Source of the DNA: a bacterium
Lineage (GTDB): Bacteria; SAR324; XYD2-FULL-50-16
Length of the DNA stretch: 64,000 nucleotides
Reading direction: 5' to 3'
NCBI GenBank assembly: GCA_032250835.1
Contig: JAVVEA010000007.1
Span: 80,487-144,486, forward strand
Shown here one piece after another: positions 1-64,000 of this stretch. The position numbers were made by a program, and so were the translations under genes. Every line of letters begins with the position of its first letter. Position 1 is the first letter of the stretch. The notes beneath the pieces are model-generated. The model did not search any database and had not been told where the DNA came from. It saw only the letters and a program-made list of their open reading frames with translations.

Positions 1-1304
1 CCATACCGCCCGGCCAGAAAATCGAAGAGTCCGCGCAGTTCCTCGAAGACCGGCCGATCGAAGTGCAGCTTCAACCCAAAGCGGTCGCCCAAGGCGCGGA
101 CCTCATCTTCTAGCTGGCGCTGCTCGGGTAGTTGGTGGTCCAACTGGCCCGCCTGGACCAAGTCCTTTTTGTTGGACGTCGCCAAGAGCCAAAGGTTCTC
201 GGGGAGTTGCTGCAACGAGCCCTCAAAGGCGCTCTTGAGTGCTTTAAATTCCGGGTTGTGGGGCTCAAAACCAAAATCATCTAAAAAGACCACGAACCGT
301 TCCGGTGCACCTTGTATCCTCGAAAAAAGATGTGGCAAGGCGGCTACGTCCTTCTGGGCTACTTCAATCAGCCGCAGGCCCCGTTCAGCATACTCGGCCA
401 ACAGCGCCAAGGCACAGCTGGATTTACCCATGCCCCTTGCGCCCCAAAGCAAAACATGGGCACAGGGCGCTCCGGCCAAAAAACGCTCCGCCTCCTGACG
501 CAGCCGTTCGGCGGCGCGGTCGATGCCAAAGAGGGCGGCAAAGTCGATCTTCTTTTTCGGTGCCTCTCCTTGCAATGCCCAGCGGCCTTTAGTATCTTGG
601 CGGTAGAGAAAGGCGCGGTGGCGGCTGAAGGGCCCTCCCGAATGGTTTTGCCAGAAAGCCTCAAGCCGCAAGCCCAACTGCTGGGCATCGGTAGATTCTA
701 AAAGACCGTCCAGGGCTTTTAAAGCTAAGGCGTCCCCAGCCGCTACCGCTCGCTTCAGGCCCGCAGGTTCGGGCCTAGGGCCCAAGCCTTGTTGGTTGAG
801 CGCCAACTCACACAAATTGAGTAGCCCTAAAAAAAGGTCCTTCGGGTGCCGCTGGGCGGCACACCAGATCAGTTCATAGACCGGGAGCCGCTCAGAGCCG
901 CTCAGGTTTAATTGGGCATAAAACCGCTGGTCCGCCGCCCGGTCGGTCAAAAAATCTGGCCAAGCGTCACCGGTCAGGGGGGGAGCGGCATTCAGGATCT
1001 GGCCCCGTAGCCGGGCCCACTGGGCAAAGAGCCCCCTAGGTTGGCGCAGTTGATCAGAAAGGAAGGCAGACTGGCGCAGCAAAAGAGCATCCATCCCCTG
1101 ACGGGTTTTGGTTTTCCATTGGAGCAATAGTTCTTCTTCTAAGGCCTGGGCAAAGTCGAGGAACAACAGCAGCGGGTCGCCGGGCTCTAAACAAGCCGGT
1201 AGCCCCAAGACTCCGGCCCGGTCCAGCAGTTGGCCCAGATAATCGAGCAATCCTTCAAAGGCCTGATCGATGCTGGCTTGGTCCCAAGATTGATTTACAT
1301 TCAC
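1..1304 (-). CDS. DUF815-family AAA+ ATPase (3' end runs off the window; absent from the ORF track)
   Basis: Manual minus-strand translation from GTG at 1304, preceded by GAGG. In-frame motifs HVLLWGARGMGKSS (Walker A), FVVFLDD (Walker B), LKSAFEGS, LATSN and LGDRFGL. Confidence 0.8.
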   Translation of the reverse strand, partial: MNVNQSWDQASIDQAFEGLLDYLGQLLDRAGVLGLPACLEPGDPLLLFLDFAQALEEELLLQWKTKTRQGMDALLLRQSAFLSDQLRQPRGLFAQWARLRGQILNAAPPLTGDAWPDFLTDRAADQRFYAQLNLSGSERLPVYELIWCAAQRHPKDLFLGLLNLCELALNQQGLGPRPEPAGLKRAVAAGDALALKALDGLLESTDAQQLGLRLEAFWQNHSGGPFSRHRAFLYRQDTKGRWALQGEAPKKKIDFAALFGIDRAAERLRQEAERFLAGAPCAHVLLWGARGMGKSSCALALLAEYAERGLRLIEVAQKDVAALPHLFSRIQGAPERFVVFLDDFGFEPHNPEFKALKSAFEGSLQQLPENLWLLATSNKKDLVQAGQLDHQLPEQRQLEDEVRALGDRFGLKLHFDRPVFEELRGLFDFLAGRY

Positions 1305-1331
1305 CCTTAACCTCGTTTATGGAACGCGCCC

Positions 1332-2780
1332 ATGAATATCCGCTTTAAGCCCCTCAAACCCACCAAGAATCTGGTCGTTTTTTTTGACGCGAAAAAACAC
1401 CTCTTGCTGCCCGAGGACTGGCCCAAAGAATGGACCCAGGCTTGGAAAAACTACCTCAAGCTGCCGGAGATCAAAGGAGAATCATCGGGGGTACACCGGC
1501 TTTTTGGGGAATTGTCCGAACGGGTCTATTTAGTGGGTCTGGGCAAAGCTCCGGTGATGCGCGAGCTAGGTGCCCAACTAGGCAAGCAACTGCAACAAAC
1601 CGAATTTTCAGACCTCGCCTTAGCCCTGCCAAGTGACCGGAAACACCCTATTTCTAACGGCTTTGAGGCGTTTCTGGAAGGCTTTTTCTTAGCCCGCTAC
1701 CGCTACCAGGAATACAAAACCAAAGACCAGCCGAAAGACCAACTCAAAACCTTGACCCTCTTAGCGCCTAAGTCCAAAGAGCTGGAATCAGCAGGCCAAA
1801 AGGCTTGGATCTTGGCCGAAGCAACCAACGAGGCTCGGGACCTTTGCAACCGGCCGGGTAATTTAATGACCCCAACGCACCTCAAAGCTGCCTGCCAAGC
1901 GATGGCCAAGTCGGTCGGGCTCAGCTTCAGCGCCTTAACCGAAACCCAAATGGCCAAAGAAGGGATGGGGTGTCTCTTAGGGGTCTCCAAGGGATCCGAG
2001 GAGCCTGCCTTCCTCAACATCCTGCAATACAAAGGCGGCGGGGCCAAAGCGCCGACCTTGATGTTAGTCGGCAAGGGCCTGACCTTTGATGCGGGCGGCA
2101 TCTCGCTGAAGCCCGCCGCCAACATGCACGAGATGAAATTTGACATGTGCGGCGGCGCGGCGGTTTATGGGGCCATGAAGATCATCGCCCAATTGGGGCC
2201 TAAGGTGAACGTAGTGGCCTTAATCCCTTCGAGCGAAAACCTACCTAGTGGGAGCGCCACCAAGCCCGGCGACATCTTGACTGCTTGCAACGGGACTACC
2301 GTAGAGGTGCAAAACACCGATGCCGAAGGCCGTCTAATCTTGGCCGATGCCTTGGCTTATGGCCTCAAGCGGTTTAAGCCCGACGCGGTGGTGGACATTG
2401 CCACCCTGACCGGGGCCTGCGTGGTGGCTTTGGGGCATTACCACAGCGGCTTACAATCAAGCAGCGAATCGCTGGCCAAACAGATCGAAAAAGCCAGCCA
2501 GCAAACCGGTGACCCCGTCTGGCGCATGCCCCATGCCGATATTTATGACAAAGACTTGGACGGTACGGTCAGTGATCTGAAGAATATTGGCAGCAAAGGG
2601 GCGGGGATGATCACCGCCGGGCTTTTTCTCAAGCGCTTTGTGGGCAAAACGCCCTGGGCCCATATCGATATCGCCGGGACCGCCTGGGGCGGCGACCGCA
2701 TCCCCTTTTATCCCGCCCAAGGAGCCAGCGGCACCGCCGTGCGCCTCTTGGCCGAATTGGCGGTCCATTTTAAGCGGTAA
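1332..2780 (+). CDS. pepA: Leucyl aminopeptidase (M17)
   Basis: VGKGLTFDAGG, MKFDMCG, NTDAEGRL, DIATLTGA and WAHIDIAG motifs. Confidence 0.95.
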   Translation: MNIRFKPLKPTKNLVVFFDAKKHLLLPEDWPKEWTQAWKNYLKLPEIKGESSGVHRLFGELSERVYLVGLGKAPVMRELGAQLGKQLQQTEFSDLALALPSDRKHPISNGFEAFLEGFFLARYRYQEYKTKDQPKDQLKTLTLLAPKSKELESAGQKAWILAEATNEARDLCNRPGNLMTPTHLKAACQAMAKSVGLSFSALTETQMAKEGMGCLLGVSKGSEEPAFLNILQYKGGGAKAPTLMLVGKGLTFDAGGISLKPAANMHEMKFDMCGGAAVYGAMKIIAQLGPKVNVVALIPSSENLPSGSATKPGDILTACNGTTVEVQNTDAEGRLILADALAYGLKRFKPDAVVDIATLTGACVVALGHYHSGLQSSSESLAKQIEKASQQTGDPVWRMPHADIYDKDLDGTVSDLKNIGSKGAGMITAGLFLKRFVGKTPWAHIDIAGTAWGGDRIPFYPAQGASGTAVRLLAELAVHFKR

Positions 2781-2782
2781 CG

Positions 2783-3076
2783 ATGCCTCAAATCACCACG
2801 CCCGCAGCGCAGGGCGGCGATAAATGTTATCTCTGTGGGCGCGAATTTTCCTCCGAAGAGCCGGGTGTTTTGCGCCCGGTCTTGATCGCCCAAGGCGATG
2901 CCCAGGGTATCCGAGAAAGTGGGCACCAACAAACCACTATCATCACCCTGCGCTCCGAGCGCCGCATTTGCAAAGACTGCGACCGCCCTCGCCAAGGCCC
3001 CCGTTGGTGGGCTTTGGCGGGGTTGCTGTTGGGGTTATCCCTGGCACTGGGCCTATTTTTGTATTGGCGTCAGTAG
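2783..3076 (+). CDS. Small hypothetical protein with two CxxC pairs and a C-terminal TM helix
   Basis: CYLC...CKDC, hydrophobic C-terminus; starts 2 bp after the pepA stop. Confidence 0.6.
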   Translation: MPQITTPAAQGGDKCYLCGREFSSEEPGVLRPVLIAQGDAQGIRESGHQQTTIITLRSERRICKDCDRPRQGPRWWALAGLLLGLSLALGLFLYWRQ

Positions 3077-3696
3077 GTCCGAAACACCGCCTTGACGATG
3101 CCTTGGATGCTCACTTCGTTAGCGTCTACATAGATGGGCTTCATATTTTGGTTGGCCGGTTGCAGGCGGATTTGGCGGCCTTCGCGGTAGAAACGTTTGA
3201 CTGTGGCTTCCTTAAAATGCAGCATGGCGATCACCAGATCCCCGTTGTCCGCCACTTCGCGCTTTTCGACGACCACATAATCACCGTCCAAAATTGCTTC
3301 GTCGATCATCGAATCTCCCCGCACCCGCAGCAAATAACTACGGTCTGGCCGCTGCACCATCGATTCAGGCAGGGTCATGAACTCGTTTTCCGTAAAGTGC
3401 TCAATCGGCAGGCCCGCCGCCACACTACCCAAGAGCGGCAATTCCACCACCGCAGGTTGCGTCAGCGGAGCCACCGGGGTTGGTTCGCCCTTAAGTACGC
3501 GGATCGAGCGGGAGACATTGGGGTCTAAAGAGATGTACTCTTTCTCGACCAAGTTCTTCAGGTGTTTGTGCACCCCGCCAGCGCTGGCCAGATCAAAATG
3601 GGCGGCAATATCGCGCACCGAAGGGGGGTAGTGGTGGTCTTCGATATATTCACGGATATAATCGAAGATGGCCTCTTGTTTACGGGTCAACGACAT
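3070..3696 (-). CDS. lexA: SOS repressor LexA
   Basis: N-terminal wHTH (PPSVRDIA), VAAG cleavage site, GDSM catalytic Ser, TVKR catalytic Lys. Confidence 0.95.
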   Translation of the reverse strand: MSLTRKQEAIFDYIREYIEDHHYPPSVRDIAAHFDLASAGGVHKHLKNLVEKEYISLDPNVSRSIRVLKGEPTPVAPLTQPAVVELPLLGSVAAGLPIEHFTENEFMTLPESMVQRPDRSYLLRVRGDSMIDEAILDGDYVVVEKREVADNGDLVIAMLHFKEATVKRFYREGRQIRLQPANQNMKPIYVDANEVSIQGIVKAVFRTY

Positions 3697-3708
3697 AGGG
3701 GCTCCTAG

Positions 3709-3753
3709 GGTGATGTTTTGTTCACCTTAGAACATATGTCCACCTAGCGTCAA
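3709..3753 (-). promoter_or_regulatory. lexA promoter (-35 TTGACG, candidate -10 TAAGGT) overlapped by two tandem imperfect palindromes (putative SOS boxes)
   Basis: Minus strand reads TTGACG CTA GGTGGACATATGTTCTAA GGTGAACAAAACATCACC CTAGGAG...ATG. Confidence 0.65.
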
Positions 3754-3758
3754 GTACC

Positions 3759-4121
3759 TCACTTTTTTATCGGCTCCATCATCCCGAAGATCAAGCCATC
3801 GGGCCCGGCAGCATAACAATGCCGCCCTACACCGGGGATTTCCAACGGGTCGGTAACCAACTGCCCCCCAAGGGACAGAACCCGGTCGCGCTTAAAGTCC
3901 AAGTCCTCGACTTCGATGGTGTTGATCACCCCTTGTCGGCCCCAGGCACGACCAATGGCCCCGTTGATGCCCGGTTGGTCCTCTTCTTTGGTTTGGGTCA
4001 GATAATAGGGACGCGGAGCCCCTTCAAAGGCCTGGGGTTGCCAATCAAAGAGCCGTTGAAAAAACTGGGCCCCTGCTTGGGGGTCTTCGAGCCAAAACTC
4101 AAAATATACTAATGGGTCCAT
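3759..4121 (-). CDS. VOC/glyoxalase family protein
   Basis: VYFEF...FFQRLFDW, GINGAI, GGQLV...IPGVG...PDGLIFGMME pattern. Confidence 0.85.
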   Translation of the reverse strand: MDPLVYFEFWLEDPQAGAQFFQRLFDWQPQAFEGAPRPYYLTQTKEEDQPGINGAIGRAWGRQGVINTIEVEDLDFKRDRVLSLGGQLVTDPLEIPGVGRHCYAAGPDGLIFGMMEPIKK

Positions 4122-4175
4122 TTCACCTCCTGATCGATTCCTACTCCCCCTTTGGATTATACCAAGCCAAAGGCC

Positions 4176-4219
4176 AAAAAAAAAGGGCTCCTGCCTTGGC
4201 GGCAGGAGCCCTCAGTTTT
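4176..4219 (-). terminator. Rho-independent terminator (possibly bidirectional)
   Basis: A-run, then GGGCTCCTGCC-ttggc-GGCAGGAGCCC stem, just downstream of the 4248 stop. Confidence 0.8.
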
Positions 4220-4247
4220 CAGACCGAAACTTACCGTAAATTCAGGA

Positions 4248-5045
4248 CTAAGGTCCGTAGAACTCGAAGATATGGTCGCGTAGCTTTTTCCAAATTTCGT
4301 AAATCGGCTCGCGCGGCATTTCTTCCCATTCCATCAACTGCAAGATGTAGCGCTTGATCTTGCCTCGGGTCATGGTCCGGTCTTCCCAGACCGCGTAGAT
4401 ATCTTCTTCTTCTTGGGTCAACTGCTTTCCGTCCAACTTACGGCGGTAAAGGAACTTCAAGGCCGAGTCGGGATATTTGTGGACAAAGTCGATCAGTGCC
4501 CCGGCGGTGATTTCGCCGGAACCATAGACCACATCGTCTTCGCCTTCGGTGATCTCTAGGCCCGAGTCGAAGTCCACGTCCTCTAAGTCCAGTTCGTCGA
4601 TCGCCTCGACCTGCGGCTCTTTGACCGTTCGAGGCGGTGGCGGGGAAATATGCTCTGAGCCGACCTCTTCGACGCTGGCCACGGGGCTGGAAATACTAGA
4701 CTCCGGCGGATGGGCTGCGGCATCGCGGGGCGCTTCGCGCACCGGAGCTTCTTCGCGGGGTACCGCGGCGGCGAGCCGTCTCGGAGTCCGCTCCTCATTG
4801 GGCAACAAGACCATCACCAGGAAACTGGTCGAACTGATCAAAAAGGCGACTGAAAAGATCAGCCCCTTTTTGTTGCGGTCATATTTGTAGCTGTTCAATA
4901 TCTGGGTACGCGGTTCATAGCCGTTGGCCACCAAGATATACTTGCTGTTCATCTCACTGAAAAAGTGCATCGTCGCCAATAATGCCAGCGCGATCACCCC
5001 CACCAAAGTGAGTAAAAAGATGGATGAATCTCTTGATTTTCTCAT
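4248..5045 (-). CDS. Hypothetical membrane protein (2 TM, Pro/acidic linker, soluble C-terminal domain)
   Basis: Long ORF; ATG at 5045 (MRKSRDSS) follows GAGGG; two hydrophobic segments. Confidence 0.65.
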   Translation of the reverse strand: MRKSRDSSIFLLTLVGVIALALLATMHFFSEMNSKYILVANGYEPRTQILNSYKYDRNKKGLIFSVAFLISSTSFLVMVLLPNEERTPRRLAAAVPREEAPVREAPRDAAAHPPESSISSPVASVEEVGSEHISPPPPRTVKEPQVEAIDELDLEDVDFDSGLEITEGEDDVVYGSGEITAGALIDFVHKYPDSALKFLYRRKLDGKQLTQEEEDIYAVWEDRTMTRGKIKRYILQLMEWEEMPREPIYEIWKKLRDHIFEFYGP

Positions 5046-5221
5046 GGTTAGTCCCTCATTGGGTTTCGGTTCTACCTTCTTATCGGCAGCAATGCGCAGA
5101 ACTTTAGGCCTTTGGCTGTTTAATCTGAGGCCGCTATCTTTTCCAAACTCACGGTGGCACAAGCTTGCTGTTTTAGTTGCAAAGCGGTATAGATAGCGAA
5201 AAATTTTCTGAAGTTGGCTAC

Positions 5222-6049
5222 ATGGTAGACAAAAAGTTCCCCAAAAAAAGTACCGGCGTGCTGCAAGCGCCGCCCGCGAAAAAGAGCAAGGGCAAGAAGG
5301 GCTGCCTCTTTTGGTTAGTTCTCTTGGTCTTGATCGCCGGGGGCCTGTTTGCCTTCCAAAAGGAGCGCCTTAAAACTTGGGCACCGGCTTTAGTTCCGAG
5401 CATCGAGCGCATGGACGCCCTCTTAAAAAGCTTTGATCCGACCTTTGGCCTCTTCAAATCCGAACCGCCTCCGGTGATTGAAGCCCTGCCCATGATCGAG
5501 ATTGAGTTGCCGCCAGCACCGGAGCCCAAACCGACACCCAAGCCGAAGCTTTTGCCCATAGTTGGTGAAAAACTCAACTATATCCGCGTGGGCGGGTGCA
5601 TGGATAAAGAATGTAGGGTGCAGTTGCTGCGCGAGATCGAATCGCTCAACTTACCGACTCTGGTCAAGCGCTACCGCCGCCAGACGTTATATTGGGAGTT
5701 GGTCTCTAAAACCGCCATGAACCGCTCAAATGCCGAGAACCGCTTGGTGGAAATTGAGCGCCATGCGCTGAGCGCACCGCCACCGACCTTGACCAAACAC
5801 CGTGGGGAATACCGCATCAGCCTGGGTGAATATCCCGACAAGACTTCGGCAGTCCAGATGCGGAGCTATCTGGCTCAGTTATATCCCGATGTGGATTTGC
5901 CCTTTGACTTGGTGCCGCGCCAACGGCATTTTGATATGGTCTATATCTATGCTGGACCGTTCACTTCGCGTTTTAACGCAGAGAGCGTAGCCGAGTTGAT
6001 CCGGGACAAGCGGTTTGTGCAGGAAACCTTTGTGACCGCCGATCCTTAA
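5222..6049 (+). CDS. Membrane-anchored SPOR-like domain protein
   Basis: N-terminal TM, Pro-rich linker, YRISLGEY and YIYAGPF...AESVA SPOR-like motifs. Confidence 0.6.
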   Translation: MVDKKFPKKSTGVLQAPPAKKSKGKKGCLFWLVLLVLIAGGLFAFQKERLKTWAPALVPSIERMDALLKSFDPTFGLFKSEPPPVIEALPMIEIELPPAPEPKPTPKPKLLPIVGEKLNYIRVGGCMDKECRVQLLREIESLNLPTLVKRYRRQTLYWELVSKTAMNRSNAENRLVEIERHALSAPPPTLTKHRGEYRISLGEYPDKTSAVQMRSYLAQLYPDVDLPFDLVPRQRHFDMVYIYAGPFTSRFNAESVAELIRDKRFVQETFVTADP

Positions 6050-6369
6050 CGGACCTCGATGGTCAACTGCATCTGGGGGTGGATGGCGCAGTTCACCTGA
6101 ACCTCGCCTTTGCGGTCAAAGGTGACCGACTTGCCGGGGCCCTTGCCGTAGCTGCCTAGGTCAAAGGTCTTGGCTTCGGAAAGGGAGTAGACGTTATGGT
6201 AGACGTCATCTTGGTTGGGGAATTCAACCCTATCACCTTGCTGGATCACCAAGTGTTTAACCGAGAAAGCCTTGTTCTTTTGGACTACCTTGAAAACCTC
6301 TTCGGCCTTCACCAGTCCAACAAGGCCCAAGACGCAGGCCGACAGAATTAACAGTTTCGGTGCTTTCAT
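6046..6369 (-). CDS. Secreted cupredoxin (blue-copper) domain protein
   Basis: Signal peptide; HNVYS and NCAIHPQM give His/Cys/His/Met type-1 copper ligands. Confidence 0.8.
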   Translation of the reverse strand: MKAPKLLILSACVLGLVGLVKAEEVFKVVQKNKAFSVKHLVIQQGDRVEFPNQDDVYHNVYSLSEAKTFDLGSYGKGPGKSVTFDRKGEVQVNCAIHPQMQLTIEVR

Positions 6370-6495
6370 GTTTTTTTTGGGATTGTGCGCTACTGAATAT
6401 AGCAGCCGGTCAACCACTTGTCCAACCATTTCCCGCCAGAACCGCAAGGGCCCTTTTGTGAGCCCAAACCAACAACCCCTATTTCGACGATTTTC

Positions 6496-7998
6496 ATGAG
6501 CCAAGACCAAGGGAAACCACAAGTTTGGGGCGGCCGACTGGCCGAGTCCCCCGCGCAAGCCAACGTTCGTTTTTGCGCCGGCCGCGACGTGAGCGCGTTG
6601 CCCATGGCGGACCAAGATTTGGTCTTTTGGGACATCTGGACCAACCTAGCCCATGCCAAGATGCTCAGCGAAGTCGGGGTTTTAAATAACGAAGAGTACC
6701 GCCAAATCTACAACGCCCTCAAAAGCCTAGACCCCGACCAATTTGTTTTAGACCCCGGCAAAGAAGATGTACACATCAACCTAGAGCACTACCTAACCTA
6801 CCAATGCGGGATCGAGGCAGGCAAAAAAATCCACTCCGGGCGCAGCCGCAACGACCAAGTGGCCACCGACATGCGCCTCTACCTTCGTGACCGGCTGCTG
6901 CATTTTACGGGGCACTTAAGCGAGCTGGCCCTAGCGGTAATCGAGCGCGCCGAAGGGCTCAAAGAAGCGGTCATGCCGGGCTTCACCCATTACCAACCCG
7001 GCATGCCCACCACCGCGGCCCATTGGCTGACCGCCTGGAGCCAAGCCTTGCTGCGCGATTTAAACGCGCTGATGGACAATTTTAAAGGGATGAACCGCTG
7101 CCCCTTGGGCTCTGCGGCGAGCTTCGGGACCAGTTGGCCCATCGACCGGGAGCGGACCGCCGAATTATTGGCCTTCGACGGCGTCGAGGAAAACAGCCTA
7201 GACGCCATCAGCAGCCGTGGGGAACAAGAAGCCCGAGTGGCCGCCAGCATCGCCGTGGCCATGAACCATCTAAGCCAAATCAGCCAAGACCTGATCCTCT
7301 GGTCTACGCCTTTTTACGGGTTCGCTAAGGTCGCCGACCGGTTCGTTACCGGCAGCAGCATCATGCCCCAAAAGCGCAACCCCGACTTTGCCGAGATCAT
7401 CCGCGCCAAAGCGGCCCAGACTACAGGCAGTCTGACCTCGTTGCTGGGCATCGCCAAGGGGGCCATGTCGGGCTACAACCGCGACAGCCAACAGACCAAA
7501 TACTTGATCATGGACCTCTTCCGCGAAGTAATGGACGCACCGTTGATCTTAGCGGGGGTGGTCGAAAGCTTGACCTTTGACGAAGCAGCCATGCGCGCCG
7601 CCTGCAATAAAGACTTCCTCAACGCCGCAGACGTCGCCGACTTCTTGGCCCAGCGTTTTTCCTTAAGCTTCCGCGACTGTTACGAGGTGTTGTCCCTGGC
7701 GGTGAAGTATTCTTCTGAAGAATCGGGCCAACTGACGCTGGGCGGCTTGCAGCGAGCGGTAACCGAGCGAGGCTTGGCGGACCAAGTGGTCCTCGACGCG
7801 AGCGAAGTAGCGCGGCTCAATGATGCGGTCCAGCTGCTCAAGGAAAAAACCCACACCGGGGCCCCTTCGCCCGAAGCGGTCGCCCAGCTGATCCAGCGCC
7901 AGCGCGAACAATTGGGCCAACTGCAAGAGCAACTGGGCCAATTAAAGATGAAGTTGGCGGTGCGCGAGGTAGAAGCGCTGGTGGCGCTGAGGCCTTAA
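6496..7998 (+). CDS. argH: Argininosuccinate lyase
   Basis: WGGR, HSGRSRNDQVATD, MPGFTH and TGSSIMPQKRNPD signature. Confidence 0.95.
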   Translation: MSQDQGKPQVWGGRLAESPAQANVRFCAGRDVSALPMADQDLVFWDIWTNLAHAKMLSEVGVLNNEEYRQIYNALKSLDPDQFVLDPGKEDVHINLEHYLTYQCGIEAGKKIHSGRSRNDQVATDMRLYLRDRLLHFTGHLSELALAVIERAEGLKEAVMPGFTHYQPGMPTTAAHWLTAWSQALLRDLNALMDNFKGMNRCPLGSAASFGTSWPIDRERTAELLAFDGVEENSLDAISSRGEQEARVAASIAVAMNHLSQISQDLILWSTPFYGFAKVADRFVTGSSIMPQKRNPDFAEIIRAKAAQTTGSLTSLLGIAKGAMSGYNRDSQQTKYLIMDLFREVMDAPLILAGVVESLTFDEAAMRAACNKDFLNAADVADFLAQRFSLSFRDCYEVLSLAVKYSSEESGQLTLGGLQRAVTERGLADQVVLDASEVARLNDAVQLLKEKTHTGAPSPEAVAQLIQRQREQLGQLQEQLGQLKMKLAVREVEALVALRP

Positions 7999-10277
7999 GA
8001 AGCCGTTGCCCGTTGGTGGGCCAAGTCGCTGATCAGCTTTTGTAGCTGGGTCACATTGATCCGGCTCGCCGGATCGGGCACCTTTTCTCGTCCTTTGATC
8101 CGCAAATCGTTAGTGGGCACCGGATTGACCACCGAGTTCAAGGCTAACAGGGCCTTGGCCAAGGGCGGCTGGAGCGGGACCGACTTGGGGTTGAGCGGCG
8201 AAGTCACCTTAAGTTGCAGGAGATGGAACAGCGTTGCGTTGGTCAAGGAAAGCTCAAAGAGGTCGCTCACCGGAATCAAGTGCTGCAACACCACCAACTT
8301 GGAGGTGAAAAGATCGGGCTTTAGCTGGGCCAATTTTGCCTTGAGCCGCTCGATCATCATCTTGTTTTCCTCCAACTCCTCTTGACTCAACTCCAGTTTA
8401 ACGCCGTCTTCAGGGGAAGATTTTTTTAGCGACTGGATCAGCTTCGTCTTGTCTTGGATGCTCGGGTGCAGGACCTCAAAGAGGGCGGCATAGAGCGGTT
8501 CCAGATCTTTGAGATAGTCTTTTTCTAATTCGTCGACCACAAAGGCGGTAAACTCGGCCAAGAAGACTTCTTCGGAGTCCAGCTGGTTAGCCAGCTGGGT
8601 GATCAACCCGGCAGAAACGCCCTTTTTGCGGGCCTGCTCGCGGGCCACTTCTTCGAACAATGCCTTCAAGCGCCGTTTTTGGGTCGCGAGGTCGGCCATG
8701 GCATCGGCCAGGATCGACTTACCCCGTTCTTCCACCTGGGTCTTAAATTTCTCGATGTCCGCTTCAAAGACTTGGGCGCTATCTTCTTGCTTCATGCGGC
8801 GCAATTTTTTGACCTTACGGTCCATTTCCCGCAATTTCTTTTCCGCCTGTTTTTTCAGTTCCACCACCCGGTTCTGGGCCAGGGCCTTGTCCCCTAAAAC
8901 CCGCTCTTTAAAGCGCTCCAGCAGCAATTTGCGGGAGTGGCGCTGGGCGTCGGAACAGAGCATCATCTGGTTGAGCAGGAACATCATGCCGTAATAACGG
9001 AAGGATTTGTCCACATGGGGGCGCTCCCATTCAGGTTCGCCTTCTTCGGCCGGAGCCGGAGCCGGTTCGGGGGCTTCTGCGGCCTCAGTAGCGCCTTCTT
9101 CTCCTGTTTCATTAGGCACCGGGACAGCTGCCGGCGGTAGTGGGCGGATGTCGAATAGATAAAGCTTGAGGAACTCGCCCCACTCGCTATTTAATTCCGG
9201 TACGCGGTCGATGCGAAAGGTGAGGGCATGGCGCTGGATCATCGCCAAATTATAACTCCAAGATTCATAGATCGCTTTCGCACCGTCTATACGGATCTTC
9301 GGCGGGTCGGCGTCACGCTTTTTTACATATTCCTGGTAGGGAGCCCCGAAGGCTTTTTTGGTACGGTCCGTCTCAAAACTGCCCAGGAAGATATTTTTGT
9401 TTTCAATCGCCTTGGCGATGGCCGGACGGAAGATGTCGCTTAAGTAGCGGATGGCTCGCTTGTTGGGCGTCGAAAAGACCAAAAGGGCGAAGTATTTAAA
9501 GAGGAACTGCTCGGTCGCTTCGTAGATCAGGTGATAAAGGTAGAGGGTCTTGACCTGATCATCAAAGGACTCCGCCCCAAAGGCGTCATCGAAGGTGTCT
9601 TGTTCTTGGGTGGCGTCTTTGCTGAGCGAGGCTTTACCGAACTTGAAGGGAACAAAGTTTTCGACAAACTTATTTAGGTCGTTTTTCAGGGGCTCTAAAG
9701 CGGCAGCCACTTCCTGATACTCCGAGTTTTCTTCGATTTTGCGTAGGTAAAAACAAAGCTTGTTGGCGTCCCAGTTGGTCGGGTCAGCGTAGAAACAGAC
9801 CACTTTGAACATCAACTTGGCCACGAGACCCTCAGAGTGTCGCGGTGTGGCGACCCCTTTTTCGCGGATCATTTTGGCGTTGAGCAAGAACTTGATCGGT
9901 GTCCACTGGATGATGAAAGCGTCAAGATTGGGCGGCAGACTGACCACCTCTCCTTCGCCGGCTGTCTCGGGTAGGTCGGGGATGCCGGTTTTAACGCCGC
10001 CTTTACTTTTGACGTCTGCTGCAGAAGCCTTAAAAGTAGACCAAAAAGCCTTGCGTGCTGTTTTTGAGGTGAATCTCAAGGCCGACTGGGTGGCCTTCAT
10101 CTGCTCAGCCAAGCTGGCTTCGCCGAGTAGGTGGAAACTCTTTTCTGTGCTTTTGATCTTCTTGAAATAGATCCACTTCGCGCCCAGCATTCGTTCTGCG
10201 CTGAGCTTCAAGAGGGACATCCGGTCTGCCGGACTCTGCCTTGAAAGGGGCTTCTTTTTCTTGAGGAAGTCGATCAT
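7995..10277 (-). CDS. Large hypothetical protein (760 aa) with coiled-coil region
   Basis: Long uninterrupted ORF; K/E-rich helical segment; no recognised motif. Confidence 0.75.
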   Translation of the reverse strand: MIDFLKKKKPLSRQSPADRMSLLKLSAERMLGAKWIYFKKIKSTEKSFHLLGEASLAEQMKATQSALRFTSKTARKAFWSTFKASAADVKSKGGVKTGIPDLPETAGEGEVVSLPPNLDAFIIQWTPIKFLLNAKMIREKGVATPRHSEGLVAKLMFKVVCFYADPTNWDANKLCFYLRKIEENSEYQEVAAALEPLKNDLNKFVENFVPFKFGKASLSKDATQEQDTFDDAFGAESFDDQVKTLYLYHLIYEATEQFLFKYFALLVFSTPNKRAIRYLSDIFRPAIAKAIENKNIFLGSFETDRTKKAFGAPYQEYVKKRDADPPKIRIDGAKAIYESWSYNLAMIQRHALTFRIDRVPELNSEWGEFLKLYLFDIRPLPPAAVPVPNETGEEGATEAAEAPEPAPAPAEEGEPEWERPHVDKSFRYYGMMFLLNQMMLCSDAQRHSRKLLLERFKERVLGDKALAQNRVVELKKQAEKKLREMDRKVKKLRRMKQEDSAQVFEADIEKFKTQVEERGKSILADAMADLATQKRRLKALFEEVAREQARKKGVSAGLITQLANQLDSEEVFLAEFTAFVVDELEKDYLKDLEPLYAALFEVLHPSIQDKTKLIQSLKKSSPEDGVKLELSQEELEENKMMIERLKAKLAQLKPDLFTSKLVVLQHLIPVSDLFELSLTNATLFHLLQLKVTSPLNPKSVPLQPPLAKALLALNSVVNPVPTNDLRIKGREKVPDPASRINVTQLQKLISDLAHQRATAS

Positions 10278-10471
10278 ACCAACCTAGCGGTTTGGGTTCG
10301 GAGGTCCCCCTCGAGTAGGGGATCGTCCTGCGGGCCGATGCAGAGATCATGCCTAGTAGTTAAGCCTGCCAGCGCCCCCGCCTAGCGGAGGCTTCCCTAA
10401 AAGTCCAAAAAAACTGGCCAAATTCCTGCGAGCCCGCTAATATTGCCCCTAATCCCCCAAGTGATGGAACG

Positions 10472-11341
10472 ATGCAACCACAACGCAATCTGGAACTGGA
10501 AAAAGGCCGACTCGCGGCGATACGTGCCTGCAAAGAGGACATTGAAGAAATCCTCTCATTAGGTCGCGAGTTGATGACCTCCTTGTTCCCAGAAGCCAAA
10601 ATCACCCCCGGCGAAGGTAAAAGCTTCGACGCCCACAAGGTGGTTGACTACAAACTCAATAAAATCCGCGCCTGGGTCACCCAAGTGTTAAACGACGGCT
10701 TGACGCTTGCCGCCGCTACCGAGCCGATAGAGATCTTCCCAGAGACCATTCGCCTGCCCCACGCGGTAGCTGAAGAGGTGTTAGAAACCCTGGTGGTGAT
10801 CTTCACCCATGGGCGGGACTTGGCTGACAACGACTATTATTACATAAGTGACCTTGCCAACGCCATAGGTTTGGAAGTTCCCGCCGTTTCCAAAGTAATT
10901 GAACAAACCCAATACGAAATCCGCAAGGCCTTTTTTTCCGGACTACTGGCCGAGTTGGATGACCAGCAGTGCTTTAACTGCGCGGTTTTGTTGATGAAGG
11001 CGATCCAAGCCGACGAGGAACTGCACCCCGCCGAGTTCAAATATGTCGAAAACATCGCCCAGCTGTTAGAGAACGATCAATCGCGCATTGAAGAGGTGGA
11101 ACGCTTCTGTAGCGAGCGCGACGAACTCCCTCGGGTTTTCTTGCCCGAAGACATTGCCGCCTATATGTATAAATATCTAGCGGAAATCGTGATGTGCGGC
11201 GGGGACTATGACTCCCGTGAAACGGCCTTTATTAAGGAAGTGGGTGAGGCCTTCGGTTTCGACCACCACCGCCAAGACGAGATCATCCAGCCGGTGGCCG
11301 CCGCCCTGATGACCAAGGCAGCGCTGTTCCCCAAAAATTAA
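10472..11341 (+). CDS. TerB-like repeat protein
   Basis: Repeated TerB-like motifs ADEELHPAEFKYV and GGDYDSRETAFIKEVGEAFG. Confidence 0.6.
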   Translation: MQPQRNLELEKGRLAAIRACKEDIEEILSLGRELMTSLFPEAKITPGEGKSFDAHKVVDYKLNKIRAWVTQVLNDGLTLAAATEPIEIFPETIRLPHAVAEEVLETLVVIFTHGRDLADNDYYYISDLANAIGLEVPAVSKVIEQTQYEIRKAFFSGLLAELDDQQCFNCAVLLMKAIQADEELHPAEFKYVENIAQLLENDQSRIEEVERFCSERDELPRVFLPEDIAAYMYKYLAEIVMCGGDYDSRETAFIKEVGEAFGFDHHRQDEIIQPVAAALMTKAALFPKN

Positions 11342-11721
11342 GGAACCTTCGGCAGCCCTCCAGACGCACCCCGGTAGAGGTGATAAATCTTCTTAAAACC
11401 CAACTGGTTTAACAGCCGCATAGCATCCGAAGAACGGCCACCGGTCTGGCAATAGACCAGATAGGCAAGGTTGCGGTCCAGTTGCTCTAGCTGACCTTGG
11501 AAGCTTTTGTCATAGTAGTTAAAATTCAACGCCCCGTTGATATGGCCCGAGTTGAACTCACCGGGCGTGCGCAGATCAAGCGCCTGAACGGGCTGGGCAC
11601 TAAGCAACTGCGCGGCTTGATCCCTGTTGACGTCGATTACGTTTTCATAAACCGGTGCCTGATCACAAGCAGCCAAACCCAACGCCACCAGCAGCAATAA
11701 ACTGGTCAACCAACCTTTCAT
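11338..11721 (-). CDS. Rhodanese-like lipoprotein
   Basis: Lipobox LAAC; LDLRTPGEFNSGHINGA; VYCQTGGRS active-site loop. Confidence 0.85.
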   Translation of the reverse strand: MKGWLTSLLLLVALGLAACDQAPVYENVIDVNRDQAAQLLSAQPVQALDLRTPGEFNSGHINGALNFNYYDKSFQGQLEQLDRNLAYLVYCQTGGRSSDAMRLLNQLGFKKIYHLYRGASGGLPKVP

Positions 11722-11743
11722 AAGCTTCCTATTTTTAGCGAAC

Positions 11744-12601
11744 ATGAACCAAACCACCCTTAAGGACAGTCTGATGATTACCGGCGGCGTTGGCCTGCAT
11801 TCAGGCCGCCCGACGCGACTGGTCTTTTATCCTGGCCAAGCGGATCAGGGGATCGTCTTCCACCGGCTGGATAAGGATGTCAAAATCCCGGCAACCTATC
11901 AATACGCAAAGACCAGCCCCCTGTGCACCACCTTACAACACCAAGGCGTTGAGTTGCAGACCGTGGAACATTTGCTGTCCGTTTGCAACGGCATGGGCAT
12001 CGACAACCTGGAGGTGGAACTCGAAAGCGAAGAGGTGCCCATCTTTGACGGCTCTGGCTTTGAGTTCTTCCAACGCTTCAGCGAAGTGGGCCTTCAACAG
12101 TTAGACCAACCCCGCAAAGCCATCAAACTAACCAAGCCGGTCCGTTACGCCCAAGGGGAAATCGAAATCCTGGCCACCCCGGCCGACTCGCCGAGTTTCA
12201 CCTTCTCCATCGATTTCGACCACGCGCAGGTAGGGGCCCAGGAGTTCCAATTCAGTTTCACCGAAGCGAACTATAAAGACCAAATCGTCCAGGCCAAAAC
12301 CTTCTGCTTAGAGCGAGACGTTGAGGCGGCCCGCGCCGCCGGATTGATCAAGGGCGGCAGCGAAGAAAACGCCATCGTCTTAGGCCGCGATGGGCAGTTT
12401 AAAAACATGGAAGTGATGACTTGGCTCAACGAGCCGAACCTGCACAAAATCTTAGATCAAATCGGTGACTTCTTCTTAGCCGACAACCGCCGCCTGATCG
12501 CCGCCGTCTTCAGCCACAAGTCCGGCCACGCCGCCAACCTCCAATTTATCCGCCACCTAATGTTAGAGCGCCAAGACGCCTGGGAGTTGGTGGAGCTTTA
12601 A
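11744..12601 (+). CDS. lpxC: UDP-3-O-acyl-GlcNAc deacetylase
   Basis: GVGLHSG, TVEHLLS, EVPIFDGS, HKILDQIGD and SGH motifs. Confidence 0.95.
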   Translation: MNQTTLKDSLMITGGVGLHSGRPTRLVFYPGQADQGIVFHRLDKDVKIPATYQYAKTSPLCTTLQHQGVELQTVEHLLSVCNGMGIDNLEVELESEEVPIFDGSGFEFFQRFSEVGLQQLDQPRKAIKLTKPVRYAQGEIEILATPADSPSFTFSIDFDHAQVGAQEFQFSFTEANYKDQIVQAKTFCLERDVEAARAAGLIKGGSEENAIVLGRDGQFKNMEVMTWLNEPNLHKILDQIGDFFLADNRRLIAAVFSHKSGHAANLQFIRHLMLERQDAWELVEL

Positions 12602-13276
12602 TCAATAGGAAAAGCCTAATAAAAGGGCACCCGGCCAATGTTTACCGCTCCAACCCAAGCCTTGCTGGCCTGACTCGTCAAGCCGCAAATAGGGAGAGGC
12701 AAAAGCAAAATTCGCTACCTGCCTTTGTTCTTCTATGAATAGGTCGAAATATCGTCCAACTTCCGTTTCTGCAACGTTTTGTTGAAACTTAGGAACAACC
12801 AAAACCAGCACTAGCCGATGGTCAAATCCCTCTCCTGCAGTGAGTTCCAATACTTGGTTTTTGGCTTCGTTAATTTTCGCAGTTATCGCTGCGGAATGTG
12901 CGTCAACCTTATTGGCACCGAGGGGAATGTCCAACTGAATTTTTTTTGCTTCCGCTACGTAGCGTTTTCCCGACAATTCAAACCAAAGGTCAGGTTTGCG
13001 ATATTCCGCTGAATTTTCATTTTCAACCTTTCGTTTTTTGATTGCACCGGGTTTTACGTTGTAGGTAATATAGTCTTGGACCGCTAGCCCGCCGACTTGC
13101 CATACGGCAGCAGACAAGGTGCCCACCACCGCTGTTTCATTGTACGCGAAGAGAGCATCATCTGTTTCAAAATACCGGTCAAAGTTAGCTAAATTAGTCC
13201 GCCACTGATACAAGAAACGATCAAAAGCGTAACCGGCTACTTCTTCCCAATCTGGCGAATAAATATTGGTTTTCAT
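12602..13276 (-). CDS. Orphan PD-(D/E)xK-like nuclease-fold protein
   Basis: YNE...KPDLWFELSGKRYVAEAKK; visibly AT-richer than the flanking genes. Confidence 0.55.
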   Translation of the reverse strand: MKTNIYSPDWEEVAGYAFDRFLYQWRTNLANFDRYFETDDALFAYNETAVVGTLSAAVWQVGGLAVQDYITYNVKPGAIKKRKVENENSAEYRKPDLWFELSGKRYVAEAKKIQLDIPLGANKVDAHSAAITAKINEAKNQVLELTAGEGFDHRLVLVLVVPKFQQNVAETEVGRYFDLFIEEQRQVANFAFASPYLRLDESGQQGLGWSGKHWPGALLLGFSY

Positions 13277-13305
13277 TTCTCCCTCTAAACTTGTTTTTCC
13301 TTTTT

Positions 13306-14592
13306 TCAGAGAATCTGATCCAAGGATTTTTTAAAGGCCTTGGCGGTCGCTTCTAGGTCTGCTTCGCTGTGGGCGGCGGACATGAAGGCGGCTTCGAAGG
13401 CCGAAGGGGCCATGTAGACGCCATGGGTCAGCATGGCGCGGAAGTATTTGCCGTAGCGTTCGGTGTGGTTGCCCAGGGCGTCTTCGTAGTTGTGGATCGG
13501 TTTTTCGGTGAAGTAAAAGCCGAACATGGTGCCCACCGCTTCAATCTGGTGCGGTACGCCGCGCTTGGTGAGGGCGTCGGCCATTTCGTTTTTCAGCCAG
13601 GTGGTCTTCTGACCCAAGTCTTCGTAAAAGCCCGGTTTGTCCAATTCGCGCAGCGTCACCAATCCGGCGGCCATGGCCATGGGGTTGCCGCTGAGCGTAC
13701 CGGCTTGGTAGATGTCCCCGGCCGGAGAGATGCGCGACATCACGTCGGCGCGGCCCCCATAGGCCCCCACCGGCATCCCGCCGCCGATCACCTTGCCTAG
13801 CGTGGTCAAGTCCGGAGTGATGTGGAACAGCTCTTGAGCACCGCCCTTAGAGGCCCTAAAGCCGCTCATCACCTCATCAAAAATCAACAGAATCCCTTCG
13901 CGGTCACAAAGCTCGCGTAGGCCCTGCAAAAAGCCGGGCACCGGGGGCACCACGCCCATATTGCCGGCCACCGGCTCTAAGATAATGGCCGCCACTTCGC
14001 CGGAGTTGTGTTCGATCAACTCTTCAACGGAGCCCAAGTTGTTGTATTGGGCCAGCAGGGTCAGTGCCGCAAAGTCGGCGGGAACGCCGGGGCTATCGGG
14101 AGCGCCCAAAGTGGTCGCCCCAGAACCGGCCTTGACCAACAAATAGTCCGCATGTCCGTGGTAACAGCCGCTGAACTTGATGATCTTGTCGCGGCCCGTG
14201 TAGCCCCTAGCCAAGCGCAGAGCGCTCATGGTGGCTTCGGTGCCGCTGTTGACCATCCGCACCATCTCCATCGAGGGCACCAGCTTGTTGATCAACTGGG
14301 CCAGCTCAATTTCGCTAGCCGTAGGGGCCCCAAAGCTGAGCCCGTCTTTCATAGTTTTTTCCAGCTGGTCTAAGACCACCTGGGGCGCATGGCCCAAGAT
14401 CAGCGGGCCCCAGCTGCCTACGTAGTCGATGAAGCGGTTGCCGTCTACGTCGATGATGTGGCTGCCCTCGCCTTTGGCAATAAACAGCGGGTCTCCGCCG
14501 ACGCCTTTAAAGGCGCGCACCGGCGAGTTGACGCCACCGGGGATCAGTTTTTGGGCTTGGGTGAAGAGTTCTCTAGACTTGCTGACCAACAT
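13306..14592 (-). CDS. hemL: Glutamate-1-semialdehyde 2,1-aminomutase
   Basis: PGGVNSPVRAF, SGTEATMSA, FDEVMSGFR, LGKVIGGGMPVGAYGG, QAGTLSGNP. Confidence 0.97.
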   Translation of the reverse strand: MLVSKSRELFTQAQKLIPGGVNSPVRAFKGVGGDPLFIAKGEGSHIIDVDGNRFIDYVGSWGPLILGHAPQVVLDQLEKTMKDGLSFGAPTASEIELAQLINKLVPSMEMVRMVNSGTEATMSALRLARGYTGRDKIIKFSGCYHGHADYLLVKAGSGATTLGAPDSPGVPADFAALTLLAQYNNLGSVEELIEHNSGEVAAIILEPVAGNMGVVPPVPGFLQGLRELCDREGILLIFDEVMSGFRASKGGAQELFHITPDLTTLGKVIGGGMPVGAYGGRADVMSRISPAGDIYQAGTLSGNPMAMAAGLVTLRELDKPGFYEDLGQKTTWLKNEMADALTKRGVPHQIEAVGTMFGFYFTEKPIHNYEDALGNHTERYGKYFRAMLTHGVYMAPSAFEAAFMSAAHSEADLEATAKAFKKSLDQIL

Positions 14593-14605
14593 GGGACCTC
14601 GGGGA

Positions 14606-16096
14606 TTAAAAATGATAGCGGAGTTGTGCGCCGTACAGCGAAAACCGGCTGGTTCTCTCGCTGGACGGTGCTAGGTTGTCATTGGCGCTATAGGCCTCTT
14701 CGGGGACAAAATAACCCCAGGCCAAATTAGCGGTCAGGTTTTTATCCATCTCCACCTGATACTCGACGTTAAACTCTTGCCCAATCTTCATCACCCGCTC
14801 ACCGGTATCGTTGATCACCGTTTTATTGTGGGCATATTGGTAGAATCGAATATCCACGCCCCACTGGTTTTCGGGGTTGCGGTAGTTAAAGAAAAGGCTT
14901 TGGTAGTTTAGGTTCGAGACCGAGTGTCCGTCGCCGGAGCCATGTAGGCCGTTAAAGTAAATCAAGGCGTCGCCGTAGAAGCCCTTTTGGACCTCCAAGT
15001 AGTCGGTGCGGTCACGGTCCCAATAGTTTTCGCTTTGGGTTAATTGCTCCCCACCCCGCCCGCTTAGGTAGGTGAGGCGGGTTTGCCAGTTTTCACCCAG
15101 CATATAGCGCTGCTCCAAACGCCAAACGCCGCCCGCTAAGTGGCGGTGGGCCAAAAAGTCGCGTTCGCTGTCGCCCTGATTCCCTTCCCAATAAAACCGG
15201 TCTCCGGCCATACCGGCATAATTGACTAACAGTTGGTAGTCATAGTAATTCCAGGTTCCGTTGACGCCAAAGTATTCCATCTTCTTGTTTTCAAAGTAGA
15301 CGGGCTTACCGTTAGAAGTCGCTTGGTAGCTAGTGCCATTGCCGGTTCTGCCGCCATATAAGGCCAGAGGGATTTCACTACCCCGATAAAAGTGGCGGAA
15401 GATTTCGATATATAAGGCGCTGCGCTGGCGCTCTTTGCTCTCGAAGCTATCAAAGAAGACCTGCCCTTGTTCATAGACCGGGTAGGTTAATTGGGCATAG
15501 AGCAGGTTATCGCCCACGCCCCGGCCAAAGCGAACAGCCCCGATCATATAACACCAAGTCCCGACGCGGCAAGTCTGGCTGAAGCCCTGGGAAATGCCGC
15601 GGTAAGTCAGGCCGAGCTTGTCGCCTAAATCAAATTCCTGTTGCCCCAGACGCAACACCGCAGCAGGGTTGTGTTCGTATTGCAGGTAGGCTTCTTTAAA
15701 GAAGACGTTCATGGCGGTGTCGGTGCTCGAGTCGCCCTGCTCGACGAGTTGGTCCGACTGGTATCCTTCGGCCTGCTCGCTCAAATAGCTGGAGTAGTTG
15801 GCCAGCGTCGCTTTGAGGTGGATATGGTCGTGTAGATTGGAAGTAAAGCTGAGTTCAAAGTCTTGCCGGCTATCGTTGCTTTGGGGCTTGCCGGACAACT
15901 GCAAGCGACGGTCCACCATGCTGGCTTCATAGTTGCCGCTGATGATGGCGTCCTCGATATTCGGACGGGGCGCTTGGCGGGTTTCGTACTCACCCTCTTT
16001 AAGGCTTACGTAGTTTTGCTGTGCCCAAGCGATTTGCCCAAAAAAGAAGACAAAAAGTACGTAAAAAGCGTAGAGTGAAAGCCGTAAATTTTTCAT
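14606..16096 (-). CDS. Probable outer-membrane beta-barrel (alginate-export-like)
   Basis: Signal peptide, alternating aromatic strands, KEAYLQY/LRLGQQ, C-terminal GAQLRYHF ending in Phe. Confidence 0.7.
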   Translation of the reverse strand: MKNLRLSLYAFYVLFVFFFGQIAWAQQNYVSLKEGEYETRQAPRPNIEDAIISGNYEASMVDRRLQLSGKPQSNDSRQDFELSFTSNLHDHIHLKATLANYSSYLSEQAEGYQSDQLVEQGDSSTDTAMNVFFKEAYLQYEHNPAAVLRLGQQEFDLGDKLGLTYRGISQGFSQTCRVGTWCYMIGAVRFGRGVGDNLLYAQLTYPVYEQGQVFFDSFESKERQRSALYIEIFRHFYRGSEIPLALYGGRTGNGTSYQATSNGKPVYFENKKMEYFGVNGTWNYYDYQLLVNYAGMAGDRFYWEGNQGDSERDFLAHRHLAGGVWRLEQRYMLGENWQTRLTYLSGRGGEQLTQSENYWDRDRTDYLEVQKGFYGDALIYFNGLHGSGDGHSVSNLNYQSLFFNYRNPENQWGVDIRFYQYAHNKTVINDTGERVMKIGQEFNVEYQVEMDKNLTANLAWGYFVPEEAYSANDNLAPSSERTSRFSLYGAQLRYHF

Positions 16097-16283
16097 AGAT
16101 GATTCGGACCTTAGGTGCTTCGTTAAGCTTCGATTCTTAACGGAATTTTGCGGCTAAGGCAAACCGAAACCCACCTGTAGCGCCTCTGGGGGCGGGGCGT
16201 TATAGCGGAGCAACCCAGGTTCTGGTATGTTCCTTGCTTATAAGCCTTCCCATAAAACGATATTCAAGGCCTTAGGGAGCAGC

Positions 16284-17729
16284 ATGAACGGACTCTTTCC
16301 GGTGATTACCGAATACCGCATGATGCCGGGTTCGGTACTTTATAGCACCAGCCTCGGTGGCTTGCTGGTGGGTTGTCCACCAGAGGTTTTAAAGACCCTC
16401 TTGGCGGGGCATTTACCGATGCCCAACACGGTCGTACTACCGGGGACATTAACCCGTGGGGCCTCTTCGCAGGCCTGTTTGGAGTTCCCCTTTTATCACT
16501 TCCTTTTTATCCAACAAGGCCTTGCCCAGGGCAAAAAGTTCCGGGTCTTAGGGAGCGCTTCGGTATTAGAGAAGCTCAAGCCCATGCTCCGGGTTACCCT
16601 CACGGGGCCGAACCTAGAAGAGGTCTTGTCCTGTGAGCAGCGTCTGGGGCTGCGGTCGCGCTTGAGTGAAGCGAAGGTCTCAGCTTGGATGAAAGAAGCC
16701 GAGTTCATGGCCCTTAAAGGCGCCGGCGGCAAGAAGTTAGAAATTGAAGACCTGGTGGAGTTTGTACCCTTTGAAATCGGCCAGACTCAGGTGGTCTACC
16801 CTCAACTAGACGCGCAACCGGAAGTGACCATTGAGCGGACCGGCAACAACCAATATGTCTGCCAAACCCAGGGGCAGCGCTTTGAATGTGACCTGGAACA
16901 GGACCCCAAGCCCCAAGAGCCTAGTTATCCAATCAAAGCTGTCCCCACCAGCCCCCAAGAGAAAAGCAGCAAAAAAGCCTTTAATGTCCGCATCCTGGGC
17001 AACAGCGAAGGCTTTGATCCCATCCGCCCGGCCAACGGGCTTTTGCTTAGATTGGGCGGTAAATGGCTGATGTGGGATTGCCCGGCCTATTTGCGCAACC
17101 ACCTTGCCGCCGTGGGGTTGGAATTCAACGATTTGGAAGGTCTGTTCATTAGCCATGTGCACGAAGACCACTTAGAAGTGGGCCAGAGCCTAGAACCGGG
17201 CAAACGGGTAAAGATCTTTAGCAGCCCCGAGATTTTTGACAGCATGCTCTATAAGGTGATGGCCAATTTAGACTGCGACTACGAGACCGCCAGGGGGCAT
17301 TATGAATTCCATCCAGTCTATGCCGACGAGCCCTTCCAGCTTTTAGGTGCAGAATTTGAGGTCTTTTATTCAGTCCATGCCATCCCCGCTTTGGGCCTCA
17401 AGCTGACGCTGCCGCAATCTAAGGGAGCGCCTAAGCGGCTGTTTATTTCTGGTGACCACCAATCTCGGGCCAACATCCGTAAGATGGTAGACGCCGGGGT
17501 GGTCTCCAAAGAACGGGAGCTCCGCTGCCGCGAACAACTAGAAAAAGCCGGCCCCTACGATGCGGTTCTGGTGGACGTCGGGGCGGGCTTGATCCACGGT
17601 GCGCCCGAAGACTACCTTTCATGCGAAGACCCCGTCTATTACATGCACACAGGTAAAGCGCTTAAAGACCTACCCAAAGGCCATCACGCCACCGAGGCGG
17701 GGATGCGGGTCCTGCTGGTACCCGAGTGA
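16284..17729 (+). CDS. Metallo-beta-lactamase fold hydrolase (possible cyclic-nucleotide phosphodiesterase)
   Basis: MWDCP, ISHVHEDH, SVHAIP, ISGD, YYMH metal ligands; GGGAG RBS before ATG 16284. Confidence 0.75.
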   Translation: MNGLFPVITEYRMMPGSVLYSTSLGGLLVGCPPEVLKTLLAGHLPMPNTVVLPGTLTRGASSQACLEFPFYHFLFIQQGLAQGKKFRVLGSASVLEKLKPMLRVTLTGPNLEEVLSCEQRLGLRSRLSEAKVSAWMKEAEFMALKGAGGKKLEIEDLVEFVPFEIGQTQVVYPQLDAQPEVTIERTGNNQYVCQTQGQRFECDLEQDPKPQEPSYPIKAVPTSPQEKSSKKAFNVRILGNSEGFDPIRPANGLLLRLGGKWLMWDCPAYLRNHLAAVGLEFNDLEGLFISHVHEDHLEVGQSLEPGKRVKIFSSPEIFDSMLYKVMANLDCDYETARGHYEFHPVYADEPFQLLGAEFEVFYSVHAIPALGLKLTLPQSKGAPKRLFISGDHQSRANIRKMVDAGVVSKERELRCREQLEKAGPYDAVLVDVGAGLIHGAPEDYLSCEDPVYYMHTGKALKDLPKGHHATEAGMRVLLVPE

Positions 17730-18214
17730 TGTTACGTCTGGCGCTGGCCTTCTGTGCCCTGGTCTGGGCCTTTTCGCTTTTCGCTGAAGAGGGCCGCCAA
17801 CATACGCCCTTAGGGCCCTTCCCGCTCGAAGGAAAGATATATAACGGACAAGGCCAACTAGTCGCCAGCGCCAAAGTATACCCCCGATATGTCGAGATAT
17901 TTGAAGAAGGCCAACTGTTAGGTAAGGTCGGGATTATGGTGGATAAGGGCTGGGCCCATATCCACCTGATCAACCAAGACGACAGCCTAGCCATGGTCGG
18001 CTACGCCCACAAAGGCCGCATCTTCAACAGCAAAGACCAACCTTTAGGCACCTATTTCTGGACGCCAACCTATTCTTACGTATATGATCTAGATGGCAAA
18101 AGGGTGGGACACACCAAGTGCATCGCTTGGCCTAGGGTCTGTTCGGTCGCCGTGGCCGGATACCTGCTCAAGCTGATTCAAGGTCCACCTCCCGAGGCAA
18201 TCCAAACTCCCTAA
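17729..18214 (+). CDS. Hypothetical secreted beta-rich protein
   Basis: Signal peptide; TGATG overlap with the upstream gene. Confidence 0.6.
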   Translation: MLRLALAFCALVWAFSLFAEEGRQHTPLGPFPLEGKIYNGQGQLVASAKVYPRYVEIFEEGQLLGKVGIMVDKGWAHIHLINQDDSLAMVGYAHKGRIFNSKDQPLGTYFWTPTYSYVYDLDGKRVGHTKCIAWPRVCSVAVAGYLLKLIQGPPPEAIQTP

Positions 18215-18221
18215 GAGCCCC

Positions 18222-19031
18222 ATGAAACCGGTCCGCCCGCCTGCGGTGGCAGGCAGTTTCTACCCCGCTGATCAACAAGAACTGGCCCAGCAGGTCCAGC
18301 ACTTCTTAGGCGCGCGCCGGGCCCAATCGACCCGGCGACCCAGGTTTTTGCTGGTGCCCCATGCGGGCTATCTCTACTCGGGCCAGGTGGCCGCTTCGGC
18401 CTTCAAGGAAGTATCGGGCACCTCTTTTGAGCGGGTTTTACTGCTAGGGCCTAGCCACCGGTACTATTTCGAAGGGGCAGCCGCCACCTTAGACCGGGTT
18501 TGGGAAACGCCGCTGGGCCAGGTGTCGATCAGCCGCCCCGGATACTGGGCGCTGAGCGAATCAAAATACCACGCCGCCGAGCACAGCCTAGAAGTGCAAC
18601 TACCCTTTATCCAGACAGTTTTACCCGATGCCCGGCTGATGCCCTTTTTGCTTTCTGGCCCCACCGAATTAGCCCCCCAACTAGCTGAAGCCCTGTTGCC
18701 GCTGATGGACGAGCGTACCTTGGTGGTGGTCAGTTCGGACTTCAATCATGTGGGGCCCAGCTTTAAGTTTTACGCTCACGAACAGGGCTTTGGGTCTGCC
18801 GAAGAAATGGACCGGGCCGCTATCGAAACCCTTAGCGCTGGCGACCGAGCCGGATTCACCGGCTATCTCAAACGCACCGAAGCCACCATCTGCGGTGCCC
18901 TACCCATTTTGACGGCTATGTGCCTGATGGAATCTTTGGGGCTGGGCCCTTGGACCTTTAAGGAATATGCCAACTCAGCCCAGGTTACTGCGGGCCCTAA
19001 CCAGGTGGGTTACGCCGCCTTTTATGCCTAA
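18222..19031 (+). CDS. amrB: AmmeMemoRadiSam system protein B (MEMO1 family)
   Basis: RPPAVAGSFYP, PHAGYLYSG, LLGPSH, EHSLEVQLPF, SSDFNH, TICG, VGYA. Confidence 0.92.
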   Translation: MKPVRPPAVAGSFYPADQQELAQQVQHFLGARRAQSTRRPRFLLVPHAGYLYSGQVAASAFKEVSGTSFERVLLLGPSHRYYFEGAAATLDRVWETPLGQVSISRPGYWALSESKYHAAEHSLEVQLPFIQTVLPDARLMPFLLSGPTELAPQLAEALLPLMDERTLVVVSSDFNHVGPSFKFYAHEQGFGSAEEMDRAAIETLSAGDRAGFTGYLKRTEATICGALPILTAMCLMESLGLGPWTFKEYANSAQVTAGPNQVGYAAFYA

Positions 19032-19037
19032 AGAAAT

Positions 19038-19541
19038 ATGGAAGATACTGTCGATCTCGAACGCCTTAAGGGCTTTTCGCTCTTCGCCGACCTCGCTGAA
19101 CAGCCCGAACGGTTGGCCGTGGTGTCCCAATACTTAGCACCCCGCCGCTTTTTGGCCGGAGAATACATATTCCACGAAGGGGATATGGGCGATGAGTTGT
19201 TTTTATTGGTCCAAGGCGCGGTGCGGGTCCTTAAGCTGACCAAACAAAAAGAAGAATACACCATCGTTGACCTACAGGCGAGTTATCAGGTTTTTTTTGG
19301 CGAGATCGCCCTGATGGACTCGGACAAGCGTTCGGCCAGTATTCAGGTCCTAGAAGACTGTCTGACTTATGTAATCAACCGAGATGCTTTTGTGGAACTG
19401 GGCAACAAACACCCGGAGATCGCCCTGCCGATCACCCGCGTGATCGCAGGCATCCTCTGTGGCCGTTTGCGCAACGTCAATAATGACGTGATCATGCTCT
19501 TTGATGCGTTGGTCAACGAGATTGAAACAACTCAGCTTTAA
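19038..19541 (+). CDS. Stand-alone cyclic-nucleotide-binding domain protein
   Basis: IFHEGDMGDELFLLVQGAV and FFGEIALMDSDKRSAS; no HTH. Confidence 0.9.
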   Translation: MEDTVDLERLKGFSLFADLAEQPERLAVVSQYLAPRRFLAGEYIFHEGDMGDELFLLVQGAVRVLKLTKQKEEYTIVDLQASYQVFFGEIALMDSDKRSASIQVLEDCLTYVINRDAFVELGNKHPEIALPITRVIAGILCGRLRNVNNDVIMLFDALVNEIETTQL

Positions 19542-19636
19542 AAAGCTGCCGGCTGGCAATTGTCGGACATCCTTCGGACCTGTATCCTCCTAGGAATCCC
19601 CTCAAAACCAACCTAGGTATTTGGAGAAAAGCTAAC

Positions 19637-20116
19637 ATGCTCAAGAAACTAATCATTGCTGTGGCCGCAGCCATCCTTGCAAGTTACGGCTTGGCCTATC
19701 TCATCTTACCGGAGCGCAACCCGACCGCCCGATACGAAGGTGTGATCCTTTCGGAATCTGCCGATAAAATCCTCAAACACGCCTGTTTTGATTGCCACAG
19801 CAACGAAACCCAGTGGCCCTGGTACACCCAGATTCCGCCGGTAAACATCTTATTGGCCTACAACGTTTCTCATGGCCGTGAGGAGTTAAACTTCTCGAAC
19901 TGGGACCAAATGGAGCAAAAGAAGCGCGCCAGGAAGATGGAAGAGGCCATCGAAGAGGCCGAAGAGGCTGAAATGCCCCCGCTGCCGTACACCTGGATGC
20001 ATGAAGGGGTTGTCTTAACCCACGACCAAATCGAAGAACTTGAAGCCGCCGAAAAGGTCCTCTTTGGAGTGCGCGAAGAGCACGAAGGGGACGAACACGA
20101 CCATGCCGACAAATAG
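19637..20116 (+). CDS. Haem-binding (c-type, Haem_bd-like) protein
   Basis: ACFDCHS, WPWY, LNFS, MPP axial Met; His/acidic tail. Confidence 0.85.
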   Translation: MLKKLIIAVAAAILASYGLAYLILPERNPTARYEGVILSESADKILKHACFDCHSNETQWPWYTQIPPVNILLAYNVSHGREELNFSNWDQMEQKKRARKMEEAIEEAEEAEMPPLPYTWMHEGVVLTHDQIEELEAAEKVLFGVREEHEGDEHDHADK

Positions 20117-20138
20117 CCGCTCCCTCGGCTTTGCCCTT

Positions 20139-21191
20139 CTAGCCGTTCCTTGCGGCTAGGAGCGGCCTGACCGCTGCTAATACTTGCTCCACTGAAATCC
20201 CTTTTAAACAGGCCAACTGTTCCTTATTGATGCAGCGCCCTTTACCGTTGCGACTACAGGGACGGCAAGAGAGCTCCCGCTCCATCACGCGGCTTTGGGG
20301 CAAAAAGGGCGCAAAGCCGAACTCAGTCGCCGTTGGGCCGAAGATTGCCACCACCGGGGTGCCCATGGCCTCGGCAAAATGCACCACCGTCGAATCATTA
20401 CTCACCGCCAGCCGGGCCCACCGTAAAAGTTCAGCGGAACCTAAAAAACTCAGCCTACCGGCCAAGTCAACCAGCCTTCCACCGCTCTGCTCGCTGATCC
20501 ATCGCGGTTCTTGGTCCGCTGCCCCACCGAGCAAAACCACCTGAACCCCCATTTGGTCCAAGGCCAAACCAAGGGCCAAAAAGGATTCCTTGGGCCAGCA
20601 TTTAAGCGCAAAGCTCGCCGAAGGCCCCAGGGCAACCAAGGGCTTGCCTTCGGCCTTCAGTTCCGCCAGGATGGTCTCGACCTCAGCACGTTCTTGGGGG
20701 CCTGGAAAAAGGGCCGTAGCGCCGTTTAAAGGACGCCCGCCCGCATATCGGGCCAAGAGCTTGAGGTATTCTAGCCGCTGGGGGGATGCTTCTTTAAATA
20801 AGTTGATCTTCAACGGCGAAAGCAGCAGGTTGCGCTTGAAACTGCGTTTATCCACGTGGTGGACCTTGACGCCCGATTTGCCGAGCCCTTTGCGTAGCAA
20901 TAACCGGCTACGTAGGCTACGGTGTAAATCAAAGGCTAGGTCGTAACCTTCGGCTTCGATGGCGGCGGCTTGAGCGTCTAATTCGGCGCTTCCGGCTTTG
21001 CGGTCAAAAGGAATCAGCCGGTCGATATGGGGGTTACCGGCGAAGATAGCAGCAAATTCACGCGAGGTGATCAAATGCAGTTCCGCATCCGGGAACAGTG
21101 CCTTGACCTCACGATAAAAAGGCGTGGTCAAGACCAAATCGCCGATTGAAGAGAAGCGGACAGCCAAGATTTTTTTTATCCCCAAAGGCAT
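20139..21191 (-). CDS. Glycosyltransferase family 9 (LPS heptosyltransferase-like)
   Basis: ILAVRFSSIGDLVL, KCWP, SNDSTVVHFA, IFGPT. Confidence 0.9.
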   Translation of the reverse strand: MPLGIKKILAVRFSSIGDLVLTTPFYREVKALFPDAELHLITSREFAAIFAGNPHIDRLIPFDRKAGSAELDAQAAAIEAEGYDLAFDLHRSLRSRLLLRKGLGKSGVKVHHVDKRSFKRNLLLSPLKINLFKEASPQRLEYLKLLARYAGGRPLNGATALFPGPQERAEVETILAELKAEGKPLVALGPSASFALKCWPKESFLALGLALDQMGVQVVLLGGAADQEPRWISEQSGGRLVDLAGRLSFLGSAELLRWARLAVSNDSTVVHFAEAMGTPVVAIFGPTATEFGFAPFLPQSRVMERELSCRPCSRNGKGRCINKEQLACLKGISVEQVLAAVRPLLAARNG

Positions 21192-22272
21192 GGAATCTAC
21201 TCTCTTTTTAAGAAGGATAACTAAGTCGCCCAAGAAGGTGCTGGTCCTGCGTACGGACCGGATCGGCGATTTCGTGTTGAGCTTGCCGGTTTTTGAAGTC
21301 TTAAGCAACCGCCTGGGCATGACCGTTGACGTACTCTGCCGCCCGGCGGTCCTCCCCCTTTTGGACCACAACCCCCACGTCCGGCTGGCCCATAGCTACA
21401 ACCAAGAGATCGAAAAGCACCTCTTGGAAAAGCTCAACCACGACTCTTTCGACGCCCTTTTGGTCTTAGTGAACGATGAGGTTGCCAGGCGCGCCATACC
21501 TCAACTAAGCCAGATCCCGATCCGCATCGGGCCCCTTTCAAAGCCCGGCATGTTGCGCTACTATACCCACCCGGCGATACAAAAGCGCAGCCGTTCGGTC
21601 CAAAGTGAAGCGTTGTACAATCTGGACCTAACCCGGGCTTTTGGCTGGGATGGCCAGTTACCGCCTAAGCCGCAGCTTTACTTCAACCCCGCCGAAGTGA
21701 GCGATTTTGCCGCTTTACTAACCCAAAAGCTACCGACCCTAGACCTCACCTCGGGTTATATCGTGGTGCACCCCGGCATGGCGGGTTCGGCGCTGAATTG
21801 GCCTTTGTCCCACTACGGCGAATTGTTGGCCCACTTAGCGGCCAAGCAGCAAGTGGTTTTGACCGGTGCCAGTTTGGCCGAAAGCGAAACCAACCAGCAG
21901 TTGATCGAGGCCTTACCTAGCGACCTAAAGAAAGGGGTCTTTAATGGCGCTCAAAAATTCAGTCTGCGCGAACTTGCCCTACTCTGCCGAGCGGCCCAGT
22001 GTTTTGTGGGACCCTCCACCGGCCCGACCCACTTGGCTGCCGCGGCGGGTGCTCCGGTGGTCAGTTTTTACCCGCCCATTCGGGTCCAGTCAAAAACCCG
22101 CTGGGCCCCCTTTATGGCCGAAGGCACCATCTTCGACCCCCAAGTTCTGTGCGGTGAAAAGTACCAATGCCGGGGCGTTGAATGTGAGCATTTCGACTGT
22201 ATGTCCCTGATCACAGCAGAACAGGTCTATACGGCAGTATTGGCCAACCAGCGTTGGGAGGCAAAGCCTTGA
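21190..22272 (+). CDS. Glycosyltransferase family 9 (start uncertain)
   Basis: VLVLRTDRIGDFVL, VHPG...NWP, GPSTGPTHLAAA. Confidence 0.88.
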   Translation: MESTLFLRRITKSPKKVLVLRTDRIGDFVLSLPVFEVLSNRLGMTVDVLCRPAVLPLLDHNPHVRLAHSYNQEIEKHLLEKLNHDSFDALLVLVNDEVARRAIPQLSQIPIRIGPLSKPGMLRYYTHPAIQKRSRSVQSEALYNLDLTRAFGWDGQLPPKPQLYFNPAEVSDFAALLTQKLPTLDLTSGYIVVHPGMAGSALNWPLSHYGELLAHLAAKQQVVLTGASLAESETNQQLIEALPSDLKKGVFNGAQKFSLRELALLCRAAQCFVGPSTGPTHLAAAAGAPVVSFYPPIRVQSKTRWAPFMAEGTIFDPQVLCGEKYQCRGVECEHFDCMSLITAEQVYTAVLANQRWEAKP

Positions 22273-23321
22273 GCCGACTTTTCCTCTACAACTATGACTT
22301 CGAATTTGAATTAGCCGGGCTGCCGCATGAGCCGGTCCAAGGCCGTAAGCCTTGGTACTTTTTAAACCGCCAAGCCCTGCTACTCTGGCCCTTGTTATCT
22401 GAAGGCGATGCCCTAGCGGTTTATCAGATCCCACCAGATGAAGTGACTGGCCCTTTGAAAGAGCGCCTGGGCTTTTTGCCTCAATGGGTCTTGGTGCAAG
22501 GCAAAGAAACCAACCGGATCGGCCTGGACCTCTTGGGCCAACAGGCGCAATTGGCCGAATTTGAGTTGATCCCCTGGGGTTGGAGCCCTAGCTTAGAGCA
22601 ACTAGCCGGTGCCCCGCCCAGCTTAATGGCGGCGCGCGGCAACAGCAAATTATTCGGCCACCAGCTCCGCCCGCCCGAATTTGCCCCCCAGGCGGCGATC
22701 ATCGACGAGGTGGACCTGCTAGAAGACATGCTCAACCAAGCCCGTGCCGACTGGGGCCCCCTGCTGGTCAAGCATCCCTGGGGCAGCAGTGGACGCCTGA
22801 GCGAACGCCTCGAAGGCCCTGCTAGTGCCAAGCAGTTGGAGCGATGGGCGCTGTGGATCAACGAATGCGGCGGCTTGCTGGTGGAAAAGCGGATGGAGCT
22901 GAGCGCCGAATGGAGCCTGCAATATGACTTGGCCCCAACCGGCCCCCGGTTGATCGGCGTTACCCGGCTCTATACGGACAGTAACGGGGCCCACCGGGCC
23001 AACGCCTTGGGCCAACAGCCCAGTGAAGCCATCAAGCCGATGTTGAGCGGGGCCGAAGCGATGGTGCGGATCTTCTGGTCTGAGGGTTTTAGGGGACCCT
23101 TGGGGCTTGATGTATTGGAATCGGCGGGGCGCTTTTTTCTAGGCGAAGTCAACCTGCGCCTAACCATGGGCCGGTTGGCTTTAGAATGGGGCCGGGCGCT
23201 AGGTATTGCGGGTCGATTGGAAGTGGGCAGTCAAGAAGGAAGCTCTGGAGCGCAGTTGATCAATCGGGTATCCACCCCAGATGGGTCGAAGATTTGGTGG
23301 ACCTATTTTTACCCCAATTAA
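22269..23321 (+). CDS. ATP-grasp fold protein
   Basis: LLVKHPWGSSGR, LLVEK, GPLGLD and EVNLRLTMG; TTG start overlaps the GT9 stop. Confidence 0.75.
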   Translation: MSRLFLYNYDFEFELAGLPHEPVQGRKPWYFLNRQALLLWPLLSEGDALAVYQIPPDEVTGPLKERLGFLPQWVLVQGKETNRIGLDLLGQQAQLAEFELIPWGWSPSLEQLAGAPPSLMAARGNSKLFGHQLRPPEFAPQAAIIDEVDLLEDMLNQARADWGPLLVKHPWGSSGRLSERLEGPASAKQLERWALWINECGGLLVEKRMELSAEWSLQYDLAPTGPRLIGVTRLYTDSNGAHRANALGQQPSEAIKPMLSGAEAMVRIFWSEGFRGPLGLDVLESAGRFFLGEVNLRLTMGRLALEWGRALGIAGRLEVGSQEGSSGAQLINRVSTPDGSKIWWTYFYPN

Positions 23322-23591
23322 GCGGCCTATCCGCCGTGGTATGGGGTTCAGAGGGACGCCCTTGACACTTAGCGGCATCTAGCTGTTTTCTTACTCTTTT
23401 CCCATCAAACGAGAGGCCATGGGGGGAGAGAAAGTAATGCCATTTTTGACCGAAAAAAATCTGTACGAACCGACTAAGGTGATCCATAATCCTAGTCCAC
23501 CCACCGCCCTTGGGTGTGCCAAGTCCTTGATTTGAATAGGATTTTTGGAATGAAAACAGTCTTCTAAAACTTAAAGGCCTGAAACCACAAG

Positions 23592-26474
23592 ATGAACCAG
23601 CAGCACAAAGACCAAGACCTCAAAAGCCTCCGTTTCGAGCCCCACTTCTTCAAAGCCAGCGAAGAGATCAAAAACGTCTGGGCTACGGTAGAATGGGAAA
23701 AGCGCGAATCGCGTATCACTAGCGCTAAAGGCGGGACCATCTTTGAGATGCTCGACGTCGAAATCCCCAAGTCTTGGAGTCAGCTGGCCACCGACATCGT
23801 CTGTAGTAAATACTTCCGCAAAGCCGGAGTCCCCAATGACCGGGGCCACGAATACAGCGTAACCCAGCTAATCCACCGGGTGGCGCACACCATCGTCGAC
23901 CGTGGTCGCCAAGAAGGCTATTTCGCCTCCGATGCCGACGCCGAGGCCTTTGAGAACGACCTCAAGTGGTTGCTGTTGCACCAGTATGGGGCCTTCAACA
24001 GCCCCGTTTGGTTCAACGTGGGTCTGTTCCATGAATACAAAATCAAGGGCAACGGCGAAAACTACGCCAGCGTGGGTGAAGGGCACTACCACAAGATCGA
24101 CAACCAGTATGAGCGCCCCCAGGGCAGCGCCTGCTTCATCCAGAGCGTCGAAGACGACCTAGCCTCGATCTTCGAACTAGCCAGCAACGAAGCCCGCCTC
24201 TTTAAATACGGCAGCGGCACCGGTAGCAACATGAGCCGTCTGCGCGGCTGCAACGAAAAGCTTTCGGGCGGTGGGCAGTCTTCGGGCCTCTTAAGCTTTC
24301 TTAAGGTCTTAGACAGTGCCGCGGGCGCCATCAAGTCCGGCGGCACCACCCGCCGAGCGGCGGTGATGCGCTGCTTGGACGTAGACCACCCCGAGGTCTT
24401 GAACTTCATCGACTGGAAGGTCAAAGAAGAGCAAAAGGCTCAGGTCTTGATCAACGCAGGTTATGAGTCAGACTTCAACGGCGAGGCCTACGGCACCGTT
24501 GCCGGTCAAAACAGCAACAACTCGATCCGCCTCAGCGATGAGTTCATGAGAGCCGTCGAGACCGACGCCGAGTGGAAGCTGATCAACCGCACCGACGGCA
24601 GTGTTTACGAGACCCACAAAGCCCGCTACGTCTTCCAGAAAATCTGCGAAGCCGCTTGGCGCTGCGCCGATCCGGGCTTGCAGTACGACACCACCGTAAA
24701 CCACTGGCACACCTGCCCCAATACGGCTCCGATCCGCGCATCGAACCCCTGTAGCGAGTTCATGTTCATCGACGATTCGGCCTGTAACCTCTCGAGCTTA
24801 AACCTCGTTAAATTCTACCAAGACGGTGATTTTGACGTAGAAGGCTACGTTAAGGCCTGCCGTATCTTCTTGGTGGCCCAAGAGATCTTGGTGGACCTCT
24901 CTAGCTACCCGACCAAACGGATCGCCAAGAACAGCCACGATTTTCGCCCCTTAGGCCTCGGTTACGCCAACTTAGGCACCCTGTTGATGATGGCGGGTTG
25001 CCCCTATGACTCCGACGAGGGCCGCGCTATGGCCGGGTTGATCACCTCGATCATGACCGGAGCGGCCTACGAGATGAGCGCTGAAATGGCCAGTTCCATT
25101 GGCCCCTTCAATGGCTTTGCCGAGAACCGCGACCCTATGTTAAACGTGATGCGCCAGCACCGCGAGGCGGTGGACCACGACCAGTACGTCGTCGAAAACC
25201 ATCAGCTAATGATCAAACTCCACCAAGCCGCCGTGGGCGTTTGGGATCAAGTCATCACCAAAGGCCAGGAATTTGGCTTCCGCAACTCTCAGGTTAGTGT
25301 TTTGGCCCCTACGGGCACCATCGGCCTCTTGATGGATTGCGCCACCACGGGCGTAGAGCCCGCCTATAGTCTGGTGATGTGGAAAAAGCTAGCTGGCGGC
25401 GGGGTGATCCCCATGGTCAACCAGAGTGTCCCTAGCGTCTTAGGTCGGATGGGCTATAGTGACGAACAGATTGCCGAGATCAAAGAATATGTAGAGAAGA
25501 ACAGCAGCATTGAGGGCGCTCCGCACCTCAAGACCGAGCACCTGCCCATCTTCGATTGCGCCGTTTCCAGCGGTAAAGGCAAACGCACCATCTCGGCCTA
25601 TGGCCACGTCAAAATGATGGCGGCGGTCCAGCCCTTCTTGTCTGGTGCTATCAGCAAAACCATCAACATGCCCAACTCGGCTACGGTGGACCAGATCAAA
25701 GATGTCTACCTAGAGTCCTGGAAACTGGGCTTAAAGGCCGTGGCGATCTACCGCGACGGCTCTAAAGGCAGCCAACCGCTCAACACCAGCCCCGACAAAG
25801 AAGACCAGCAGAGCCAAGAGACCATCGACTACCTCAAGAAGGAGCTAAAATCCCTTGAGTCGCGGCTCGAAGAGAAGCGCGCCGTCAAAACCCTCGACTG
25901 GGGCAACAGCCGCAAGCTGCCCGATTACCGCACGGGCCGCACCTGGGAATTCAAAGTGGCGGGAACCAAAATCTTCCTGCGCAGCGGCGAAAACGCCGAT
26001 GGCAGCCTAGGCGAAATCTTCGTCGATTTGGGTTATAAAGAAGGCAGCACCGTTCGTTCCTTGATGAACCAGTTTGCTATCAGTATTTCCTTTAGCTTGC
26101 AGCACGGCGTCCCCTTAGAAAAGCTGGTGGACCGCTTTGCCTTCACCAAGTTTGAGCCCCATGGCCGGGTTGAAGGGCACCCTTACTTAAAAAACGCCAC
26201 CAGCTTGATCGACGCTATCTTTAGGGTCTTAGGCTATCAGTACTTGGGCCGCACCGACTTCTTACAAATCAAGCCGGGCGAAAACCTAGAAGAAAGCCAA
26301 AACTTGGTGGTTTCTAGCCAGCCCGTCAAAGTGAAGGCGCAGATTCAAGAAGAGAAAGCCGAGCGCACCCAGGACCACTTGATGCCCTGCTCAGAATGCG
26401 GCGGCATCGACTTCCTACGTACCGGCACCTGTTACGTCTGCATTACCTGCGGTTCTTCTCAGGGCTGTAGTTAA
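23592..26474 (+). CDS. nrdJ: Class II (adenosylcobalamin-dependent) ribonucleotide reductase
   Basis: FNSPVWFN, SACFI, SNPCSE, ACNL, APTGTI, SGAISKTIN, YRDG; C-terminal TSCPD-like domain and Cys cluster. Confidence 0.95.
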   Translation: MNQQHKDQDLKSLRFEPHFFKASEEIKNVWATVEWEKRESRITSAKGGTIFEMLDVEIPKSWSQLATDIVCSKYFRKAGVPNDRGHEYSVTQLIHRVAHTIVDRGRQEGYFASDADAEAFENDLKWLLLHQYGAFNSPVWFNVGLFHEYKIKGNGENYASVGEGHYHKIDNQYERPQGSACFIQSVEDDLASIFELASNEARLFKYGSGTGSNMSRLRGCNEKLSGGGQSSGLLSFLKVLDSAAGAIKSGGTTRRAAVMRCLDVDHPEVLNFIDWKVKEEQKAQVLINAGYESDFNGEAYGTVAGQNSNNSIRLSDEFMRAVETDAEWKLINRTDGSVYETHKARYVFQKICEAAWRCADPGLQYDTTVNHWHTCPNTAPIRASNPCSEFMFIDDSACNLSSLNLVKFYQDGDFDVEGYVKACRIFLVAQEILVDLSSYPTKRIAKNSHDFRPLGLGYANLGTLLMMAGCPYDSDEGRAMAGLITSIMTGAAYEMSAEMASSIGPFNGFAENRDPMLNVMRQHREAVDHDQYVVENHQLMIKLHQAAVGVWDQVITKGQEFGFRNSQVSVLAPTGTIGLLMDCATTGVEPAYSLVMWKKLAGGGVIPMVNQSVPSVLGRMGYSDEQIAEIKEYVEKNSSIEGAPHLKTEHLPIFDCAVSSGKGKRTISAYGHVKMMAAVQPFLSGAISKTINMPNSATVDQIKDVYLESWKLGLKAVAIYRDGSKGSQPLNTSPDKEDQQSQETIDYLKKELKSLESRLEEKRAVKTLDWGNSRKLPDYRTGRTWEFKVAGTKIFLRSGENADGSLGEIFVDLGYKEGSTVRSLMNQFAISISFSLQHGVPLEKLVDRFAFTKFEPHGRVEGHPYLKNATSLIDAIFRVLGYQYLGRTDFLQIKPGENLEESQNLVVSSQPVKVKAQIQEEKAERTQDHLMPCSECGGIDFLRTGTCYVCITCGSSQGCS

Positions 26475-26493
26475 TCGCGGAACCTTTCTCACC

Positions 26494-26523
26494 AAAAAAG
26501 GCGGGCTTCGGTCCGCCTTTTTT
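26494..26523 (+). terminator. Rho-independent terminator after nrdJ
   Basis: AAAAAAGGCGGGC-TTCG-GTCCGCCTTTTTT. Confidence 0.9.
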
Positions 26524-26547
26524 GTTTCTACCTTTGGAGATTAGACC

Positions 26548-26958
26548 ATGGAAACAAGCGCCTCCTTTCAGTTAGCTAGTTGGAACGAGCTGGCCTACCT
26601 CGAAGGCTTAGAACCCCAAATGACCCAGGCCGATGTGGGTTTTGTCTTTGACGGCGGCTTTAAAGGCGTGGGCCAAATCCGCTATTTGATGTGTTACCAG
26701 CACTTTGACGGGCAAAACCCCATCAACAGTGAAGCCCGCTATTCCGGTTTGGTCCGCTTCGAGGGGGAATTAGATGGCCAGCAGGGGAGCTTTGTGGCCG
26801 AAGACCGGGGCGTCTTTGGGGCGGGAACTGCCCGCTCAACCTTGACCATCATGCCCCAATCAGGGCGCGGCGAGTTGGCGGGAATCTCAGGCAGCGGCAG
26901 CTATGAAGCGGGCCACGGCGGTGGCCAGCTCCAGCTTTCTTACCAAATATCGGACTAA
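26548..26958 (+). CDS. DUF3224 family protein
   Basis: FQLASWNE, FEGELDGQQGSF, SGRGELAGISGSG. Confidence 0.8.
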   Translation: METSASFQLASWNELAYLEGLEPQMTQADVGFVFDGGFKGVGQIRYLMCYQHFDGQNPINSEARYSGLVRFEGELDGQQGSFVAEDRGVFGAGTARSTLTIMPQSGRGELAGISGSGSYEAGHGGGQLQLSYQISD

Positions 26959-27869
26959 AACAAGTACCAGCCGACCACCAGAACGGCGAAGCTGGCCAGT
27001 TTGATCCGGTCAACGCGGCGCATGCGGCGCAGATGCCAAGACAAAATGGCTAGGCCCATCATCAAAGAATCCGAAAAGGCCAAGCCCAAGGCGAGCATCA
27101 AGAAAAACCCAGCGTCCCAAAGGGCCCGTTGGTACCAGCGGGGGTTTAATTCTAACTGATGGGCCCAACGGCTCCAGGTTAGTTGAATGGTAGGTGCCAA
27201 CGCCGCCACCTCTTCGGCACTCAGGGCCCTTTGCCAGAGCCTGGGCGCTCCGATCAAGCCTTCAAAGGCCGTTTCCGGCTGGAATCCCCGGCCCAAAATG
27301 AGCCGCTCGGCGGCCGGTGCTGCTTTAGTCCGCGTACCATCCGGCAAGACTTCCTCCAAATCCAGATAAACCCGAAAGCCCTCACCCTGACGGATCAACA
27401 CCACCCAAACAGGCCGCCCCAAGCGGTGGTAGCCCGGCGGACGCCAAAAAACCTCACGATAACTGGAAAAATGCAGCCTGCCGGTGGCGCTATCGAGCCA
27501 AAGAGACACTAAAGTTTCTCCCTCCGCTTGGCCCATCCAAAATAGGTTGATCAAGTCATGGTTCGCCGGGCGTTCCAAGCTGGTCGGTGCGTACCAAAAG
27601 CTCAAGGTAAAGTCTCCGGCCGGTGCCGGTAACTCCAACCCGCCGTCTAGTTGGCCCGATAGGGCCCAAGCTTGGTCCAGATTTTTTGCGGGCTCCGCTG
27701 GGCTCTGCACCAAGACTTCCCCGCCTGCTTGAGGCAGCGGTGTCCGCTGGGCTGCGGCCTCGCCTAGCTTTTGTCCCGCCAGATACCGCCCGCCCCATTC
27801 AGGCCCCCAGAGGGCGACGGCCAAAGCCAACAGCGCCAAGACCCCAAAAATCGCCGCAGGGGCTTTCAT
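26955..27869 (-). CDS. Membrane protein with LamG/ConA-like jelly-roll domain
   Basis: FTLSFWY...VYLD...LILGR...FEGLI...WQRALSAEEV; ATGA overlap with the upstream gene. Confidence 0.65.
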   Translation of the reverse strand: MKAPAAIFGVLALLALAVALWGPEWGGRYLAGQKLGEAAAQRTPLPQAGGEVLVQSPAEPAKNLDQAWALSGQLDGGLELPAPAGDFTLSFWYAPTSLERPANHDLINLFWMGQAEGETLVSLWLDSATGRLHFSSYREVFWRPPGYHRLGRPVWVVLIRQGEGFRVYLDLEEVLPDGTRTKAAPAAERLILGRGFQPETAFEGLIGAPRLWQRALSAEEVAALAPTIQLTWSRWAHQLELNPRWYQRALWDAGFFLMLALGLAFSDSLMMGLAILSWHLRRMRRVDRIKLASFAVLVVGWYLF

Positions 27870-30019
27870 GCCCGCCTCTTTGCCCAAGCCAACCATCCCA
27901 GCCCCAAGAACGAGCCCAGTAAGCCCAACCGCCGCAACCAAACGCCCCAGAGGTGTGTTGCGGGTTCAAAGGCAAAGCGTATTTGGTGGTGGCCGGACTC
28001 GAGAGCCAGCCCCTTAAAGGCGAAGTCAGCGCGCAAAATCTCTTGGCGCTGCCCGTTGACCCAGGCCTTCCAGCCAGGATGCCAGCTATCGACCCAAACC
28101 AACCAATTGCGGCAGTTCGGCGGCACCTCGGCATTTAGCGACAGGCCATTGGGGTCAAAGTGGTTGACCTCTAACTGGCCCACCAGGGCACAGCCCTCCG
28201 TAGCGCCGCCTTCAAGCCAAACCTGTTGGTGCAAATCGCTCCGCGCCATCTCTTGGAGTTGGGCCAAGGGGACGGCGTCCGATCCTCCAAGCGGTAAATT
28301 TTGCGCTTGGGCGACCAAGAAAACCGGCGCTCCGTTCGCTAAATCCACCAGCGCCGGTTCGTCTTGATTTTGGGGGTGGATAAATTCGCTCAGGAAGCGG
28401 TTTTCAGGCTTACCGGCCCAGATGGTCTGCGAATGGCTCCAGAGCAAAAAACGCTCGGTGCGGGCCATCGCCGGGGTTACATAGCCCCGCACCACCGCTC
28501 GGTTGTGTAGATTGTGCTGCACGCCACTGACCGCTCGGGGCGTCTGGAAGTAGCGGTCCTTCCGGTCGGCCTCTTGGGCCCAAATCTGGGCGGCACCCCG
28601 CTGGTAATCTTCATAATGGGCCAAAGGGGCGGCGGTCTGGTGGTTCATCAGCCTAAAGACAAAAGCCAACTCTAACACCGTAATCACCACCACCCAGGGC
28701 CGCAAGCGAGACAGACGGCCTTCGAGCCACATCCAGCAGGCCACCGAAAGAATCAAAACCACAAAATAACCGTGCAGTTCCGGGCGCTTGATCAACTCGG
28801 GCTTGGTCATCATCGCTAAGGCAGTGGCCAGCGCCAAAAATCCAAAGAGTACCTTAAAAAGGTGGCGGTCCTTTTCCTCATCTGGGCGCTTCGACAAGAA
28901 GTCTAGCCCTTTGGCTGCAAAAAGCGCCAAGGGTAACCCCAGATAGAGCGCTGTGCGGTGGTGCCAATGCTGGCCCGCATAGCCGGGCAACAGGAGGTAA
29001 AAAAGATCGGCAAAGAGAAAGTAAGAACCGGACCCAAAAAGGATTAAACCACCCAAAAACAGCACCCAACGCCCAGCCTTTTCGGGCCGCGCCGCCGGGA
29101 AGAAGATCGGCACCAGCACCATCAAGTAAAGACCAAAACCAAACCAAGCGGACTGGAAGATTTGATAATCCATGGGGCTAAAAAACCGATCGACTACCGT
29201 CGAGCGGTTCAGCCCGCTCATAGCGTAGGCATAAATCTTTTTGACCCGCTCCGAATAGAGCAACACATGCTGCAATAGCGGCAACAACGCCGGAGCGGCC
29301 AAGAGCACCGCTAAGGCCTGAGCCCCGACGAAGTCCCCCCAAAAGCGCAGGTCCAAGCAACGCGGCCATTGGTAAATCAGCGCCAGCCCAACCAACAGGA
29401 CCGAAACATAATAACAAACCGGCAGGAAGTTGGTGCTGTATAAGACCCCCAAAACCAACCCCAGGTAAAATGCAGCGCGGCGTTGCCCTTTCAGCATCCG
29501 CAACAAAAACAGCACCGCCAGCGGGAACCAAGCGAGCCCGTAAAGCCACTCAAAGCCATCGGTGGCATTCTGGGCGGCGCTCGAAAGGGCCCAGCCCATA
29601 GCCCCAAAGAAGCTGGCTAACGGGCTTAAGCGCTGGTCGCTTAAAAACAAGTAGGCGCTGCCCGCCCCGAGGCTAAAATGCAGCACCACATAGAAGCTAA
29701 AAAGCCGCAGGAAGGCGACGGGGTCTAGGTCGAAAAACCAGCTTAAGATCCAGGCAGGCGGGTAATAGGCTGTGTTACTAATCTGCGCCACCGCCGGGTA
29801 GCCCAAACTGACGTAGGGGTTCCAAAGCGGCTCGATGCCGATGGATAGGTATTTATTGAAGTAGTAGGCCCACCAGTAAGAATAAGAAAGGGTGTCATTG
29901 CGGAAGAGCCAAAGCTCTTCTTTGGGCCCAAAGAAAAAGGGCCAATGGAAGGCCAAGGGGGTCAAGCAAGCAAGCCCCAAAAGCGCAAACCACAAGCCTT
30001 TTGATGGAGTGGGGATCAT
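27866..30019 (-). CDS. YfhO-like polytopic membrane glycosyltransferase (GT-C)
   Basis: PLWNPYVSLGYP, many TM helices, C-terminal WHPGWKAWVNG...G.HQIRFAF.P. Confidence 0.8.
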   Translation of the reverse strand: MIPTPSKGLWFALLGLACLTPLAFHWPFFFGPKEELWLFRNDTLSYSYWWAYYFNKYLSIGIEPLWNPYVSLGYPAVAQISNTAYYPPAWILSWFFDLDPVAFLRLFSFYVVLHFSLGAGSAYLFLSDQRLSPLASFFGAMGWALSSAAQNATDGFEWLYGLAWFPLAVLFLLRMLKGQRRAAFYLGLVLGVLYSTNFLPVCYYVSVLLVGLALIYQWPRCLDLRFWGDFVGAQALAVLLAAPALLPLLQHVLLYSERVKKIYAYAMSGLNRSTVVDRFFSPMDYQIFQSAWFGFGLYLMVLVPIFFPAARPEKAGRWVLFLGGLILFGSGSYFLFADLFYLLLPGYAGQHWHHRTALYLGLPLALFAAKGLDFLSKRPDEEKDRHLFKVLFGFLALATALAMMTKPELIKRPELHGYFVVLILSVACWMWLEGRLSRLRPWVVVITVLELAFVFRLMNHQTAAPLAHYEDYQRGAAQIWAQEADRKDRYFQTPRAVSGVQHNLHNRAVVRGYVTPAMARTERFLLWSHSQTIWAGKPENRFLSEFIHPQNQDEPALVDLANGAPVFLVAQAQNLPLGGSDAVPLAQLQEMARSDLHQQVWLEGGATEGCALVGQLEVNHFDPNGLSLNAEVPPNCRNWLVWVDSWHPGWKAWVNGQRQEILRADFAFKGLALESGHHQIRFAFEPATHLWGVWLRRLGLLGSFLGLGWLAWAKRRA

Positions 30020-30224
30020 AAGTAGCGTCGCGTAACAGGCCGGTTGGCTTGGGTTTCCCTTAAAGTCTTTAGAGGCTTAGTTCAATCACTAACATGCTTC
30101 CTGATGCCGTAGGACTCCGTCAAGAAAGAGCGCCCTAAGGCGGTGTTCCTTAACCACTTTACGCTTACCGTTTACTTCGGTAAGCTCACCAGACTGCGAC
30201 CCGCTGTTCACACTAAGGAGGCTC

Positions 30225-31073
30225 ATGTCCTGGTTCAAACGAATCGCGCCCAAACTACTGCCGACCGACAACAAAAAGAATATCCCCGCCGGGGTTTGGA
30301 TCAAGTGTCCCGAATGCGGCGAGACCCTATACTCCAAAGAGTTGGAGAAAAACGACAAGGTCTGCCTCAACTGCGAATACCACTTCCGCCTCACTGCCGA
30401 AGAACGCATTAGCTTGATGTTAGACGAGGGGAGCTTTGAAGAACTCTTTATGGGCATCCTGCCCAAAGACCCCTTAAAGTTCTCGGACAGCAAAAAATAT
30501 AAAGACCGGATCAAGGCGGCCAACAGCAAGACCAAGCTCGAAGAAGCGGTTACCTGTGGTCAGGGCCGGATGGAAGGCCAACCGGTGATGCTGGGCGTCT
30601 TTAACTTCCGCTATATGGGCGGGTCCATGGGTTCTGTGGTGGGCGAGAAGCTGACCCGGTTGATTGAAGAGGGGCTCAAACGCCGCACCCCAGTGATCAT
30701 CATTTCCGCTTCCGGCGGTGCGCGGATGCAGGAAGGCGCCCTGTCGCTGATGCAGATGGGCAAGACCTCGGCGGCGCTGATGAAGCTACAAAAAGCGGGC
30801 GTCCCCTACATCTCTGTGATGACCGACCCCACCACCGGCGGCGTCTCGGCTAGTTTCGCCATGTTAGGCGACGTGAACATCGCCGAGAAAGGTGCCTTGA
30901 TTGGCTTTGCCGGTCCCAGGGTAATCCAACAAACCATGGGAAAGCCCCTGCCCCAAGGGTTCCAACGGGCCGAGTTTTTGTTGGAGCACGGCGCGGTGGA
31001 CATGGTCTTGGACCGACGCGAAATGAAAACCCGCATTGCCGGGTTGCTTTCGATCCTTTTGCCTCAAAATTAA
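30225..31073 (+). CDS. accD: Acetyl-CoA carboxylase carboxyltransferase beta subunit
   Basis: WIKCPEC...VCLNC zinc ribbon, [30 protein letters not shown]. Confidence 0.97.
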
Positions 31074-31116
31074 ATCCTGGGGGCGACGGCCCCTATTTTC
31101 CTCTGGGTTGTCGAAC

Positions 31117-32205
31117 ATGTCTAAAGTCGCGCTGATCACCGGGGTCACCGGTCAGGACGGGGCCTATTTGGCCGAATTGTTGCTAGAAAAGGGCTATGAG
31201 GTCCACGGCCTCAAGCGCCGCGCCTCCTCCTTCAACACCGACCGGATCGACCATCTCTACCAGGACCCCCACGCCAACCAGCGCAAGTTCATCTTACATT
31301 ACGGCGACCTAACCGACTCGACCAACCTGATCCGCTTGGTCCAAGAAATCCAGCCGGACGAGATTTACAACTTAGCCGCCCAGAGCCACGTGGCGGTCTC
31401 CTTTGAGACGCCCGAATACACCGCCAACGCCGATGCCATCGGCACCTTGCGCTTGTTAGAGGCGATCCGGGTTTTAGGCTTAGAGAAAAAGACCCGCTTT
31501 TATCAGGCCAGCACCTCGGAGCTTTACGGCGAAGTGGCCGAAACGCCGCAGCGCGAAACCACGCCCTTCCACCCCCGTTCTCCTTATGGCGTAGCCAAGC
31601 TCTATGGTTACTGGATCACCGTCAACTACCGCGAAGCCTACGGCCTGTTCGCCTGCAACGGGATTTTGTTTAACCATGAATCCCCCCGGCGCGGTGAAAC
31701 CTTTGTGACCCGCAAGATCACCCGCGCTTTGGCGCGCATCCACTTAGGGCTAGAAGACTGCCTCTATCTGGGCAACATGGACGCCAAGCGCGACTGGGGC
31801 CATGCTAAGGACTACGTAGAGGCCATGTGGCGGATGTTGCAACAAGACCAACCCGACGACTTTGTGGTCGCCACGGGGGTGCAGTATTCGGTGCGGCAGT
31901 TTGTTGAAGCCGCCGCCAAGAAGTTGGGTTGGGTGATCCGCTGGGAAGGGAGCGGTGAACAGGAACGGGCGATCCGCCAAGAAAATGACCAAGTGGTGGT
32001 CCAAGTAGACCCCCGCTATTACCGCCCCGCCGAGGTGGAAACCCTTTTGGGCGATCCGGCCAAAGCCAAGGCCATATTGGGCTGGGAGCCGAAGATCGGC
32101 TTTGACCAATTGGTCACCGAGATGGTGACCGAGGATTTGAGGATTGCCCAAAAAGAGCAGCACATCACCCAAGGCGGCTTCGACGCTTACAGCCCGCACG
32201 AATAG
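31117..32205 (+). CDS. gmd: GDP-mannose 4,6-dehydratase
   Basis: [56 protein letters not shown]. Confidence 0.97.
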
Positions 32206-32410
32206 GGGCGGGTTCGCCTTCGCGGAGACAACAGCCCCTCTTTCCAGGCTCAATGGAAGCCCAGAGTTATTGGAAGAATTGAAAAGAAGGGACTTCTTTC
32301 TTTGGCTCGCAAAGAAACGAGCCCTCGCCTTCGCGCCTAAGACCGCCAACGCCTCACTCGCAAGAGTGAACCCAAAAGCCCTACACCGCAAGCGTCGGGT
32401 TTCCGCTGCA
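32206..32410. repeat. Multi-hairpin REP/MITE-like non-coding element
   Basis: Direct repeat TCGCCTTCGCG (32214, 32325); hairpins TTTCTTTG-GCTCG-CAAAGAAA (32297-32317) and TCACTC-GCAA-GAGTGA (32354-32369). Confidence 0.45.
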
Positions 32411-32411
32411 C

Positions 32412-32498
32412 AATAGGTATACTGTCCCCTGATTCCATAAAAATAGGTATACTGTCCCCTGATCCCCCGATTCTGATTCTTCTGATTTTGTCCTCTGA
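32412..32498. repeat. Left cassette-end motifs: two exact 22-bp copies of AATAGGTATACTGTCCCCTGAT plus CTGATTTTGTCCTCTGA
   Basis: Copies at 32412-32433 and 32442-32463 (30-bp period); 17-mer at 32482-32498. Confidence 0.85.
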
Positions 32499-32501
32499 AT
32501 T

Positions 32502-32624
32502 TTTAATCGCCTCCAAGGCCACTTTGGCCTTGAATTCTTTGCTGAAATTCTGCCGTTTCATGACACTCCGTTTTTTGGTTCGGCTCTATCTTAACAAGTT
32601 GTCCAGTTTCTGGGGTCCACTATA
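32502..32624 (-). mobile_element. IS3-family remnant: left end plus first ~20 codons of OrfA
   Basis: End TATAGTGGACCCCAGAAACTGGACA, GGAG RBS, MKRQNFSKEFKAKVALEAIK; then truncated. Confidence 0.75.
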
Positions 32625-32634
32625 GTCCACTATA

Positions 32635-35178
32635 TTATTTCTTGCGTAAATTACTAAGTTCATAGTTGTGTGACCAAATTCTCCAGCCAGAAATTCCTAC
32701 AACCTTCAAAAAGGCGAGTTCAACCTTAATTGGCTTACCTTTCGTTGATTCGTCTATTTCCTTGTCATCAAATTGAAAAAGGTGGGCACTTGTCTCCGAG
32801 TTTATCCGATACACGACAAATATTTCTTCATTCCTATTTTTTACTATGCTTCCTATCTGGATGTTTTGCTTTTTAGATATTTTTTCAAAAGGCAGCAGAG
32901 TGCAAAATTCAATACTCCACTGCTTGATTTTTTCTAACCAAGGACCAAATTCTTCAGATTCATAGTTTCCTTTCACTGAATCCAGGTATTCTTCAATTCG
33001 TGGGTGACAATTCAACCATGGAACAAGCGATAGCAGAACAGCGTGATCAAACAACTCTGCTTCTTCAATTTCCTCCGTGTCCCACCCAGAGTACTCCCGA
33101 TTTTTGACATCGACTTCCCAAGCTAAACAGAGCAATGCTGGGACTAGAAAATACAATTCATCTGGCAAACTATCGTTACCGTCCACGATTTTTTTGAAAC
33201 GCCAGTTACCTGACCTCGAGAACAAGTATTGTATGGCTACACTCAGCAACTCCTTCTGCTGCTCAAAAATATCAAGTTTTGGGTCATCTATAAAGCTTCG
33301 TTGCAGCGTAGCGCGTGAAAGCAGGTGAGCTGCACAGGCCAATATTCCTGCATACCTCTCAACAGTAACGATGTCTTGGTCAGGGTTTTTAAATAAGTTA
33401 GTTTTCAAGCTCCGTACGATATAAGTCGCTTTGTTTGATAGTTGCTCCCGTAGTTGCGTATCGACGGGCTCTAAATCGATTTCATCTGAATCCTCATGTT
33501 TCGTTAAAGCGAGTAATTCCTCCTCATCTACCTCTTGGATTTTAGGTTCAATCTTTCGGTCAGTTAAAAACAGACGAGGTAACATTTCCAAGAGACTTCC
33601 TAAATCACCATGACGAAGATGATTGATGTGGTTGTGACTATCTGGACTTATCTCGTCTTGATAGAAAATTTCCATCGAAGCGGTTTGAACGGGATTTTGC
33701 TTCGGACTTTGACTTGAGGCAGAGTTAGCTTGAGGGCCGCTTTTTATTAGTTTTTGAAACAGATCAAACAAAGGTTGGGGGCTATCTTCACCTAGAAAAA
33801 TTCCTTTGAGTAAACTTTGAATTTTTTTCTCTTGATCTGACATACTTAGGTTTTGTATGTGCCTTACCTCGATCAAAAGCAGTTGCAGGCTTTCTGACTC
33901 AGCGTTGCTGAGTCTAGCGCGTTTCCAGGAAGAGTACGGGATGCCTTCCACACGAAAATGTAGCCTGTCATCCACCAACTCAGATTCAGAAATGAGGAAA
34001 AGTTGATTATCCCATTCGTCCAGCAACTCCAACTTAGAGCCATTTTGCCAAGACTTAGGCACGTTCAGCACACGCAGTTCACCGCCCTCCCTTTGCGCCC
34101 ATAAAAGGCCTCCTGTTGAGCCACTGTCGGCTGTGGGGTTATTCTTCCTCACTTGCGCTCTTTGTGTCGCTGAAAGCTCTGGGCAATCAAATAAATCGTT
34201 TAGCTTCAATTTGTCAGCGAGTTGCTTAGCTAATTCACCCTCATGGACAACGACCGCTTCAGCGTTTCTACCGCCCGTATTAGCTAGCCACGCTGCCGCG
34301 CTTGCATTTGCACTACCGCTAATCAGGAGGTCTTCGTCGTGAGTTGATTGAAAATAAAAAAACTTTGCGTGTTTGAAACAGTTTATTGCCGTATCCCGTA
34401 AATCCACATTATTGGCATCGACAAACATCACCCCATCAGCATCGATTTCATCTACGTCCACTTCACAGACCTCTGGGTCAATCGCCACCGTAAGAGGGCA
34501 TTTGAATTTTTCTCGCAATTGTTTGAGGAATTCTAGATTGCGGTCAAAATATGGGCTAAACACCAAAATCCGGCTGCATTGGAGATTTCTATCCGCCAAA
34601 ACCTGATTCCAAAGGCTAGGGCCATCTGGAGTCGAGTAATAAAAAGGGGGAGATTGATCGGAAAGCAAGTTGGACGCTTGCGGCATTTGCCCCCAAAACT
34701 CGGTCAAAGCGTTTTGTATTGGCAGGGGAATATCGGATTGTAACATCCAAGATTCAGCTAGATTTTGAACATGACCAATGAGTTGTTGGGCAATCGGTTG
34801 ATCGGAAAGTTCAGTGAAAGAGCTTGAAACTTCCAAGTTATGCCCGTATCCCGAAAAGGTTAGGTTATGGCTACCCACATGCAATCGAGTTTGTTTTTTC
34901 CCAAAAAGAAATAGGAGCTTTGGGTGGAAGCTTTGAGCGCAATCGACCGGAATCAATAAATACTCTTTTCCTGCAAGGGTAGGTGCCTGATCTGGATCGG
35001 CTAAAGCCTTAACCAGCTGCCGCCGGTCCATCAGCAATACATTAAACAAGCACCCGCGTCGCTGCAAGCGCTTCAAAATAAAGCGTTCGTAAAAAGGGAA
35101 ATATACGTTGAAGCTAGTTATTAAAGACGATTGGAACGCATGTTCTTCTAGTGATTTAATCAAGGATAGTTCATTCAT
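32635..35178 (-). CDS. Phospholipase D-superfamily (nuclease-like) protein, 847 aa; putative defence effector
   Basis: Two motifs FHPKLL...VGSHNLT and KHAKFF...SGSANAS in the N-terminal ~330 aa; unrecognised C-terminal half; AT-rich. Confidence 0.8.
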   Translation of the reverse strand: MNELSLIKSLEEHAFQSSLITSFNVYFPFYERFILKRLQRRGCLFNVLLMDRRQLVKALADPDQAPTLAGKEYLLIPVDCAQSFHPKLLFLFGKKQTRLHVGSHNLTFSGYGHNLEVSSSFTELSDQPIAQQLIGHVQNLAESWMLQSDIPLPIQNALTEFWGQMPQASNLLSDQSPPFYYSTPDGPSLWNQVLADRNLQCSRILVFSPYFDRNLEFLKQLREKFKCPLTVAIDPEVCEVDVDEIDADGVMFVDANNVDLRDTAINCFKHAKFFYFQSTHDEDLLISGSANASAAAWLANTGGRNAEAVVVHEGELAKQLADKLKLNDLFDCPELSATQRAQVRKNNPTADSGSTGGLLWAQREGGELRVLNVPKSWQNGSKLELLDEWDNQLFLISESELVDDRLHFRVEGIPYSSWKRARLSNAESESLQLLLIEVRHIQNLSMSDQEKKIQSLLKGIFLGEDSPQPLFDLFQKLIKSGPQANSASSQSPKQNPVQTASMEIFYQDEISPDSHNHINHLRHGDLGSLLEMLPRLFLTDRKIEPKIQEVDEEELLALTKHEDSDEIDLEPVDTQLREQLSNKATYIVRSLKTNLFKNPDQDIVTVERYAGILACAAHLLSRATLQRSFIDDPKLDIFEQQKELLSVAIQYLFSRSGNWRFKKIVDGNDSLPDELYFLVPALLCLAWEVDVKNREYSGWDTEEIEEAELFDHAVLLSLVPWLNCHPRIEEYLDSVKGNYESEEFGPWLEKIKQWSIEFCTLLPFEKISKKQNIQIGSIVKNRNEEIFVVYRINSETSAHLFQFDDKEIDESTKGKPIKVELAFLKVVGISGWRIWSHNYELSNLRKK

Positions 35179-36826
35179 TTCGCCATTTTGATAGAATTTG
35201 CTCCGCAGCTAGGGAGATACCAATCATTTGATCACTATTCGTCTCAATCAAACCTAAATCCACTAAAAATTGGCGGGATGGCTCAAAGCGAGGATTGGTA
35301 AAGACCGGGGTAGGTATGCGATCAACGTCAACCAGCAGCCCGAATTCCGTAGGCTTTAAACGGAAGGTATCTTGTCCGTATTGGGCCATTTTGATTAAAG
35401 CTACTTGAAGATGGCAATCTAAGGTCCACCTCGTCAGCAATTCTTTTACCACTTGTTGAAATGTCATTGCAGCCCAATCAACAAATACCAATTTAAGAAA
35501 ATTTCCTAAACTTAAGCTGTATGACCTCCGGTCTTCTAAGCTAAATTGGCTGTCTGCAGGAAGGTTTGTGCTGTTATTCTGCTTTGCCCTGATAGCAATA
35601 GCTAACAACAAATCCAAAGCGGTCTCTAATAGTTGTTCTAACTCCAGATTGCTAGTTAACTCTATCGCCAATTGACACTCATGATTTTTAGCTTGCCATT
35701 CCAGAAGGCCTGGAAGGGTCGGTTCCTCTTCCTCCAAGATCAATGAGAAGGATTTCTGGTCAATATCCTCATACAGTTCTTGCCAGATTTCCTGAGTAAA
35801 CAGCCACTCTGCAAACTGACCGCTATTGCTAAATCGAACGCCTTCGCTTGAGACTGAATCTATGGCGCTTAAAGCAAACTGAAATAGCCCCTGCATTGCC
35901 ATTGCCAGAAGCTCTGACTGCTCGTATAGCGCCCAACCTTCTCGAATTCGTTCCAACGACGATGGAAGATTCCAAGGCTGTTGATCCTGTGTCGCATTGG
36001 CATAACATTGAGCACGAAATGCAAGGGAGGCTAAATTTGGATTTTCGACTTTCGTAGCGCCATCGATCCAGTGGAGGATCAAGCTGAGAGAGGCAGGTCG
36101 GTAGCCCGCGAATGACTTCGCTGAGCTGGCAGTGGTAGCAAAGAGAAGATTAGTTAGCTGCTTTTGCTCAGATGCGCTTTGACGCAGTTGGCAGAAACAG
36201 AAGCTAGCAAGCTGATCTAACCGGTTCAGGTCAAATTCGTCTTTATTAAGTGTCTGGAAAAATAATTCCGAACTTTCATCCGAAGCAAAGCTTTTTGCTA
36301 ACGGGGAAATATTGGAAACAACGCACTTTAGCTTTTTCAGGTCCCCTTCAAAAAAGCCATAGGAAGCAAGTGTAGAAAAGTAATACTGCCCCAACCCGCC
36401 TTTGAGATTCTGAAAATAAGACTTTTCTGCTTTCGGGTCAGCAAAGTGACTCAAGCGCAATGTGTGGTCGCTATCTAACGCATTCAGAGCTGGCCCTAAG
36501 GTATTACTCCCAACCATCGCTTTGATATGCTGCGAAGGAGCAGGTCCGTTACCTGTATGATTATGCCTGTGCGCGATCAGTGTTAAAAGGCATTCAGCAC
36601 GCCGGAGGAAGGTGATCACCTGCGTGTCATCAAGTGCAAACCTTTCGCATGTATGAAATGTATGAAAAAACCAGGGATAAAAAGAGTAATAGCGTAACCG
36701 TTCAGTTACGTTTGTTATGCCAGGGAGGAGTTCGGCATACAAAGCTTTATTGGGAGCTTGCACGCCCAAGTGGTCCAGCCCACCCTTTTCGTACATTGGT
36801 TTTGTCCAGAAAGTATCTTGGTTCAT
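35171..36826 (-). CDS. Hypothetical 551-aa partner of the PLD protein (N-terminus reminiscent of DUF6361-like proteins)
   Basis: GLDHLG...LLPGITNVTERLRYYSFYPW, GGLGQYY, C-terminal FTNPR...FLVDLGLI; 8-bp overlap with the PLD gene. Confidence 0.75.
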   Translation of the reverse strand: MNQDTFWTKPMYEKGGLDHLGVQAPNKALYAELLPGITNVTERLRYYSFYPWFFHTFHTCERFALDDTQVITFLRRAECLLTLIAHRHNHTGNGPAPSQHIKAMVGSNTLGPALNALDSDHTLRLSHFADPKAEKSYFQNLKGGLGQYYFSTLASYGFFEGDLKKLKCVVSNISPLAKSFASDESSELFFQTLNKDEFDLNRLDQLASFCFCQLRQSASEQKQLTNLLFATTASSAKSFAGYRPASLSLILHWIDGATKVENPNLASLAFRAQCYANATQDQQPWNLPSSLERIREGWALYEQSELLAMAMQGLFQFALSAIDSVSSEGVRFSNSGQFAEWLFTQEIWQELYEDIDQKSFSLILEEEEPTLPGLLEWQAKNHECQLAIELTSNLELEQLLETALDLLLAIAIRAKQNNSTNLPADSQFSLEDRRSYSLSLGNFLKLVFVDWAAMTFQQVVKELLTRWTLDCHLQVALIKMAQYGQDTFRLKPTEFGLLVDVDRIPTPVFTNPRFEPSRQFLVDLGLIETNSDQMIGISLAAEQILSKWRNE

Positions 36827-36918
36827 TTTTTCAGACCATATTAATTATTCAATGTTCCACCACGTACTTAGCAGTTTACCTGGAAATTTTCAATTTTAAC
36901 CGCAAATATACGATATAT

Positions 36919-37053
36919 TATAGTGGACCAACCTTTTAAGAACGTTCCCTAGGCGCTCCCTTGTCTGAAGGCAAACACCCATCTCACTCTGCGGCCCAAT
37001 GCCCCTCGTTCGAAAATCAGGGGACAAAATCAGGTGGCAGTATACCGATTTTT
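36919..37053. repeat. Right cassette-end motifs, inverted relative to the left end
   Basis: TATAGTGGACC (36919-36929); TCAGGGGACAAAATCAG (37017-37033, 16/17 to left 17-mer); ATCAGGTGGCAGTATACCGATT (37029-37050, 19/22 to left 22-mer). Confidence 0.8.
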
Positions 37054-37197
37054 GCTCAAATCCAGCGAATTGCGCTGTCATTGAAATCAGGGATTCTGTC
37101 ATCTGATTTATTTAATCTTTATCGACCTAATTAGGTTCGCCCCAACAAGCGGATGCAGCAGTGCTTGGGGGTGTAAAAAAGACAACCTAAGAACCCC

Positions 37198-38118
37198 CTA
37201 CCGCTCCGTCAGCTTCAGCGGCAAGTCTTCGTGCACGCCGCGGTTGGCGTAGCCTTTCCAGGCGGCGACGTCCAGCTTCTGGCCTTGATTCCAGTAGGCT
37301 AGCATCTTCTCGGGGTCTAAGGCTCCGGCCTTATTGGCGAACTCCTGCTGCACCTTGTTGTAAGGCACGTTGACCTGTCGGGAGGTGGCGTAGGCGACGC
37401 CCGCGCGGTCGGCGAAGAGGGGCCAGAAGATTTGTAGGCCGTGTTCTAGGCTGTTGGGGGCCTTGAAGGGGATCATCCGGCATTGGGCCAAAAACTCACG
37501 GGTATCAAAAATATGGCCGTCTACCGAAAGGGGGTAACCCCAGTCATATTCCCCTTGCCGCCAACGCCAGCGGATAAAGCCACCCTCTTCTTGCAAGGGG
37601 GGCCGCTGCATGGGCAAACCCAACATATAATGGAAGTCCAACTGGGCCCCATGGCGCAGGCTGAAGACGGCCTCCTTGGGGTCCTGCTTCAGGGCCTCGG
37701 TGAAGTCGAATTCTTGGGTGAAGAGGATGTCATCGACCAAAAAGAAGACCCGCGTTGCCTCAAGGGCCGCCAAGAGGTCCAAAAGATCGCTACGGAAGGC
37801 GTATTCCTCCACAAAGGTCACCGGCCAATCCTTACAAAGCCGCCTAACCTCGGCGTAGGCTCCTTGGTGGGCTTTGCTAGAGGCGCGGAAAAGGACGCTC
37901 AAGGGGGCGGGGTCTTGGGCCTGCAAAAAATAAGACTCTAAAAGCGCGAAGAGCTGCAAGGCGCGGTCAAAACTAAAAACCACCCCGGCCAGCGCGTTGG
38001 GGCGCGGGGCCGAGTCGCGCGCCAATTGGACCTGGACCATCTGTTTCAGCTGGGAAGTCCGCCAAGGCAGGTTCAACTGCCCGGCCAAGCGCAGGTGACG
38101 CAACCAACGCCGGATCAT
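37198..38118 (-). CDS. Putative GT-A fold glycosyltransferase-like protein
   Basis: VFSFDRALQL, FFLVDDILF, WGYPLSVDGHIF, PNSLE; glycan-locus context. Confidence 0.6.
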   Translation of the reverse strand: MIRRWLRHLRLAGQLNLPWRTSQLKQMVQVQLARDSAPRPNALAGVVFSFDRALQLFALLESYFLQAQDPAPLSVLFRASSKAHQGAYAEVRRLCKDWPVTFVEEYAFRSDLLDLLAALEATRVFFLVDDILFTQEFDFTEALKQDPKEAVFSLRHGAQLDFHYMLGLPMQRPPLQEEGGFIRWRWRQGEYDWGYPLSVDGHIFDTREFLAQCRMIPFKAPNSLEHGLQIFWPLFADRAGVAYATSRQVNVPYNKVQQEFANKAGALDPEKMLAYWNQGQKLDVAAWKGYANRGVHEDLPLKLTER

Positions 38119-38882
38119 GACTTAACCCACCAGAAACAACCGCAGCCATATTCTTGTTGGTCGCATAACTCCGCACTAGCGCCGACCAGCAAATCCCCGG
38201 CGGCGGGATCGTCAGGGATCAGGGCGAATTGGCGCAGTTCAAAGCCCTCAAAGTAGCCTAAAATCTGTTGGTAGCCGTAAATCCGGTGGGCGTTGTATTG
38301 GACCTGCGGTTTGCCAATAGGCACCACAAACAAGAGGCTGCCGCCGGGTGCAACCACCCGCTTGAGTTGCTCGATGGCCTTTAAGTCGCCCATGGGGTCG
38401 ATGGCGTCACCGTAACGCCCGAGCCCCACATGCTCGACTACATGCATGCAAGAAAGGCTTTCGAGGCTGTTGTCTTCAAAGGGCAAGGCATTGAGGTCTG
38501 CGGCGTTACATTCTAAGTTATCCAAGCCCATCGGGGCGGGGCGGTAATCGTAAAAGGAGACGGGGATAAAGGCCGAAAGCAGGGCCGAAAAGTCCACCTT
38601 ACTGCCCACATCCACATGCCGCTTCGGGGCGATCTCGCGCACCGCACGGGCCGCCCAGGCGGGGTGGAAGACATAATGCCGGTCGAAACCGGTCTGGGCG
38701 GTTTTCTCACCCAAGATCGGGAACTTCGGCCCCATGGGCAGGTCTTCGCGGGTTCCGGCGGCACGGAATCGGGCCCAGTCGCGCAAGTAGTCGAGGAAAA
38801 AAAGACTATTGCGCAGTTGCCGCGCACCGGCAAAAAGAAGAAATTGTTTCAGCAGGCTAGGTCGCATAGGTAAAGGCTCCAA
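38115..38882 (-). CDS. Class I SAM-dependent methyltransferase (DUF268-like)
   Basis: HVDVGS, SLSCMHVVEHVGLGRYGD, YNAHRIY. Confidence 0.8.
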   Translation of the reverse strand: MEPLPMRPSLLKQFLLFAGARQLRNSLFFLDYLRDWARFRAAGTREDLPMGPKFPILGEKTAQTGFDRHYVFHPAWAARAVREIAPKRHVDVGSKVDFSALLSAFIPVSFYDYRPAPMGLDNLECNAADLNALPFEDNSLESLSCMHVVEHVGLGRYGDAIDPMGDLKAIEQLKRVVAPGGSLLFVVPIGKPQVQYNAHRIYGYQQILGYFEGFELRQFALIPDDPAAGDLLVGASAELCDQQEYGCGCFWWVKS

Positions 38883-39000
38883 AGATGGGGCTCATTCTGC
38901 CCGATAGGACCCATTAAGACAAGCAGCACCCCGCCCTGAGGCTTGTGGTCTGCTTGATTATCTGCCATCTTCGGGTGGAAAACCCCTTACCTTGCCCTTT

Positions 39001-40506
39001 ATGGCCAGCAAAAAGCTCTCCTTCTTTCTGGGTGCCGCCGTCGACTTGATGGGTATTCCAGTGACCATGTTCTTGAGCTTTGTGATGGTGCCCCTTTATC
39101 TGCGCCACATCGAAGCCGCCGAGTTCGGCTATTGGTCGGCCACTTTAGAGGCCACCCAATTTGCCAGCCTGCTTTGGATCAGCTTCGATTACTTCTTGAT
39201 CCAGTCCGTCTCGGGCAAGATCGACCAGCCCGAGGAGTTGAGCCAGGACTTAAGTGAGTCGGTGGTGGTGGTCTTGATTTGGGCTAGCCTATCGGTGCTT
39301 TTGGTGGCTCTGGTGGTTTGGGTGCATCCTCAACTATTAGAGCAAATCGGCTTCCAGGCATTCAGCGGGTTGATTTCCTTGATGGCCCTTTGGGCGGTGT
39401 TGCGCTCCTTGCGCCATCTACTGACCAGCTGCCTGATCGGCCAGAACCGCATGCCTTTAGTCAACGGCATCGGCCTGTTGGGTACTGCGCTGTTCCAGGT
39501 CCTGCCCTATGTTTACCTACAATTTGGTTGGGGCTTGTTGTCCTTTGGGCTAGGCTACCTGAGCGCCTTTGTGTTGCTCTTGAGTCTAGAGGCCTCCCAG
39601 GTAGGGGGCTTCTTTTTGGCGCACTTTAAGCCCCAATTGGTGCGGCTCAGTGGCGTCAAAAGTCTACTAGGCTTTTCCTTCCAGACCTTCACCAGCAAGT
39701 TCAGCCAACACGCCTACACCTACATCAACATCTTTGTAATCGCCCAGTTGCTGGGTGCCGCAGCCATTGCGGTCTATGTGCTTAGCCTCAAACTGACCAA
39801 TTTTTCTAAGTTCATTGTCCCGCGCATCTCCGCCATTGGCTTCCCCTCTTATGCCCGGCTGCTGGCCGAAGGTAACTTAGAACGCATGGGGGAGGTGTTA
39901 CTGAAGCTTTACCGGTTTAGTCTGCGTTTCGGGTTGCTCTTGAGCGGTAGCATCTTCTTCCTCAACGGCGTTTTTGTGGCCCATTGGGTCGGGGCTGAGC
40001 AATATGCCGGATTTACCTTCACGCTGCTGGCGGCGGCCTTTTGTTTTAAGGAGTCGCTGGTCGCTATCTTTTACCAGACCGTTTTCGCCACCCGAGAGAT
40101 CACCTGGGCCAACCGGGTGATTGTTTTTGAGGCGCTCTTAAACTTGGGCCTCGCCTATGTTATGGGGCAGTACTGGGGCGTGACCGGGGTATTAGCGGCG
40201 ACCTTAATCTCCACCGGACTGGCCTCGACTAGCTATCTTGTTTTTAAAAGCCTGCAATTGGCCGGGTTGCGGCTAAGTGACTTGATCACCACCTCCCCGG
40301 CGGTTTTGCTTAAAAGCTTGCCTAGCCTAGCGGCCCTTTATGGCGGGGCTTGGTTGCTAGAGCTGCAGTTTGACTGGTGGCTGCTCATAGCGACGGTGGC
40401 CTTGGCCGGGCTGTTGAACCTGCTCTTTTTTGAGGCTCGCTTGGCCTTTGAGCTGCGGCACTTGGGCCCCAAGGAGATCTTAAAGGAGATGATCGAGCGG
40501 TCTTAA
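39001..40506 (+). CDS. wzx: Polysaccharide flippase (Wzx/MOP family)
   Basis: Polytopic membrane protein of ~500 aa; VPLYLRHI...EFGYW N-terminal pattern. Confidence 0.75.
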   Translation: MASKKLSFFLGAAVDLMGIPVTMFLSFVMVPLYLRHIEAAEFGYWSATLEATQFASLLWISFDYFLIQSVSGKIDQPEELSQDLSESVVVVLIWASLSVLLVALVVWVHPQLLEQIGFQAFSGLISLMALWAVLRSLRHLLTSCLIGQNRMPLVNGIGLLGTALFQVLPYVYLQFGWGLLSFGLGYLSAFVLLLSLEASQVGGFFLAHFKPQLVRLSGVKSLLGFSFQTFTSKFSQHAYTYINIFVIAQLLGAAAIAVYVLSLKLTNFSKFIVPRISAIGFPSYARLLAEGNLERMGEVLLKLYRFSLRFGLLLSGSIFFLNGVFVAHWVGAEQYAGFTFTLLAAAFCFKESLVAIFYQTVFATREITWANRVIVFEALLNLGLAYVMGQYWGVTGVLAATLISTGLASTSYLVFKSLQLAGLRLSDLITTSPAVLLKSLPSLAALYGGAWLLELQFDWWLLIATVALAGLLNLLFFEARLAFELRHLGPKEILKEMIERS

Positions 40507-40530
40507 GCCTATGGACGGCTTAGGCCTCTG

Positions 40531-41547
40531 GTGTTAGAAAAGAAGTCAACGCCAACTTCTTTACTCAGGCCCCCATTGCTTGTTAAACTCACCGGCTTTT
40601 CTGATTATCCGATCCTGCGCCAGACCCGGCGGCAACTGGGCCTTTGGGGTGGGTTTCAGTTTTTTAACGATGAAGAGGAAGACCGCCCCTATGACTTCTG
40701 GGTGGTTTACGGAAATATCAACCGGCCCCTTCAGGCCCTCTGCCCGCCCGAGCGGTTGGTTTTGGTTACCGGCGAGCCGCCCTCGGTGGACTATTACCCC
40801 CCCGGTTTCACCAAACAATTTTGCCGGGTGATCACCAGCCACCGCCGGATCAAACACCCCGACCGACACCTGGAGCAACAAGGCCTTCCCTGGCACGTAG
40901 GCCGGCGGCAGGAAAACCACCAAAGCCTTAGCTACAGCAAAGACTACGACGAACTTTGCGCGATAGAAGAGCTGCCTAAGTCCAAATTGATTTCGGTGAT
41001 CAGCAGCAACAAGAGGCTGTCTAAGGGCCACCGAGCCCGGCTCGACTTTGTGATGAAGCTCAAAGACCACTTTGGTGACCAGATCGACCTCTTTGGCCGG
41101 GGGCTCGCCGAGATTGCCGACAAGTGGGACGCACTGGCCCCCTACCGCTACCATGTTTGCATCGAAAACAGCGCGGCGGACGACTATTGGACCGAAAAGC
41201 TTTCGGACAGTTATCTCGCCTTAAGCTACCCGCTCTATTATGGCTGCCCCAACCTGACCCACTACTTTGAGGCCGATTCCTTCCGGGCCATCGACATCCA
41301 CCGGCCCGATCAGGCGATTCAGACCATCCAAGCAGCTCTAGACCAAGACCTATATGGCCAATCTCTGGGCGCGTTGCAAGAAGCCAAGACCTTGGTCTTA
41401 AAGGAATATAACCTCTTTGCGTTGTTGGCACGGCACCTGGGCGAGCTGGCCGAGCGCCCGGCGGGACCGCCGCAGCCGGTCTGGATCAAACCCTATTTGT
41501 GGCAACAGAAAGTGGGGCGGCAGTTGATCAAGCGCCTGGGATTATAA
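40531..41547 (+). CDS. Glycosyltransferase family 10 (fucosyltransferase-like)
   Basis: TGEPP, ISSNK, YRYHVCIEN...DYWTEKLSD...PLYYGCPN. Confidence 0.85.
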   Translation: MLEKKSTPTSLLRPPLLVKLTGFSDYPILRQTRRQLGLWGGFQFFNDEEEDRPYDFWVVYGNINRPLQALCPPERLVLVTGEPPSVDYYPPGFTKQFCRVITSHRRIKHPDRHLEQQGLPWHVGRRQENHQSLSYSKDYDELCAIEELPKSKLISVISSNKRLSKGHRARLDFVMKLKDHFGDQIDLFGRGLAEIADKWDALAPYRYHVCIENSAADDYWTEKLSDSYLALSYPLYYGCPNLTHYFEADSFRAIDIHRPDQAIQTIQAALDQDLYGQSLGALQEAKTLVLKEYNLFALLARHLGELAERPAGPPQPVWIKPYLWQQKVGRQLIKRLGL

Positions 41548-41612
41548 CTCCCCGGCCTTGATCTCAACCAAGAGGCCGCGTTAGCCTTAAGGACAACTTT
41601 TTATTAAAAGGC

Positions 41613-42608
41613 GTGATGTACGGACAGATCAAGGAATTAGAAGTCAAAATCTTAGAGAAGGCCGAGCGCTTGAGCGAGCTGCGCCGGGAACTTTCCCAGC
41701 AGGTGGTGGGCCAGCAGGCGATGATTGAAGGCCTCTTGGTGGGTCTCTTGACGGGCGGGCATATCTTGCTCGAAGGCCTTCCCGGCTTGGCCAAGACCTT
41801 AACGGTCAAGGCGCTGGCCCAGGCGGTAGACGCCGACTTTTCGCGCATCCAATTCACGCCGGACATGCTGCCCGCCGACCTGATCGGCACCCAGGTATTT
41901 AACCCCAAAGACGGCAGTTTTTCGGCCAAAAAGGGACCGGTCTTTAGCAACTTGGTCTTAGCCGACGAGATCAACCGCGCTCCCGCCAAGGTCCAATCCG
42001 CGCTCTTAGAGGTGATGCAAGAAAAGCAGGTCACCTTAGGCGCGCTCAGCTACAAACTAGAAGCCCCCTTCTTGGTGCTGGCGACCCAAAACCCCATTGA
42101 GCAAGAAGGGACCTACCCGCTGCCCGAAGCGCAGGTGGACCGTTTCATGATGAAGCTAAAGATCGGCTACCCGTCCAAGACCGAGGAATTAGAAATCCTC
42201 AACCGGGTCACCAACTTCGCCGAGTTGCCGCCCCTAAAGCCGATCATCAATAAGTCAGAGATCTTGCAGATCCGTGACCTGATGGAGCAGGTCTATTTAG
42301 ACGACAAGATCAAAGAATACATCGTCGATTTGGTCCACGCCACCCGCGACCCGGCGGCGGCGGGCTTGCCCAGCCTTAAGCCCTTGATCGAGATGGGAGC
42401 TAGCCCCCGGGCCAGCATCACCCTGGCCATTGCCGCCAGGGCCTATGCCTTTATGGAAGGCAAGGGCTTTGTGACGCCGCGCGAAGTCAAGCTGGCCGCG
42501 CCCGAGGTGCTGCGCCACCGCATCCTGCCCAGCTATGAAGCCGAGGCCGAGGAAATGGACAGCGACCAGATGATCGCCCAATTACTTGCCCACTTGCCGG
42601 TTCCCTAA
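41613..42608 (+). CDS. moxR: MoxR-family AAA+ ATPase
   Basis: [54 protein letters not shown]. Confidence 0.95.
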
Positions 42609-43489
42609 TGCGCACCAAGGCCTACAAACCCCATAAGGAACGGCCCGAAGCGGAACTCTTTAAGAAAGTCCGCGCCGTCCAACTGGCCAGCCGCAAACGG
42701 GTGGACGACCACCTAGCGGGCGAGTACCAGAGCGCCTTTCGGGGCCGGGGGATGGAGTTCGACCAAGTCCGCGAATATGACTCCACCGACGACCCCAGGC
42801 ACATTGACTGGATGGTCACCGCCCGCACCGGCCATCCCTTTGTGAAGACCTTTGTGGAAGAACGGGAGCTTTCGGTGGTCTTTCTGATCGACGGTTCGGG
42901 CAGTTCGGACTTCGGCCAAGGGGCGCAAAGCCGCTTTGAGCTAGCGGTAGAAATATTGGCGACCTTGGGCTTAAGCGGGGTGCGCAAAAACGATTCCTTG
43001 GGCCTGTTGGTTTTTACCAGCGAGGTGGAGTTGTTCATCCCCCCGCGCAAGGGGCGCAAGCACTTCCTGCGGCTGGTGCGCGAATTACTGGCCTTTGTCC
43101 CCCAACACCGGGGGACCGACCTAGCCCAGGCGCTGGAATTTTGCAACCAAGCACTCAAGCGGCGCGGGATCAGCTTTTTGATCAGCGACTTCTTAGACCC
43201 CAAAGACTTTTCCAAACCTCTGCGGCACCTAGCCAAGCGCCAAGACCTGGTCTGTATCGAGACCGGAACGCCCCCGGAGGCGTCCTTAAGCGGATTGGGC
43301 CTATTGGAGGTGACGGACTTAGAGGCGGGGCGTCAAGTGACGATAGACACGGGCCGCTTGGCAAACAGCGGGCGTGACCTAAGCACCTATCTACGGGCCC
43401 AGGGGGCGGACTACCTACAGGTTGCCGAGGCCGAAGAACTATCGAGCCAGCTAGAAGCCTTCTTCCGGCAGAGGAGACACCGCCGATGA
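42608..43489 (+). CDS. DUF58 domain protein
   Basis: FRGRGMEFDQVREY...IDW.VTAR, EERE, DGSGS, ISDF. Confidence 0.92.
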   Translation: MRTKAYKPHKERPEAELFKKVRAVQLASRKRVDDHLAGEYQSAFRGRGMEFDQVREYDSTDDPRHIDWMVTARTGHPFVKTFVEERELSVVFLIDGSGSSDFGQGAQSRFELAVEILATLGLSGVRKNDSLGLLVFTSEVELFIPPRKGRKHFLRLVRELLAFVPQHRGTDLAQALEFCNQALKRRGISFLISDFLDPKDFSKPLRHLAKRQDLVCIETGTPPEASLSGLGLLEVTDLEAGRQVTIDTGRLANSGRDLSTYLRAQGADYLQVAEAEELSSQLEAFFRQRRHRR

Positions 43490-44337
43490 AGTCCGGTTTA
43501 TTAACCTTCCTGGCCCTCTGCTGGGCTCCAACCCTCTGGGCCTTGACCCTCACCGCCCAGATCGACTCGCCCTCTCTGACGCTGGGTCAGTGGCAGGTTT
43601 GGGGCCTCACCGCCCAATATGGAAAAGAGGCCCAGGACCTACAAATCACCGGCCCCCAAGTGCCCGAGGCGTTCTTGAAGGGTCCGCAAGTAGAGACCCA
43701 CTTTAAAGACGGTCAATGGAGCCGCCAATGGATTTGGGAGGTGATGGCCCTAAAGCCCGGTGAGGTTTCTTTGCCTCCGGTGGCCCTTAAATACCGCCAA
43801 GCTGGCCAAGAACAAACCGCACTCAGCGAGGCCTTGAGTTTTCAGGTCCAACCGGCGGCCGAGAATTCCTTGGCCCCCTCAATGGGCCCCTTCCAGCCCT
43901 CCTTTGACCCGAAGTTTTTATTGATCGGGTTATTGGGCTTTTGCTGTTTGGTTATGCCCTTAGCCCTTTGGGTTTACCGCCGTCCCCAAGCCGCCGCCCC
44001 ACCGATAAGTGCCGCCCAAAAGGCGCTGGCCCGCTTAGAAGCCTTAGCGCCGCTGGTGGAGTCTGGTGAGTTTAAGCAGCTTCATGTCTCGCTTAGCGAA
44101 TGCCTCAAAGACTACCTTTCGGCCCAGTTGGGCCTACCCGCCAAGGGGCAGACCACCGAGGAATTTCTAGCCGCCCCCAGTACCCGGCGGGCCTTAAACC
44201 CCGCCGAGCGCGAAGCGCTGGACCGCTACTTCCATCTAGCCGATCAGGTCAAGTTCGCCGCCTATGACCCCGGCCAAGGTTTGAGCCGAGCGGCCCTCGA
44301 AAATGCGGCGCAACTGATCACCAGCCGGGGGGCCTGA
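43486..44337 (+). CDS. BatD/DUF4381-like membrane protein
   Basis: Signal peptide, Ig-like region, TM helix, TTEEF...ADQVKFA; Bat operon context. Confidence 0.7.
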   Translation: MKSGLLTFLALCWAPTLWALTLTAQIDSPSLTLGQWQVWGLTAQYGKEAQDLQITGPQVPEAFLKGPQVETHFKDGQWSRQWIWEVMALKPGEVSLPPVALKYRQAGQEQTALSEALSFQVQPAAENSLAPSMGPFQPSFDPKFLLIGLLGFCCLVMPLALWVYRRPQAAAPPISAAQKALARLEALAPLVESGEFKQLHVSLSECLKDYLSAQLGLPAKGQTTEEFLAAPSTRRALNPAEREALDRYFHLADQVKFAAYDPGQGLSRAALENAAQLITSRGA

Positions 44338-45377
44338 TGGAGTTCCCCCACTGGCCGAGCGCCTTGGTCTTTTTTTTGGTCTACTTGGTCTTTTTCCTTT
44401 GGCACTTTAAGCATAAAGGCGGGGCGGCGCTGTTGGTGCCCGACCTGGGTGGATTGGTCAAGGGATCGGTGAGCCCCCGCGTTATGGCGGCCAACCTGTT
44501 GCCCTGGTTGCGCTTGGTCTGTGTGGCCCTTATCGCGGTGGCGCTGAGCCAGCCCCGGGTTGGTGAGACGGCGGTGACCACCGAGCAAGAAGGGGTGGCG
44601 ATCTTGATGATAATGGACCGCAGCAGCAGCATGTTAGACCCGATGGTCTTTCGCGGCCAAGAAACCGAGCGGCTAGAGGTGGTCAAAAAGGTCTTTGAAG
44701 AATTTGTCTTAGGTGATGGCAGCCAACTGAAAGGGCGGCCCGGCGACCGGATTGGCCTGATCACCTTTGCGGGCTTCGCCGAAGAGATTTCACCTTTGAC
44801 CTTAGACCACCAGAGCCTAGTCCACTTTGCCCGGACGGTCCAGGTGGCCCAACGTTTTGAAGACGGCACCATGATCGGTGACGCCTTGGAACAAGCCACC
44901 CTGCGGATGATCGCCTACCAGGGATTACTCAAGCGCCAAGGGCACGACCAGCTGGACCTACGCTCGAAGGTGATGATCCTCCTGACCGATGGCCAACAGT
45001 CCCAAGGCGGCGTGGACCCCCTAGAGGCGGCCCAGATGGCCAAACAAAACGGAATCCGGCTATATAGCATCGCCATTGTAGGCAACCAGCGTTCGGCCTT
45101 CGGCGGGCTGGGTAGCTTCTTTCGGCTGAACAATCCTTTCTTGGACACCAGCTTGATCGAAGAGGCGGCGCGTATGACCGGCGGCGGTTTCTTTAAAGCC
45201 GACACCGGTGAATCACTGGTACAGGTCTACCAAAAGATCGACGAACTAGAAAAAACCAAGTTTGAAGAGAAACGGGTGGTCTATAAAGAGCGCTTCGCCA
45301 GTTTCTTGGTACCCGCTTTGGTTTTATTGCTTTTAGAACTGGCCCTTAGCTGGGGCCCCTTGCGCAAACTCCCTTAA
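44337..45377 (+). CDS. batA: vWA domain protein (BatA-like)
   Basis: MIDAS DRSSSM, DRIGLITF, T.IGDAL, ILLTDG, IDELEK. Confidence 0.85.
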   Translation: MEFPHWPSALVFFLVYLVFFLWHFKHKGGAALLVPDLGGLVKGSVSPRVMAANLLPWLRLVCVALIAVALSQPRVGETAVTTEQEGVAILMIMDRSSSMLDPMVFRGQETERLEVVKKVFEEFVLGDGSQLKGRPGDRIGLITFAGFAEEISPLTLDHQSLVHFARTVQVAQRFEDGTMIGDALEQATLRMIAYQGLLKRQGHDQLDLRSKVMILLTDGQQSQGGVDPLEAAQMAKQNGIRLYSIAIVGNQRSAFGGLGSFFRLNNPFLDTSLIEEAARMTGGGFFKADTGESLVQVYQKIDELEKTKFEEKRVVYKERFASFLVPALVLLLLELALSWGPLRKLP

Positions 45378-45387
45378 TAGAAAGGCC

Positions 45388-45768
45388 ATGGTTCAGGTGA
45401 TCGCTATCGGGATAGGCGGGATGATCGGCACAATCTGCCGGTTTTACCTGCAAAACTGGGCGCACAGCTTCGCCAGCAATGGCTTGGTGGCATACGGCAC
45501 TCTGGCGGTGAACTTGACTGGCTGCTTGTTGATTGGGCTAGTGGCGGCGGTGATGCAGGGTAAAGGCATGGCCGGTTCGGCTCTTTGGATGTTCCTGGTC
45601 ACTGGCTTGATGGGCGGTTTGACTACTTTTAGCACCTTTGGGCTAGAAAGCTTTATGTTCTTTAAGACCGGCATGACCCTCAATGGCTTGGCCAACATCG
45701 CCGCCCAGGTGTTGGGCGGTTTGGGTATGGTTTGGTTGGGCAACAAATTGGCGGAGTTCTGGCTGTGA
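45388..45768 (+). CDS. crcB: Fluoride efflux channel Fluc/CrcB
   Basis: GGMIG...RF, YGTLAVNLTGC, GLMGGLTTFSTF signature. Confidence 0.93.
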   Translation: MVQVIAIGIGGMIGTICRFYLQNWAHSFASNGLVAYGTLAVNLTGCLLIGLVAAVMQGKGMAGSALWMFLVTGLMGGLTTFSTFGLESFMFFKTGMTLNGLANIAAQVLGGLGMVWLGNKLAEFWL

Positions 45769-46781
45769 ATCCTTTTTGGCGTTTTTTCGAACCCCAAATA
45801 GCCCTTTGGTTGTTGCTGTTGCCACTGCTGTTAGCCTTTGGCCTCTGGCGTTATAAAGAAGGACACAAGGCCTTAGCCCAGCGCTTCAAGCCCGAGTTGT
45901 TGGCCCGGCTCTTTGTGGGGCGGCCTTCACCCTGGCGGCGTTTTGGCTTGCCGCTGCTGGCGGCGGCGTTGCTCCTCTTGGCGCTGATGCGGCCCCAGGG
46001 CGACCCCGAACGGGTGATGGCTCACAAAAAGGGGCGGGACCTAGTGATTCTCTTAGACCTGTCTAAATCTATGTACGCCGAGGATCTACGCCCGAACCGC
46101 TTAGAGCGCGCCAAGGGCATGATCCGTGACCTAGTCGCCGCCCTAGAGGGCGAGCGGATTGCGTTGATCGGCTTTGCTGGGAACGCCAAGTTGCTCTCGC
46201 CGTTGACGCTAGACTACAACTATTTCGAAAATATTTTAGAGCAAGCCAACCCCGAATCGATCAACCGAGGCGGCACGGCGATTGGCGAAGCCCTACGGCA
46301 GGCCCTACAACTGCTTTTTTACCAAGAAGGCCAACAGGCCCGTGAAATCCTGCTGATCACCGACGGCGAAGACCAAGAGACCGATCCCTTGGGCGCGGCC
46401 CAGGCGGCCCAAGCCAAAGGCGTGGTGGTCCACACGCTGGGCTTAGGTGACCCAGCGGGGGCCCAAATCCCCACGCTCCAAGGCCCGTTGACCTATCAGG
46501 GGCAAATTGTTCTGACCAAACTAGACCAAGAAACCCTCAAAGCCATCGCCCAAAAAACCGGCGGCGTATACATTCCCGCCGAGACCAAACGGGTTGATCT
46601 ACCGGACATCTACCAGCGCTACTTAAACCAAGCGGGCAGTGAGCTCAAAGAAGAACGGGAGGCTTGGGTATGGCAAGAATATTTCCGCTGGGCCCTCTGG
46701 CCCGCCGCCCTCTGTTTACTCTGGGCGCTCCTGGCTGAAACGAAATGGACTTTACATCGCCCCCTAAAGCGCCCAAAGTGA
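45765..46781 (+). CDS. batB: vWA domain protein (BatB-like)
   Basis: DLSKSM.AEDLRPNRLERAK, PLTLDY, GTAIG.AL, LITDGED. Confidence 0.85.
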   Translation: MNPFWRFFEPQIALWLLLLPLLLAFGLWRYKEGHKALAQRFKPELLARLFVGRPSPWRRFGLPLLAAALLLLALMRPQGDPERVMAHKKGRDLVILLDLSKSMYAEDLRPNRLERAKGMIRDLVAALEGERIALIGFAGNAKLLSPLTLDYNYFENILEQANPESINRGGTAIGEALRQALQLLFYQEGQQAREILLITDGEDQETDPLGAAQAAQAKGVVVHTLGLGDPAGAQIPTLQGPLTYQGQIVLTKLDQETLKAIAQKTGGVYIPAETKRVDLPDIYQRYLNQAGSELKEEREAWVWQEYFRWALWPAALCLLWALLAETKWTLHRPLKRPK

Positions 46782-46822
46782 CGGCTAGGTAATTTTTCAC
46801 CCAAACTTTGAAGGATTTAACG

Positions 46823-47506
46823 ATGACGCGATTTTTTATTAGCCTTTCTTTGATGGCCCTGCTGGCCTTCCCCGCGCTAGCTAAAACTCCACTAAAGACC
46901 GAGGAAGCCAAGGTAGGCTACCTGCTGGGTCTGCAATTTGGTTCGACCATGAAGGCCCAGGGCCTTGAAGTAGACATGGAAGCCTTAAAAATGGGTCTTG
47001 AGGACGGTCACCAAGGGAGTAAGCCCCAAATCGACCAAGAGGAAGCCAAAGCGGTGATGGACCGTTTCCGCAAAGACATGATGGGTAAGATGCAAGCAAT
47101 GCAACAAAAAATGGCTGCTGAGAACATCGCCACAGGTGAAAAGTTCTTAAAAGAAAACAAAAGCAAGCCCGGCGTAAAGGTGACCAAGTCGGGGTTGCAG
47201 TACAAGGTACTCACGTCCGGCAAAGGGGCCAAGCCTTCAGCCGACTCGAAGGTTAAGGTCCACTACGAAGGGCGTTTGATCAACGGTCAGGTCTTTGATT
47301 CAAGCTACAAGCGCGGCGAGCCCGCCAGTTTCCCCTTAAACGGAGTGATCGCCGGTTGGACCGAGGCCTTGACCTTGATGACCCCGGGTTCCAAGTGGCA
47401 ACTCTACATCCCCGCCAAGTTGGCCTACGGCGAGCGCGGCATGGGCCAGACCATCCCGCCCAATTCGGTGTTGGTCTTCGACGTGGAATTGCTCGAAGTG
47501 CTTTAA
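46823..47506 (+). CDS. FKBP-type peptidyl-prolyl isomerase (FkpA/Mip-like)
   Basis: Signal peptide, SGLQYKVL, VHYEG.L..G.VFDSS, VIAGW.EAL, IP..LAYG. Confidence 0.95.
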   Translation: MTRFFISLSLMALLAFPALAKTPLKTEEAKVGYLLGLQFGSTMKAQGLEVDMEALKMGLEDGHQGSKPQIDQEEAKAVMDRFRKDMMGKMQAMQQKMAAENIATGEKFLKENKSKPGVKVTKSGLQYKVLTSGKGAKPSADSKVKVHYEGRLINGQVFDSSYKRGEPASFPLNGVIAGWTEALTLMTPGSKWQLYIPAKLAYGERGMGQTIPPNSVLVFDVELLEVL

Positions 47507-47507
47507 G

Positions 47508-48317
47508 ATGATCGGCCTCTTGGGCCTAGGGTTTCTGGGCCAGCATATTTGGTTGCGCCCAGGCCTGCCGCCGGGTTCTTGGGGCGCGGGGCACCGCAGT
47601 GAGGCGGGTATCCCGGTCCTACCCTTTGATTGGGGCCAACCACCAAGCTGGGCGGCGCTCCCCGAACAAGGAGCGCTGGTGCTCAGCATCCCCCCTTTAA
47701 GCCAAGACCCCGAGGCCGAGACCCAGCGCCTGGAACATTGGGGCCGCTGGATGAACCAACACCGGCCAGGGCTTAAGCGCTTGGTCTACATTTCTTCGAC
47801 CGGCGTCTACCCCAACCAACCGGGTGACTACAGCGAAGACACCCCCGCTGAGCCCGACGGTCTGCGCGGCCAGATGCGGTTGGCCAGTGAGCTGGCCTTG
47901 GCCCCCTTCTTTGACTTGAAGGTCATCCGCCCGGCGGCAATCTACGGCCCCGGAAGGGGCATTCCCGCACGCATCAAGGCAGGCCAGCCGATCCCCAGCG
48001 ACTCAGGGCCCATCTACCGCATCCACGTAGACGACCTAGCCCAAATTGCGCTGCTGGCGGCCATCGAAACAAACTTTCCCCCGTTGGTTTTGGCGGCGGA
48101 CCAGGGACCGGCCAGCAGCCTAGCGGTGGCTGAGTGGCTTCTGGCCCAACCCACTTGGGCGGGCCGGGGGCTTTCCTTAAACCTAGAAGAAGGCTATCTT
48201 GCCAGAAAAGGTTACGGTTCCCACCCCGAAAGGCGCTTGACACCTAAGCGCCTTCAGGAGATGGGCTACCGCTATTTATTCCCGACCTACCAAGAAGGCC
48301 TTCAAGACGAACTATGA
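47508..48317 (+). CDS. NAD(P)-dependent epimerase/SDR-like protein (YeeZ-like)
   Basis: GLGFLG, YISSTGVY, IYGPGR, RIHVDDLA, FPTYQEG. Confidence 0.8.
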   Translation: MIGLLGLGFLGQHIWLRPGLPPGSWGAGHRSEAGIPVLPFDWGQPPSWAALPEQGALVLSIPPLSQDPEAETQRLEHWGRWMNQHRPGLKRLVYISSTGVYPNQPGDYSEDTPAEPDGLRGQMRLASELALAPFFDLKVIRPAAIYGPGRGIPARIKAGQPIPSDSGPIYRIHVDDLAQIALLAAIETNFPPLVLAADQGPASSLAVAEWLLAQPTWAGRGLSLNLEEGYLARKGYGSHPERRLTPKRLQEMGYRYLFPTYQEGLQDEL

Positions 48318-49624
48318 ATCAGCCTGCCTCGCGTCTCAAAGAAGTAGAACAGCTAGCTGCCCGCTACCCCAGCCTCCCCAAGGAAGCGATCCTCAAACAA
48401 GATATGTTGCGTTTGGGCGTGGGTTTTAGCGAAGATTCGTTGCGTATTGCCGCAGGCTTTAAGCCCAAGGATTATTTTATCTTCAGCTTCGACTTGGCGA
48501 CTTTAGAAGAGTTAGAAGCTGCCGGTGAGCATTTATTGCGGGCCCCCGAAGAGGTGCGGTTTTTTGGCGGTTCTTGGGGCTTAGCACCGACCATTTTCAA
48601 CGTCCGCTTGGCCCCCAAAAGCCCTTATCAGGTGGGGCTAGAGAACGGAAAACTGACCATTTCTTGTGGAGGCGAGATCTTCGCCGAAGCGGAATACCAT
48701 CCGGTGCCGCCCTTTTACAGCGAGGCGTTGCCTTCCGGTAAAAGCATCAACGAGACCGCGCCGGTCTTGGAATGGGGCTATTTGATTTACCTGACCGTCT
48801 ACCGGCTCTGCCAATATTGGGGCAAAGACGAGGAGTGCCAGTTCTGCGACATCAACGAGAACTACCGCCAGCAAAAGAAGGCAGGCCGGGAGTATACTGG
48901 GATCAAAAACCCTCAAGACATCTTGGATGCGCTGGACGCGATCAACCGCTTAGATACCCAAAAGACCACCCAGGCGATCACCTTGACTGGCGGCAGCATC
49001 ACCGGCCAGCTTTCGGGGCAAGACGAATTGGCCTTTTACCTGAGCTACGCCAAGGCCATTTATGAGCGTTTTGGGGAGCGGTGGATTTTAAAGGCGGTGG
49101 TCGAGGCCTTTGAAAAAGAGGCCTGCCAGCGGCTTTATGACGAAGGCGGGGTGCGGATCTACCACCCCAATTACGAAGTCTGGGACCCAGATTTATTTAA
49201 GCAGCTTTGCCCCGGCAAGGAACGGTTTGTGGGCTACAACCGCTGGATGCGCCGCATCTTGGAGTCCGCCGAGGTCTTTGGGCCCGAACGGGTGATCCCT
49301 AACTTTGTGGGCGGGGTCGAGATGGCGCAGCCCTACGGCTTTACGGACCCGATCCAGGCGGTGGAAAGTACGGTGGGAGGCCTGGAATACTTCATGAGCC
49401 GGGGCATCATGCCCCGTTTCACCACTTGGTGCCCCGAACCCTTGAGCTTTATCGGCAACCAACCGGCCCCGCCGCTGGAATACTTTGTTCATTTGCTTTA
49501 CCGGTTCCGCGAGACGGTGGACAAATATGGGCTGAAGGCCCCGCCGGGCTACGGCAAGCCGGGCGTGGGCCATGCGGTCTTTTCGGTTAGCGCCTTTATG
49601 GATGTGCTTAAGGCTGAAGACTAA
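48314..49624 (+). CDS. Radical SAM protein with non-canonical CX8CX2C motif
   Basis: CQYWGKDEECQFC, ITLTGG, NYEVWD, VGGVE. Confidence 0.8.
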   Translation: MNQPASRLKEVEQLAARYPSLPKEAILKQDMLRLGVGFSEDSLRIAAGFKPKDYFIFSFDLATLEELEAAGEHLLRAPEEVRFFGGSWGLAPTIFNVRLAPKSPYQVGLENGKLTISCGGEIFAEAEYHPVPPFYSEALPSGKSINETAPVLEWGYLIYLTVYRLCQYWGKDEECQFCDINENYRQQKKAGREYTGIKNPQDILDALDAINRLDTQKTTQAITLTGGSITGQLSGQDELAFYLSYAKAIYERFGERWILKAVVEAFEKEACQRLYDEGGVRIYHPNYEVWDPDLFKQLCPGKERFVGYNRWMRRILESAEVFGPERVIPNFVGGVEMAQPYGFTDPIQAVESTVGGLEYFMSRGIMPRFTTWCPEPLSFIGNQPAPPLEYFVHLLYRFRETVDKYGLKAPPGYGKPGVGHAVFSVSAFMDVLKAED

Positions 49625-49643
49625 CGATAAAACGTCTAAATTC

Positions 49644-50519
49644 ATGAACATTGAACCAGACAAGATACTTTATCAGTTGCCTGTAGAGGAATCGGCGATA
49701 TTTGTAGGCGATGCACTCCAAGTATTAAGCAGGTTGCCTGCCGAATCCGTACAAGCCGTAATCACCTCCCCTCCCTATTGGGGCTTAAGGGACTATGGGA
49801 TTGAGGGTCAAATTGGTCTTGAGCCCTCGCTCCCTGAATTTTTGCAACATTTGGTATCGGTCTTTGATGAGGTATATCGAGTCCTAAAACAAGATGGCTC
49901 CCTTTGGCTAAATATTGGTGATGGATACACCAGCGGAAATCGCGGGTACAGAGCGCCGGATAAAAAAAATTCGGCCCGTGCTATGTCCGTGCGTCCAGAC
50001 ACACCAGAGGGACTGAAACCAAAAGATTTAGTTGGTATACCTTGGAAACTTGCCTTTGCTTTGCAAGAAAGCGGCTGGTATCTACGCTCAGACATTGTTT
50101 GGAACAAACCCAATGCAATGCCGGAGAGTGTGCGAGACCGCCCCACAAAATCACATGAGTATTTGTTTTTGTTAACCAAGTCGGAAAAATATTTCTATAA
50201 CGGTGGGGCTATCAAAGAAGTTGGCACAAACGGTATTTTACGCAACCGGCGGACTGTTTGGCATGTTAACACGCAAGCCTTTGCGATGGCGCACTTTGCC
50301 ACCTTTCCTGTTTCGCTAATTGAACCCTGTATCCTAGCTTCCACGGAACCCGGTCAAATCATATTGGACCCATTTTTTGGGGCGGGCACCGTCGGCCTTG
50401 CAGCCGAAAGCTACCAACGTAAATACATTGGGATTGAACTCAATCCAGAGTATGTAGAAATGGCTGCAACCCGGTTGGAACCAAACCGGCCACAAATCTA
50501 TCACACCACCCTTCGATGA
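49644..50519 (+). CDS. Type II DNA methyltransferase (N4-cytosine, beta class)
   Basis: TSPPY catalytic motif precedes the DPFFGAGT SAM motif; HFATFP; GIELNPEY. Confidence 0.92.
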   Translation: MNIEPDKILYQLPVEESAIFVGDALQVLSRLPAESVQAVITSPPYWGLRDYGIEGQIGLEPSLPEFLQHLVSVFDEVYRVLKQDGSLWLNIGDGYTSGNRGYRAPDKKNSARAMSVRPDTPEGLKPKDLVGIPWKLAFALQESGWYLRSDIVWNKPNAMPESVRDRPTKSHEYLFLLTKSEKYFYNGGAIKEVGTNGILRNRRTVWHVNTQAFAMAHFATFPVSLIEPCILASTEPGQIILDPFFGAGTVGLAAESYQRKYIGIELNPEYVEMAATRLEPNRPQIYHTTLR

Positions 50520-51481
50520 ACCATTTTAATATCCCCATGCCGGAGCAACAGGTTTCCTTTGCCCACAGCTTAGAATCAATAAAATCTAAATTTCTTGGGC
50601 AAGCCCTTGCGGACGCCGTAGAACAATCTGACTTAGAGGTGATCAATAACGACCTCAAGCTTTATGCACCGGCAAACTCGTTAAAGACCCTTGCTAGCTT
50701 GGGCATTCGAGGTGAAATTGTATTTCCCACCCCCTGTATCCTGAAACACAATCCCCACCTACTGGCATACTACCGACTTTTGTTAGGCTATTCGCAAAAA
50801 GCTTTCTATTCTGCTCATTATGGCCTTTCCGGGTTCAAAGTTTTAGAAGACAAAGGCAGGCTCAGCTCGAAACTCGAAGCGAAACTCCCGCCCTTGTGCG
50901 AAAGTCTTTCACAATGTTCCGCCTTTTTACTCAACAACTTGCAAGATCAATTCAGCCTTAAGCTTGTAGAAGAACTGGTTTTGCTAACCCTTGGGCCGCA
51001 ACTAAGGGGAGGAGCGAATGTTAAAAAGGGAGAGGAAGGCATCCAACGAGTATTTGAACTGATCAAAATGATTGTCGCAGATGCGATCGTTGATAGTAGC
51101 GACAAAAGGATTAAAATAAGGAATGCGGCGAACCGAATGGTTCTCCTAGAATTTGCCGCTGACCCAGATATTGTGGTCAGAGAACCGCATGCAGGAGGCC
51201 GAAACATTCTTGCGATTGAAGTCAAAGGTGGAACCGACTTTTCAAACATCCACAATCGCCTCGGAGAAGCAGAAAAAAGCCACCAGAAAGCCAAGCAAAA
51301 CGGTTATATTGAGTGTTGGACTATTGTAAACGTGGATAAAACCAACCTTGAGATGGCAAAAAAAGAATCCCCGACTAGCAATCAGTTTTTTGTTTTGTCC
51401 GAAATCACGGACCCAGCCCATGAAGAGTTCCACCGGTTTCGTAACAACCTTACCTCCTTAACCAGCATCCATTCGAAATAA
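50516..51481 (+). CDS. Type II restriction endonuclease, XcyI/Cfr9I/XmaI-like family
   Basis: YYRLLLGYSQK, GPQLRGG.N, FAADPDI, AIEVKGGTD.SNIHNR.GEAEKSH; ATGA overlap with the MTase. Confidence 0.8.
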   Translation: MNHFNIPMPEQQVSFAHSLESIKSKFLGQALADAVEQSDLEVINNDLKLYAPANSLKTLASLGIRGEIVFPTPCILKHNPHLLAYYRLLLGYSQKAFYSAHYGLSGFKVLEDKGRLSSKLEAKLPPLCESLSQCSAFLLNNLQDQFSLKLVEELVLLTLGPQLRGGANVKKGEEGIQRVFELIKMIVADAIVDSSDKRIKIRNAANRMVLLEFAADPDIVVREPHAGGRNILAIEVKGGTDFSNIHNRLGEAEKSHQKAKQNGYIECWTIVNVDKTNLEMAKKESPTSNQFFVLSEITDPAHEEFHRFRNNLTSLTSIHSK

Positions 51482-51482
51482 A

Positions 51483-53537
51483 CTACCTCAGACGTTCCAA
51501 CAAAGCCGCCAAATCACTCTGCGCCGCTTGGCAGGCGAACTGTTGGCAGAGGTAGGCTCGGGGGGCGCCGCCTTCGGCCAGTTTGCCTCGGGCCAGGGGG
51601 AGTAGCTCTTCAAATTCCTTTTCTAAATCCGGCGGAACCCAAAGCAGGCTCATCCCGAAGGGCAGAACGGGTTCAACTGCCCGCAACCAGCTTTGGTCGG
51701 CGTCCCCGGCCAGAACTAACTGGCGGGGGTTTAGGTCGATCATACCCAAGGAGGTGAGCAGGTAGGCCAGATTGGTCCCGCCTTGGTTTAGGTCGTCGGC
51801 AAAGGCCTCGCCGATTTGGCGGACCCGTTCTTCCATTCCTTCAAAGCCAAAGCCCGCCAACTCGGCAAAGAGCCGCGCCACCGCCGAATTGCCCGAGGGC
51901 TCCACCCCGTCGTGCCCACCGAAGCCGCGGCTCAAATGGGCCCCCTGATCCTGGCGGACCTCAAAGTAGCCGCCTGCTCCGCGCTTAAATTGGCTTTCGA
52001 CCTGTTCGGCCAATTCTAAGGCCCGCTCCAACCAAAGGGGCGACCAAGTGAGCCTAAAGAGCGCTAGATAGGCCACACCTAGTTGGGCGTAGTCGTTCAC
52101 AAAACCTGCCGCGCCCAGCTGGCCTTCCATGTAGCGCCGGTGCAGCAGCCCCTTTTCGTCGCGGAACTTCTCCCAAATGAATTGGCCTGCCTGGACGGCG
52201 CGGGGGCCTAAGCGGCCCGTCTCTAAATTACCGTCTTCAAAGGCCAAGGAGCCCAAAGCCAAGGCCTCGATGGCCAGGGCGTTCCAGCTACATAGCAGCT
52301 TTTCGTCACGCAGCGGGCGGGGACGTAGGGCCCGGGCGGCCAGCAATTTAGCCTGGGCCCGTCCCAGCATTTCCTGGGCGGCCTGGGGCGACTGGCCCAC
52401 CTCTAGGGCGGCCTTGTCTAAGCTGTGGGCTTGGTGCAGCAGGTTGGCCCCTTCAAAGTTCCCCTCCTCGCTCGTCCCCCAATGACTGAGCACCAATTCA
52501 AATTCTTCGGGTTCCAGCAGCGCTTTCATTTCGGTAGTGGACCAGAGGTAAAACTTGCCTTCCACTCCTTCGGAATCGGCGTCTTCGGCACTGTAAAAGG
52601 CCCCCTCGGGGTGCCCCAAATCGCGCAACATATATTCAAAGGTCGCCCAGGCCCCGGCTTTCAGTTCTTCGGCCCCACTGACCCGCCAAGCTTGGATCAG
52701 CGCGGTGGCAAGCAGGGCGTTATCGTAAAGCATCTTTTCAAAATGCGGCACCAGCCAGTCGGGGTCGGTGCTGTAGCGAGCCAAACCGCCGCCGACTTGA
52801 TCGAAGATGCCCCCGGCGAGCATGCGTTTCTGGCTAAAAACCACCATCTCCTGGGCTTTAGGCTCACCTAAGGTAGCGGCATGGGCGAGCAGCCATTCAT
52901 GGATTAAGGTACTGGGGAATTTATTGGTCGGGTGGAAGCTAAAACCGCCCCAGCGGCTGTCGTAGATGTCTTTAAGTTGCAGATAGGTGGCTTTAAAAAG
53001 ATCCTTGATGGGCTCCAGCTTCCCGGCCGGACGGCGGTCCATCTGGCCCATAAAGTCTTCCATCTTCAGCGCTTGGGCGCGGATCTCGCCTTCACGGTCG
53101 CGCCAATTTTGGCCCAGTGTTTCGAGCAATTGGGCGAAGGAGGGAAGGCCATAGCGGGGCTGGTCGGGGAAATAGGTGCCGCCAAAGAAGGGGACGCCTT
53201 CGGGGGTACAAAAGGCATTGAGCGGCCAGCCGCCGCCCTTGCCCATGGCTTGCAGGGACTCCATAAAGACCCGGTCAAGATCGGGGCGTTCCTCCCGGTC
53301 TATCTTGATGGCCACAAAATAACGGTTTAAGATCTCGGCAGTGGCCTCGTTCTCAAAGGACTCATGCTCCATCACATGACACCAATGGCAGGTGGCGTAG
53401 CCGATACTGACCAACAACGGCTTGTTTTCGGCCTTCGCCTTGGCTAGGGCTTCATCTCCCCAGGCCATCCAGTCGACGGGGTTGTGGGCGTGCTGTTGCA
53501 GATAGGGGCTCTTTTGGTGGATCAGCGCGTTGGCCAT
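51483..53537 (-). CDS. Thioredoxin-domain protein, YyaL/SSP411 (DUF255) family
   Basis: [47 protein letters not shown]. Confidence 0.93.
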
Positions 53538-53723
53538 GGGGTACTTCCGTTCGGTGGTGCAGAAAAAATCCGGTAGCGTTAATCCTACCCTAACCTCCTT
53601 AATCTGCGAACCCAAGCCCCAATTGGCTCAAATCGTAGATTTGCTTACCCAAGGGGCGGTCCCGGTTGGGGCTGGATTTTCAAAGGCCCATCAGGTAGCC
53701 TCAAAGGCCAAGGAGCAAGCGAT

Positions 53724-53927
53724 ATGATGTTTAATCTGACCAAAAAGAAAAACCCCAGCTACCTTTATCTGGTTCCCAGCGGGGAAAACTACGCCCAGTG
53801 GGAGCTGCTCGACCAAGCCGAGTTGGAGCGCCGCGCCGCTGCCAACGAGTTGGCCGAAGGGGCCCGCCTCTTTGAGATCGACCGCGAACTGACGATCCGC
53901 ACCGAGAAATCCACCTTCATCGATTGA
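53724..53927 (+). CDS. Small hypothetical protein (67 aa)
   Basis: AGGAG RBS; stop overlaps the mutS TTG start. Confidence 0.6.
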   Translation: MMFNLTKKKNPSYLYLVPSGENYAQWELLDQAELERRAAANELAEGARLFEIDRELTIRTEKSTFID

Positions 53928-56560
53928 GCGCCGTGCCCCCCAACAATGAGGCCAAATTGACGCCCATGTTACGCCAGTTTTACCAAACCAAGGCGCAATA
54001 TGCAGACTCGATCCTCTTTTACCGGATGGGGGACTTTTACGAGATGTTTGGCGAAGACGCCCAAGCGGCCTCAAAGGTCTTGCAAATCCAACTAACCGCC
54101 CGAGGCAAAGGCACGGAAAACCAAATCCCCATGTGTGGGGTGCCGGTCCATGCCTGGGAATCTTACGTCAACAAACTGACCAAAGCGGGGATGAAGGTGG
54201 CCATCTGCGAGCAGATGGAAGACCCCAGTGAGGCCAAAGGCTTGGTCCGGCGTGAGGTGGTGCGGGTGATTACGCCCGGTACCGTGCTGGCCGAAGACCT
54301 CTTGGTGCCTGGGCAGAACCAATATCTTTTGTCGTTGGTTTACCTGGAAAAACAGGAGCGCATGGGCCTAGCCTTTGCCGACCTGACCACCGGTGAGTTC
54401 GAGTTAGACGAAGTGGACACCAAGGCGGGTTTGTCGGCCTTTGTGGAACGTTATGCGCTGTACCGCCCCAAAGAAATCTTGTTCCCCTCCTCCCACCAGG
54501 AATCATACCGGGAACTCTTAGCCCGCCACATCGCCCGGTTGCCTCACTTAGAGGCCTTCGACAGCTACCACTTCAACGAAGCCCACAGCCGCGAAGCGCT
54601 GGCCCAGCATTTTGAGGTCTTAAACTTGGACGGCTTTGGCGTCGCCCCGATGGGCCTAGCCATCTCTGCCGCCGGGGGCCTACTGGCCTACCTTAAAGAA
54701 ACCCAAAAAGAAGGGTTGGTCCACTTCAACCAAATCCGCCGGGTCGCTTCGGACCGGGTCATGGTTCTCGACGAAGCCACCCAAGCAAACTTGGAACTCT
54801 TTGAGGGCCAAGGCGGCGTCGAAGGGCACAGCCTCTTGGAGCTGCTTGACCAGAGCCAAACGCCGATGGGCTCGCGCCTGCTTCGGCGGTGGTTGGGGCG
54901 GCCCTTGCTGGTTCGAGAAGAGATCGAGCGGCGGCTTGATGGGGTGCAGTGTTTCTTAGAAGAGCCCATCGCCACCCAAGAGTTACGGGCCCTGCTCAAG
55001 CCTATCGGTGACTTAGAGCGGGTCTTGGCGCGGATTAGCATGAGCGGTTGCAACGTGCCGGATTTGCAGCGACTCAAGCGCTCCTTAGAGCCCTTAGCCG
55101 AGCTTAAGGCGCTGCTGCCGCGCTTTACCAGCGAAGCCTTAAGCAGCGAGAGCCAAAACTTCGACAGCCTGAGCGACCTACAAACACTGCTGGCCGAGCA
55201 AATAGTTGAGCAAACCGGGCTGAAGTTGGCCCAGGGTGGCTTCATTGCCGAGGGGATTTCAGAAAAGCTCGATGAACTGCGGGGCCTCGCGAAAAACGGC
55301 AAGCAGTTGATCGCTAATTTGGAAGCCAAAGAGAAAAAGGCCACCGGCATCAGCAGCCTAAAGATCGGCTACAATCGGGTTTATGGCTTTTATTTAGAGG
55401 TCAGTAAGGCAGCCAAGGGCCAAGTGCCCGAGCATTACATCCGCAAGCAGACCTTAGTGGGCAGTGAACGCTACAGCACCGAGGAGTTGAGCGAACTGCA
55501 AGAGGACATCCTCTCGGCAGATGACCAAGCCTTGGCCTTAGAACTAGAGCTTTTTGAGTCAATCCGCCAAAAGGTGATCGCCCAGATCGGGCGCATCCAA
55601 AAGACCAGCCAACGGATCGCCCGGTTGGACGTATTCGCCGCTTTAGCTATCTTGGCCCGCGAGCGAAACTACCGCCGCCCAGAGTTTTTGCCCGGTCAAG
55701 CGACCTTATCGCTCAAAGGGGCCCGGCATCCGGTGATCGAGGCCATAAGCGACGAGCCCTTTACCACCAACGACCTAGAAATGGACCGCCAGGGCCGCAT
55801 CCACATCATCACCGGCCCCAACATGGGCGGCAAGTCCACCTACATGCGCCAAGCCGCTCTGATTGCACTGATGGCGCAGATAGGTAGCTATGTACCTGCC
55901 GATCAAGCGAGGCTGCCGATCTTCGACCGGGTCTTTACCCGCGTGGGGGCTTCAGATAACCTGACCCGAGGCCAGTCCACCTTTATGGTGGAGATGAGTG
56001 AAGCGGCCAGCATTCTACACAACGCCACCGCCAACAGCCTAGTGATTTTAGACGAAATCGGTCGCGGCACCAGCACCTTTGACGGGATCAGTCTGGCTTG
56101 GTCAATTGTGGAGTATCTGTTAGGGTTAGGCTCCTTTACGTTATTTGCCACCCACTACCATGAGCTGATCGCTCTAGAAGAAAAGATGCCGGGCATTAAA
56201 AATGCCAAGGTGGTGGTTAAAGAAGAAGGGGAAAAGATCTTGTTTTTGCGCAAAGTGGTGGCCGGAGCAGCCGATAGAAGCTACGGGATACAGGTAGCCC
56301 AGTTAGCCGGTCTGCCCAAAGCGGTGGTCAAGGGAGCCCAGCAGGTATTAAAGGGTTTGGATTTCGGCCAACACCAGTTTAGCGACGCCCTCGGCGGCAA
56401 GACCACCAAAAGCAAAGCGGCCCAGGTCGCGCAAAACCAACAAATCAGCTTTGAAGCGGCCGAACCGGCTTGGATCGACGAATTCCGCCGCTTTGACGTT
56501 AACGCCCATACGCCTTTAGAGGCCGCCCAATTTATCCTCCAACTGCAACAGAAAATCTAA
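53924..56560 (+). CDS. mutS: DNA mismatch repair protein MutS
   Basis: GDFYEMF, PMCGVP, TGPNMGGKST, STFMVEM, DEIGRGTST, FATHYHEL, SYGIQVA. Confidence 0.97.
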   Translation: MSAVPPNNEAKLTPMLRQFYQTKAQYADSILFYRMGDFYEMFGEDAQAASKVLQIQLTARGKGTENQIPMCGVPVHAWESYVNKLTKAGMKVAICEQMEDPSEAKGLVRREVVRVITPGTVLAEDLLVPGQNQYLLSLVYLEKQERMGLAFADLTTGEFELDEVDTKAGLSAFVERYALYRPKEILFPSSHQESYRELLARHIARLPHLEAFDSYHFNEAHSREALAQHFEVLNLDGFGVAPMGLAISAAGGLLAYLKETQKEGLVHFNQIRRVASDRVMVLDEATQANLELFEGQGGVEGHSLLELLDQSQTPMGSRLLRRWLGRPLLVREEIERRLDGVQCFLEEPIATQELRALLKPIGDLERVLARISMSGCNVPDLQRLKRSLEPLAELKALLPRFTSEALSSESQNFDSLSDLQTLLAEQIVEQTGLKLAQGGFIAEGISEKLDELRGLAKNGKQLIANLEAKEKKATGISSLKIGYNRVYGFYLEVSKAAKGQVPEHYIRKQTLVGSERYSTEELSELQEDILSADDQALALELELFESIRQKVIAQIGRIQKTSQRIARLDVFAALAILARERNYRRPEFLPGQATLSLKGARHPVIEAISDEPFTTNDLEMDRQGRIHIITGPNMGGKSTYMRQAALIALMAQIGSYVPADQARLPIFDRVFTRVGASDNLTRGQSTFMVEMSEAASILHNATANSLVILDEIGRGTSTFDGISLAWSIVEYLLGLGSFTLFATHYHELIALEEKMPGIKNAKVVVKEEGEKILFLRKVVAGAADRSYGIQVAQLAGLPKAVVKGAQQVLKGLDFGQHQFSDALGGKTTKSKAAQVAQNQQISFEAAEPAWIDEFRRFDVNAHTPLEAAQFILQLQQKI

Positions 56561-58356
56561 TGAAGGCCTTAACCCACCTACTGTTGCTTTTAACCTTGCT
56601 CACCGCCGGAGCCGGGCCGGTTCAGGCCGACTCGGTAGACCGCGCCTACCGCAACGCCGCCAACGACTATTACCGTCTCTACCGGCCCGGTAAATTCCGC
56701 GAATATGCCGACAACTGGCTCAAAACCATTGCGACCTTCGAAGAAATCGCTCAAAAACACCCCGGCCATACCCGCGCGCCCCAATCGCTTTATAATGCAG
56801 GTAAGCTTTACCACTCGCTATACAAGTGGAACCACCTAGACAGCTACTTAGACAAGTCCATCCAGTCCTACCGCAAGTTGGTGATCACCTACCCTAAGGT
56901 CCGCATCGCCGATGACGCCCAGTTTGAGATTGGCTTGATCTTTGAGGAATACAAAAACCAGCCGCAGATGGCCTATTTGGAATACCAGAAAGTGGTGGAC
57001 CTCTTCCCCCAGGGGGATTTTGTCCCGCTGGCGCGCCGCAAGCTAGAAACCCTCAGCCCGCCGCCTAAGGAGATGATCCGGACACCGACCCTCTCTAAGG
57101 CCGTTAGCCCGCTCGAGTTGACCGAAGCCCATTACGGCGGCTTAGGCGAGACCGAAGCCGGAAAGCAGGACCGAAAGCGCTTGGTCAAAAAGGTGGACTA
57201 TTGGTCTACTTCGGACTGGTCGCGCATGGTGATCAACCTACAAGATCCCGTGCGCTTTAAGTACCAAGTCCTAGCCGAAGACAAACAGCGCGGCAAAGGG
57301 CGGCGCATGTACCTAGACCTTTACAACTCCTTTTTGCCCCGCAAATTTGACAAGCGCATCGCCGCGTCCGACGGCTTGATCGAACAGGCCCGGATCGCCC
57401 AATTTGACAAAGAGACGGTGCGGATCGTTTTGGACTTGGCTAGCTTAGACCGAATCAAGGTCTATCCCTTTGAGCTGCCCAACCAGTATAAGATCGTGAT
57501 CGACATGTTGGGCACCGGAGCCATCGCTCAAGGCCCCGGCGCGAACCCGCCGGGTGAACCGTCCAGTAGCGCCACCTCAAGGGCCGCCAAGGCACCTTTA
57601 GAAAATGGCGAGGCCTATGGAGATGCGCCCAGCGCGGCGGATATGAACAGCAAAGCCGTGACCCTCTCGCAGGCCCTGGGCCTGAAGGTTCAGCGCGTCA
57701 TCATTGATCCGGGCCATGGGGGCCGAGATCCGGGGGCTCTGGGCTTTAAGCTGAGGGAAAAGGATTTGGCCTTAGAATTGGCCAAACAACTGCGCGAGGT
57801 GATTGCGAAAAAAGCACCGGGAGTGGAAGTCCTGATGACCCGCGATAGCGACCAGTATTTGAGCCTAGAAGCCCGCACCGCCTTTGCCAACAAAAGCCAA
57901 GGGGACCTGTTTATCTCTATCCATATGAATGCCGCCAAACGCAGCAGTGTCAGCGGGATGGAAACCTATTACTTGAACTTAACCACCGACGCCTACGCGC
58001 TCTCTTTAGCGGCGACGGAGAACCAAACCAGCCTCAAGTCGATCAGTGATTTGCAGGGGCTGTTGCACGACCTGATGACCCACAGCAAGATCCAAGAAAG
58101 CACCGAACTAGCCCAGTTGGTTCAAGGCGAAGCGGTTCGCTCGGCCCGCAGCAGCAAAATGATCCACCTGCGTAACTTAGGGGTCAAACAGGCACCCTTC
58201 TTCGTCTTGCTCGGTGCCCAGATGCCCAGTATCTTGGTGGAGGCGGGCTTCATCACCAACCGGCGAGAAAACGAATTGCTACGCACCTCGCGCTACCGCG
58301 CGACCTTAGCCGAGGGTATCTACAACGGCCTTTATCAATATATGGACCAACTCTGA
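56560..58356 (+). CDS. N-acetylmuramoyl-L-alanine amidase with N-terminal TPR and AMIN domains
   Basis: IDPGHGG.DPG, EKD.AL, FISIHMN, VKQAPFFVL, LVEAGFITN. Confidence 0.92.
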   Translation: MKALTHLLLLLTLLTAGAGPVQADSVDRAYRNAANDYYRLYRPGKFREYADNWLKTIATFEEIAQKHPGHTRAPQSLYNAGKLYHSLYKWNHLDSYLDKSIQSYRKLVITYPKVRIADDAQFEIGLIFEEYKNQPQMAYLEYQKVVDLFPQGDFVPLARRKLETLSPPPKEMIRTPTLSKAVSPLELTEAHYGGLGETEAGKQDRKRLVKKVDYWSTSDWSRMVINLQDPVRFKYQVLAEDKQRGKGRRMYLDLYNSFLPRKFDKRIAASDGLIEQARIAQFDKETVRIVLDLASLDRIKVYPFELPNQYKIVIDMLGTGAIAQGPGANPPGEPSSSATSRAAKAPLENGEAYGDAPSAADMNSKAVTLSQALGLKVQRVIIDPGHGGRDPGALGFKLREKDLALELAKQLREVIAKKAPGVEVLMTRDSDQYLSLEARTAFANKSQGDLFISIHMNAAKRSSVSGMETYYLNLTTDAYALSLAATENQTSLKSISDLQGLLHDLMTHSKIQESTELAQLVQGEAVRSARSSKMIHLRNLGVKQAPFFVLLGAQMPSILVEAGFITNRRENELLRTSRYRATLAEGIYNGLYQYMDQL

Positions 58357-59036
58357 TGGGTAAACTTTTATGGGGGCTCTTCGCCCTGGGTCTTGCAGCG
58401 AGCTGCTCCAGCATCAACGTCTCAAGCGAGCGGATGAACCAAGATGCCCAAGGCCGCTTGTACCAGCAAAAAAAACTGACCGGCAACAGCCAAAACATCG
58501 ACTATCTGGAGCCCAGCGCCGGGCTTTTTCTGGATACTGGCGACCAGCAATTACCCGAAAACCAAGCCGAACGTTTGAGTCAGTCGCTCATCAAGCAGCT
58601 TGAAGGGTATCAACTATTCCAGCAGATGCGCCCCCCGGGGGTGATGAAAGACGAGCTACAGCCAAACCGCCCTTTAAGGGTAGCGGCGGACAGCTATTTT
58701 GATAGCCTCTTGACCTTGGCGGTCTCGGATCGGGACATTTCCCGCCCCTTGGGCGAGTTCTTTCAGGTCGGTAACTTTTTGGTTTATCAGGTCGTCGCTT
58801 GGCCTTGTCCAAGTTGTACCAACCGGTCTATCATGAGAATGAAGCTGCGTTTAGTGGACGCTAAATCCGGCGGGATATTATGGACCGGCACCGTCGAACG
58901 TTCGCTGTACGATACCGAATTGGGAGATTTGGAGCCCATATCCTTTGAGTTGACCGACAAACTAGCCCAGATGTTTCTTGACCGATTCCGGGTCAAATGG
59001 CACAAGGCGCGTTTTCTCCAACTTGCTGCACATTAA
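58356..59036 (+). CDS. Hypothetical lipoprotein
   Basis: Lipobox LAASC; RLVDAKSG.ILW motif; CPSC. Confidence 0.7.
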   Translation: MGKLLWGLFALGLAASCSSINVSSERMNQDAQGRLYQQKKLTGNSQNIDYLEPSAGLFLDTGDQQLPENQAERLSQSLIKQLEGYQLFQQMRPPGVMKDELQPNRPLRVAADSYFDSLLTLAVSDRDISRPLGEFFQVGNFLVYQVVAWPCPSCTNRSIMRMKLRLVDAKSGGILWTGTVERSLYDTELGDLEPISFELTDKLAQMFLDRFRVKWHKARFLQLAAH

Positions 59037-59050
59037 GCCCCAGGGGAGCG

Positions 59051-59662
59051 ATGCTTAAGGAGCTGCAAAGCAAAATCCGCCAATGGACCTTAGGCCTTGA
59101 GTCTAGCGAGCGCCCCCTACCGCCCGAAGTGGCGGGCAACCCCCTTTCTCAATACCTAAAGCTCTACCGCCGCCAGCACCACATGGTCACCTTGTTGTAC
59201 CGGGGTTTGGTGATCGCCTTTGCGGTGCTTTTGGGCTTGGTTAGCTACTTGGTTTTTAGTTCCCTAGAGGAGTTGGGCAGCCCCGACTGGGCCCCCTATG
59301 CTCTGGTGGTGCTCGATGCTTTTTTGTTATTGGGCTTGATCAAAGCCTTTGAAGAACTGCGGCGCTACCGGCGTAAAAATGCGGAGATTTTAGATCTCGT
59401 CAGTGAGCATCTCGCCCGGGACTTAAAAAAGCTAGAGCGGATCAAAAGCGAACAGAGCCAATTGATCGCCCAAAAGAAGAAGATCCATGCCCTCAATGAG
59501 GACCTCAAGGCCGCCCAAGAAGACTTGATCGAGAGCGCCGACTTACCCGAACACACCGGCTGGGACGCAAAGGCCTGCCCGCAATGCGGGCTTAAGATCG
59601 AATTACTTGATGAGGTCTGCCCCCGATGCTTCCACCTCTTCGGTTCGGTCTTGCCCGACTAG
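59051..59662 (+). CDS. Membrane protein with coiled coil and C-terminal zinc ribbon
   Basis: Two TM helices; CPQC...CPRC; GGGGAG RBS. Confidence 0.7.
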   Translation: MLKELQSKIRQWTLGLESSERPLPPEVAGNPLSQYLKLYRRQHHMVTLLYRGLVIAFAVLLGLVSYLVFSSLEELGSPDWAPYALVVLDAFLLLGLIKAFEELRRYRRKNAEILDLVSEHLARDLKKLERIKSEQSQLIAQKKKIHALNEDLKAAQEDLIESADLPEHTGWDAKACPQCGLKIELLDEVCPRCFHLFGSVLPD

Positions 59663-59663
59663 C

Positions 59664-59692
59664 TAGACAAGGGGGGTCAGCCTCCCTATAAT
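59664..59692 (+). promoter_or_regulatory. Sigma70-type promoter for rfbBA
   Basis: TAGACA-17 bp-TATAAT. Confidence 0.6.
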
Positions 59693-59748
59693 CCACGAAA
59701 CGCCTTTGCTTTTGTTTTTTTATCTCAACTCAGACCCTTTTGGAGCTG

Positions 59749-60810
59749 ATGAGTCATAGATATTTGGTTACCGGCGGTGCGGGCTTTATTGGTGCAAACT
59801 TTCTGCATATGGTTCGCCAGTTGGAGCCCGATGCTCATCTGCTGTGTTTAGACAAACTGACTTACGCAGGCAATCTGGAGAACCTCCAAGACCTAGCCGA
59901 AGACCCCTTATTCCGCTTGGTCCAAGGGGACATCTGCGACGAATCCTTAGTAACCCAGGTACTGGCCGATTTTGAGCCGGACCGGTTGGTCCATTTTGCC
60001 GCAGAGTCCCACGTAGACCGGAGCATTGACGGGCCCCAAGAGTTTGTCCGCACCAATGTGGTGGGCACTTTAAATTTATTGGTCCAGAGCCGAACCTATT
60101 ATGAAGCCCTGCCCCCTCAAAAAGCGGCAAAATTTCGTTTCCTGCACGTCAGCACCGATGAGGTCTATGGCAGCTTAGGCGAGCAAGGGAAATTCACCGA
60201 AGAGACGGCCTACGCGCCTAACAGCCCCTATTCTGCTTCCAAAGCTGGCTCAGACCATTTGGTACGCGCTTGGTGGCACACCTACCACTTCCCGGTGGTG
60301 ACCACCAACTGCTCAAACAACTATGGCCCTTACCAATTCCCAGAAAAGTTAATCCCGGTGATCATCCTCAATGCCCTAAGCGGCAAAGCTCTCCCCATCT
60401 ACGGCGACGGCGGCAACATCCGCGATTGGCTCTATGTAGAGGACCATTGCCGGGGCATCTATGCGGCCATCGAGCAAGGTCGTTTAGGCGAGTGTTATAA
60501 TATTGGTGGGAACAATGAGCTAACCAACTTGCAAGTGGTCCACCGGATCTGCGAACTGCTAGACCGTTTGCGGCCCAAGCCACAGGGGAGCTATAAAGAC
60601 CAAATCACCTTTGTTCCCGACCGTCCGGGCCATGACCGGCGCTACGCCATCGACGCCGAAAAGATCCACCAAGAATTGGCCTGGGAACCGACAGAGACCT
60701 TTGCGACTGGATTTGAAAAAACCATCCGTTGGTATTTAGAGCATCCCGAGTGGACCGAACACATCCTCAGCGGCAGCTACCGTTTAGAGCGCTTGGGACT
60801 CAACTCTTAA
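59749..60810 (+). CDS. rfbB: dTDP-glucose 4,6-dehydratase
   Basis: TGGAGFIG, DKLTYAGN, AAESHVDRSI, STDEVYG, SPYSASKA, DRPGHDRRYAID. Confidence 0.97.
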   Translation: MSHRYLVTGGAGFIGANFLHMVRQLEPDAHLLCLDKLTYAGNLENLQDLAEDPLFRLVQGDICDESLVTQVLADFEPDRLVHFAAESHVDRSIDGPQEFVRTNVVGTLNLLVQSRTYYEALPPQKAAKFRFLHVSTDEVYGSLGEQGKFTEETAYAPNSPYSASKAGSDHLVRAWWHTYHFPVVTTNCSNNYGPYQFPEKLIPVIILNALSGKALPIYGDGGNIRDWLYVEDHCRGIYAAIEQGRLGECYNIGGNNELTNLQVVHRICELLDRLRPKPQGSYKDQITFVPDRPGHDRRYAIDAEKIHQELAWEPTETFATGFEKTIRWYLEHPEWTEHILSGSYRLERLGLNS

Positions 60811-60825
60811 ACCTTCAGGACAGGT

Positions 60826-61683
60826 ATGAAAGGAATCATTCTGGCAGGTGGCACCGGCACCCGGCTTTATCCGGTGACCCAAGTGGTCAGTAAACAATTG
60901 ATGCCGGTCTACGACAAACCGATGATCTACTATCCGCTCAGCACGCTCATGCTGGCCGGTATCCGCGAGATTTTAATCATCACCACCCCGCACGACCAAG
61001 CCCAATATAAGGCCCTCTTAGGAGACGGAACTCAATGGGGGTTACGGCTTGAGTATTGCGTTCAAGAACGCCCAGAGGGCGTGGCGCAAGCGCTGATTCT
61101 AGGCGAACAGTTTTTAGACGGAGGCCCTTGTACCTTGATCTTAGGGGATAACCTTTTTTATGGCGAAGGTCTCCCAGCGATGATCAAAAAAGGGATTCAG
61201 ACCAACCAAGGAGCCACCATTTTCGGGTATTATGTTAGTGACCCCCAAGCTTATGGTGTGATCGAGTTTGATGCCGAGGGTAAGGTGGTCAGCCTAGAAG
61301 AAAAACCCAAGCAACCCAAAAGTCATTTTGCCGTGCCGGGCATTTATATTTTTAATGGCTCCGCTTCTCAATATGCCAGAGAACAAGCCCCTTCACCTAG
61401 GGGGGAGCTAGAAATCACCGACTTGAACCTGCGGTATTTGGCCGAAGGCCAGTTGCATGCCGTGCAGTTGGGCCGAGGAATCGCATGGTTAGATACGGGC
61501 ACCCACAAAACCCTATTGCAAGCTGCGAACTTTATCCGCACGATCATTGAAAGGCAGGGCTTACAAATCGGCTCACCTGAAGAGGTCGCTTACCGCGCTG
61601 GCTGGATTAGCAAGGCGGAATTATTGGCCCTTTGCCAAAAATACGGTAAAAACGATTATGGTTCCTATTTGACCAGTCTATAA
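60826..61683 (+). CDS. rfbA: Glucose-1-phosphate thymidylyltransferase
   Basis: GIILAGG.GTRLYP, SKQL.PVYDKPMIYYP, EEKP, RGELEITD, WLDTGT. Confidence 0.97.
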   Translation: MKGIILAGGTGTRLYPVTQVVSKQLMPVYDKPMIYYPLSTLMLAGIREILIITTPHDQAQYKALLGDGTQWGLRLEYCVQERPEGVAQALILGEQFLDGGPCTLILGDNLFYGEGLPAMIKKGIQTNQGATIFGYYVSDPQAYGVIEFDAEGKVVSLEEKPKQPKSHFAVPGIYIFNGSASQYAREQAPSPRGELEITDLNLRYLAEGQLHAVQLGRGIAWLDTGTHKTLLQAANFIRTIIERQGLQIGSPEEVAYRAGWISKAELLALCQKYGKNDYGSYLTSL

Positions 61684-61763
61684 TACCCAGATATAACCTG
61701 AAGGGTCTAAACTATGACATTCCAAAGCAGTGACCCGCTCCACCAACCTTTAAAGCCCTCTGA

Positions 61764-62540
61764 ATGATGCAACAGCTTAGTTTGTCGGTGATCATGCCGG
61801 CGCTCAACGAAGAAAATAACATCGAAAAATCCGTCCGCAACGCCTTAAATGCAATCGATGACTACAAGATTGATGGTCAGGTAGTGGTGGTCAATGACGG
61901 GAGTTCAGACCGAACCCAGGAAATTGCCACTAATCTGCAAGCGCAAGATGACCGGGTTAAAGTGGTGACCCACGAAAAGCCCTGGGGCTTTGGGGCCAGC
62001 TTTTGGGATGGGGTGGACCATGCCACCAAAGATCATGTGGTGCTGCTTCCTGGAGACAACGAAAACGATCCCTGGGAAATCCTTATGTACAGCCCTCTTT
62101 TAGAGCACGTAGATATTGTGATCCCCTTTGTGTACAATAAAGAGGTGCGCTCTACCTACCGCCGGATCTTGAGTTTTGTGTACCGGATGGTGGTCAACGT
62201 CACCTTCCGGACCAACCTCAACTACACCAACGGGACCGTACTCTACAACCGTTCGATCTTGATGCAGTTGCCGCACCGCTCCAATAGCTTCTTCTTCCAG
62301 ACCGACATCCTGATCCGGCTGCTACATCGGGGTTATCTCTTTGCTGAAGTCCCTTACCGTTTAGAACAGCGCGAAGGAGGGGTGTCTAAAGCCGTGAGCT
62401 TCCCTAACTTTGTGCAGGTTGCCAAAGGCTACCTCCGCCTGTTTAAGGACATGCATTACCACGGAGATGACGCCCAAGTCTTAGACGACACCAAGAGCGC
62501 GAACCGAAACCGAGTCAGCAACGACCGGTTCCAGCCCTAG
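61764..62540 (+). CDS. Glycosyltransferase family 2
   Basis: SVIMPALNEE, VVNDGSSD, R..G.SK. Confidence 0.9.
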   Translation: MMQQLSLSVIMPALNEENNIEKSVRNALNAIDDYKIDGQVVVVNDGSSDRTQEIATNLQAQDDRVKVVTHEKPWGFGASFWDGVDHATKDHVVLLPGDNENDPWEILMYSPLLEHVDIVIPFVYNKEVRSTYRRILSFVYRMVVNVTFRTNLNYTNGTVLYNRSILMQLPHRSNSFFFQTDILIRLLHRGYLFAEVPYRLEQREGGVSKAVSFPNFVQVAKGYLRLFKDMHYHGDDAQVLDDTKSANRNRVSNDRFQP

Positions 62541-62564
62541 TCAAGAAGCGGCGAACATCGCCCA

Positions 62565-63560
62565 TTACTGGTCGTGTTCGTTGCTGATCGTCGGTGCCGG
62601 GAGGTTGATCGTTTTTCGGATCAAGTAGAGCGGTCGGTTGATCACTTCGCCATGGATATTGCCGATGTACAAGGCTATAAAGCCCAAACACATCAGCACA
62701 ATCCCGTTGAGTAGCATATTGGCGATAATAACAATTGCCGAAGGGGTCACGTTAAAAAAGCGACCTCCCATCAAGTAATCAGTTAAGCTGGCGGCTAGCC
62801 CCAAGCCGCTTAGGCCGGTGATCAACAGCCCCATATAAGCAGCCAACTTCAGCGGGAAGATAGAAAAGCTCGTCACCGAATCGATCGCTAGCTGGAGCAA
62901 CTTGCCATAAGAATATCCCGCCACACCTTCGCTGCGTTCGTCGGCAACAAATTCGACGTAGACCTTTCGGTAGCCCATCCAGTCGATGATCCCCCGGTAC
63001 ATCCGGCTTCGTTCCGTGATCACGTTAAATCGATTGATGATGGTCTTATCGATCAGTCGGTAATCGGTGGTTTTATTGACCATTTCCACCGACGAGATTT
63101 TGGACATCACCCAATAAAAAACACCCGAACCGATCCGGCGCATCAGAGGTTGGCGCTTTTGTTCAACCCTGATAGTAGCCACAATTTCAGCACCTGCCTC
63201 CCATTGCGCAAGCAATTTAGGAATCAGTGCCGGCGGGTGTTGTAGGTCTGCATCCAAGGTGATTGCGGCTGCCCCAGCGGCGTGGTGAATACCTGCCGAA
63301 AGAGCGATCTCCTTGCCAAAATTGCGTGAAAATTCAACCACTTTCACTCGCTCATCCTCTTGGCAAAGCAGTTCTAAAACGGTTTGACTGGAATCGGGGC
63401 TTCCATCGTTGACGAAAATAAATTCCCATTGATACTGGGGCAACCGATCTATCTCGGTTTTTACGGCCAATAAGAAGGGTCTTAAATTTTTCTCCTCACG
63501 AAAAACCGGCACAACCAGGGAAATTAGCTTTTGGCTGCTTACCGAATCCTGCGAACTCAT
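62565..63560 (-). CDS. GT2 polyprenol-phosphate glycosyltransferase (GtrB/ArnC-like)
   Basis: ISLVVPVFREE, VNDGS.D, FSRNFGKE, DADLQHPP, two C-terminal TM helices, RPLY. Confidence 0.92.
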   Translation of the reverse strand: MSSQDSVSSQKLISLVVPVFREEKNLRPFLLAVKTEIDRLPQYQWEFIFVNDGSPDSSQTVLELLCQEDERVKVVEFSRNFGKEIALSAGIHHAAGAAAITLDADLQHPPALIPKLLAQWEAGAEIVATIRVEQKRQPLMRRIGSGVFYWVMSKISSVEMVNKTTDYRLIDKTIINRFNVITERSRMYRGIIDWMGYRKVYVEFVADERSEGVAGYSYGKLLQLAIDSVTSFSIFPLKLAAYMGLLITGLSGLGLAASLTDYLMGGRFFNVTPSAIVIIANMLLNGIVLMCLGFIALYIGNIHGEVINRPLYLIRKTINLPAPTISNEHDQ

Positions 63561-63567
63561 AGAATAC

Positions 63568-64000
63568 CTAGGGGCGTCCGATACTGTAATATTCAAAGCC
63601 CCGCTCGGTCATCTTGCGGGGGTCGTAGATGTTGCGTCCGTCAAATACCAAGGGCAACTTGAGGGCCTTCTTGACCAAATCAAGGTCCGGGCGGCGGAAC
63701 TCGGCCCATTCGGTGATGATCACCAGCGCGTCGGCGCCCTCTAAGGCTTCGTAGTTGGTCTTAGTCAAAGCCACCCGGTCGCCGATGTCGGCAAACTGGG
63801 GGTAGACCTCTGGGGACTTAAATAAAATCCGCTCGGCCTCTTCCATCGCTTCGGGATCAAAGGCGGCCACCGTAGCGCCGCGCTTGAGCAAGGTATCGAT
63901 CAAAACCAACGCCGGGGCTTCGCGCATGTCATCGGTCTTGGGCTTAAAGGACAGGCCCCAGATGGCAAAGCGCTTACCGCTTAAGTCTTCACCGAAGCGT
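63568..64000 (-). CDS. ugd: UDP-glucose/GDP-mannose dehydrogenase family (3' part; 5' end off the window)
   Basis: AIWGLSFKPKTDDMREAP, FDP.A, TEW.EF, FDGRN. Confidence 0.9.
   Translation of the reverse strand, partial: RFGEDLSGKRFAIWGLSFKPKTDDMREAPALVLIDTLLKRGATVAAFDPEAMEEAERILFKSPEVYPQFADIGDRVALTKTNYEALEGADALVIITEWAEFRRPDLDLVKKALKLPLVFDGRNIYDPRKMTERGFEYYSIGRP

Follow-up and report, generated by a model that had tools for sequence, protein, structure and literature searches.

The low-GC cassette and its borders

The window, a 64,000-nt stretch of DNA from a SAR324 bacterium, carries a cassette that separates gmd from a host gene for a 306-aa protein. The GC content is 0.38-0.49 in the cassette versus 0.55-0.60 in the host DNA, with compositional borders at ~32400 and ~37100. 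By its composition, the cassette is foreign, horizontally acquired low-GC DNA. Repeat clusters coincide with both GC borders, and the interior of the cassette contains no repeat unit. The features are, from left to right in window positions:

32254-32361, no strand assigned: dispersed repeat X, ~110 bp, directly downstream of gmd
32357-32434, no strand assigned: dispersed repeat Y, ~78 bp, its 3′ end being the first 22-mer
32411-32435, plus strand: repeat unit A1, holding an exact 22-mer
32439-32463, plus strand: repeat unit A2, holding an exact 22-mer, in direct orientation 30 bp downstream of A1
32482-32498, plus strand: half-unit b, the 17-mer
32502-32634, minus strand: IS3-family remnant with the left end, the 5′ UTR and the first 21 OrfA codons (MKRQNFSKEFKAKVALEAIK...)
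32635-35178, minus strand: gene for an 847-aa PLD-family, ZacB-like protein
35171-36826, minus strand: gene for a 551-aa protein, weakly ZacA-like at the N-terminus
36919-36929, plus strand: TATAGTGGACC, the IS3 end sequence in inverted orientation
37013-37033, minus strand: half-unit b′, the reverse complement of the 17-mer
37026-37053, minus strand: repeat unit A′, a 19/22 reverse complement of the 22-mer
37083-37109, plus strand: degenerate repeat unit downstream of the 306-aa host gene

The cargo is related to a known anti-phage system. The 847-aa protein has a PLDc_2 domain (Pfam, 2.5e-8) and matched ZacB (1.3e-15) and PDC-M27B (4.7e-15) in PADLOC. The PADLOC match of the 551-aa protein to ZacA (3.8e-4) is confined to residues 13-78, that is, 66 residues, and the protein had no family match in Pfam or NCBIfam. 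ZacC was found neither in nor beside the cassette; the ZacC-profile matches of the genome were only weak helicase-motif matches on another contig. Rfam gave no match at E≤1 across positions 31500-38000. As the first-pass annotation had noticed, neither a recombinase nor an intact transposase lies within the cassette, which comprises the two ORFs and the 133-bp IS3-type remnant.

Further copies of the cassette were searched at several levels. No second copy was present in the genome (blastn) or in the genome contigs searched by tblastn, which reach close relatives only, and scanning these contigs with the 847-aa protein revealed no copy in an alternative context. Neither an empty site nor a site with other cargo was detected in 40 relatives, none of them of the same genus, where the DNA matches were confined to accD, gmd and the repeats. 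When metagenomes were scanned with the 306-aa neighbour, the sole matches were relatives sharing 34% and 45% identity.

The two ends of the cassette resemble each other in inverted orientation. The 22-mer AATAGGTATACTGTCCCCTGAT is present exactly at 32412-32433 and 32442-32463 on the plus strand, and a minus-strand copy at 37029-37050 matches at 19 of 22 positions. These were the only three matches at ≤3 mismatches in the 64-kb window, and 0 of 100 shuffles contained even one. The 17-mer CTGATTTTGTCCTCTGA on the plus strand at 32482-32498 has a minus-strand copy (16/17) at 37017-37033; at least two matches occurred in 0 of 100 shuffles. Repeat searches lengthened the inverted arms to 25 nt with 88% identity (32439-32463 and 37029-37053) and gave a second arm pair of 21 nt with 90% identity (32482-32502 and 37013-37033). 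The coordinates and counts in the first-pass annotation, with two exact 22-mers and a 17-mer on the left and their reverse complements on the right, were correct. It had interpreted them as the borders of a pdif-like module that is moved or inverted in trans by a recombinase or, alternatively, as REP-type sites of a Y1/RAYT transposase.

The left-end units sit within other host repeats. A blastn search of 32250-32660 against the genome detected ~12 partial copies of repeat X with 73-87% identity, located on contigs C13, C43, C33, C38, C22, C14, C39, C4, C42, C15, C3 and C41. Repeat Y has three further copies with 78-84% identity (C41:2952-3023, C38:81601-81677 and C22:329813-329892).

A genome-wide repeat family and a Y1 transposase

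The 22-mer motif is not peculiar to the cassette. Throughout the genome, 33 copies of the 18-mer core of the window and 38 copies of the consensus core were found at ≤3 mismatches, versus 0 for the reversed control. The dispersed repeat has the consensus gAAAATAGGTATACTGTCACCTGATTTy, ~27 nt, and the 17-mer corresponds to the 3′ half of this unit. Profile searches of the genome (nhmmer) gave 74 matches at E<10, of which 37 had E<0.01. Thirty-three of these 37 are located outside ORFs, although the crude ORF set covers 89.6% of the genome (binomial p ~1e-28). The profile matched units A1 (C41:112897-112921, E=1.1e-5), A2 (E=1e-5) and A′ (C41:117512-117539, E=1.2e-5) as well as the degenerate unit at 37083-37109 (E=0.059). 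Neither GTAG nor CGTC occurs in either strand of the 33-copy consensus.

The arrangement at the cassette recurs elsewhere. Tandem unit pairs with the ~30-bp spacing of A1 and A2 are also present in relatives, with 81-88% identity. Half-unit b starts with the unit end CTGATTT and continues with the 3′ half of another unit, TGTCCTCTGA. The same combination of a full unit and a half unit is found beside the Y1 gene described below (C43:888-928), sharing 90% identity over 41 nt with the right end of the cassette. Tight unit pairs at E<1 (n=11) were arranged (-+) in five cases, (--) in four, (++) in two and (+-) in none. The view that every tight pair is (-)(+) does not hold, and a cassette that had split an ancestral (+)(-) palindrome was discarded as an explanation, because the genome has no tight pair of this type.

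Single units form weak hairpins at best. Unit A1 alone does not fold as single-stranded DNA, the minimum free energy being 0 for both left units, and unit A′ alone has a weak fold (-4.5 kcal/mol, z -2.3). Doublets fold as strong hairpins (-19.1, -15.8 and -21.6 kcal/mol, z between -3.8 and -10). Unit A′ and the copy at 37083-37109 constitute such a (-)(+) doublet with a REPIN-like hairpin over 37027-37109. Its DNA fold of -19.1 kcal/mol (z -4.45) was equalled by 0 of 200 shuffles, and its spacer is similar to the doublet spacers at C5:45918-46000 and C4:83710.

The 3.66-Mb, 97%-complete assembly has a single Pfam Y1_Tnp match, a 219-aa protein encoded at C43:2516-3175 (42.9 bits, cut-off 23). 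In NCBIfam, REP_Tyr_transpos (NF047646) was its sole match, with E=2.6e-17 and 63 bits, which is below the curated cut-off of 80. Inverted copies of the motif lie on both sides of the gene: a (-) unit ~50 bp upstream (C43:2441-2463) and a (+) unit overlapping the stop codon (3167-3193). The same (-)gene(+) layout is kept at the orthologues of three relatives, G015 (63% identity), G008 (59%) and G017 (55%). Elsewhere, the orthologue of G004 has a unit on one side only and that of G012 has none. Among five aligned Y1 proteins, the HIH motif (H60, H62) and Y119 are invariant. While a plain sequence search of the 219-aa protein against solved structures gave no match, the profile of the five sequences had the TnpArep of E. 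coli as best match (4er8, E=0.008), with HIH and Y119 aligned to the HMH and YIYINP motifs.

Among 19 family genomes, the copy number roughly follows the presence of a Y1 orthologue. The repeat has 107 copies in G015 (control: 2) and 35 in G017 (control: 0), whereas it has 0-8 copies in the seven genomes that lack a Y1 match at E≤1e-10. Exceptions are G008, with an orthologue and only 2 core matches, and G016, with 44 core matches and a Y1 protein of only 35% identity.

The sites at the cassette are thus members of a genome-wide repeat family linked to a Y1 gene. Because of this scatter and the tie to a single Y1 gene, we consider it likely that the 22-bp sites are host repeats of the REP/REPIN kind, closest to the TIR repeats of TIRtrons, that lie beside a foreign cassette. 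This agrees with the alternative proposed in the first-pass annotation, REP-type sites of a Y1/RAYT transposase.

Its primary proposal, a pdif-like module, is highly improbable. The 22-mers would be inverted Xer-type core sites on which XerC/D or another recombinase acts in trans. The unit can indeed be read as an asymmetric 8-nt core between imperfect arms of 9-10 nt (AAAATAGGT and ACCTGATTTT), and the two ends of the cassette carry it in inverted orientation. That no recombinase gene is nearby does not settle the matter, since Xer enzymes work in trans. Yet a dif or pdif site of 28 bp has a 6-bp spacer between Xer arms of 11 bp each, and the arm and spacer lengths of the unit differ from this 11-6-11 layout. 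Further arguments against Xer sites are the occurrence of the unit 33-74 times, mostly extragenic and often in tandem or hairpin clusters, its position around the Y1 transposase gene in four genomes, and the hairpin partner of the right-hand unit, which is the copy at 37083-37109 and not the left end. None of the six Phage_integrase matches, the tyrosine recombinases, is on the 144-kb contig of the window. For the host dif site, a fuzzy motif search produced no match above shuffled controls.

Origin of the cassette and role of the repeats

The IS3-type sequence offers another explanation for the cassette ends. The remnant is located between the stop codon of the ZacB-like gene and half-unit b, and it is severed exactly at the start of the half-unit. 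Its terminal 10 bp, GTCCACTATA, are doubled in tandem (32615-32624 and 32625-32634). Copies in the relative G007 have 84-86% DNA identity over 123-124 bp, and one of them runs on into a full, uninterrupted OrfA. The family name derives from reading the OrfA sequence, as the 74-aa ORF had no match in Pfam. On the other edge of the cargo, the terminal 11 bp of the element recur inverted as TATAGTGGACC; the repeat search gave an inverted pair of 17 nt with 88% identity (32625-32641 and 36912-36928). No other copy of the remnant was detected in the genome by blastn, and therefore it probably arrived with the foreign DNA.

IS elements are known to target REP clusters, and the IS3 family has members that do so. 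An IS3-type delivery, by composite or one-ended transposition, could have used the repeats only as a target, and the present ends would be deletion scars. The remnant at one edge, the inverted 11 bp at the other and the existence of REP-targeting IS3 members would fit this scenario. However, the remnant meets the repeats within OrfA and not at its terminus, and the boundary is therefore no insertion junction. Beyond TATAGTGGACC, the right-hand edge had no more homology to the IS3 element (blastn); the 11-mer may derive from a second IS end or have arisen by chance. Target-site direct repeats were not found around the whole cassette. Delivery by the IS3 element is an unlikely origin of these ends, less remote than the Xer sites.

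A functional role of the repeats would be of more consequence. They could be module boundaries at which accessory, toxin-antitoxin (TA) and defence cassettes are gained, lost and swapped, either by the Y1 transposase acting on unit pairs or by recombination with the units as portable homology. Such a system, linked to a RAYT, would parallel pdif modules or integron cassettes. The position of the repeats at both GC borders fits this idea, and so do the genes bracketed elsewhere. In the same genome, one repeat pair brackets a TIR/ThsB-like gene (PADLOC PDC-S66, 6.7e-60); other pairs bracket three HicB genes, ParE, PIN, HigB, CopG, Fic and several genes without known family. G017 has a Gabija pair (GajA 9e-104, GajB 2e-78) between a (+) and a (-) unit. 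A 182-kb contig of G015 carries arrays of one to six small genes, parted by unit doublets or triplets; the genes code for GNAT, methyltransferase, PIN/MazE, glyoxalase and HEPN-NTase proteins. An integron-like reading of these arrays was dropped for two reasons. An attC-like R box was not recognised in the unit by eye, and the Phage_integrase matches of both relatives are on other contigs than the repeat-rich ones: none of the 17 in G015 is on C84 and none of the 5 in G017 on C206.

That the sites flank other accessory or defence genes, a check proposed in the first-pass annotation, is therefore true as a description, but the enrichment over random controls is only borderline. TA, defence or mobile Pfam domains (E≤1e-7) were assigned to 8 of 51 unit-adjacent ORFs versus 2 of 52 ORFs beside random intergenic gaps, with a classification that was made post hoc. 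The p value of 0.05 rises to 0.15 without the Y1 gene and the PLD protein of the window, and to 0.23 if an SNase and a patatin among the controls are also counted. The enrichment is suggestive. The orientation of gene-spanning unit pairs is inconsistent (n=14: five (+,-), three (-,+) and six direct), and the (+)...(-) order at the cassette is opposite to the (-)...(+) order around the transposase gene. The same-genus genomes compared had only the repeats in common at the DNA level, and no cassette was seen in two contexts. The repeats may also be best tolerated beside dispensable genes. A function of the repeats as module boundaries is hence improbable. Slightly more doubtful still is the general form of the idea, in which RAYT-type repeats delimit exchangeable defence, TA and accessory cassettes, visible as a single bracket at this locus and as extended arrays in a related genome. 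Such cassettes would be driven by the Y1 transposase or by homology between repeats, similar to integrons or pdif modules but without a tyrosine recombinase.

Host repeats beside a foreign cassette remain the preferred reading. The single 219-aa Y1 (HUH) transposase, acting on single-stranded DNA, probably makes and maintains the repeats and would also move them. The repeats may predate the cassette or may have settled its borders later. The cassette itself likely arrived by other means, as the IS3 remnant hints, and may have lost DNA at its left end afterwards, perhaps including a zacC gene. The real partner of the right-hand unit would be the copy at 37083-37109, joined to it in the hairpin doublet. 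The mirror-image look of the borders can be explained by the composite of a full unit and a half unit in each cluster, with the two clusters facing each other by chance. Neat inverted sites around a cassette can thus be a by-product of host repeats. The coincidence with the borders and the TA and defence genes bracketed elsewhere leave room for a role of the repeats in cassette turnover. If the repeats do mark or create sites for the gain and loss of defence and TA genes, the finding matters more. PMC10121019 reports defence hotspots in E. coli and Pseudomonas for which a mobilising mechanism is not identifiable, and a repeat-based route, if true, would be a testable answer to them.

Comparison with known systems

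The pdif modules of Acinetobacter plasmids are cargo without a recombinase of its own, bracketed by short inverted sites. The cassette is similar in both respects. It differs in its sites, which are a chromosome-wide family tied to a Y1 transposase and not 28-bp XerC/XerD sites, in the lack of a second context and in the variable orientation of the unit pairs.

The cargo resembles the Azaca (ZacABC) anti-phage system: a weakly ZacA-like protein precedes a PLD-type, ZacB-like protein in the same order on one strand. According to the account of Azaca in bioRxiv 10.1101/2025.07.10.664194, all three proteins are required for DNA cleavage. In contrast, the cassette has no adjacent ZacC NTPase, and the ZacA similarity is limited to the short N-terminal stretch.

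REP/REPIN-RAYT systems combine a single-copy HUH/Y1 gene with a flanking repeat that is thought to be mobilised by it (Bertels and Rainey 2011, PMC3116915; Ton-Hoang et al. 2012, PMC3333891). The SAR324 family shares this layout and the extragenic location of the repeats, which partly form inverted doublets folding into long hairpins. Repeat and gene are common to related genera, as vertical inheritance predicts, and the foreign DNA is repeat-free, a 'REP desert'. Pseudomonas REPs typically have hundreds of copies (Loper et al. 2012, PMC3390384), compared to ~40-70 here, and REPs are defined by a GTAG or CGTC tetranucleotide (PMC3733652). The single units here fold weakly or not at all and have no GTAG tag, and only five of the 11 tight pairs are (-)(+), the rest being direct. 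The protein is also larger, with 219 aa versus 165 aa in the solved TnpArep chain of E. coli. Among the matches listed, papers on RAYT, REPIN and repetitive extragenic palindromic sequences did not mention SAR324, and those on defence islands and hotspots contained neither REPIN nor 'REP sequences'. A REP/TIR-repeat family with its Y1 transposase is hereby added to this poorly studied, uncultured lineage.

The closest resemblance is to TIRtrons, in which RAYT-like genes (TIRYT) are flanked by TIRs carrying a GGGGWSAS motif (Di Nocera et al. 2013, PMC3733652). SAR324 is absent from the passages on TIRtrons in PMC3733652. The motif is divided here: GGGGACAG, present in the two left copies of the window and in 12 of 33 seed copies, fits GGGGWSAS, but the majority variant, GGTGACAG (18 of 33 seed copies), is one base off. 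The likeness concerns the repeats and the gene layout. Inverted repeats, poor palindromes themselves, lie on both sides of the RAYT-like Y1 gene, one of them reaching into its 3′ end. The family is moderately abundant, with single, dimeric and grouped copies.

Inverted units at the cassette ends

The cassette (about 32400-37100 of the window, between gmd and a gene for a 306-aa host protein) carries inverted sites at its ends, with the coordinates and copies that the first-pass annotation gave. Exact copies of the 22-mer AATAGGTATACTGTCCCCTGAT start at 32412 and 32442, both (+), and its reverse complement matches 19/22 at 37029-37050. At up to 3 mismatches these three are all in the window, and 0/100 shuffles gave any. 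A 17-mer at 32482-32498 returns as its reverse complement (16/17) at 37017-37033. A repeat search extended the inverted arms to 25 nt (88%) and 21 nt (90%). The interior is recombinase-free, as also proposed, with two co-oriented minus-strand ORFs between the sites. The features are:

32502-32634, minus strand: IS3-type outer end, directly after the stop codon of the ZacB-like gene, the expected place of zacC
32635-35178, minus strand: 847-aa ORF between the sites
35171-36826, minus strand: 551-aa ORF between the sites
37083-37109, plus strand: extra degenerate unit beyond the right unit

A dispersed repeat family and its Y1 transposase gene

The sites belong to a repeat dispersed over the 3.66-Mb genome. 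An 18-base core was found in 33 copies with at most 3 mismatches, versus 0 for the reversed control; the majority variant of the core gave 38 versus 0. In the alignment of copies, conservation reaches about 8 nt past the core on the upstream side and 3-4 nt on the downstream side, and the unit is about 27 nt long (consensus gAAAATAGGTATACTGTCACCTGATTTy). The window's copies and 12/33 seeds contain GGGGACAG; the majority form in the seeds is GGTGACAG. A profile of the 33 copies had 74 matches at E<10 and 37 at E<0.01. Counted against a crude ORF set covering 89.6% of the genome, 33/37 of the latter are extragenic (p ~1e-28), and the 4 intragenic units lie in doubtful ORFs, either short or repeat-spanning. 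The 17-mer is one unit's tail plus the 3' half of another unit. Such a full-plus-half composite is also present at 888-928 of contig C43, with 90% identity over 41 nt to the cassette right end. Scanning 596 Gb of species genomes for exact matches returned 33 stretches, 24 of them in 'SAR324 cluster bacterium' records; the other 9 were singletons in unrelated taxa, with about 17 expected by chance.

Modelled as single-stranded DNA, both left units stay unfolded (MFE 0), and the right unit alone folds weakly (-4.5 kcal/mol, z -2.3). The inverted doublet at the right end (37027-37109) reaches -19.1 (z -4.45), and 0/200 shuffles fold as well. Other inverted doublets have -15.8 (contig C5) and -21.6 (z -10; a tight one in the related genome G015). 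GTAG or CGTC tags are absent from the units. The stretch to the left of the units (32254-32434), downstream of gmd, is made up of two further host repeat families. Family 'X' is about 110 bp long, is present in roughly 12 copies and contains an internal hairpin (gggacttctttctttggctcgcaaagaaacgagccc); family 'Y' is about 78 bp long, with 4 copies, and its 3' terminus is a repeat unit.

The single Pfam Y1_Tnp match in the genome is a 219-aa ORF at C43:2516-3175 (42.9 bits, cut-off 23). Its sole NCBIfam match is REP_Tyr_transpos (E=2.6e-17; 63 bits versus the curated 80). The ORF has a (-) unit about 50 bp ahead of its start, and its stop codon is overlapped by a (+) unit. Within the family, 12/19 genomes gave a Y1 match at E<=1e-10. 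Clear orthologues are encoded by G015 (63%), G008 (59%), G012 (54% and 53%), G017 (55%, partial) and G004 (47%, with stops). The (-)gene(+) layout is the same in G015, G008 and G017, one-sided in G004 and without flanking units in G012. All five proteins of an alignment conserve HIH and the RYVERNP tyrosine. The single 219-aa sequence had 0 matches among solved structures; the best match of the five-protein profile was Escherichia coli TnpArep (4er8, E=0.008), with the HIH and tyrosine motifs aligned. Core counts against the control (forward plus reverse) were 107/2 in G015, 44/5 in G016, 35/0 in G017, 21/4 in G004 and 15/3 in G012, and 0-8 in the seven genomes that gave no Y1 match at E<=1e-10. 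The fit of gene to count is imperfect: G008 has the Y1 gene yet 2 core matches, and G016 has many core matches and a Y1 protein only 35% identical. Upstream of the Y1 gene, tandem copies of another repeat of about 85 bp (...tcctctcaggatcatgggaac...) occupy positions 60-300 and 660-720 of C43:1094-4384, spanned by a doubtful 272-aa ORF. Just ahead of the Y1 gene, two units enclose a cold-shock protein gene.

The first-pass annotation had read the inverted sites as a pdif-like module, with REP-type sites of a Y1/RAYT transposase as the alternative. The alternative is supported, as dispersed extragenic units flank the one Y1_Tnp gene of the genome. The pdif-like module is not: the units are a Y1-linked genome-wide repeat, and tyrosine recombinases are located elsewhere. 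All 6 Phage_integrase matches of the genome lie off the window's contig, and none was found on the repeat-rich contigs of G015 and G017. Xer enzymes act in trans, so the absence of a recombinase nearby is no proof against a module. A search of the genome found no host dif site for comparison, the region had no match to Rfam families, and no second cassette copy was detected by genome blastn or by tblastn of contigs of other genomes. The Y1 association accounts for the sites without any further assumption. The evidence supports their assignment to RAYT/TIRYT-associated repeats, a known kind of repeat; among the papers that a literature search listed, none reported these in this lineage. The 40 relatives included no genome of the host's genus, and a metagenome search around the cassette found no close contig. 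For G015 and its same-genus relatives, DNA-level matches were limited to repeats.

A foreign cargo with an IS3 remnant

GC is 0.38-0.49 over about 32400-37100 versus 0.55-0.60 on either side, which marks the cargo as foreign. A PLD domain (Pfam, 2.5e-8) is present in the 847-aa protein, which also has PADLOC matches to ZacB (1.3e-15) and PDC-M27B (4.7e-15). The 551-aa protein has a weak PADLOC match to ZacA (3.8e-4, 66 residues). ZacABC constitutes Azaca; in the one case studied, DNA cleavage required ZacA, ZacB and the NTPase ZacC together (bioRxiv 10.1101/2025.07.10.664194). Unlike Azaca, the cassette has a ZacA-like/ZacB-like pair without ZacC: none was found at the cassette, and the genome's profile matches are weak helicase-motif ones on another contig.

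The IS3 remnant consists of the element's end sequence, its 5' UTR and 21 OrfA codons. It is 84-86% identical to copies in the related genome G007 and is broken inside OrfA, exactly at the start of the half-unit at 32482-32498. This genome has no second copy of the element; G007 has several, two of them head to head (positions 2700-3220 of C14:8500-14500). The terminal 10 bp, GTCCACTATA, are tandemly duplicated at the cargo left edge (32615-32634). Their reverse complement plus one base, an 11-mer, is present at the right edge (36919-36929) and may either derive from a second IS end or be coincidental. Given the missing zacC and the IS3 remnant after the ZacB-like stop codon, the system may be truncated, or a two-gene variant. 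The cassette is read as a foreign Azaca-like island with an IS3 scar, probably truncated. Foreign DNA carrying an IS would have entered the interval that separates gmd from the 306-aa gene, with clusters of host repeats on both sides, and a subsequent deletion would have taken the rest of the IS, perhaps with zacC. The 306-aa gene (37198-38118) has no family in Pfam, NCBIfam or PADLOC, and the best relative from metagenomes shares only 34% identity with it.

Other unit-bracketed genes and known repeat systems

Units also bracket a gene for a 455-aa protein with an N-terminal TIR domain (positions 3117-4484 of C14:3300-10800; PADLOC: PDC-S66 6.7e-60, ThsB 1.1e-35). The inter-unit intervals next to it hold a HigB toxin and a CopG antitoxin. 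Inter-unit intervals of the genome contain HicB-like antitoxins at three loci, ParE, PIN, HigB, CopG-antitoxin and Fic/DOC genes, a small PLD nuclease, several family-less ORFs, a cold-shock protein gene and the Y1 gene itself. A Gabija pair of G017 (C206, 3767-7230; GajA 9e-104, GajB 2e-78) has a (+) unit on one side, at 2697-2714, and two (-) units on the other, at 7298-7312 and 7505-7529. A 182-kb contig of G015 (C84) has runs of 1-6 small genes with unit doublets or triplets in between. The arrays encode GNAT, methyltransferases, PIN/MazE, glyoxalase, HEPN-NTase, GrpB, MFS with MarR, and TetR with amine oxidase; no tyrosine recombinase was found on this contig. The arrays are:

117500-137499 and 163000-182284 of G015 contig C84: arrays that look integron-like

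That the sites flank other accessory or defence genes thus holds descriptively; enrichment over random gaps is weak. TA, defence or mobile-type Pfam domains, classes assigned post hoc by the author with the matches known, occurred in 8/51 ORFs nearest the 37 units versus 2/52 in a control set of ORFs flanking 26 randomly chosen intergenic gaps, in which one gene appears twice (Fisher p=0.05). As the control scan used 1e-7, E<=1e-7 was applied to both ORF sets. Without the Y1 gene and the window's PLD protein, p is 0.15; it is 0.23 when the control's SNase and patatin are counted too. A recurring position of the repeats beside TA/defence genes is not established. Unit-adjacent ORFs are shorter (median 189 aa versus 290 aa). 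Unit orientation follows no rule: of the 14 pairs of neighbours at distances of 151-8000 bp (E<0.01), 5/14 are (+,-), 3/14 (-,+) and 6/14 direct, and tight pairs (E<1) comprise 5 (-+), 6 direct and 0 (+-). The (+)...(-) order at the cassette is the opposite of that around the transposase gene.

Di Nocera et al. report RAYT-like genes whose flanks carry terminal inverted repeats with a shared GGGGWSAS motif, not palindromic REPs; some such repeats make up families of moderate abundance, with copies that are single, dimeric or grouped ('TIRtrons', 'TIRYT'; PMC3733652). These are the closest known kind to the window's units and the Y1 gene. REPIN/RAYT systems (PMC3390384) provide the wider frame for both.

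Follow-up and report, generated by a model that had tools for sequence, protein, structure and literature searches.

Two adjacent genes in the window (the whole 64,000-nucleotide stretch of DNA analysed here), named A (P0001) and B (P0002), probably encode an unnamed phage-defence system. The reading preferred, and considered fairly likely, is that of a candidate module against phages or mobile DNA which is self-contained, mobile and helicase-independent, relies on a PLD nuclease and is related to Azaca. It is favoured because the genes form a fixed pair with defence genes as neighbours, homology to Azaca, an intact active site, a predicted complex and a mobile spread. All genomic tests (co-occurrence, Azaca profiles and defence neighbours) agree with the original prediction of a two-gene candidate anti-phage system. 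Counted against it are the glycan genes around the pair in the window and the weakness of the likeness to ZacA, which covers ~65 residues.

Organization and spread of the gene pair

The stop codon of A (TGA, 35171-35173) and the start codon of B (ATG, 35176-35178) are so placed that the two coding sequences overlap by 8 nt (junction ...cgaaATGAATGAac; Table 1). GC content is 0.39-0.47 over positions 32300-37100 versus 0.57-0.61 to either side. The pair is flanked by accD and gmd on one side and, on the other, by genes for a 306-aa unknown protein, a DUF268-like protein, a polysaccharide flippase and a GT10 fucosyltransferase: ORFs, overlap and base composition are all as claimed when an AT-richer, coupled pair between gmd and glycan genes was first described. 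These neighbours are sugar/glycan genes, none of them a defence gene, and the closest defence match is a type II restriction-modification (RM) pair ~13 kb away. As had also been stated, no helicase, methylase or ATPase was found within 10 kb of the pair.

Table 1. Features of the A-B locus (positions within the window)
Feature	Position	Strand	Remarks
accD	30225-31073	+	flank on one side of the pair
gmd	31036-32205	+	flank, accD side
74-codon ORF	32337..32561	-	runs into the 26-nt repeat
Two tandem copies of 26-nt dispersed repeat, core GGTATACTGTCCCCTGAT	32412..32466	+	inward-pointing, 3' side of the pair
Gene B (P0002)	32635..35178	-	847 aa; ORF and translation
B residues 573-760, helical C-terminal domain	32899..33462	-	AF2; VIA alpha-solenoid-type matches only, Z<8
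B residues 355-440, beta-sandwich-like middle domain	33859..34116	-	AF2 strands pLDDT 87-91; fold matches middling, Z ~7
B residues 1-345, two-lobed PLD catalytic domain, Tdp1-like	34144..35178	-	AF2 pLDDT ~85-92; Foldseek; VIA
B second half-site, H270-A-K272 ... G288-S-A-N291, no Asp	34306..34371	-	translation; invariant in 27 sequences
B first half-site, H85-P-K87 ... G102-S-H-N105, no Asp	34864..34926	-	translation; invariant in 27 sequences
A/B stop/start overlap ATGAATGA	35171..35178	-	translational coupling; sequence
Gene A (P0001)	35171..36826	-	551 aa; ORF and translation
A residues 13-78, conserved block GGLDHLG...LPGITNVT.R.RYYSFYPW	36593..36790	-	sole part matching the ZacA profile
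A residues 1-11 (MNQDTFWTKPM), predicted strand pairing with B residues 115-120	36794..36826	-	interface list, lowest-error pairs
Inverted copy of repeat	37029..37053	-	inward-pointing, ~200 nt upstream of A start codon
Weaker copy of 26-nt repeat	37086-37110	+	outward-pointing

The 26-nt repeat flanking the pair has 31 matches genome-wide at <=2 mismatches versus 1 for a reversed control, and it also flanks toxin-antitoxin genes in the same genome. The 74-codon ORF that runs into it is probably a remnant; tblastn gave a weak match to an OrfA-like ORF (G000:C11:463-410, E 0.082), and we take its first ~20 residues to be like those at the N-terminus of an OrfA transposase of IS3 type.

Separate occurrence of the two homologues had been named as grounds for abandoning the original prediction; B was identified directly 3' of A in 79 of 80 related loci, and A and B are a fixed module. 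They overlap by 4-14 nt in 70 of 75 pairs (8 nt in 41 and 11 nt in 23), and the pair occurs in Pseudomonadota, Myxococcota, Acidobacteriota, Desulfobacterota, Gemmatimonadota, Planctomycetota, Actinomycetota and Spirochaetota. Any further gene recurs in at most 18 of the 80 loci, and neither a conserved third gene nor a conserved helicase (ZacC) was found among them. Remote plasmid versions from Polaromonas, Roseovarius and Myroides (26-34% identity) keep the pair at ~520-540 aa and ~830 aa. The presence of A on 12 plasmid records (9 conjugative or mobilizable), its absence from the 40 relatives searched, broken copies of the pair in 7 of 80 loci and the low-GC patch indicate a sporadic, mobile spread: the pair is horizontally acquired and horizontally mobile.

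Protein B, a putative PLD-superfamily phosphodiesterase

Homologues of B number 102 and are ~850 aa in length. B matches Pfam PLDc_2 (E 2.5e-8) and, in PADLOC, ZacB (1.3e-15) and PDC-M27B (4.7e-15); the ZacB profile matches 27 of 27 B proteins (best E 4.3e-19), with DrmC profiles weakly matching 17 of them. Its sequence homologues are the defence nucleases ZacB, PDC-M27B, DrmC, PbeA and DpdK; repair and lipid enzymes are not among them. The two HxK...GSxN half-sites without the canonical Asp, pointed out from the translation at the outset, are present (FHPK...VGSHN and HAK...GSAN): the fourth residue after each Lys is F92 or Q277, not Asp, while the H, K, G, S and N are invariant in 27 homologues and the active-site residues are intact. 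The ~500 motif-less residues said to follow them likewise drew no match from Pfam, NCBIfam or PADLOC past residue ~345. In the AF2 model a disordered linker (residues 481-572) precedes the C-terminal domain, in which no RecA/ATPase fold was found by AF2 or VIA. Sequence and model together suggest that B is a PLD-superfamily phosphodiesterase that has two HKN half-sites and is extended at length beyond its catalytic domain, on the C-terminal side.

The top Foldseek matches of the PLD domain are to Tdp1 (1q32_C, 8.7e-9), and VIA comparisons gave Tdp1 (1mu7_A; Z 23.2, rmsd 3.7, 319 aligned), the ssDNA exonuclease PLD4 (Z 20.6) and the restriction enzymes SauUSI (PLD domain, Z 10.1), NgoAVII (Z 8.9) and BfiI (Z 8.8). 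Tdp1 is the best structural match of B residues 1-351, and both have two HxK...N motifs without Asp in one chain, the HKN form without Asp being the Tdp1 form. With its rank as top match in two programs, and with the window copy lying amid glycan/envelope genes, this would suit accessory cargo without a defence role, namely a Tdp1-like enzyme of DNA repair or end processing (3' adducts, protein-DNA links) or a lipid PLD. Such a role is very improbable, however. Lipid PLDs come within ~3 Z units of Tdp1, so the substrate of B is not decided by its fold, and Tdp1 is a eukaryotic repair enzyme (12-14% identity to B, no partner protein and none of the C-terminal domains of B) whose substrate preference is not transferable on fold alone. 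The sporadic, plasmid-borne spread, the strongly defence-type neighbours and the homologies of B also argue against it, and neither a signal peptide nor a membrane segment can be made out in the models of A and B.

Protein A and the predicted A-B complex

All 514 homologues of A (~550 aa) are annotated 'hypothetical', and the family comprises 2211 clusters at 50% identity (E<=1e-3). Pfam and NCBIfam searches with A gave no family. The DUF6361-like identity originally proposed was not borne out: Pfam DUF6361 has no match in A and a single one among 23 family members (E 0.092). The N-terminal motif on which that proposal drew is as given, and this stretch (GGLDHLG...LLPGITNVTERLRYYSFYPW) is the best-conserved of the family. 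PADLOC matched residues 13-78 of A to positions 27-89 of the 396-position ZacA profile (PDLC03828, E 3.8e-4), and this profile matches 21 of 23 A proteins weakly and at the N-terminus only (best E 9.5e-6). The AF2 model (pLDDT 83.1, pTM 0.85) is all-helical with a winged-helix-like C-terminus; resemblance to winged-helix and type IIS recognition domains is faint to middling (Z 6-7, TM below 0.3): N.BspD6I scores Z 6.6, and TM stays under 0.3 for the BpuJI_N and FokI/AlwI-type clusters. Many invariant polar residues are spread over the whole length of A, and identity to the query is ~35% for the A family versus 25% for the B family. This greater conservation of A is unusual and counts against a sensor role, as a sensor would be expected to evolve fast.

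Modelling of A with B (residues 1-445 only; own alignments) gave an ipSAE, a measure of model confidence, of 0.82 versus 0.00 for the best of 3 controls, of 157 solved complexes 116 come up to this mark, as do 2 of 215 mismatched pairs. At least 90% of contacts are common to the runs, with partner pLDDT of at least 83. Predicted interface residues include the invariant W7 and F488 of A and H104, N105, G110, N114, E116 and H270 of B, and the contact, which is strongly predicted, adjoins the catalytic cleft of B in the model. Residues 1-11 of A, disordered in the monomer model, contribute a predicted strand; of these residues, W7 never varies in the family, and T5 and V8 hardly do.

Since the model sets A beside H104, N105 and H270, the pair may alternatively be a toxin-antitoxin or abortive infection system, in which A covers the cleft of a toxic nuclease B until A is released or degraded on infection, whereupon B would destroy the nucleic acid of host and phage alike and kill the cell; this would still be defence, via cell suicide and not selective restriction. 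The 8-nt overlap would allow stoichiometric co-translation with the putative antidote gene upstream, the 26-nt repeat is shared with toxin-antitoxin genes, and a broken B adjoins an intact-length A in five loci (L015, L039, L050, L051 and L066), as expected if B is costly. This alternative is nonetheless unlikely: A is large, with invariant polar residues throughout, unlike a simple antitoxin, a broken A adjoins a full-length B in L063, which would not be tolerable if B were lethal, and the interface model does not separate occlusion from completion of the substrate cleft.

Defence neighbourhoods, related systems and proposed role

Azaca (ZacA-ZacB-ZacC) was reportedly described by Millman et al. 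in 2022. A more recent preprint (bioRxiv 10.1101/2025.07.10.664194) presents ZacB as a PLD nuclease, states that Azaca protects strongly against T4, and gives all three proteins and the Walker A motif of ZacC as required for DNA cleavage in vitro; on that account a helicase-less relative may not cleave DNA in this manner. A and B share with Azaca the PLD-family subunit, the N-terminal motif block of its partner, the gene order (partner first, PLD gene second) and the defence context, and by sequence are remote relatives of its components. They differ in that no ZacC SF2 helicase adjoins them in the window or is conserved in the 80 related loci, in the length of A relative to the ZacA profile, and in the 847 aa of B against 586 profile positions for ZacB, with a different ~500-aa tail. 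The suggestion of a helicase-less Azaca relative is supported, the ZacA likeness being weak. The other option offered, an Aditi-like system, found no match, as PADLOC returned only ZacA, ZacB, PDC-M27B, PbeA and DrmC.

The neighbours of the A-B family are often defence genes. Among the 124 nearest-neighbour proteins scanned (19 of 143 were excluded by a size limit), 41 had PADLOC matches (E<=1e-10), over 33 of 64 loci, against 17 of 82 (21%) distal genes of the same loci and 3 of 47 ORFs of the window, comparison sets that do not represent a genome-wide background; the survey of homologue neighbourhoods called for at the outset favours defence. The matches include type I RM, CBASS, Thoeris ThsB, Hma, Druantia DruE, BREX PglW, AbiE, type IV REase, Dsr1 and AriA/Old-like proteins, and the Polaromonas plasmid copy adjoins Zorya. 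No matches to DrmA or DrmB were found among the scanned neighbours.

Type I RM genes lie within 10 kb in 21 of 80 loci, some with the order hsdM-hsdS-A-B-hsdR (A-B lies between hsdS and hsdR in L012, L043, L056 and the Myroides plasmid), and a DrmD/DpdE-like helicase with a DrmMI-like methylase in 11 of 80. With the weak DrmC matches, HsdR-like ORFs on other contigs of the window's genome and the helicase that Azaca cleavage needs according to the preprint cited, this could mean that the pair is a non-autonomous accessory nuclease, an add-on for restriction or DISARM-like systems whose SF2 translocase (HsdR or the DrmD/DpdE-like helicase) replaces ZacC in trans. That is distinctly doubtful, as neither partner lies within 10 kb in 48 of 80 loci or in the window, and the pair is not accompanied by any co-varying helicase gene. 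Type I RM loci are well known to harbour unrelated defence genes, so adjacency need not imply cooperation with A-B.

PDC-M27, a candidate system of PADLOC-DB v2.0.0 that was not found in papers, apparently also has two components (models A and B exist), and its PDC-M27B profile matches all 27 B proteins via the PLD domain. This profile has 635 positions, however, and its match to B is limited to residues 84-227; PDC-M27A (460 positions) has no match in the window's genome or five other pair-carrying records, and none to P0001 at E<=1. DISARM DrmC, a small PLD nuclease of a helicase/methylase defence system, differs in profile length (~236-265 positions), in having no ZacA-like partner and in the NCBIfam DISARM_DrmC_I score of B (14.1 bits versus a cut-off of 133). 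B shares the PLD catalytic fold of SauUSI (type IV), BfiI and the NgoAVII R-protein, and A-B may share with such restriction endonucleases the logic of a nuclease and a separate DNA-recognition part. Many type IV enzymes sit beside type I RM, a placement similar to that of A-B. These three enzymes, however, dimerise, each chain carrying a single HKD half-site, whereas B has both half-sites in one chain, as do Tdp1 and PLD3/4; SauUSI has an ATPase/helicase domain that B lacks, and A-B has no conserved cognate methylase.

For the preferred reading, that of a self-contained defence module, translational coupling would tie the synthesis of A to that of B, and A would bind B directly, the N-terminal strand of A adding onto the B loop 107-123 and its winged-helix-like C-terminal region lying beside the catalytic cleft. 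B would be the effector, a single-chain phosphodiesterase whose active site is of the HKN/HKN type known from Tdp1 and which most likely cleaves nucleic acid. A probably provides DNA recognition and/or restrains the nuclease until foreign DNA, which may carry modifications, is met; the A-B complex would then degrade the DNA of the invader.

Anatomy of the two-gene locus

The pair consists of an upstream gene, A (protein P0001, ZacA-like), and a downstream gene, B (protein P0002, of the PLD superfamily). Both ORFs lie where the original prediction had placed them and are joined by eight shared bases, ATGAATGA. The AT-richer patch noted with them was borne out, GC being 0.39-0.47 over 32300-37100 vs 0.57-0.61 on both sides. 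No helicase, methylase or ATPase lies near the pair, as had been claimed, and no helicase occurs within 10 kb of it in the window. PADLOC analysis of 47 window ORFs returned only a type II restriction-modification (RM) pair (49572-51481) and one weak TIR match; leaving A-B aside, the former, some 13 kb away, is the only clear case of a defence system in the window. Neither A nor the 306-aa ORF adjoining the island was found among 40 relatives of this genome searched (none of the same genus), and the latter ORF is also without a Pfam or PADLOC family; the glycan locus around the pair is thus variable itself. No tRNA or Rfam elements were found at the island borders, and a promoter and terminator scan gave counts no higher than those of shuffled controls.

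Features of the island, its surroundings and related elements (window positions unless a contig, C, of the genome holding the window, G000, is named)
Feature	Position	Strand	Details
Gene A (P0001)	35171..36826	-	551 aa; ORF and translation
Gene B (P0002)	32635..35178	-	847 aa; ORF and translation
accD, gmd	upstream of pair	+	flanking genes, one side
306-aa unknown, DUF268-like, polysaccharide flippase, GT10 fucosyltransferase, MoxR/DUF58/VWA operon	other flank of pair		
306-aa ORF	37198-38118	-	adjoins island; without Pfam or PADLOC family
Type II RM pair	49572-50519 and 50516-51481	+	PADLOC MTase_II E 7.7e-129, REase_II E 1.1e-96
167-aa ORF	19038-19541	+	weak PADLOC TIR-effector match, E 4.4e-11
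26-nt repeat copies	32412-32436, 32442-32466	+	inward-pointing; island end by B stop
26-nt repeat copy	37029-37053	-	inward-pointing; other island end
26-nt repeat copy	37086-37110	+	
Second short inverted pair	32625-32641 (+), 36912-36928 (-)		core GTCCACTATA; just inside island ends
74-codon ORF	32337-32561	-	between B stop and repeats
IS200-like Y1 transposase	G000:C43:2516-3175 (locus L099:2516-3175)		219 aa; Pfam Y1_Tnp E 6.5e-11
Repeat copies flanking Y1 transposase gene	C43:2443-2460 (-), 3174-3191 (+)		outward-facing
Small single-HKD PLD, Nuc-like	G000:C39:77612-78166 (locus L112)	-	~184-189 aa; PLDc_2 E 4.2e-24
Repeat copy beside Nuc-like PLD	C39:77565-77582		

Both ends of the island bear inward-pointing copies of a 26-nt repeat (consensus roughly AAAAT.GGTATACTGTCACCTGATTT). 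This repeat is dispersed through the genome, with 31 matches at <=2 mismatches vs 1 for the reversed control, often beside toxin-antitoxin, TIR and other accessory genes. Often, two copies face each other at a distance of 1-5 kb with accessory genes between them, such as those for a 455-aa TIR protein (contig C14), HicB, CopG, ParE and PIN. The idea that the copies mark a transposon carrying the pair was set aside, since conservation is limited to ~26 nt and further copies occur genome-wide beside many unrelated small genes. An IS200-like Y1 transposase gene elsewhere in the genome is flanked by outward-facing copies, the arrangement of REP-associated tyrosine transposases (RAYTs), which suggests a possible REP/RAYT-like family of repeats. 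The 74-codon ORF is probably a remnant: its first ~20 residues resemble the N-terminus of an IS3-type OrfA transposase before the frame enters the repeat copies, the sole support being a tblastn alignment of low significance (E 0.082) with an OrfA-like ORF at G000:C11:463-410.

Two further observations concern the repeats. The small Nuc-like PLD gene on contig C39 directly adjoins a copy of the 26-nt repeat. The right-hand copy of the second inverted pair includes the motif TATAAT, ~90 nt upstream of the A start codon; it was not among the hits of the coding-strand promoter scan.

Conservation and neighbourhoods of the pair

A word-indexed search identified 514 homologues of A (~550 aa) and 102 of B (~850 aa), nearly all unnamed or 'hypothetical', one B match being named 'phospholipase D family protein'. 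A profile search with A gave 2211 clusters (50% identity) at E<=1e-3 and 568 at E<=1e-30, so that by the stricter threshold the pair family spans at least 568 clusters; its members come from ten phyla or more, and conjugative plasmids also carry it. Eighty related loci were fetched from species-representative genomes, and the expectation that the homologues would co-occur was upheld: in 79 of them A is immediately followed by a B homologue, the exception being L078, where A is truncated. Either gene is broken in seven loci (L015, L039, L050, L051, L063, L066 and L078). Of the 75 loci in which both genes were clustered, 70 have A and B overlapping by 4-14 nt, and clustering of all neighbours revealed no third gene in more than 18 of the 80. 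Plasmid copies from Polaromonas, Roseovarius and Myroides, of only 26-34% identity, keep the two-gene layout; the Polaromonas copy adjoins Zorya and the Roseovarius copy type I RM, and the Myroides copy has the order hsdM-hsdS-A-B-hsdR. None of 50,697 phage records was matched by A in tblastn.

At E<=1e-10, PADLOC matched 41 of the 124 proteins encoded nearest to the pair (in 33 of 64 loci), compared with 17 of 82 encoded by distal genes of the same loci and 3 of 47 from the window's own ORFs; 19 of 143 candidates were left out of the nearest-neighbour set by size, and the comparison sets are not a genome-wide background. HsdR, HsdM or HsdS of type I RM (any of the three) occur in 21/80 loci, and in 11/80 a DrmMI-like methylase of the Eco57I/MmeI type accompanies a DrmD/DpdE-like helicase. 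Further recurrent neighbours are WYL, AAA_15/21, PIN, DUF4357 and HNH proteins, a Pycsar cyclase with a TIR effector, and SAVED-HNH. This shows that the usual home of the pair family is in broad defence islands, to which the window copy is an exception, as it sits in a glycan locus.

One block recurs upstream of A-B in eleven related loci (L010, L025, L026, L031, L037, L059, L060, L068, L069, L073 and L074). It comprises an SNF2 helicase of DrmD/DpdE type (~600-975 aa), the DrmMI-like methylase (~1250-1600 aa), often a protein of 660-690 aa outside any Pfam family, and an HNH_2 protein; A-B come next. The block resembles a DISARM-related or type-ISP-like system that lacks DrmA/DrmB. A rival explanation starts from such neighbours: the pair might depend on a translocase supplied by the adjoining type I RM or DrmD/DrmMI-like systems.

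Relationship to Azaca and other named systems

According to a preprint describing it, Azaca is made up of a DUF6361 protein (ZacA), a PLD nuclease (ZacB) and an SF2 helicase (ZacC); cleavage of T4 DNA requires all three proteins and the Walker A motif of ZacC, and mutations of conserved ZacA residues had no effect in vitro (bioRxiv 10.1101/2025.07.10.664194). The suspected relationship of the pair to this system was supported, PADLOC ZacA and ZacB profiles matching 21 of 23 A and 27 of 27 B family members, respectively. The ZacB profile (PDLC03829) matches P0002 at E 1.3e-15, limited to the PLD domain (best stretch 199-324 vs profile 224-346 of 586), and the ZacA profile matches only residues 13-78 of A, at E 3.8e-4 (best member 9.5e-6). 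This region covers the start GGLDHLG...LLPGITNVTERLRYYSFYPW, from which the ZacA likeness had been read and which is the most conserved block of the A family. Pfam PF19888 (DUF6361) gave no match for P0001 and one weak match (E 0.092) among 23 A members; the nearest named Atlas feature cluster to A is nevertheless DUF6361 (0.81), a lead only, and 'DUF6361' was found in the literature only in connection with Azaca.

The description of the pair as helicase-less also stands, given the lack of a helicase within 10 kb, of a third conserved gene in the 80 loci and of an ATPase fold in the B model. A helicase in the tail of B was rejected, no ATPase fold appearing in the model or in the fold-match lists. 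In the window's genome, the ZacC profile picked up nothing beyond weak matches of a generic helicase kind, located on another contig (E 1e-8; the control matches 6/14 genomes). Having no helicase, the pair is not a member of Azaca, though it is related to the ZacA/ZacB core.

The alternative of an Aditi-like system was not upheld: neither gene matched DitA or DitB, the two Aditi components, in PADLOC at E<=1. PADLOC-DB v2 includes Aditi models. The PADLOC candidate system PDC-M27 was likewise considered. Its B model matches B (E 4.7e-15) and all 27 members, over residues 84-227 only (profile 108-235 of 635), a domain-level likeness. PDC-M27A had no match for P0001 at E<=1, nor any in the window's genome or five other pair-carrying records, a search in which the control also matched nowhere. 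Identity with PDC-M27 was rejected because this partner was not found. No mention of 'PDC-M27' was found in the literature.

Weak PADLOC matches of B to PbeA and DrmC were seen, the 27 B proteins matching DrmC (17), PbeA (15) and DpdK (11) profiles. B scores 14.1 bits with the NCBIfam equivalog DISARM_DrmC_I, far below the cut-off of 133. In Pfam, B belongs to PLDc_2 only (34.3 bits vs cut-off 27), and A has no family. No methylase is conserved with the pair; the preference of Azaca for T4 DNA (bioRxiv 10.1101/2025.07.10.664194) is the only hint that cleavage might depend on modified bases, as in type IV restriction. The pair is unnamed in PADLOC-DB 2.0.0, Pfam and NCBIfam, and no name or description of it was found in the literature searches, though candidate lists in bioRxiv preprint supplements may include the family. 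The pair is best placed in the Azaca lineage, as a putative defence module with a PLD nuclease but no helicase.

Predicted structures and proposed mode of action

B was confirmed to carry the two half-sites originally described, H85-P-K87...G-S-H-N105 and H270-A-K272...G-S-A-N291, and their residues H85/K87/N105 and H270/K272/N291 do not vary among 27 aligned B homologues. With a PLD fold and both half-sites of one active site, B belongs to the PLD (HKD) superfamily, but it is without the canonical Asp of HxK(x)4D, F92 and Q277 standing there. HKN without Asp is the Tdp1-type variant. The B model (overall pLDDT 70) comprises a confident two-lobed PLD domain (1-345), a beta domain (355-440), a disordered stretch (481-572), a helical region (573-760) and a small beta unit (776-800). 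Tdp1 is its best fold match (Foldseek 8.7e-9; VIA 1mu7_A, Z 23.2, rmsd 3.7, 319 aligned), a likeness of the predicted fold only. Next in VIA come a bacterial PLD and human PLD4, each at Z 20.6, then vaccinia F13 at Z 20.3; with PLD restriction enzymes, the match is to one lobe (SauUSI Z 10.1, NgoAVII Z 8.9, BfiI Z 8.8). A non-defence role, in repair or on lipids, is a rival reading.

The A model (pLDDT 83.1, pTM 0.85) is almost all helical, with helix/hairpin units at the end, and Foldseek gave no PDB match at E<=0.001. A wide VIA search returned winged-helix proteins (PadR Z 7.1, WRN RQC Z 6.5, MarR types) along with BrxA (Z 5.7) and, at Z 6.6 over 211 aligned residues, the recognition portion of the nickase N.BspD6I, matches in the Z 5-7 range that the tool calls common. 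An Atlas structure search pointed to BpuJI_N, FokI/AlwI-type and double winged-helix clusters, all with TM below 0.3.

Complex prediction with full-length A and B residues 1-445 supports binding of A to B. The ipSAE was 0.82 (0.80-0.83 in three runs), the best of three controls giving 0.00; the ipSAE mark is reached by 116/157 solved complexes and 2/215 mismatched pairs, a calibration that is rough here, our alignments being self-made. The runs share >=90% of contacts, with partner pLDDT >=83. In the predicted complex, residues 1-11 of A form a strand that pairs with residues 115-120 of B, and A residues 333-336 and 465-498 touch B near 104-105, 260-271, 285-287 and 310-324, so that A is predicted to lie beside the catalytic His270 and Asn105. 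Invariant residues at or near the interface are W7 and F488 of A, with H472 and K479 on the same helix as F488, and G110, N114 and E116 of B.

The best-supported reading, based on genomic context and remote homology only, is that the pair is a mobile two-gene defence module, in which B would act as a PLD nuclease of Tdp1 type, with A as a subunit bound tightly to it for recognition and/or gating. As a rival to this defence-nuclease reading, the same A and B parts could make up an abortive-infection or toxin-antitoxin system. A more specific proposal, possible but rather doubtful, is that of a large unnamed family of helicase-independent defence nucleases, in which the ZacA-like, winged-helix-type subunit reads the state of incoming DNA (e.g. 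base modification) and directly gates a single-chain Tdp1-like PLD site. If so, its repeated position within operons of type I RM and DrmD/DrmMI-like systems would indicate a second-line, modification-dependent nuclease, which would catch phages escaping methylation-based restriction. The recurrent hsdM-hsdS-A-B-hsdR order offers a natural setting for examining whether type I restriction and a PLD nuclease cooperate. The predicted clamp, formed by the N-terminal strand and C-terminal winged helix of A round the Tdp1-type active site, offers a concrete hypothesis testable by mutagenesis. Should the pair protect against phages, it would be a widespread two-gene addition to the defence catalogue, and the ZacA/ZacB core of Azaca would be able to work without a helicase, which bears on the role of ZacA.
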